The translations under genes were made by a program, and so were the position numbers. Positions 1 to 43,134 of a stretch of DNA of 43,134 bases are shown here, piece after piece. Below the pieces are notes generated by a model. The model was not told where the DNA came from. It did not search any database and saw only the letters and a program-made list of their open reading frames with translations. The stretch lies in NCBI GenBank assembly GCA_051648945.1, contig JBOFGC010000083.1, positions 1 to 43,134 on the forward strand. The letters are read 5' to 3'. The DNA comes from Bacilli bacterium. Its GTDB lineage: Bacteria; Bacillota; Bacilli; JBOFGC01. How positions within the stretch are numbered: position 1 is the first letter of the stretch; the number at the start of each line of letters is the position of its first letter.

Positions 1-12660: not shown

Positions 12661-12897
12661 ATGAAACCTAAAATTAAATTGTTTGGTGCGACCTGGTGTG
12701 GCACATGTTCTATGGTAAAACCGCTGCTGGAGCGTCTAGGTGAAGTTGAATACATCGACGTTGATGAAGATGTAGATACAACAGCGGAATACGGCGTACG
12801 CGCTTTACCAACGTACATCAACGAAGAAACTGGCGACCGTGGTACTGGTCCAGTTCGTAATCTGCAAGAGCTTCGTGAAGTTCTAGGAATAGAGTAA
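12661..12897 (+). CDS. thioredoxin-fold redoxin (WCGTC active site), probable RNR reductant
   Basis: 78 aa, KLFGATWCGTCSMVKP, cis-Pro region ALPTY. Immediately downstream of nrdA. Confidence 0.8.
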   Translation: MKPKIKLFGATWCGTCSMVKPLLERLGEVEYIDVDEDVDTTAEYGVRALPTYINEETGDRGTGPVRNLQELREVLGIE

Positions 12898-12902
12898 AAT
12901 AA

Positions 12903-12923
12903 GGAGCCTTCGGGCTCCTTTTT
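12903..12923 (+). terminator. intrinsic terminator, GGAGCC-TTCG-GGCTCC copy
   Basis: Exact hairpin plus T5. Confidence 0.85.
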
Positions 12924-12924
12924 C

Positions 12925-12954
12925 GTTTATATTTCTACTCTCGTGGTGTATAAT
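12925..12954 (+). promoter_or_regulatory. early-type promoter (GTTTAT-N18-TATAAT)
   Basis: Directly follows the terminator (terminator-promoter cassette). Confidence 0.55.
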
Positions 12955-12991
12955 GTATACATCAAACTACATCAAGCAAAGGGAAACAGTT

Positions 12992-13279
12992 ATGATCAAG
13001 TTTTACGATGAAAAACAGCTCAATAACAAAACTACCGAAGAGTTAATCGACTTGCACAAGGAACTGCGATTCGTGATTACCGGTCGTAAATTCGCATGTG
13101 ATACTCCTAGTTCGTCTGATATCACAATCAATAAGAAATACGAAACGATGTTAGTCACGTTAGATTCTATCATCACGAAACGTCAGAATCTAGAATCCGC
13201 ATCTCGTCCTCGCAAGACCGGACACGACAAGCGCGCCCGTCGCCATGGCATCGAAATGAAACGAGGTTATGATGCGTGA
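12992..13279 (+). CDS. hypothetical protein, 95 aa, basic C-terminus
   Basis: ATG at 12992 with RBS AAGGGAAA. The ORF-track ATG at 12953 lies inside the -10 hexamer. Confidence 0.6.
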   Translation: MIKFYDEKQLNNKTTEELIDLHKELRFVITGRKFACDTPSSSDITINKKYETMLVTLDSIITKRQNLESASRPRKTGHDKRARRHGIEMKRGYDA

Positions 13280-13649
13280 TGAAGAATTAGTTCCTCTTGC
13301 CGATACTGACAGCGACCCTGCATGTTTCGTGTCCTGTCTAATCGACGCAGCAGGCAAAGCGCATGTTATGCATTTGAACACACGTAGCTATGCCGAACAT
13401 AAAGCTCTGGATAAGTTATATAAAGAACTACCAGAATACACTGACCGCATCGCCGAAGCATTAGCAGGCATCACAGATGTTCGCTACGAACATCACGACG
13501 TGGAATACTTTAGTTCTGATGATATGCTCCTTAAATTGTATTTGCACGGCATGAAAGTACACGCAACTGCCGTTCCTGCTATCACGAATCCTATCGAAGA
13601 CGTATTGACGTTTATTCAACAAATCCGTTACTTATTAAAACTTAAATAA
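13269..13649 (+). CDS. hypothetical protein, 126 aa (helical, weak Dps/ferritin-like pattern)
   Basis: Overlaps the preceding stop. HVMHLNTRSYAEHKALDKLYKELPEYTDRIAEAL is only loosely Dps-like. Confidence 0.6.
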   Translation: MMRDEELVPLADTDSDPACFVSCLIDAAGKAHVMHLNTRSYAEHKALDKLYKELPEYTDRIAEALAGITDVRYEHHDVEYFSSDDMLLKLYLHGMKVHATAVPAITNPIEDVLTFIQQIRYLLKLK

Positions 13650-13667
13650 GGGGCAACTGCCCCTTTT
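13650..13667 (+). terminator. intrinsic terminator (weak T-run)
   Basis: GGGGC-AACT-GCCCC followed by TTTT. Confidence 0.55.
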
Positions 13668-13676
13668 GAGAAGAAA

Positions 13677-14279
13677 ATGTCACTTTATTTTTATTATAGT
13701 TCAATGAATGCGGGGAAATCCACGCATTTACTACAAGCATCATACAATTACCAAGAACGCGGAATGAAAACTATTCTACTCACCGCTGCGATCGATAATA
13801 GATTCGAGACGAGTCAGATCACATCTCGCGTAGGATTATCCGCTCCTGCGTTGACTTATGATGAAACAACTGATATCGTAGATCTTGTGATGAACGGCGA
13901 TTATATTGTTCCTGCCGATTGTATTATGGTAGACGAAGCTCAGTTTCTTTCGCGCGAACAAGTACTACAGTTAGCAAAAATCGTTGACACGTACAATGTC
14001 CCAGTGCTATGCTACGGTTTACGAACTGACTTCAAAGGTGAGTTATTTGAAGGTTCAGCGGCATTACTTGCGCTTGCTGATAAGTTGATCGAACTGAAAG
14101 GTATGTGTCACTGTGGCAAAAAAGCTACAATGGTGATTCGATGCGATTCTAATGGTAAAATGATATTAGACGCTCCCCAGATTGAGATTGGAAACAACGA
14201 TAAGTATGTTAGTGTGTGTCGTAAGCATTACATGTTAACTAAACTTGATCGATTGAAGGAAATAGAATGTCAGAAATAA
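13677..14279 (+). CDS. tdk: thymidine kinase
   Basis: 200 aa. YFYYSSMNAGKSTHLLQ P-loop, VDEAQF Walker B, C-terminal Zn-type cysteines CHCGKKA…VCRKHY. Confidence 0.9.
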   Translation: MSLYFYYSSMNAGKSTHLLQASYNYQERGMKTILLTAAIDNRFETSQITSRVGLSAPALTYDETTDIVDLVMNGDYIVPADCIMVDEAQFLSREQVLQLAKIVDTYNVPVLCYGLRTDFKGELFEGSAALLALADKLIELKGMCHCGKKATMVIRCDSNGKMILDAPQIEIGNNDKYVSVCRKHYMLTKLDRLKEIECQK

Positions 14280-14584
14280 CAATCAGAAACTCACCAGACG
14301 TACGCAAAGGCATGCCATCGTGCGATTTAACTCGAATCAGAATCGAGATTTTCGCAAATGGTAAAAGCGTGTTTGATCGTGAAGTTATGAAATCGAAATT
14401 CGTCCATGATGCTCTGGATGAATACGAAGAAAAATTAATGAAATTATACTCGCTTAAATTTAAAATTGCAGTTATAATTCATTGTATCTGGACAGTAGGG
14501 CATCAAGTGTTCGAAACTTCAGAGTATCAAGGAGCAAGGGACATTATTCCTACGCTTTCTCTAATGGGTACTAAGTTACCTTAA
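14267..14584 (+). CDS. hypothetical protein, 105 aa
   Basis: Overlaps the tk end by 13 nt. No family recognised. Confidence 0.55.
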   Translation: MSEITIRNSPDVRKGMPSCDLTRIRIEIFANGKSVFDREVMKSKFVHDALDEYEEKLMKLYSLKFKIAVIIHCIWTVGHQVFETSEYQGARDIIPTLSLMGTKLP

Positions 14585-14597
14585 TTTACCAATAATT

Positions 14598-14610
14598 CTT
14601 GGGAGTCAAG
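14598..14610 (+). promoter_or_regulatory. 13-nt motif CTTGGGAGTCAAG containing the natV SD (identical copy at 26804-26816)
   Basis: Exact repeat. CTTG/CAAG can pair around the loop GGAGT. Ends 2 nt before the natV ATG. Confidence 0.7.
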
Positions 14611-14612
14611 AA

Positions 14613-15671
14613 ATGAAAAAATATTCTAAAGCAGTTGTGATTGGCCGTTTTAACCCTGGTATGCATAAAGGTCACATCGAGTTGGTTCGTAAAGGTCTTG
14701 AAGTTGCCGAAAAGGTTATTATCCTTGTTGGTTCAGCGGATCGTTTTCCTGATGTGAAGAATCCTATCGGTTCAACCGGTCGTATTAGTCATGTTCGTGA
14801 TGTTGTTTGTTCACATTTCCATGATGACCGATATCGTGTTACTGTATTGGGCCTAGATGATTACAACAGCGACGAAAAGTGGAAAACCGAAGTTCGTTCT
14901 CGTGTAGGCGAAACACAAACAGACAATATCGCTATGATAGGATATGAGAAAGATCAAGATTCTTACTGGCTGAAAGAGTTTGATTGGGATCTTGTGGCAG
15001 TTGAGCCGTACATGGTCAATCACTACGGACGACGTGTTCCTATGAGTTCTACGTTTATCCGCGATTCTTGGTTGCGCACAGGCGAATACACACTACGTGA
15101 TGCGTTGCCAATTGAAACTCGTGAACTACTCGAAGATTTCATGGACGTCAACGAATACGAATACGCCCGTCTACGTGAAGAGCGTCGATATTGGGATAAG
15201 GAACTGGAGAAGTTCGAATCTTATCCTTATGCAGCATCATTGAATCACTGCACAGCGGATGCTGTTGTTCTGTGTAATAACAACGTTCTTCTTATTCAGC
15301 GTAAGTTCACTCCTGGCAAAGGCGCACTTGCACTACCTGGCGGACACAAAGACAGTAACGAGACATTTCGTTATGCTGCTCTGCGTGAACTGGAAGAAGA
15401 AGTTAACCTGAAAGTGCCTGCTAAAGTTATTCGTGGTTCTATTCGTGATAGTCATTTGTTTGACAATCCGAATCGTAGTCCTGTGTTTAGTAAGCCTACC
15501 GTTGCTCAGTATATCGTGTTGCAACCTGACGCTGATGGAACGCTGCCTAAAGTACGCGCTGCATCCGACGCAAAAGCTGCTACATGGTATCCTTTGCACT
15601 GGATTCGTAAGAACCGTGATATTCTGTTCGAAGATCACTATCAAATCATCGAACATTTTACCGGTATTTAA
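14613..15671 (+). CDS. natV: bifunctional NMN adenylyltransferase / Nudix hydrolase (KVP40 NatV-like)
   Basis: 352 aa. N-terminal cytidylyltransferase-type GRFNPGMHKGH (HxGH). C-terminal Nudix box GGHKDSNETFRYAALRELEEEVNL. Confidence 0.9.
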   Translation: MKKYSKAVVIGRFNPGMHKGHIELVRKGLEVAEKVIILVGSADRFPDVKNPIGSTGRISHVRDVVCSHFHDDRYRVTVLGLDDYNSDEKWKTEVRSRVGETQTDNIAMIGYEKDQDSYWLKEFDWDLVAVEPYMVNHYGRRVPMSSTFIRDSWLRTGEYTLRDALPIETRELLEDFMDVNEYEYARLREERRYWDKELEKFESYPYAASLNHCTADAVVLCNNNVLLIQRKFTPGKGALALPGGHKDSNETFRYAALRELEEEVNLKVPAKVIRGSIRDSHLFDNPNRSPVFSKPTVAQYIVLQPDADGTLPKVRAASDAKAATWYPLHWIRKNRDILFEDHYQIIEHFTGI

Positions 15672-15676
15672 TAAAA

Positions 15677-15698
15677 GGAGCCTTCGGGCTCCTTTTTT
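15677..15698 (+). terminator. intrinsic terminator, GGAGCC-TTCG-GGCTCC copy
   Basis: Exact hairpin plus T6. Confidence 0.85.
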
Positions 15699-15727
15699 GT
15701 TTACATTCTCAAATTATCCTGTATAAT
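15699..15727 (+). promoter_or_regulatory. early-type promoter (GTTTAC-N17-TATAAT)
   Basis: Abuts the terminator. Confidence 0.6.
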
Positions 15728-15755
15728 ACATGTATGATTTAAATGAGGCAGAAAC

Positions 15756-16949
15756 ATGAAACGTACCGAAAAACGATATGACCTTGATGGAAACGAAATT
15801 CCGGTTAACGACCGATATCTGAATGTGGATAATCCGTGGGAACATTGGTGGGGAATGCCTCATTATGACCCTAAGAGTTCAGACGCGTATCATACAGTCC
15901 GTGTTGAGTTTGATAGCATGGAAGATTACGCAGAGTTTCAAAAAGAAATTAATCAGAAACACTCAGACACTACAAAAAGTATCTGGTATCCTCGATTAGA
16001 AATCGACGATTACTCTGGGATTCGTTGGGCAGCAGATGTAACTGATTCGAATAAACCGAAATATCCTATTTACTTACCGAGTAAAGGTCGTTTCGAAAAG
16101 CGTTTGACTTCTGATACATTAGTCGAGTTAGGTGTTAAGCATTATATTATCGTTGAGGCTCATCAATACGACGACTATAAAGCGGCTGTAGATGAAAACT
16201 TTGTTGAGTTGCTTATTCTGCCACAAGAATACTTAGACAATTACGACACGTTTGACGATTTAGGTTCGACTCGTAGTAAAGGTCCTGGTGCAGCTCGTAA
16301 CTTCGCTTGGGATCACTCTATTTCTATTGGTGCTAAACGCCACTGGGTTATGGACGATAACGCTAAGAACTTGTATCGCTTAGACGGCAACAAGCGCACC
16401 ATCGTTTCTACCGCTGCTGTGTTGCGTTCGATGGAAGACCACACCGATCGTTATGATAACGTTTATATCAGTGGACCGCATTATCGTTTCTTTGCGATTC
16501 CTAGTGAACGTCTGCCGCCATTCGTTCCTAACTGTCGTATCTATAGTTGTCTGTTGATTCGCAACGACATTGTAGACAACGAAGGTAAGCCTTACCGCTG
16601 GCGTGGCCGTTACAACGAAGATACAGATTTGTCTTTGCGTGTACTGAAAGATGGACACTGTACCATTCAATACAATGCGTTTTTGACTGGTAAGTTAGTA
16701 ACACAGGCAATGGCAGGCGGCAACACCGAAGAGTTCTACAGTAAAGAAGGCACATTACCTAAGTCACAAATGATTGTTGATATGCATCCTGATGTTGCTC
16801 GTTTGAAATGGATGAATGGTCGCTGGCATCACTGGGTAGATTATTCTCCGTATGAAACAAACCGCTTGCAATATCGTTCGGATATTGATATTGTGGATGC
16901 GTGTGATGAATACGGCATGTATTTGAAGAAACTAGAAAAGGTGAGCTAA
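15756..16949 (+). CDS. hypothetical protein, 397 aa; possible GT-A-type nucleotide-sugar transferase
   Basis: RBS GAGGCAGAAAC. YIIVEAHQYDDY…KGPGAARNFAWDH…HWVMDDN (DxD-like) suggests a GT-A fold. The assignment is weak. Confidence 0.7.
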   Translation: MKRTEKRYDLDGNEIPVNDRYLNVDNPWEHWWGMPHYDPKSSDAYHTVRVEFDSMEDYAEFQKEINQKHSDTTKSIWYPRLEIDDYSGIRWAADVTDSNKPKYPIYLPSKGRFEKRLTSDTLVELGVKHYIIVEAHQYDDYKAAVDENFVELLILPQEYLDNYDTFDDLGSTRSKGPGAARNFAWDHSISIGAKRHWVMDDNAKNLYRLDGNKRTIVSTAAVLRSMEDHTDRYDNVYISGPHYRFFAIPSERLPPFVPNCRIYSCLLIRNDIVDNEGKPYRWRGRYNEDTDLSLRVLKDGHCTIQYNAFLTGKLVTQAMAGGNTEEFYSKEGTLPKSQMIVDMHPDVARLKWMNGRWHHWVDYSPYETNRLQYRSDIDIVDACDEYGMYLKKLEKVS

Positions 16950-17155
16950 TGCGTTATTTTAACCCGGACGATGCACCGGAAGAAGTAGTAGAAAAAGAAA
17001 CAGAAGGCAAACACATCACTGCTCGTTTTCGTAACGAAGACGACATGAAACAGTTTTTTAAGCTAATCGGTGCAGGAAACATTGACACACGAACAAAAGT
17101 AGTGAAATATGTACCTCCATCGAAGCGTACAAGTTTAGACTTTTTATGGAGCTAG
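16949..17155 (+). CDS. hypothetical protein, 68 aa
   Basis: TAATG overlap with the previous gene. Confidence 0.55.
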   Translation: MRYFNPDDAPEEVVEKETEGKHITARFRNEDDMKQFFKLIGAGNIDTRTKVVKYVPPSKRTSLDFLWS

Positions 17156-17156
17156 T

Positions 17157-17417
17157 ATGATTCGTACAATGAGCATCGAGAAACCAGGCACTAAATTTAA
17201 AATTGATGAACGTGAATACGAAACAGTAGGTGTTGTGAATCGTGGTGGCTATATGTGCCACGATTACAAATCCGTGTTAACTGTCACGCACACGAATGGC
17301 ACACAAGGTCCTCGAACGTTTGAGTGTATGTTCAAGCCGCATCTGGGAACATACGTGACTGAAGTTGGTATCAGTCATGGCAACATGATTGGTTGGAAAG
17401 CAGAAATCGAAGGTTGA
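17157..17417 (+). CDS. hypothetical protein, 86 aa
   Basis: Starts 1 nt after the previous stop. Confidence 0.55.
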   Translation: MIRTMSIEKPGTKFKIDEREYETVGVVNRGGYMCHDYKSVLTVTHTNGTQGPRTFECMFKPHLGTYVTEVGISHGNMIGWKAEIEG

Positions 17418-17421
17418 TATT

Positions 17422-17619
17422 ATGATACGTATTAGTTATGATCGTTATGATGAGATTCGCAATCGTTTAGGTGTTATTGAACGTAAATCGTACGTTTCTG
17501 AACAGGAAGAGATTTGGACACTGGTATCAAATGGACAATTCATCGCGGAAGCGATGATAACATCAACAACTGAAAATTTCTACTACTGGCCTGACCGCGA
17601 TCAAGGAAGCAACGAATGA
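17422..17619 (+). CDS. hypothetical protein, 65 aa
   Basis: ATG at 17422 with RBS GAAGG. Its ATGA overlaps the next gene. Confidence 0.5.
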   Translation: MIRISYDRYDEIRNRLGVIERKSYVSEQEEIWTLVSNGQFIAEAMITSTTENFYYWPDRDQGSNE

Positions 17620-18578
17620 AAACTGTTTTTAAGGGAGTCCATGGCTCCCATCTTTATGGACTGAATACACCAGAATCCGATATGGATTACAAGAGCGTGT
17701 TTATTCCTCCGATGCGCGACTTACTTCGTGGTAATGTTAAGTCTACCATCGAAAAGTCTACATCTGACAAGTTCCATAAAAATGACGTTGACGACGTTGA
17801 TAATACTTGGATCAGTCTGCGTAAGTTTTTGCACTTAGCGTGCGAAGGCGAAACGTTTGTTCTGGATATGTTGCATACTACACCAGAACACACTATACAA
17901 AGCTCTCCAGTGTGGGAATACATTCAACGCAATCGCTCTATGTTTTACTCTACCGACATGAGCGCTTACATGGGCTATGTTATGAAGCAGGCCAGTAAGT
18001 ATGGCGTGAAAGGTTCTCGTTTGGCTGCACTGCGTCAAGTTGTTGATGTTTTGTCTTCGTTGCCAGACGAAGCGTTCGAAATGCGCATGTTGCATATCAC
18101 TCATCTGTTGCCTAAGAACGAATTTTGTTACTGGGAGAACAGCGAGAAAGACAACATGACTTATTACCTGTTAATGGGTCGTAAGTACATGCAGACCATC
18201 AAGGTCAAAGAGTTCAGCACCGCTGTTGAGAAGCTGTGGAACGAATACGGCGAGCGTGCCCGCAAAGCTGAAGCCAACGAAGGCATCGACTGGAAAGCTC
18301 TATCGCATGCTATGCGCGGTGGCTATCAGCTACAAGAAATCTTTAAAACTGGTGACCTGGTGTATCCACTGAAAGACCGCGAAACGATCTTGAAAGTGAA
18401 ATTGGGTCAGTTACCATTCAAAGACGTGCAGGAACTGTTGAACGACGTGGTTAACGACGTTGAAAGTCTGATTGCTGTCGCCAAGCGTAATGGATTCCAA
18501 TCTACTCCAGATCTTGAATTCTGGGATAAGTTCTGTGATGACGTTTATTCTGATGAAATGCGAAATTTCTTAAAATAA
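17616..18578 (+). CDS. Pol-beta superfamily nucleotidyltransferase (RlaP / PF10127-like)
   Basis: 320 aa. N-terminal GVHGSHLYGLNTPESDMDYKSVF fits the G[SG]-x9-13-[DE]xD nucleotidyltransferase signature of that family (memory). Confidence 0.7.
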   Translation: MKTVFKGVHGSHLYGLNTPESDMDYKSVFIPPMRDLLRGNVKSTIEKSTSDKFHKNDVDDVDNTWISLRKFLHLACEGETFVLDMLHTTPEHTIQSSPVWEYIQRNRSMFYSTDMSAYMGYVMKQASKYGVKGSRLAALRQVVDVLSSLPDEAFEMRMLHITHLLPKNEFCYWENSEKDNMTYYLLMGRKYMQTIKVKEFSTAVEKLWNEYGERARKAEANEGIDWKALSHAMRGGYQLQEIFKTGDLVYPLKDRETILKVKLGQLPFKDVQELLNDVVNDVESLIAVAKRNGFQSTPDLEFWDKFCDDVYSDEMRNFLK

Positions 18579-18647
18579 AGCTTGCATATAAACGGGGTTA
18601 TGATAATATGACCCCATCGAAACGAAAGGACATTTGAGGATAATAAA

Positions 18648-19154
18648 ATGAAAACACGCAATGGTTTTGTAAGTAACAGCTCTAGCTCTTCTTTCATCGT
18701 CCACTTTCCACGTAAGCCTGAAAGTCGACAAGAACTGGCTGAAATGATGGGTGAGTGCTGCACGACTACCGATTACGGCAACGCTGGCTTAACGTCCGAT
18801 GTTGTTGTTGCTCATGTGTGGCAAGAGATGACACGCGAAGTCGAAAACGACACAACAGACGGACTATCTCCCGATACTCGTAAACTGGCTATGTTGTCCG
18901 GCAAAGACAAATGGGATATTGCTTGGGAATTGAACAATGTGTTGTCTACTTTCGACATCGAAGAAACCGACGAAAACGCAGGAAATCTGGCTGCTTTCCT
19001 GATTGATATGTTAGAAGAACAACAACCAGAAGAACACAAAAGCGGATTCACTTTCACTACGACTTATGCCGATGACTGTGGCTATTTCGAGTCTAACATG
19101 GAACATGGTAACATTTTCCGTAATCTGCCTCATCGTCGTATTAACAATCACTAA
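18648..19154 (+). CDS. MKTRNGFVSNSSSSSF-family paralog A, 168 aa
   Basis: Invariant N-terminal module, then an acidic body. RBS GAGGATAA. Confidence 0.8.
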   Translation: MKTRNGFVSNSSSSSFIVHFPRKPESRQELAEMMGECCTTTDYGNAGLTSDVVVAHVWQEMTREVENDTTDGLSPDTRKLAMLSGKDKWDIAWELNNVLSTFDIEETDENAGNLAAFLIDMLEEQQPEEHKSGFTFTTTYADDCGYFESNMEHGNIFRNLPHRRINNH

Positions 19155-19162
19155 GGTGCAGC

Positions 19163-19567
19163 ATGAACTACACTGTTAAATTGATGAAATCCCTAATTGA
19201 TGCTATGGATCTACTAGGATTTGAGCCAGCAAATGGTGCGTGTGGATACCGCGGGTTCAAAACTAAAAAAGAACGAGCGCACGGATTCCAGTTTGTGAAT
19301 TTCGAGGATGCGTGTTATGCTCTAGCAAATATAGACAGCGTTCGAGTTCGTAACTGGTTTAGTCATGTATTTCGTTATCGATTGAACGAACACGACCAAG
19401 AGCGCATCGTGAACTGTTTCGAATATGGCAATATTCGACAAATACTACGACTGCAACTGAACCGACGTAAGTCCGGTGATCGGTTTATCTGGGTAAATAC
19501 ATGGGAAGGTAAATCTCACAAGATTGAACTTTCTGACTTAGAAACAGTAATAAAGGAAATCAAATGA
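19163..19567 (+). CDS. hypothetical protein, 134 aa (not a family member)
   Basis: Its stop overlaps the ATG of paralog B (ATGA). Confidence 0.65.
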   Translation: MNYTVKLMKSLIDAMDLLGFEPANGACGYRGFKTKKERAHGFQFVNFEDACYALANIDSVRVRNWFSHVFRYRLNEHDQERIVNCFEYGNIRQILRLQLNRRKSGDRFIWVNTWEGKSHKIELSDLETVIKEIK

Positions 19568-20013
19568 AAACACGTAATGGATTTGTAAGTAACAGCTCTA
19601 GCTCTAGTTTTATTATCGGCGTCGCTCTGTTGACTAAAGAGCAACATGACGAAGTTGTGGATAAGTTCGGCAACGGTACAGAATTTATGTCTCTAGTCGA
19701 ATTGTGTTCAGCTAACCGACATGTATGGGGCGGCCCTCGATATGACGAATCTCGTGACCAGTCGTACATCGAAGCGTTTGATGGCAATCAAGTTCAAGTT
19801 GACGGCATTAAAGCGTTCATGGAAGATAATCCTGACGGATACCTGATGTATCTAGACGCAACGGGTGACGAGCCTGATTTCGACGATGATTCATGGGAAT
19901 ATAACTACGAAGATATTGATATCGACTGGTTCAATACCAAAGATCAAGAAGCGGCAGCATATATTCACGAAGCGAATGGCGAATACACATACGGTGGTGG
20001 CTACAATGGTTAA
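19564..20013 (+). CDS. MKTRNGFVSNSSSSSF-family paralog B, 149 aa
   Basis: Invariant N-terminal module. Very acidic C-terminus (DEPDFDDDSWEYNYEDIDIDW). Confidence 0.8.
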   Translation: MKTRNGFVSNSSSSSFIIGVALLTKEQHDEVVDKFGNGTEFMSLVELCSANRHVWGGPRYDESRDQSYIEAFDGNQVQVDGIKAFMEDNPDGYLMYLDATGDEPDFDDDSWEYNYEDIDIDWFNTKDQEAAAYIHEANGEYTYGGGYNG

Positions 20014-20320
20014 TGAAATCCAAGAAGCGTTTGCAAAATATGCACTAGCACGTGAAAACCTCGGCAAGTTATTCGAAACGGAAATCGACTATGACGTTAT
20101 CGACCTAACCAATGAAAAGTGGCTAGAAGCTGATTGCGAATATGTTAAGTACGGCTTAATTGGCAAAGATACGTTCGGCGATTCGGAGTTCGATTACTCG
20201 TTTGAGATATACGGTAGCTCTCGGTGGCAGTCTCATGGTTACGTGTTATTTGTTGGCTACGACTGGTCTGGAAATCGTGGTATGTGTATGTTCGATCTAG
20301 CGAATCGCTTGACTAATTGA
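20006..20320 (+). CDS. hypothetical protein, 104 aa (not a family member)
   Basis: ATG at 20006 overlaps the end of B (ATGGTTAA). The upstream part of ORF-track 19865-20320 is an out-of-frame overlap with B. Confidence 0.55.
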   Translation: MVNEIQEAFAKYALARENLGKLFETEIDYDVIDLTNEKWLEADCEYVKYGLIGKDTFGDSEFDYSFEIYGSSRWQSHGYVLFVGYDWSGNRGMCMFDLANRLTN

Positions 20321-20362
20321 TTGTATGCTGCGCTTTCGGGCGCAGCATTTGAGGATAAAGAA

Positions 20363-20725
20363 ATGAAAACACGTAATGGATTTGTAAGTAATAGCTCTAG
20401 CTCTAGTTTTATTATCGCAGTTGCCAAAGACGATCCTCGCATCGATGCGCTCGAAGTCGCAATCGAGAAAGACCAGAATGAGGAAGGCTACGGCGAAACA
20501 GACTTCGACGAGATTCACACTAAGAGTGGTCTGAAACATTACATTCGCCGAAACTGGTGCATTGATGACGACAAACAAGAAACTTCTCCAGGTCATATGG
20601 ATAAGTTTGAATCGTTGGACGAAGGAAAAATTTTGCTGACGGTTGATGTTGATTATAACCATCGCGGCACATTCGATTTTATCATGACCAATTTCACATC
20701 CGAAGAAATTCTAGACCGGGACTAA
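20363..20725 (+). CDS. MKTRNGFVSNSSSSSF-family paralog C, 120 aa
   Basis: True start at 20363 (RBS GAGGATAA, as in A). A 9-bp hairpin at 20325-20348 lies upstream. Confidence 0.8.
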   Translation: MKTRNGFVSNSSSSSFIIAVAKDDPRIDALEVAIEKDQNEEGYGETDFDEIHTKSGLKHYIRRNWCIDDDKQETSPGHMDKFESLDEGKILLTVDVDYNHRGTFDFIMTNFTSEEILDRD

Positions 20726-20727
20726 TA

Positions 20728-21111
20728 ATGAAAACACGTAATGGATTTGTAAGTAATAGCTCTAGTTCATCTTTTATCGTTGCACTGCAAGAAGAACCTA
20801 AGTTGACAATAGGCGATACCTCGATTCCTATTTCGAAATTGGTGTCTACCCGCGTGTTGAATGCATCGGGTTCCGTTGACGATTTTGTTGATGAGATGAA
20901 TGGTGAATTTTGTTGCATTGAGCCAGAAAATGGCGAATCTTTGTTGGATGCGGTTGCGGTAGACATCCCATGGATAAAGGATGCTGTTGAGTTGCACAAT
21001 AAAGGATACAAGATCATTCGGTTTGACATCGATTACAGCGACGAAACCGGGTCTAGTCTGGTCAATCTTATCATCAAACATAGTAAAGGTGTGGAGCTGA
21101 GTTCGTACTGA
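20728..21111 (+). CDS. MKTRNGFVSNSSSSSF-family paralog D, 127 aa
   Basis: Starts 2 nt after the stop of C. Confidence 0.8.
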   Translation: MKTRNGFVSNSSSSSFIVALQEEPKLTIGDTSIPISKLVSTRVLNASGSVDDFVDEMNGEFCCIEPENGESLLDAVAVDIPWIKDAVELHNKGYKIIRFDIDYSDETGSSLVNLIIKHSKGVELSSY

Positions 21112-21341
21112 TGGATACTTTCGTTCAATTAGCTATTATGTTGACGGGCGTAGTTGCTGTGTTTCTGACACAGCAATCAAATCCTAAACTAAAGAAATAT
21201 GCTTGCATATTTGGTCTTATTGCTCAACCGTTCTGGCTTTATGCGACATATACAGCAGGACAATGGGGAATATTCTGTATGACTTTTCTATACACGTATT
21301 CCTGGGCTACTGGCGTTTATAATAACTGGATCAAGAAATGA
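21111..21341 (+). CDS. small membrane protein, 76 aa, three predicted TM helices
   Basis: MDTFVQLAIMLTGVVAVFL…FGLIAQPFWLYATY…WGIFCMTFLYTYSWATGVYNNW. ATGA overlaps on both sides. Confidence 0.7.
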   Translation: MDTFVQLAIMLTGVVAVFLTQQSNPKLKKYACIFGLIAQPFWLYATYTAGQWGIFCMTFLYTYSWATGVYNNWIKK

Positions 21342-21709
21342 AAACGCGTAATGGTTTTGTGAGTAACAGCTCTAGTTCTAGCTTTATTGTAGCGTTTAAT
21401 CGTGACGACGAGGCAGCCGAGGATGAGTTTCTAGATAAGGCACGAGGCCTAGATTATCATCTTAGGATTTGTCGTATGAAAGGAATGCAGCCATTCGACG
21501 GTAAAGGTCCTCATAGTGACTATCGAGATCATACTTACGGAACTTATTCTAACTCCACTCTGGAATCTGTTTATAAACTGAACGAACTGGGTTATAATGT
21601 TATTGAGATTGAGACATATAACCCGTATAAAGAATTATGGGACATGCTCGTAACGAGTGAGCATCGTTTCAACGCTATATTAACTAAGGAATTAAATGAA
21701 AACACGTAA
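21338..21709 (+). CDS. MKTRNGFVSNSSSSSF-family paralog E, 123 aa
   Basis: Its last 5 codons and stop are read from the conserved module of paralog F in another frame. Confidence 0.8.
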   Translation: MKTRNGFVSNSSSSSFIVAFNRDDEAAEDEFLDKARGLDYHLRICRMKGMQPFDGKGPHSDYRDHTYGTYSNSTLESVYKLNELGYNVIEIETYNPYKELWDMLVTSEHRFNAILTKELNENT

Positions 21710-22061
21710 TGGTTTTGTAAGTAACAGCTCTAGTTCATCTTTTATTATCTGCGGTCTGAATCTATGTCGAGAAGATATAATCAAAGCTTACGACATAGCC
21801 GGAGCTGAACTGACAGAAGAAGATAAAACGACAATCCTGGAAGAGAGTGTATGGGAATGGCCAGACTTCCCAGGACCAATCGAAGCAGCCGAATACGAAT
21901 ACACTGGCACTTGGTTAGGCGTAGCAGTTGACCCTACCTGTCTTTCTGTTAATTCCTGTCTGAGTGGGTTTGTTGGCGAAGGCGCTCACGCACTGATGCA
22001 GAAAATCGGCGAAGAGTTAGGAGAGAAAATCAAAACCTACGGCGACACTGAATACTGTTAA
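21696..22061 (+). CDS. MKTRNGFVSNSSSSSF-family paralog F, 121 aa
   Basis: Invariant module. Followed by a terminator. Confidence 0.8.
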   Translation: MKTRNGFVSNSSSSSFIICGLNLCREDIIKAYDIAGAELTEEDKTTILEESVWEWPDFPGPIEAAEYEYTGTWLGVAVDPTCLSVNSCLSGFVGEGAHALMQKIGEELGEKIKTYGDTEYC

Positions 22062-22069
22062 ATTTGAAA

Positions 22070-22090
22070 GGAGCCTTCGGGCTCCTTTTT
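22070..22090 (+). terminator. intrinsic terminator, GGAGCC-TTCG-GGCTCC copy
   Basis: Exact hairpin plus T5. Closes the paralog array. Confidence 0.85.
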
Positions 22091-22116
22091 CTTTTGAAAA
22101 TAATTAGAAAAATGTG

Positions 22117-22144
22117 TTGACGTAAAAGTTCTGCCTGATATTAT
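22117..22144 (+). promoter_or_regulatory. promoter (TTGACG-N16-TATTAT)
   Basis: Read by eye. Confidence 0.45.
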
Positions 22145-22175
22145 TACCTCATCAAAACGAAACGGAGAAAACGAA

Positions 22176-22361
22176 ATGAAATCGAAATACACGAAACGAC
22201 TGAGTGCACTGTTGAAGCGCGACCGTAAGGTAGCAAATCACTACAAGAGACAAGGTCTAAAGATCGTTTATCACTCTTGGGGTATCTGGTGCGTTCCTTC
22301 TGCTGATATCACCCGAATTCTGAACGAGATGACCGAATTCAGCGGCAACACCACGGATTAA
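22176..22361 (+). CDS. hypothetical basic protein, 61 aa
   Basis: RBS GGAGAAAACGAA. Confidence 0.55.
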   Translation: MKSKYTKRLSALLKRDRKVANHYKRQGLKIVYHSWGIWCVPSADITRILNEMTEFSGNTTD

Positions 22362-22383
22362 CCAACACCACAGGCAAACAAAA

Positions 22384-22551
22384 ATGAATATTATCTGGCC
22401 AAATCTTGTACTCGTGTTTGTGTGTACTGTTCTCGCAAACGGAGTTATTATGAAACTGATGGATGACTTTAACCCGCGATTTGTGTTTTTTCTTCGATTG
22501 GCTGCGGGATACGCGATCTTTACATTAACTCAAGACTTCTACTGGAAATAA
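22384..22551 (+). CDS. small membrane protein, 55 aa
   Basis: Hand-translated MNIIWPNLVLVFVCTVLANGVIMKLMDDFNPRFVFFLRLAAGYAIFTLTQDFYWK*, with two hydrophobic segments. Confidence 0.45.
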   Translation: MNIIWPNLVLVFVCTVLANGVIMKLMDDFNPRFVFFLRLAAGYAIFTLTQDFYWK

Positions 22552-22553
22552 TT

Positions 22554-22853
22554 ATGAGCGCATTACTACTGACTTTAGCACTAACTGCCGGTATCGCGAC
22601 AAACGACTATCTGCAAGTTGAACAAAATAAAATTAACATCTCAACAACAACCGAAAGCTGCGACTACGTTGTGTTTATTGATAACGTGAAATATGAAGCC
22701 GACCCGAGTTATGATGGCAAAGTTTGTGTACAGGTAGTCGATTATGCTCCATTCGTGAACTCTGTCAAATCTGAGATTATGGGACAAACTGAGATTCTCG
22801 TAAACGACGTTATTATGACTCGCACAACAGAAAATGTTTTTGTGAAAAAGTGA
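22554..22853 (+). CDS. hypothetical exported/membrane-anchored protein, 99 aa
   Basis: Signal-like MSALLLTLALTAGIAT. Confidence 0.6.
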   Translation: MSALLLTLALTAGIATNDYLQVEQNKINISTTTESCDYVVFIDNVKYEADPSYDGKVCVQVVDYAPFVNSVKSEIMGQTEILVNDVIMTRTTENVFVKK

Positions 22854-22882
22854 TTGACACTATAATCTAACGGAGTTAATAT
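22854..22882 (+). promoter_or_regulatory. promoter (TTGACA-N17-TAATAT)
   Basis: -10 lies in the loop of GGAGTT (22872-22877) / AGCTCC (22883-22888). Confidence 0.5.
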
Positions 22883-22921
22883 AGCTCCACTTAAACAACA
22901 AGATGAATTGAAGGAAATATT

Positions 22922-24082
22922 ATGTCTAAGACTGTCGAATTTGCTCGTATGATCGAAGTTCCTGTTGGCAAAATGGTCGAAACTAAATCTGTGAAAATGT
23001 TTCGTTCAGATGAAGCAAATTTCAACTTCAATAAAGTGAACGGATTTACGCAGATGTGGGGTAAAACCAAAGACGACGATGTTGAAGTTTGGCCTTTCCC
23101 AAATATCCTCGACATCGAGATCACCACTGTGTGTAATGGTCCAGACAACAAGTTATGCTCATTCTGTTATAAAGGAAATAATCCTAATGGCTACAATATG
23201 CCTTTCGAGCATTTCAAAACGATCATTGATAAAATGCCATGGCTCCAGCAAACGGCACTGGGCGCAGATGCTCAAGGCGTAACCAATCCTGATATGTTCA
23301 AGATGATGGAGTACGCTCGTCAAAAAGGTATCGTGCCTAACTTGACAATCGCTGATGTCTCAGAAGAAGTAGCAGATAAGCTGGCTAAAGTCGCAGGAGC
23401 AGTGGCCGTTAGCGTATATAAGCATGCTGGATATGACGTTGCTTTCGACTCAATCGCTCGTCTGATTGAAGCTGGTAAGCGCCACGAGCGTGAGTCGTTC
23501 GCTATCAATATTCACTATATGATTTCTTCTCGTACAATCGAGGGTGCATATAAAGTGATTGACGCATATCTGAACGACCCTCGACTGAAAGGAATGGGAG
23601 CGGTGGTCTTTTTGGGCTTGAAGGCGAAAGGACGTGGTAAGAAATTCGATACCGTAACACGCGAACAATATAAAGCGCTAGTCGACTACTGCTTGGAACA
23701 TGAAGTACGCTTTGGGTTCGATAGCTGTTCTGGTCCTGCTTTTATCGATTCAGTTAAAGGTCACGAGAAATTCGAACAGTTCGCAGAAGCGACTGAGCCA
23801 TGTGAAAGTCTGTGCCTCAGTAGCTACATAAATGAATACGGTCAGTTCTTCCCTTGCTCATTTACGGAAGGCGAAGGTAACTGGAAAGAAGGAATTAACG
23901 TACTCGAATCTGAGGATTTCGTAACTGATGTGTGGAATCATCCACGATCCCTTGAGTTTCGCAATATGTTGATTGGAAACAAAGACGAAAATGGTTGCCG
24001 AAATTGTCCTGTCCACATTGTCTGCGATCGCGATATGCGACAGGGTTCATTTAAGCCTGCGCAAATCGGTGATATTCTGTAA
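22922..24082 (+). CDS. radical SAM enzyme with SPASM/twitch-like C-terminal Cys cluster
   Basis: 386 aa. The N-terminal cluster is non-canonical: TTVCNGPDNKLCSFCYKG (Cx7Cx2C). The C-terminus has CESLCLSSYINEYGQFFPC (Cx12Gx4C) and CRNCPVHIVC (Cx2Cx5C). Confidence 0.75.
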   Translation: MSKTVEFARMIEVPVGKMVETKSVKMFRSDEANFNFNKVNGFTQMWGKTKDDDVEVWPFPNILDIEITTVCNGPDNKLCSFCYKGNNPNGYNMPFEHFKTIIDKMPWLQQTALGADAQGVTNPDMFKMMEYARQKGIVPNLTIADVSEEVADKLAKVAGAVAVSVYKHAGYDVAFDSIARLIEAGKRHERESFAINIHYMISSRTIEGAYKVIDAYLNDPRLKGMGAVVFLGLKAKGRGKKFDTVTREQYKALVDYCLEHEVRFGFDSCSGPAFIDSVKGHEKFEQFAEATEPCESLCLSSYINEYGQFFPCSFTEGEGNWKEGINVLESEDFVTDVWNHPRSLEFRNMLIGNKDENGCRNCPVHIVCDRDMRQGSFKPAQIGDIL

Positions 24083-24086
24083 TTAG

Positions 24087-24116
24087 CTTTACAATATGAT
24101 ATGGCTGTTGTATGAT
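24087..24116 (+). promoter_or_regulatory. promoter (CTTTAC-N18-TATGAT)
   Basis: -10 lies in the loop of the 9-bp inverted repeat GATATGGCT (24098-24106) / AGCCATATC (24117-24125). Confidence 0.45.
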
Positions 24117-24174
24117 AGCCATATCAAAACAAACGAGGAAATCTGATGAAATATTTCGAAATGATGAAAGCATA

Positions 24175-24627
24175 ATGAAACATCTAATCTCACGACCACG
24201 CCGTGGTTTCGGTAACACCAACGTAGCTAACGTATTCGAAAGCATTACCGGATTGACTGCAACTCAGACTACCAATCCAATCAATAAGTACAAAATCGTT
24301 ATCACGTACATGGAAAACGATGCTGATGGTTATCCAACCGAGACCGTTTATATGGATGGCGATAAAGAGAAAGAACTCATTGAGTTCATGAACTTCCTGA
24401 ATCGTTGTGCTGTTGCGTATATGAGCGGAAAGGGCGGATCGGACGATTTCAGCCACGTTGAAGGTTATAAAGATTGGGTTATCAACGAAGATGTTCCAGA
24501 AGAAGAACAACCAAACGCACTGATTGAATGGCGTTACTGGGATTGGGAATATTGCTGCGACTTCGAGCACGCTGATGTGTATTACTACGACGCTAACGGC
24601 GTTGAATATAAAGTAAACATGCAATAA
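24175..24627 (+). CDS. hypothetical acidic protein, 150 aa
   Basis: The ATG at 24175 overlaps the stop of a 9-codon uORF (24146-24175, MKYFEMMKA*), which carries the only good SD (GAGGA). Confidence 0.6.
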   Translation: MKHLISRPRRGFGNTNVANVFESITGLTATQTTNPINKYKIVITYMENDADGYPTETVYMDGDKEKELIEFMNFLNRCAVAYMSGKGGSDDFSHVEGYKDWVINEDVPEEEQPNALIEWRYWDWEYCCDFEHADVYYYDANGVEYKVNMQ

Positions 24628-24666
24628 TGGCAAAGGGACGAAAGTCCCTAATTAGAAGGAAACAAA

Positions 24667-25362
24667 ATGCGTTATTCAAGTTCTCGTAAAATCGATCGTC
24701 TGCGAACAAAGTTCCGTATGGCATCGACTAGCCCATATAATATAAAGGGTATGTTCCGCGCTGGTGATATGATGGCACTAGCTTCGACTGCGATTCATAA
24801 AGGTGAAATTACTCTATCGCACTCCATGATGAGTAGTTACGTTAGTCTACGACAGCATCGAAAGATTCCTGGTGTGATTCACTTAGTAAGCTTGACATCC
24901 GAGGCCGATTGTAATCAGCTTGTTGTTAGTATGGAAACACAGTGCAAATCTAATCATCATCCGTTGATTGCTCATGCATTGCAGACGGAGTTGAATAAGC
25001 ACAAACAAAACTACGTGAATCCTTTCGTCGTTACGATCTATCAACAGGAGAAAAAGGTGAACCCAGAATTGCCTACACACAACACCGATCCGTTGTCCTT
25101 TGTGTCGCAAGATAACGAGTTAAAGCTCGCGATTCGCGATTACATTGGAGTTGCGCAAGTGAAACGCAACGTTGAAGTCAAGTCAAATTCCGACCGACTT
25201 GCTGCCGTCACGAAGATGATTGACCAGAAAAGTCAAGAGATTACTCAATTGCAATCGATGAAGACCGAACTACAACAGCGGATCAAAGAAAGTAATATAC
25301 AATTCCAGAAAAACATAGTAGCCGAGTTGTCGAACTTAATCAAATCTAACACATCGAACTAA
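24667..25362 (+). CDS. hypothetical protein, 231 aa, C-terminal coiled coil
   Basis: RBS AAGGAAAC. EITQLQSMKTELQQRIKE heptads. Confidence 0.65.
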   Translation: MRYSSSRKIDRLRTKFRMASTSPYNIKGMFRAGDMMALASTAIHKGEITLSHSMMSSYVSLRQHRKIPGVIHLVSLTSEADCNQLVVSMETQCKSNHHPLIAHALQTELNKHKQNYVNPFVVTIYQQEKKVNPELPTHNTDPLSFVSQDNELKLAIRDYIGVAQVKRNVEVKSNSDRLAAVTKMIDQKSQEITQLQSMKTELQQRIKESNIQFQKNIVAELSNLIKSNTSN

Positions 25363-25394
25363 GAAAGGGGCCTTCGGGCCCTATGGAGAACACA

Positions 25395-25877
25395 ATGAAC
25401 GAAACTAAAAACGGATTCCGAAACGAATATGCATTCTTGTCTAATTTCTGGCCATTGGAGATGATGTTCATCAGCCGAGGAATTGGTTATCCTACAGCGG
25501 AGCATTTCTATCAAGCAATGAAGTTCCACGACGTGGAGATGCGCGGCGCTATAGCGAATCATTCGTCTAATGGACTGAAAGCGTTTGTTCGTAAACACAA
25601 AGACAAGATTCGCCCTGATTGGAAATCACAACGCACATTGTTCATGTCTGTTATCCTGAATTATAAATTTGGCGAATGTAATCCAACATTACGTCAAAAA
25701 TTGATTGACACCGGTACAACAGAGCTAGTAGAATACAACCTATGGAAAGATACATACTGGGGAGTTTGCGCTAACATGCAAGTTGGTCAGAACAACCTAG
25801 GCAAGAAATTAATGGAAATTCGCAGTCGTCTAATGAACGATGACATTATGATGTTTATGTGTGGAGATAAAAAATGA
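25395..25877 (+). CDS. NADAR (YbiA/DUF1768) domain protein
   Basis: 160 aa from the ATG at 25395 (RBS GGAGA). NGFRNEYAFLSNFWP…GIGYPTAEHFYQAMKF is the NADAR signature. Confidence 0.8.
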   Translation: MNETKNGFRNEYAFLSNFWPLEMMFISRGIGYPTAEHFYQAMKFHDVEMRGAIANHSSNGLKAFVRKHKDKIRPDWKSQRTLFMSVILNYKFGECNPTLRQKLIDTGTTELVEYNLWKDTYWGVCANMQVGQNNLGKKLMEIRSRLMNDDIMMFMCGDKK

Positions 25878-26596
25878 AATTCGCAAACGGAACGTCTCGT
25901 CGTCAGCATTACGCAAATAAATCGATGAAACGAATTAACAAGATGTCGTCTAATCCACAATTAGTGAAATCGATAGGCACCAATCGCATTTTGGTAACTC
26001 GGTTGTGGAATGATATGATTAACTGCTACCGAAATACGTGTGGCGTTTCGTGTACTGATATCGGCAAGCATGTTATCGAACATGGAACAGGCAAATTAAA
26101 ATCATGTAGCGTAGTACGGATCAATCGTAACGGAGATAAACTCACGATTCACGTTCGTGTTAACGCAGACGAGGATCTGTCTGTTGTCGACTTTAATACT
26201 AAACAGGATTCGTTCTTCGAAGAACTACGACATACAATGTACGTTCGTGATATAGTTTCTAGTATTCGTTGTCGGAATCGTACGAACGTTGCGTATTTGT
26301 GGGGTCAATATTGGATTAACTACGACATCGTTATTCAGTTCAAACAAACTGAAGTTCCCGAGGCAATTGCTCCTACTGCGTTTGGTAAATCGTTGTTCGA
26401 TGCAGGCGTAGAATCGATTCGCGTTACTGTCAAAGAATCGTCCGACCTAATTGTTGAACTTGAGAAACAGATCGCAGAATTGCAAAAACTAATTGACGAA
26501 GAGAAGAAGAAACGTGCTACTATAGTTACACAAGAAATCGATAAACTAACTGCGAAATTTCGCACTAACGCATTTTTGAAAGTCAACGAACTATAA
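25874..26596 (+). CDS. hypothetical protein, 240 aa, C-terminal coiled coil
   Basis: ATGA overlap with the NADAR gene. Confidence 0.65.
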   Translation: MKFANGTSRRQHYANKSMKRINKMSSNPQLVKSIGTNRILVTRLWNDMINCYRNTCGVSCTDIGKHVIEHGTGKLKSCSVVRINRNGDKLTIHVRVNADEDLSVVDFNTKQDSFFEELRHTMYVRDIVSSIRCRNRTNVAYLWGQYWINYDIVIQFKQTEVPEAIAPTAFGKSLFDAGVESIRVTVKESSDLIVELEKQIAELQKLIDEEKKKRATIVTQEIDKLTAKFRTNAFLKVNEL

Positions 26597-26605
26597 GGCA
26601 ATAAA

Positions 26606-26743
26606 ATGATTACCGAATCTATCATTCTGGGACTGTGGATCACTACAGCCGCTACATGGAACAGCAACACTGCAACGTCTGGAATTGCGTTTGTGTTTAC
26701 TGTTATGAGCTTCGCCGCGTCGATTGCTGCTTATTTTATCTAA
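26606..26743 (+). CDS. small membrane protein, 45 aa
   Basis: Hand-translated MITESIILGLWITTAATWNSNTATSGIAFVFTVMSFAASIAAYFI*. Confidence 0.4.
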   Translation: MITESIILGLWITTAATWNSNTATSGIAFVFTVMSFAASIAAYFI

Positions 26744-26746
26744 TAT

Positions 26747-26776
26747 GTTTACAACGCTACGGAGACATGCGATAAT
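26747..26776 (+). promoter_or_regulatory. early-type promoter (GTTTAC-N18-GATAAT) for nadV
   Basis: The 8-bp perfect inverted repeat GGAGACAT (26761-26768) / ATGTCTCC (26775-26782) straddles the -10. Confidence 0.55.
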
Positions 26777-26803
26777 GTCTCCACTACTTAAACAATAGAA
26801 CAA

Positions 26804-26816
26804 CTTGGGAGTCAAG
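26804..26816 (+). promoter_or_regulatory. 13-nt motif CTTGGGAGTCAAG containing the nadV SD (identical to 14598-14610)
   Basis: Exact repeat. Ends 3 nt before the nadV ATG. Confidence 0.7.
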
Positions 26817-26819
26817 TTC

Positions 26820-28247
26820 ATGAGCAATCCATTCAAGAAAAACCTATGTGTCAATACCGATTCTTACAAAGTAACCCATCCAGGAACATTTCCTCAGGGC
26901 ACTACTCGCACATCTTATTACATCGAACCACGAAGTGTGGGCGAAAAGGTGGTAGCTGCTGGTATGAATCGTCTAGCACGTATTATCGACGCTGGTATCA
27001 CTGTTGCTGACGTAAAACGCGCCAACAGTCTGTTTAAGTTTCACTTCGGTCGTGATATTTTCCGCTTGAAAGAGTGGATGTATATCGCGGAAGAGTTGGA
27101 AGGCAAACTACCACTCGACATGTATGCGGTGCTGGAAGGTACAGTAATGTCAACTCAAAATGCAATGGTAGTACTAGAAACACCAGAGTTCTTGCCGACG
27201 ACAGTCGATTTGTCTTGGATTCCGGGAAACTGTGAAACATTTGCACTACGTGCTACTTGGTATCCAACATCCGTTGCTACTAAGTCTTATATGTGCAAGA
27301 AAGTATTAAAACAATATATGACGCAAACATCTGATTTGACCGGCGATGATTTCACTGGTGTGTTGAATACACGTCTACACGACTTCGGCGCTCGTGGTGC
27401 AACATCAGAAGAATCTGCTGCCGTCGGTGGTCTGGCTCAACTGTATTGCTTTATCGGCACTGATACCGTTGAAGCATTGATTCTAGCTCAAGATTTGTTT
27501 GATGTTGAGTGTGCGGGGTTCTCTATCCCAGCACGCGAACACAGCACAACCGTTTGTTATGAAGATGAAGATGATGCGTATCGCAATAGTATCGATATGT
27601 TCGGCGAAGGGTTCTACTCTTGCGTAATGGACAGTTACGATTACGAAGCTGCGGTCGAGCGTGTGTGTCTGGAAATGAAAGACGAAATTATCGCTAAAGG
27701 CGGCACTTTCGTAATCCGTCCAGATTCCGGTGATATGATTCGTAACATCATGTATACGCTTGAGATGCTCGGTAAACACTTTGGCTACGAGTATAACTCT
27801 AAAGGGTACAAAGTACTGAATAAGCATGTTCGTATCATTCAGGGCGACGACATTAACGACGCTGACGATATTCGTCGTGTGCTTAGTTGGATGGAGACTC
27901 GTAAATGGTCCGCTGAAAACATCGCATTCGGTATGGGTGGCGGTCTGCTACAAAAAGTTAATCGCGATACTCACAAATTCGCTATGAAGATGTCGGCTAT
28001 CGAAATTAACGGATTGTGGCGCGGTGTTGCTAAATGCCCTAAAGGTGCTGAGTGGAAAGCTTCCAAGAAAGGTCGTCTTGACTACGTTAAAGATACCATG
28101 GGAAATGAATACACTATCGACCTGACGGACGTAATGATTGACCGTTCGAAATATACAAGTCAGTTTGTGCAGTATATCAATAATGGTCGTCTGGCACACG
28201 TCGACACACTAGAAGATATTCGCAAACGCGTTGACTCTGCGTTATAA
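26820..28247 (+). CDS. nadV: nicotinamide phosphoribosyltransferase (NAMPT; KVP40 NadV-like)
   Basis: 475 aa from the ATG at 26820. NTDSYKVTH N-terminus, HDFGARG, IRPDSGD and IIQGDDI motifs are typical of NAMPT. Confidence 0.9.
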   Translation: MSNPFKKNLCVNTDSYKVTHPGTFPQGTTRTSYYIEPRSVGEKVVAAGMNRLARIIDAGITVADVKRANSLFKFHFGRDIFRLKEWMYIAEELEGKLPLDMYAVLEGTVMSTQNAMVVLETPEFLPTTVDLSWIPGNCETFALRATWYPTSVATKSYMCKKVLKQYMTQTSDLTGDDFTGVLNTRLHDFGARGATSEESAAVGGLAQLYCFIGTDTVEALILAQDLFDVECAGFSIPAREHSTTVCYEDEDDAYRNSIDMFGEGFYSCVMDSYDYEAAVERVCLEMKDEIIAKGGTFVIRPDSGDMIRNIMYTLEMLGKHFGYEYNSKGYKVLNKHVRIIQGDDINDADDIRRVLSWMETRKWSAENIAFGMGGGLLQKVNRDTHKFAMKMSAIEINGLWRGVAKCPKGAEWKASKKGRLDYVKDTMGNEYTIDLTDVMIDRSKYTSQFVQYINNGRLAHVDTLEDIRKRVDSAL

Positions 28248-28261
28248 TCTTGATATATTAC

Positions 28262-28287
28262 AGCTCTGCCATACGGCAGAGCTTTTT
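28262..28287 (+). terminator. intrinsic terminator
   Basis: AGCTCTGCC-ATAC-GGCAGAGCT followed by TTTTT. Confidence 0.8.
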
Positions 28288-28302
28288 CTCTAAGGAATTA
28301 TT

Positions 28303-28488
28303 ATGGAATTATTATTAGTTTTTATCGTTACTGTTGCCCTTTTGTATGTAAACGACGACATGGCATATAAACGAGGACGAAATCGTGTTATCTGGTTCTT
28401 GTTTGGATTGATTGTTAGTCCTCTTCTGTCTATGTTCTTATTGTGGTGTTTAGGAGAAAAGAATGAAAACCCTTCTACAGGAATGTAA
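28303..28488 (+). CDS. small membrane protein, 61 aa
   Basis: Two hydrophobic helices flanking YKRGRNR. RBS AAGGAAT. Confidence 0.6.
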   Translation: MELLLVFIVTVALLYVNDDMAYKRGRNRVIWFLFGLIVSPLLSMFLLWCLGEKNENPSTGM

Positions 28489-28720
28489 AGATTTATACGA
28501 GGCAACAAACGAAAACGCATTGCCTGAGTTTAAATCGTTAGTGCAATCTAAATTACTAGAGAACGCAAAGAAGTGCTATCGTGAAGTCAGGATAAAACAC
28601 ACCGAAATGCCATATGGCGACTGGAGGTCCGGTGGACTTGATTGGTTAAAGCGTCAAGGATTCAATTATGCGTTAACTGACGAAGCATACGTACATGCAA
28701 TACGAATTTGGTGGGAATAA
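28463..28720 (+). CDS. hypothetical protein, 85 aa
   Basis: RBS GGAGAAAAGA. Overlaps the previous ORF by 26 nt. Confidence 0.6.
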   Translation: MKTLLQECKDLYEATNENALPEFKSLVQSKLLENAKKCYREVRIKHTEMPYGDWRSGGLDWLKRQGFNYALTDEAYVHAIRIWWE

Positions 28721-29442
28721 TGGCTAAAGTATATATTTTCAGTGGAGCGGGACTTAGCGCATCAGCAGGTATTCCAACGTTTCGCGATACAGATGGTCTG
28801 TGGCACAATCATGACATCGATCTTGTTTGTAACTATCACACTTGGTCAGAAAACTACGATTTAGTGCATGATTTCTATAATCAGCGCCGCGTTGAACTAG
28901 GAAACGTTGTACCAACAGAAATGCACAAACAGATTGCCAAGTGGCAGGACGAGTTTGGAGCTGATAACATCGTCAACATTACAACTAACGTCGATGACTT
29001 GTTAGAACGCGCTGGTGTGACTGGTGCGATTCACTTACACGGTTATCTGCCCGAGATTGTAGAATGTTCTACCGGACGGATTACCAACGTCGGATATAAC
29101 GCGGTTGATATCAGTGCAACTAAAACACTCGATTCGATGATTAAACCTAATGTTGTATTCTTCGGCGAAAGCGCGCCTGAATATCGCAATTTAAATAAGA
29201 TCGCTGATTACGATATGACAACAGACGATTTAGCGATTTTCATCGGCATGAGTTATAACGTAGTACAACCGGAGTCATGTTTGCCGTATCGTGGCGCAAC
29301 TCCGATTGCAGTTAACGTGAACCCAGACGAGTTGTCGAACTACGCATACCGATTTGACTCGAATCTGAATATGGCATCCGATTACGCGATTCCTAAGTTA
29401 GATGAAATGATTCGAAACGTAATATACGGCAAAACAAAATAA
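28720..29442 (+). CDS. Sir2-family NAD-dependent deacylase / ADP-ribosyltransferase, short form without Zn ribbon
   Basis: 240 aa from the ATG at 28720 (TAATG overlap). FSGAGLSASAGIPTFRD, TNVDDL, HLHG (catalytic His) and FFGE motifs. No CxxC pairs. Confidence 0.85.
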   Translation: MAKVYIFSGAGLSASAGIPTFRDTDGLWHNHDIDLVCNYHTWSENYDLVHDFYNQRRVELGNVVPTEMHKQIAKWQDEFGADNIVNITTNVDDLLERAGVTGAIHLHGYLPEIVECSTGRITNVGYNAVDISATKTLDSMIKPNVVFFGESAPEYRNLNKIADYDMTTDDLAIFIGMSYNVVQPESCLPYRGATPIAVNVNPDELSNYAYRFDSNLNMASDYAIPKLDEMIRNVIYGKTK

Positions 29443-29518
29443 GGAATCTCATGAAAAACGAAGAAAACTGGGACGTTTAGTAATAAATAATCTCACATGA
29501 AGAAGAAATGGTGAGATT

Positions 29519-30001
29519 ATGAAACAATTAACCGTCGCAACTGCAAGAGAATTGAAGCAACGTCTATACGAAGATCAAGGTGGAAAATGTCCTATTACGG
29601 GCAATGCGTTGAGTCTTCATGTTGGTGATGCTCATTTAGATCACGACCACGCACTTGAAGGCCCCAACGCGGGCAAAGTGCGTGGTCTTTTATCACGCGG
29701 AGCCAACACGTTCGAGGGCTACGTCAAGAAATATTTTCAGAGAACAGGTTTACAATCGGAAGGTGTTGAGTTATCATTAGTGCTCAGAAACCTGGCTGAT
29801 TACTTAGAACAAGATTACTCAGGGAATGACTTTCATCCTAAGTACGTCCCGGACATGATTAGTAAATTCAAACGTCTAAATCTAACCGACATGCGAAGTC
29901 TTATGACGGAGAAAGGATATGCGTTCAACGATAACGACACACGAGCTAGATTAGTCGTAAAATACGGTAAAGAATTCAGAAAGGAACAGAAGGCACTATG
30001 A
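29519..30001 (+). CDS. 49: recombination endonuclease VII (T4 gp49-like)
   Basis: 160 aa. GGKCPITGN…HLDHDH…VRGLLSRGAN fits the Endonuclease_7 H-N-H/Zn pattern. Lies next to nrdD, as in T4. Confidence 0.75.
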   Translation: MKQLTVATARELKQRLYEDQGGKCPITGNALSLHVGDAHLDHDHALEGPNAGKVRGLLSRGANTFEGYVKKYFQRTGLQSEGVELSLVLRNLADYLEQDYSGNDFHPKYVPDMISKFKRLNLTDMRSLMTEKGYAFNDNDTRARLVVKYGKEFRKEQKAL

Positions 30002-31851
30002 ACGAAAATTGGGCAAATAACGCGATGACAGAAATCGCTGAAATGTTTAACACCACAGACAAGGCGACGAGCACAGAAAACGCAAACAAAGACTCGACTG
30101 TTATCGCTACCAAGCGTGACCTGATGGCTGGCATCATCTCCAAAGCATATGCGTTGAATGTTATGCTTGACAAATCAATAGCCACTGCGCATATCGACGG
30201 CGACCTCCATTACCACGATTTGGATTACTCTCCACTAGGTAGTTATTTTAACTGTATGATCGTTGATATCCCAGAAATGTTCAAGGGATTCAAGATGGGA
30301 CAAGCAGAAATCGAAACGCCTCGTTCTATCGGTACAGCTATGAATCTTGTTGCTCAGATCGTTGCTAACGTTGCGTCGAATACATATGGCGGCACGACGA
30401 TTCAACAACTCGACGAGATCATGATTCCTTATGTTCGCGCGTCGTATAACAAGAATCTATCGTTCGCAATGCGTCTAATGGAAGGCAACGAAAAGAAAGC
30501 CGCTATCATCGCAGAAACGATGACAGAAAAAGAAACACACGATGCATGCCAATCGTTAGAATACGAATTGAATACTGTATATTCCAGCAATGGTCAGACT
30601 CCGTTTGTTACTATTAACTTTGGTCTAGGCACATCATGGGAAGCTCGTTTAGTCCAAAAAGGACTTTTGCGAATTCGTATTGATGGTCTTGGTAAGAAAA
30701 AGAAAACAGCAGTGTTTCCTAAGCTCGTATTCACAATCAAAGACGGCGTTAACTTGAAAGAGTTTGACCCTAACTATGATGTCAAGAAAATGGCACTAGA
30801 GTGCGCAACTAAGCGTATGTATCCTGATATCCTGAACTACGATCAGTTGGTCGAAGTGACCGGCGATTTCAAAGCTCCTATGGGATGTCGTTCGTTTGTT
30901 GGCGCAAACGGTTATGAATCTAACATGGGTCGCAATAACTTAGGTGTTGTTACTATTAATATTCCTCGTATCGCTATCGAATGTAAAGGTGATATTGAGA
31001 AGTTCTGGCAGATTCTAGACGACCGCGCTCAGTTAGTTAAGAAAGCATTGTACACTCGTATCGATCGTTTACGTACAGTGAAAGCGAAAGAAGCTCCTAT
31101 TCTTTACATGCACGGTGCATTAGGCGTACGTTTGAAAGCAGATGATTACGTGTTCCCGTTATTCGAAAATGGTCGCGCTAGTGTCTCTATGGGCTACATC
31201 GGATTACACGAAGCAGCAAACGCGCTGTTTGAGTCAAAAGAACACACGTTCGAATCTAAAGAAAAAACAGTATTCACGCTTCAAGTTGTTGAGCGTCTGC
31301 GTGCTTATACCGATGAGTGGAAGAAAGAATCTGGCTTCGGATTTAGTTTGTATTCAACTCCATCAGAATCTCTATGCGATCGTTTCTGTCAGTTAGATAT
31401 TAAGAAGTTCGGCGAAGTTGACAACGTTACGGATAAAGGTTACTATACAAACAGCTTCCATTTAGACGTTCGTAAGAAAGTTACGCTATTCGATAAGATC
31501 GATTTCGAGTCTTCTTATCCACAACATGCGTCTGGCGGATTCATTTCTTACGGCGAATTCATTAGCATGATTCACAACGTGAAAGGATTAGAAGCTGTAT
31601 GGGATTATACTTACGATAAACTGCCATACTACGGCACAAACACTCCTATTGATGAATGCTACAAATGTGGATTCACTGGCGAGTTTCACGCAACAGAAGA
31701 AGGATACGAATGTCCTTACTGTAAGAACAAAGAACCGGGCACAATCTCTGTTACTCGACGCGTTTGTGGTTATTTGGGAGCACCTGATGCTCGTCCATTT
31801 AATCCAGGCAAACAAAAAGAAACAATTTTGCGCACAAAACATAACGATTAA
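29998..31851 (+). CDS. nrdD: anaerobic ribonucleoside-triphosphate reductase (class III)
   Basis: 617 aa. C-terminal Zn cysteines CYKCGF…CPYC and the glycyl-radical motif RRVCGYLG. Confidence 0.92.
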   Translation: MNENWANNAMTEIAEMFNTTDKATSTENANKDSTVIATKRDLMAGIISKAYALNVMLDKSIATAHIDGDLHYHDLDYSPLGSYFNCMIVDIPEMFKGFKMGQAEIETPRSIGTAMNLVAQIVANVASNTYGGTTIQQLDEIMIPYVRASYNKNLSFAMRLMEGNEKKAAIIAETMTEKETHDACQSLEYELNTVYSSNGQTPFVTINFGLGTSWEARLVQKGLLRIRIDGLGKKKKTAVFPKLVFTIKDGVNLKEFDPNYDVKKMALECATKRMYPDILNYDQLVEVTGDFKAPMGCRSFVGANGYESNMGRNNLGVVTINIPRIAIECKGDIEKFWQILDDRAQLVKKALYTRIDRLRTVKAKEAPILYMHGALGVRLKADDYVFPLFENGRASVSMGYIGLHEAANALFESKEHTFESKEKTVFTLQVVERLRAYTDEWKKESGFGFSLYSTPSESLCDRFCQLDIKKFGEVDNVTDKGYYTNSFHLDVRKKVTLFDKIDFESSYPQHASGGFISYGEFISMIHNVKGLEAVWDYTYDKLPYYGTNTPIDECYKCGFTGEFHATEEGYECPYCKNKEPGTISVTRRVCGYLGAPDARPFNPGKQKETILRTKHND

Positions 31852-31853
31852 TT

Positions 31854-31883
31854 GTTAACCTCCAAGCATATATGTGTTATAAT
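31854..31883 (+). promoter_or_regulatory. promoter (GTTAAC-N18-TATAAT) for nrdG
   Basis: -10 lies in the 14-nt loop of the perfect 11-bp inverted repeat AAGCATATATG (31864-31874) / CATATATGCTT (31889-31899). Confidence 0.5.
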
Positions 31884-31914
31884 AAACGCATATATGCTTT
31901 TGAGGTATCGAAAA

Positions 31915-32388
31915 ATGGCAAAATACAATAAAATTTATACGTGCGATATGGCTAACGGCGAAGGTGTTAGAGTCGTTGTGTTCTTTTCTGGATGCAGTCA
32001 CGGCTGCAAAGGATGCTATAACGCATACACATGGAATCCCAAAAACGGATATGAGGTAACAGATGAAGTCATTGAAGGAATTATTGATAGCTGCGCTAAT
32101 CATACTGGGCTTAGTCTTTCTGGCGGCGACCCTTTATACCGCGGTAATCGTCTTTCTGTGCTTAATCTTGTTCGTCGCTTTAAGCTGCGTTATCCAGAAA
32201 AAGATATCTGGATGTGGACAGGATATACGTTCGAAGATATCAAAGACGATGAAGTTATCTCGGAAATCCTGAAGCACGTCGATGTTGTGATCGATGGTAA
32301 GTATGAACAAGATAACCCAACTATGAAGCCCTGGAGAGGTTCGAACAACCAACGAAAAATCGATATAAAAACGTTGACAATAGATTAA
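31915..32388 (+). CDS. nrdG: anaerobic RNR activating radical SAM protein
   Basis: 157 aa from the ATG at 31915 (RBS GAGG). GEGVRVVVFFSGCSHGCKGCYN (Cx3Cx2C). Confidence 0.9.
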   Translation: MAKYNKIYTCDMANGEGVRVVVFFSGCSHGCKGCYNAYTWNPKNGYEVTDEVIEGIIDSCANHTGLSLSGGDPLYRGNRLSVLNLVRRFKLRYPEKDIWMWTGYTFEDIKDDEVISEILKHVDVVIDGKYEQDNPTMKPWRGSNNQRKIDIKTLTID

Positions 32389-32401
32389 CTCCTAGTAATA
32401 T
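32374..32401 (+). promoter_or_regulatory. promoter (TTGACA-N16-TAATAT)
   Basis: Overlaps the nrdG stop. Confidence 0.45.
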
Positions 32402-32436
32402 AGCGTTCATCAAGTCAACAACGTGAGTATTATATT

Positions 32437-32949
32437 ATGTTTAGATTACTAGGTTACGCATTGGCGGTAGTCGCCGGTATCGCGTTGATACTTGCTTGGG
32501 GATTCGTATGGATGTATCAGTTTATAGTGTTGATGATAGTGCCACCTGCACCCGCTGATTACAAACCCAATATGGAAACATACGAGTCTTACCAAGTGGT
32601 CGTTCGCGAATACAATAAAGTGAAATACGGAAAATATCCTGATAATTTCTTCGATTTAATTGAAGGAAAAACAACAGTACGAATCGATGGCGAGTACGCG
32701 GTTCGTAGTGACGGTAGACGTTCTTATGTAATTTATAAAAGAGATGATGCTCGTTTCGGCAAAGAAGATATACCTCGTATTGTGATTGATAGTGGGCCGA
32801 CCGATTGGATTGTCAAAGGATGTCGTCACAATGCAGTAGGATGTAGTGTATCATTGAAAGCGACATATCGTTATGAATTAACGCAAGAAGGAACACAAGG
32901 CGCAATGCCTTACCGAGTAGACATATCAGCATCGAGGATTAAACGATGA
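32437..32949 (+). CDS. membrane-anchored hypothetical protein, 170 aa
   Basis: N-terminal TM LGYALAVVAGIALILAWGFVWMYQFIVLMIV. Confidence 0.65.
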   Translation: MFRLLGYALAVVAGIALILAWGFVWMYQFIVLMIVPPAPADYKPNMETYESYQVVVREYNKVKYGKYPDNFFDLIEGKTTVRIDGEYAVRSDGRRSYVIYKRDDARFGKEDIPRIVIDSGPTDWIVKGCRHNAVGCSVSLKATYRYELTQEGTQGAMPYRVDISASRIKR

Positions 32950-33218
32950 AACTCATCAACGGAAAGAAATCCGATTACGCGATTGAAATGGACATGTTGC
33001 CCGATTCGTTTTATGAAGAAGAGCGAGCGCGTCCAAAGATTAAATCTGTGTTGTTTGTTGTTTGTTACGTGTTTTATTTCCTGATAACATATAGTTACTT
33101 CGAGATTTATGGTTGGGAGTTCGTAACTTCGCTAGATTTGGCATACGTTAAATCAATGGGAATTGTCTGGGTTGGTCACGTTGCGATTTACTGTTTCAAA
33201 TATTTCACTCAGGAGTAA
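32946..33218 (+). CDS. membrane protein, 90 aa
   Basis: ATGA overlap. Two TM segments. Confidence 0.6.
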   Translation: MKLINGKKSDYAIEMDMLPDSFYEEERARPKIKSVLFVVCYVFYFLITYSYFEIYGWEFVTSLDLAYVKSMGIVWVGHVAIYCFKYFTQE

Positions 33219-33238
33219 CCCACGAATTTCGTTTTCGT

Positions 33239-33267
33239 GTTTACTTTCGAGTGGCCATTGCTATAAT
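33239..33267 (+). promoter_or_regulatory. early-type promoter (GTTTAC-N17-TATAAT)
   Basis: Perfect consensus. Confidence 0.6.
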
Positions 33268-33292
33268 AGCTTTATTAATTTTGAAGGGGTAA

Positions 33293-33601
33293 ATGATGTA
33301 TGTTGAAATTTTCGGATTTAATCCGAATGTGATGAATTGTCCGTCGTGTATGCGTTCGAAAGCGTTATGCGAGTTGAACGATATAAATTATGAGTTCCAT
33401 TGCGTCGTTTCGGAAATTCACAAAGGTAAACTAATCTACGACAATGCGGTACTGGAAGACCTAGATTCTCGTATTGAGCGAAAAGAAGGCGAATCTATTA
33501 ACGTGCCTCGTATATTTGTAGATGATGTTTTAATTGGTGGATTATCTGATTTTCGTGCAATGTTACGCGATTTGAATATGAAAACCAATGAGGTTATTTG
33601 A
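33293..33601 (+). CDS. nrdC: glutaredoxin-like protein (T4 NrdC-like, CPSC active site)
   Basis: 102 aa. EIFGFNPNVMNCPSCMRSK and VPRIFVDDVLIGGLSDF resemble T4 thioredoxin/NrdC (KCVYC…MPQVFAPDGSHIGGFDQL, from memory). Confidence 0.75.
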   Translation: MMYVEIFGFNPNVMNCPSCMRSKALCELNDINYEFHCVVSEIHKGKLIYDNAVLEDLDSRIERKEGESINVPRIFVDDVLIGGLSDFRAMLRDLNMKTNEVI

Positions 33602-33921
33602 TGTCTATTGTTAAAGATGTGCCATACGTATACGAAACAGAAAAAGACTTGGCTGTAGGTGTGCAAATCAAGAATATGATTAATCCTTATATTCGTTTTC
33701 GTATGGAACGCTTCGTCGAGACTTGTCAAGAGAAAGGCACACGAATCTATGTACCCGATGAGTTCATCGATACAATCGAAACTGGATGCAAACATTTACT
33801 CGAATCTGCTGATATCAAAACACGAAAAACGCTTGCACGTGAGCACATTGTGAATTATATTATCAGCGAATTCACAACAGACGTGCTACTGAAGCCAAAA
33901 CACGAATTTAAAGTAAAATAA
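33598..33921 (+). CDS. hypothetical protein, 107 aa
   Basis: ATGA overlap. Confidence 0.6.
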   Translation: MMSIVKDVPYVYETEKDLAVGVQIKNMINPYIRFRMERFVETCQEKGTRIYVPDEFIDTIETGCKHLLESADIKTRKTLAREHIVNYIISEFTTDVLLKPKHEFKVK

Positions 33922-33929
33922 CCCCGTAA

Positions 33930-33951
33930 GGAGCCTTCGGGCTCCTTTTTT
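33930..33951 (+). terminator. intrinsic terminator, GGAGCC-TTCG-GGCTCC copy
   Basis: Exact hairpin plus T6. Confidence 0.85.
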
Positions 33952-33964
33952 GATAGGCAATATA

Positions 33965-35440
33965 ATGAACGTCGATATCCTAGAAGCTGTACCAGCAGCC
34001 GGTAAAACGGCAGCATTCCTAGAATACATTAAAGAAACAAACCAAAAGGCGATCGTTTCGTCTATCTCCCGTCAGTTAAGCCGTCAGTCGTACAACTTTT
34101 TCAATAAGATGGGCGGTCAAAATTCAGTAATTATCGACAGTGACAATAAAAAAGAAAATCAATCCGTAACAAAAACGTTAGCTAATGTTATGGAAAAGAA
34201 AACGCCTAATGTTATTTTCGTAACCCACGCAGCATTATTACAATCGTGCGATTTCTCTTTGTTCAAAGGGTATCATCTCTATATCGATGAAGTGCCAGAC
34301 ATGGTGTCGCTCGACATGATGAAGCTGACTGTCAACTCGTACAAAGTATTATCGTATTGTATGCCGATTGGCGGCTCTACTGGAAGCACATATAACTTGC
34401 GACTGGACGAAACGCGTCGCGAGGAACTAACAGAAATCGCATACGATGGTTTCAATCAAAACGATGAAATCGCATCTAAGCTACTACCTATCTACGAAAG
34501 CTTACTGAATGGACATCCTGTTCGGTTTCGTCGTGGTGACGATTCGGTGTCACAATTCTATTACATTAAAGACCTAACAAATCAACAGTGGGAAGTGTTT
34601 ACTGGAATCACGATAGCATGTGCAAATTTCGATAAAACATTCACCGGTTACATTCTGAAATATTGGAACGGATGGACATTCAGCAAAAGTCATCTTCACG
34701 ATAAACTGCGTTTCGAGGCATACACCAACACAGACCGAGTTAAAATCAGTGTGATGATCGATCAAACATGGTCGCGCTGTGTTGCTGATAAATCGATCGG
34801 CGAGACAAGTTTGTATAATAAGATCCAAGACATGGTGCAAACGATGTACCCGGAAGGCAATTTTCTTTACACGACAAACAGCTTTCGTAGTCGAATGTTG
34901 GGCCATCAGATTCAGTATAACCCACACGGACTGAATATGTATTCACATGCGAATCATATTGTTGCATTGTTTAGTTACAATCCTCAGCCATGGCAGATCC
35001 CGATCCTTACTGAGTTAGCATCAATGCAGGATCTAGAAGATAACGAGTTGATCGACGCGTTTCTTGTGTCGAAATATCTTGAGCCTATCTTTCAGTTATG
35101 CACACGCGGCGACATTCGGAATAACGACTCAACAAAAACAGTTCATCTTGTTGTGCCTGATATGCGTGCAGCGATGTATCTGAAGAATAATTATCTACCT
35201 GATGCAGTTATCGATGTTACTGACGTTCACAACGTGGACCTAACTCCAGCAGCTCCTAAAGACTATAACTGGAAGTCTCGTGGCGTTAGTGCTGTGTTAG
35301 AAATGACTCCAAAAGAACGTCGAGCGTTCTATTATTTCTGTAAAAAGAGTAACAAGAAAGCAACGGATTTCGATCCAACTGAACCAAGTCACTTACTAGA
35401 AGTTAAAAACTGGTTGACAAAACATCGTGAAAGTAATTAA
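33965..35440 (+). CDS. P-loop NTPase, helicase-like, family not recognised
   Basis: 491 aa from the ATG at 33965. Walker A VPAAGKTAA at residues ~9-17, Walker B LYIDEVPD, VTHAAL motif. The ORF-track TTG at 33950 lies in the terminator T-run. Confidence 0.7.
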   Translation: MNVDILEAVPAAGKTAAFLEYIKETNQKAIVSSISRQLSRQSYNFFNKMGGQNSVIIDSDNKKENQSVTKTLANVMEKKTPNVIFVTHAALLQSCDFSLFKGYHLYIDEVPDMVSLDMMKLTVNSYKVLSYCMPIGGSTGSTYNLRLDETRREELTEIAYDGFNQNDEIASKLLPIYESLLNGHPVRFRRGDDSVSQFYYIKDLTNQQWEVFTGITIACANFDKTFTGYILKYWNGWTFSKSHLHDKLRFEAYTNTDRVKISVMIDQTWSRCVADKSIGETSLYNKIQDMVQTMYPEGNFLYTTNSFRSRMLGHQIQYNPHGLNMYSHANHIVALFSYNPQPWQIPILTELASMQDLEDNELIDAFLVSKYLEPIFQLCTRGDIRNNDSTKTVHLVVPDMRAAMYLKNNYLPDAVIDVTDVHNVDLTPAAPKDYNWKSRGVSAVLEMTPKERRAFYYFCKKSNKKATDFDPTEPSHLLEVKNWLTKHRESN

Positions 35441-35444
35441 CAAA

Positions 35445-35462
35445 GGGCCGAAAGGCCCTTTT
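35445..35462 (+). terminator. intrinsic terminator
   Basis: GGGCC-GAAA-GGCCC followed by TTTT. Confidence 0.7.
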
Positions 35463-35479
35463 ATTTCGTCTAATAGTAA

Positions 35480-35527
35480 TTTTGTTCATTAGTTTCTATA
35501 ATAGTTATATAGTATAGACAAAGACAA
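35480..35527 (+). repeat. 48-nt AT-rich intergenic element, copy 2
   Basis: 47/48 identical to 8240-8287. Followed by the hairpin TCTGATGC-GTT-GCATCAGA (35531-35549). Confidence 0.85.
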
Positions 35528-35579
35528 TATTCTGATGCGTTGCATCAGAGTGTTAAACTGTTTTATATTTCTTTAACAT

Positions 35580-35609
35580 GTTTATATGCACTCTTAACTG
35601 TAGTATAAT
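35580..35609 (+). promoter_or_regulatory. early-type promoter (GTTTAT-N18-TATAAT) for gene 55
   Basis: Read by eye. Confidence 0.5.
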
Positions 35610-35635
35610 TAACTTACGAACTTGAGGTGTATGAC

Positions 35636-36184
35636 ATGAAAAAATCCAATGACTATGTAGATAATCTGGCACTTTACGAATCACTCGTGAAGTGGCAGAA
35701 AATAAGAGAAAGTGTTCCAGATGCTCCTCTTTCCAATGATATTGGAAAGGCAATACTCGATATATCAAGTAACTTAGCTAGACGATGGAACTTTTCGGGG
35801 TATACTCCTGATTGGAAAGAACAGATGATTGGTGACGGCGTAGAGGCAGCGCTCAAGGGCATTAAAAACTTTGACGTTACTCTCTATAAGAATCCTTACG
35901 GATACATCACCAAAGTGTGTTTTAGAGCGTTCCAGAATCGAATTAAGAAAGAGCGAAGAACTAGCGTCACGAAGTACAGATATTTTGTGGAAGAAGTATA
36001 TGACTCTGAGTGTACGGATATGTCAGCTATGGTTGATGTAGACTTTTATCAAGACATGATTACTAAAATTGCCGATTATGATAACGGACTCAAAAAGAAA
36101 GCTGATGAGAATATGCCTGAAGAGGATGATGTGAAGGATATTCCGTTATCCGGCTTAGGTGCAATTTATGGAAACAATTTTTAA
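35636..36184 (+). CDS. 55: late-transcription sigma factor gp55
   Basis: 182 aa from the ATG at 35636. RRWNFSGYTPDWKEQMIGDGVEAALKGIKNFD and FQNRIKKERR match T4 gp55 ([42 protein letters not shown]). Confidence 0.92.
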   Translation: MKKSNDYVDNLALYESLVKWQKIRESVPDAPLSNDIGKAILDISSNLARRWNFSGYTPDWKEQMIGDGVEAALKGIKNFDVTLYKNPYGYITKVCFRAFQNRIKKERRTSVTKYRYFVEEVYDSECTDMSAMVDVDFYQDMITKIADYDNGLKKKADENMPEEDDVKDIPLSGLGAIYGNNF

Positions 36185-36395
36185 ATACAATCTCATTGAA
36201 ATTCTAAATGAAATTAATGGCGAGGAAGACTTGATTCCTTATTGGATTAAGTTAGACTTATTGGATAGAGGTGTTCCCATCGAGGTAGACCCTCTTGAAG
36301 TAAAAAATCAGAGATTCGCGGTAAGATACGGCGAAATCTCATATATTGAACATGATAACGAACTGGTGATAAAATGGTCGAACAAAAAGACGTAA
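36168..36395 (+). CDS. hypothetical protein, 75 aa
   Basis: ATG at 36168. Overlaps the gene 55 end by 17 nt. Confidence 0.5.
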   Translation: METIFKYNLIEILNEINGEEDLIPYWIKLDLLDRGVPIEVDPLEVKNQRFAVRYGEISYIEHDNELVIKWSNKKT

Positions 36396-36724
36396 TGCTC
36401 AACTCACAAGCAGCAGACGAAATCCTTGAGCGTGCTGTTACTGGCGCTGATGTTGCTGTAAATGATCCTATGCGTGCCATCGCTGATAAGCGTGCTCGTA
36501 AGATCATCAAGAAACATAAAAAAGAAATCGACCGTCTGAAATCTCACGCAGAGAAATGTCTGTACGAGATGAACAAACCGGGATACATTTACGCTATCGG
36601 TAAGATTCGTAAAATTATTCGTAAACCGTTAGGTGACGATGTGCTTGAAGTGTTGTATACTACTTCTCTTGAGCGAATTATTGAAATTGCTCAAGCTGAA
36701 CTAGAACGCGCTAATCAAGGTTAA
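36374..36724 (+). CDS. hypothetical protein, 116 aa (alternative TAATG start at 36395)
   Basis: Lys-rich helical protein. Start uncertain. Confidence 0.6.
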   Translation: MVEQKDVMLNSQAADEILERAVTGADVAVNDPMRAIADKRARKIIKKHKKEIDRLKSHAEKCLYEMNKPGYIYAIGKIRKIIRKPLGDDVLEVLYTTSLERIIEIAQAELERANQG

Positions 36725-36769
36725 TATTCAAGGGAGGGCGAATGCTCTCCCATTTTGAGAAGGTAGAAT

Positions 36770-37846
36770 ATGAACACACAATTAACAACACCTGATGAAA
36801 TTTTTGCACTATTAGGCGATCTCCATCTTGGCGTAAAAGCAGATGACCCTTGGATGGAAAAGAACATTCTCGAAACGCTCACACGATTCTGTGATGAATG
36901 TAAAGAGAAGAATATCAAATACTGTATTCAAACAGGCGACTTTTTCGACGTTCGTAACCGAATCGCACAGCGCACCATTCAGTTTGTTCGTGAGAAAATC
37001 GTTCCATTGTTTCAGGAAACGTTTGAGCGTACTTTTGCTATCGTCGGCAATCACGATTTACAGTTAAAGGATAAAATCACTCCTAACAGTTGTCGTGAGA
37101 TTCTCGGACAATACGATTCATTTACTATTATCGAAAAACCAACCAAGATCACACTCGAAGGCGTTACTATCGATTTGATTCCTTGGATTTGTAAAGAGAA
37201 CTCAACCGACGTATTTGAGTTCATTAAGGCAAGTACCAGTCGGTACTGCGTCGGTCATTTTGAATTGAATGGCTATGAATTTTATAAAGGCGTTAAGTCA
37301 TCAGGACTTGAACCCGATTTCTTGGAGAAATATGATGCTGTATGGTCAGGACACTTTCACACTATATCTAGCGGCGGCAATGTTGAATTTGTCGGAACTC
37401 CGTACACTATCACCCTTGGTGATGCGAATGATCCTCGCGGATATTGGCTTTACGATAAAGTTTCAGCATCGATTAATTTTTACGAAAATCCGGTAATGAA
37501 TCATCGTCGTGTGTATTTCGATGCAGACACATGGACGATGACAGAAGCAGAAATCGTAAGTGAGTTCAAAGATAAAGTCGTTCACTTAGTTATCGAGCGC
37601 AGTTTAAGCGAAACGAATAAAGTCAATCTGGATAAAGTGTTAACTTGGTTCGAATCGACTTGCTACGAATTCACAAGTAAAGAAATGGTCGGCGTTTCTT
37701 CCGATGACGACAGCGACATTGATGTTAAAGTTATGAAAACAATCGAGGTGATTCACTCACAAGTGGATTTACTAGACGAGAATGATAGTGTTAAAAATCG
37801 CGTGAAAACTATTTTTAACGGTTTATATGCAGAAGCAGGTGTGTAA
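36770..37846 (+). CDS. 47: recombination/repair nuclease subunit gp47 (Mre11/SbcD-like)
   Basis: 358 aa. Metallophosphoesterase motifs LGDLHLG, QTGDFFD, VGNHD and SGHFH. Confidence 0.9.
   Translation: MNTQLTTPDEIFALLGDLHLGVKADDPWMEKNILETLTRFCDECKEKNIKYCIQTGDFFDVRNRIAQRTIQFVREKIVPLFQETFERTFAIVGNHDLQLKDKITPNSCREILGQYDSFTIIEKPTKITLEGVTIDLIPWICKENSTDVFEFIKASTSRYCVGHFELNGYEFYKGVKSSGLEPDFLEKYDAVWSGHFHTISSGGNVEFVGTPYTITLGDANDPRGYWLYDKVSASINFYENPVMNHRRVYFDADTWTMTEAEIVSEFKDKVVHLVIERSLSETNKVNLDKVLTWFESTCYEFTSKEMVGVSSDDDSDIDVKVMKTIEVIHSQVDLLDENDSVKNRVKTIFNGLYAEAGV

Positions 37847-43134: not shown

Follow-up and report, generated by a model that had tools for sequence, protein, structure and literature searches.

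The logic of one enzyme acting on many precursors is best known from the prochlorosins, and SPASM maturases include those of subtilosin, SCIFF, streptide and PQQ. SPASM enzymes act mostly on peptides or proteins, and twitch-type relatives, such as BtrN and MoaA, have small-molecule substrates. Full-size proteins are the substrates of anSME/AtsB, a SPASM radical SAM enzyme whose target is a serine of sulfatases, in a short conserved motif close to the N-terminus; its modification gives rise to a protein-derived functional group. A further parallel lies in the internal proteins IPI, IPII and IPIII of phage T4, in which the capsid-targeting sequence (CTS) is a short N-terminal peptide common to variable cargo.

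Within the stretch of DNA analyzed here (43,134 nucleotides, hereafter the window), six genes with a common N-terminal module lie upstream of a radical SAM gene. As in RiPP clusters, a SPASM-type gene stands beside several genes that have a common N-terminus and are otherwise hypervariable, with one enzyme for many putative clients, all on one strand and a short distance apart. Unlike RiPP precursors, the phage clients are not short peptides but proteins of 100–280 aa, predicted to be folded and mostly acidic, and unlike RiPP leaders, the module is a near-invariant stretch of about 16–18 residues that runs from Met1 into the first core strand. Neither an RRE nor a protease or exporter could be detected with the phage system, which is found almost only in large phages. 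The likeness to AtsB/anSME is in the pairing of a SPASM radical SAM enzyme with full-size proteins that bear serine in a short, conserved N-proximal motif. The anSME/Ser-type sulfatase pair itself was considered and rejected: its (C/S)-x-(P/A)-x-R motif does not occur in the module, the clients are not sulfatases, and the enzyme family has no specific anSME match in NCBIfam, Pfam or PDB.

A phage family marked by its N-terminus

Six plus-strand ORFs, starting at positions 18648, 19564, 20363, 20728, 21338 and 21696, each begin with MKTRNGFVSNSSSSSFI, as the initial annotation had described; residues 1–17 are identical in all six (paralogs A–F, of 168, 149, 120, 127, 123 and 121 aa). A back-translated pattern of the first eight codons matches exactly those six sites, with 0.00 matches expected from 100 shuffles. 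Paralog A (18648–19154), which joins the module to an A-type body with the C-terminus ...MEHGNIFRNLPHRRINNH, is the sole copy with a full-length match to PHROG 7397 (E=2.5e-26, residues 1–166), paralogs B–F matching phrog_7397 through the module only (residues 1–18 to 1–46). Orthologs of paralog A at 30–37% identity are present in many phages, RB16p111 among them. The B-type body of paralog B (19564–20013; C-terminus ...YGGGYNG) has orthologs at 34–37% identity, and RB16p106-type proteins belong to its body cluster, together with similar proteins ending in ...GGGYDG. For the body of paralog C (20363–20725), the sole match is a weak one, with a CxxC-type member (E=0.002), and the bodies of paralogs D (20728–21111), E (21338–21709) and F (21696–22061) have no relative among 388 family bodies.

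The layout of the array was also as first described. Three small ORFs from outside the family are interleaved with the module genes, at 19163–19567, at approximately 20021–20320 (phrog_29981) and at 21111–21341 (phrog_22312, a small membrane protein). There are ATGA overlaps at the starts of B and E, that of E being with the stop of the membrane protein ORF, and the last 14 nt of E are shared with F. The array is closed by a terminator-like hairpin on the plus strand (22066–22089; a 10-bp stem followed by a T run), and lies in an nrd/early-type region, between an nrdC.11-like gene and NAD-salvage/nrdD genes.

All six bodies are acidic (body pI 4.05–4.87), and in BLASTP comparisons among them the best match reaches only E=0.06. 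That the bodies are unrelated is supported by BLASTP, clustering, profile-profile comparison and Pfam. The weak C-proximal strand motif that had been thought common to the paralogs could not be shown to be a feature of them all; profile-profile comparison finds no body region in common.

All six genes belong to a phage-specific family of very large size, the sole common element of which is the module, with the consensus MK-x-R-x-G-F-V-S-N-S-S-S-S-S-F-(I/V)-(I/V). Up to approximately 16,000 representative clusters (50% identity) in public data begin with the module, and in an exhaustive search it was placed at residue 1 in almost every match; the conserved part is near-invariant across thousands of proteins. 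The genes form tandem arrays of up to 13 in large phages. The proteins are mostly acidic and 92–213 aa in length (5th–95th percentile), and 291 of them fall into 110 body clusters. No similarity was detected between body profiles (top hhalign probability 9%), and none of 104 body representatives passes a Pfam gathering threshold. We found no Pfam, NCBIfam or functional PHROG annotation for the module proteins, no curated family, and no paper in the literature on a system of module protein and enzyme; PHROG 7397 and PHROG 7293, the latter being the family of the neighboring enzyme, are both entered as "unknown function" and are not linked to each other.

In AF2 models of paralogs A (pLDDT 79.5) and B (pLDDT 84), residues 1–11 are of low confidence or disordered (below 50 in B), and a strand begins at residue 12–13, spanning 12–23 in B. 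The second half of the module is predicted to be the first core β-strand of these proteins. The two predicted folds differ from each other. Together with the absence of similarity between body profiles and the disorder modeled for residues 1–11, this difference speaks against the earlier suggestion that the module is a catalytic loop of one diversified fold. One RB16p111-like protein is named in UniRef for the Api92/YubB ferredoxin-like domain; this candidate was rejected, as no Pfam match to it was found at E values up to 10 (7 members) or up to 5 (53 members), and family proteins have no PDB profile match to the Api92 structure. A Foldseek search with the paralog B model returned only weak ferredoxin-like matches, with a probability of 0.2 or less.

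The neighboring radical SAM enzyme

The radical SAM gene lies downstream of the array on the plus strand, at 22922–24082, and encodes a protein of 386 aa with a SPASM/twitch C-terminal domain, which belongs to phrog_7293 over its full length (E=2.8e-168). Just upstream of it is a match to the sigma-70 promoter consensus (TTGACA-17-TAATAT, 22854–22882, plus strand), a consensus match only. The cluster motif of the window copy, CX7CX2C, is atypical; its cysteines (C71, C79, C82) are conserved in the family, as are four auxiliary cysteines (C269, C294, C312 and C362), and the core is preceded by a conserved N-terminal extension of approximately 55 aa. Among 33 members of the enzyme family, 24 match Radical_SAM (PF04055) and 22 match SPASM (PF13186). 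The window copy falls below Pfam and NCBIfam cut-offs, its SPASM match (E=0.002) being under the gathering score. A PDB profile search returned weak matches to SkfB, BtrN, GDGT-MAS and SuiB, and no PqqD/RRE match was found in Pfam or NCBIfam.

Genetic linkage between the module genes and this enzyme is conserved. A homologue of the enzyme, with 38–60% identity, is found at 50 of the 78 non-redundant module loci, in all 50 cases on the same strand as the module genes and at a median gap of 445 bp. Conversely, of 14 loci fetched with the enzyme as the only anchor, 13 have module genes no more than 10 kb away. The original suggestion, that the module is a leader by which the nearby SPASM radical SAM enzyme recognizes these proteins, is thus supported by strong and independent neighborhood evidence in both directions. 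Each locus has one enzyme gene, versus 1–13 module genes. All-against-all clustering of 4,119 ORFs identified no other gene family common to the loci, and no conserved protease or transporter near them. The loci without a nearby enzyme are mostly cut contigs or belong to RB16/Slopekvirus-type phages; in the large RB16/RB43/Slopekvirus clade, the enzyme is encoded in the same genome, approximately 20 kb from the module genes. Four full-length loci (L050, L053, L079 and L080) have 5–11 module genes and no enzyme within 10 kb. In the phage collection, the A-type protein is present in 175 records and the enzyme in 173, with the same breakdown by genus. Such linkage demonstrates shared function, as distinct from a substrate relationship.

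Rare variants of the module are uniform within a genome (D6 in three of three copies at L046, S6-L7 in three of three at L091, and S or A at position 6 in three of three at L058), a co-variation that is expected from one shared partner.

Possible roles of the module

As the module marks the family, and the family is almost always found beside one radical SAM enzyme, the module is most likely the recognition handle of that enzyme; as it is also the only sequence in common, it is most likely what the enzyme modifies. On this evidence, it is reasonably probable that a single enzyme serves many clients, with the N-terminal module as its recognition and probable modification site. In the mechanism that we propose, the enzyme would recognize otherwise unrelated small acidic proteins through the module. 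The flexible first 11–12 residues would be shown to the enzyme, while the S-S-S-F-I-V end would form the first β-strand of each body, and the modification site would be somewhere in the invariant V-S-N-S-S...F stretch. By analogy, this would be a scheme of the RiPP type, with one maturase for many leader-bearing precursors, operating on folded proteins of 100–280 aa. We infer that the module proteins are substrates of the enzyme, and that the modification is within the module. The word "leader" may be inappropriate here, because the latter part of the module is modeled as the opening core strand and no co-encoded protease is conserved.

More tentatively, large phages may carry a dedicated tagging system, in which an invariant, portable N-terminal tag, a Ser-run of 16 residues, is converted into a modified group by the radical SAM/SPASM enzyme; each genome would bear the tag on dozens of small acidic proteins that evolve fast and are unrelated to one another. 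The modified group might contain a cross-link, for example, or a serine that is oxidised or epimerised, or might be a cofactor derived from the protein. The acidity, hypervariability and genomic location of the proteins allow the guess that they are early-expressed cargo for host takeover or anti-defense.

Through the link between module and enzyme, a mass of hypothetical proteins becomes an enzyme-substrate system open to testing. If our reading is correct, the repertoire of radical SAM reactions would gain a new one, on a serine-rich motif, and the logic of leader and maturase would extend to whole folded proteins in viruses. Access would also be gained to a large and hypervariable group of proteins that are probably early effectors of phages. 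A dedicated tagging system, for its part, would be a new principle by which phages arm effector or anti-defense proteins, with thousands of family members. A short invariant tag could possibly be of use in protein engineering.

Since BtrN and other twitch relatives have small molecules as substrates, the enzyme could make or alter a ligand instead, and the Ser/Asn-rich N-terminal loop would bind it, or catalyze on it, on many scaffolds; the linkage would then reflect a common pathway rather than an enzyme-substrate pair. This is unlikely, in spite of several features that accord with it: an auxiliary domain with only about four conserved cysteines is twitch-like, BtrN is among the PDB profile matches, and the second half of the module is modeled as a core strand. 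Moreover, an invariant Asp follows a late strand within single subfamilies (D142 in the A-type, G101-D102 in the B-type) and, with conserved C-terminal Gly/His motifs, may indicate a pocket. However, the bodies lack a detectable common fold or profile similarity, both models predict disorder for residues 1–11, and it is hard to picture more than 100 unrelated scaffolds keeping an identical 16-residue ligand loop. A SPASM match in two-thirds of the enzyme members is, in addition, typical of peptide or protein maturases.

The extreme diversity and quick turnover of the bodies against a frozen handle, the genome-specific handle variants and the ratio of one enzyme to many module genes could also be accounted for if the proteins were adaptors, comparable to F-box proteins, in which an unmodified module docks the radical SAM enzyme or another conserved partner and the bodies recruit host targets. 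Nothing in the data separates adaptors from substrates, but many bodies are very small (90–130 aa), and no radical SAM enzyme that works through exchangeable adaptors is known to us; we consider this reading decidedly unlikely.

A capsid-targeting or injection leader like the T4 internal-protein CTS, with cassettes exchanged via leader homology, had been the first suggestion of the initial annotation. The resemblance to T4 lies in a short common N-terminal peptide on variable cargo in a T4-like phage: the module starts MKT..., as does the CTS, the bodies are acidic and hypervariable, and within the window phage the module DNA is similar enough for recombination. The (L/I)xE protease site that should follow a CTS is inconsistent, as such triplets are found within 30 residues only in A (LAE), D (LQE) and F (LTE), at positions that are not conserved, and the residues directly past the module belong to the predicted core strand, so that cleavage there would destroy the fold. 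The late-promoter motif TATAAATA has no occurrence in the 43-kb window, versus 3.3 expected, and the array lies in an early-type region rather than in a late-gene context. As the conserved neighbor is the radical SAM enzyme and not head genes, and the conservation of the module far exceeds that of any CTS known to us, a capsid-targeting function is very improbable.

Variation of the module DNA

The near-identity of the module copies had been taken as a sign of constraint at the nucleotide level, which is refuted for the family. Across 228 module copies from 60 loci, the amino acids are invariant and every synonymous position is variable, with both AGY and TCN codons in use for serine and both AGA and CGN for arginine; constraint on the module acts at the protein level. 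That the similarity reflects an element of the DNA or RNA (a recombination site or translational operator) or is the result of recent duplication, with the peptide incidental, is barely credible, since the high codon identity in the window (0.72, versus approximately 0.33 expected from window codon usage) and the difference of 1 in 51 nt between B and C are set against this free synonymous variation, against codon identities of only 0.40 between loci and 0.48 within a typical locus, and against the separate orthologs of the A and B bodies in distant phages, which indicate that the paralogs are old.

As the main cause, the DNA-level reading is thus refuted, and it survives solely as a local overlay of gene conversion. 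In the window, pairs of module copies differ at 1–9 of the first 51 nt, while their flanks differ at 37–49 of 60 nt downstream and 13–24 of 30 nt upstream, which is about the divergence of unrelated sequence. This unusual likeness of the copies, in codon identity as well, is a sign of local exchange, by gene conversion or by recombination with the module as anchor, which would account for it, and in this respect the earlier proposal is upheld for the window. Exchange at the module DNA would permit shuffling of the bodies.

Six paralogs with one N-terminal module

Paralogs A to F, which start at 18648 (168 aa), 19564 (149 aa), 20363 (120 aa), 20728 (127 aa), 21338 (123 aa) and 21696 (121 aa) on the forward strand, are identical at residues 1–17 (MKTRNGFVSNSSSSSFI). 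The degenerate pattern of the first eight codons matches these six sites exactly, with no match expected in shuffled sequence. Over the first 51 nt, the copies of this module differ from each other at 1–9 positions per pair (only one for B and C), while the 60 nt 3' of it differ at 37–49, the level of unrelated sequence, and the 30 nt 5' of it are just as divergent; the boundary of similarity is therefore sharp. The remainder of each protein, here called the body, gives no alignment with any other (best BLASTP E-value 0.06) and is acidic in all six cases (pI 4.05–4.87). The initial annotation, which had described an invariant 17-residue start of near-invariant DNA fused to diverged, unrelated and mostly acidic bodies, holds in each of these respects, as it does for the ATGA overlaps, the overlap of E with F and the three interleaved ORFs from outside the family.

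A 76-aa membrane protein interleaved in the array (21111–21341; phrog_22312, and more weakly similar to PnuC-like transporters) has a stop that overlaps the start of paralog E. The GTG ORF listed at 151 aa (19865–20320) matches phrog_29981 from residue 54 onward only, and its true start is probably an ATG near 20021, giving about 99 aa. A strong terminator-like hairpin (22066–22089) lies at the end of the array. ORFs on the reverse strand cross the modules at 18545–18763, 19560–19787, 20257–20442, 20694–21029 and 21692–21784; each contains ...ELELLLT(N/K)PLRVF..., and they mirror the module and are not genes in their own right.

The diversity of the bodies extends to the whole family. By their bodies, the 291 unique proteins of the fetched loci form 110 clusters, and profile-profile comparison (hhalign) of the 14 largest, with the module removed, reached a probability of 9% at most, which is not significant; paralogs D, E and F have no body relative in this set. 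Acidity is likewise general (median pI 4.8; pI below 5.5 in 79% of members). Pfam models gave no match above the gathering threshold for 104 body representatives, and the six proteins matched no curated family in Pfam, NCBIfam or PADLOC, and in PHROG only entries of 'unknown function'. The module family is covered by no model in Pfam or NCBIfam, and PDB sequence and profile searches found no solved structure for it; the initial annotation had likewise recognised no characterised family in the motif. The predicted folds of the A and B types differ: the AF2 model of the former (53 sequences, pLDDT 79.5) is largely helical and has three strands, and that of the latter (12 sequences, pLDDT 84, pTM 0.76) is alpha/beta with seven. 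Foldseek found no match with E <0.1 for either model in the PDB, or for the A-type model in BFVD. Several other identities were dropped for lack of matching motifs, namely metallophosphoesterase, PP-loop, HAD, flavodoxin-type phosphate loops, a glycyl-radical motif, pyruvoyl self-processing, a signal peptide, a type III secretion signal and a ClpX N-degron.

A radical SAM enzyme linked to phage-borne arrays

The phage from which the window derives is T4-like and divergent. Just upstream of the array is an nrdC.11-type nucleotidyltransferase gene (17616–18578), whose product is 57% identical to its best match, from an Escherichia phage, and 55% identical to those of Aeromonas T4-like phages; nrdA/B, NAD-salvage genes and nrdD surround the array, and the NrdD shares about 61% identity with its counterpart in KVP40-like phages. 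Megablast found no close relative of the locus among 50,697 phage records, and hence none with which breakpoints could be compared. The T4 late-promoter core TATAAATA is absent from both strands of the 43-kb window, where 3.3 occurrences are expected, so that either the whole window is early or middle, or the phage uses a different late motif.

Downstream of the array, at 22922–24082 (+), lies a gene for a radical SAM protein with a C-terminal SPASM/twitch domain (PHROG 7293, without assigned function). Pfam Radical_SAM is matched by 24 of the 33 members of its family and SPASM by 22; C71, C79, C82, C269, C294, C312 and C362 are conserved. Searched against the PDB, the family profile gives weak matches to GDGT-MAS, BtrN, SkfB and SuiB, and the single sequence gives none. 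The cluster motif is CX7CX2C (C71, C79, C82) instead of CX3CX2C, an insertion found also in the closest relative (L003), and the spacing before CX2C in other members ranges from CX3 to about CX17.

An enzyme homologue is present in 50 of 78 non-redundant module loci, always on the strand of the array (50/50) and at a median gap of 445 bp. Conversely, loci collected through the enzyme have module genes within 10 kb in 13 of 14 cases, and in the sole exception the enzyme lies right at a contig end. On a 522-kb contig, an enzyme homologue (43% identity, E=4e-96) precedes the nearest module gene by about 280 bp and the A-type homologue by 840 bp. In RB16, RB43 and Slopekvirus phages both partners are present about 20 kb apart, and among phage records the A-type protein occurs in 175 and the enzyme in 173, with an identical breakdown by genus and several shared accessions. 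Clustering of 4,119 ORFs from these loci revealed no further common family. In arrays without the enzyme, we looked for an alternative radical SAM gene and found none; the only recurrent neighbour is an IMPDH/GMP-reductase-like ORF.

This last ORF lies in or beside the arrays of some ten loci (for example L050, 5674–6801; L053, 7477–8415; L020, 7587–8663; L032, 2359–3309), some of them without the radical SAM gene. In pseudotevenvirus and Slopekvirus genomes (for example those of Cronobacter phage leB and Klebsiella phages VAC66, Squirrel and Kiwi), the enzyme gene is often flanked by homing endonuclease genes (GIY-YIG, AP2), and in some it is split in two. Twelve radical SAM superfamily genes have been reported in TARA_ERS488813_N000010, a marine T4-like environmental genome (PMC5332604).

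Module proteins as putative clients of the enzyme

The linkage supports a functional unit in which many module-bearing proteins go with a single radical SAM/SPASM enzyme. In both AF2 models, residues 1 to 11 or 12 have low confidence and the first strand begins at residue 12–13. Most SPASM enzymes mature peptides or proteins, and nothing but the module is common to its bearers; the most economical mechanism is therefore one in which the enzyme would bind the flexible N-terminus and probably also modify it. By analogy with the known repertoire of the SPASM family, the modification could be serine oxidation as in anSME, a C–C or ether cross-link, or epimerisation.

Alternatively, the enzyme might make a small-molecule ligand shared by the module proteins, which we consider unlikely, or, slightly less probable again, the module might be an adaptor comparable to an F-box. 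The capsid-targeting leader proposed in the initial annotation is highly improbable.

Among known systems, the nearest in logic are RiPP clusters, in which one SPASM maturase serves several leader-bearing precursors. Unlike these, the putative clients here are proteins of 100–280 aa that are predicted to be folded, and the tag is very short, near-invariant and runs from Met1 into the predicted fold. Pfam and NCBIfam models detected no RRE in the enzyme, no protease or exporter is conserved nearby, and the system is essentially restricted to phages. The module proteins lie in an early-type context, are acidic and hypervariable and turn over rapidly, which suggests a likeness to host-takeover or anti-defence cargo. 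Even L003, the nearest locus (enzyme identity 60%), has only the A body in common with the window. Literature searches on the motif, phage radical SAM/SPASM proteins, phage RiPPs, RB16/RB43 radical SAM proteins and DUF1281/Api92 returned nothing relevant to the module system, and both partners are of unknown function in PHROGs. The system is very widespread, unannotated and directly testable.

Protein-level constraint and spread of the module

Constraint on the module is at the protein level. Across 228 non-redundant copies from 60 loci, M1, K2, R4, G6, F7, S9, N10, S11–13 and S15 are fixed, as imposed by the collection pattern, with rare exceptions only under a relaxed pattern. All synonymous positions vary among the same copies, including AGY/TCN serine and AGA/CGN arginine codons, contrary to the nucleotide-level constraint initially suggested; a purely nucleotide-level explanation, the least probable of all, survives only as an overlay of local gene conversion. 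Mean codon identity over ten invariant degenerate positions is 0.40 between loci, 0.48 within loci and 0.72 in this window, against about 0.33 expected from its codon usage. Distant phages have distinct orthologs of the A body (RB16p111) and of the B body (RB16p106-type proteins), so that these paralogs are old. For the near-identical module DNA of the window, the best explanation is local gene conversion or recombination, the other possibility first raised, and not nucleotide-level function. Rare variants are specific to genomes, with D6 in 3/3 copies of L046, S6–L7 in 3/3 of L091 and S or A at position 6 in 3/3 of L058, a pattern consistent with co-evolution with one partner or with concerted evolution.

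A profile search retrieved 145 metagenome proteins of 104–280 aa, each beginning MK-x-R-x-GFVSNSSSSSF. When residues 1–31 were used for an exhaustive HMM search, 15,986 representatives of 50%-identity clusters were retrieved at E up to 0.001, a count whose weaker part may contain some serine-rich false positives; of the 150 matches listed, nearly all have the module at residue 1. FVSNSSSS was matched in 590 stretches of IMG/VR and in just 135 from 185,579 bacterial and archaeal species genomes, and each of the 11 confirmed among the latter is a MAG contig or likely contamination by a phage, which makes the family essentially phage-borne. Tandem arrays are the rule, with 1–13 copies per locus on one strand only (13 genes in 6 kb in L054, 12 in L036).

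One contig of a bacterial isolate assembly, 'Flagellimonas marina' (NZ_JBHSCL010000010.1, 178,077 bp), has the length and two-module layout of RB16-like phages and probably stems from contamination by a phage or from a phage in co-culture. In UniRef, the A-type protein of this contig is called 'YubB ferredoxin-like domain-containing protein', an identity that we rejected since Pfam and PDB profile searches did not reproduce it. Six predicted metagenome proteins (P0122, P0123, P0124, P0128, P0139 and P0151) contain two complete modules each, the second internal and preceded by Met or Val; these are either in-frame fusions of adjacent array genes or products of missed or recoded stop codons.
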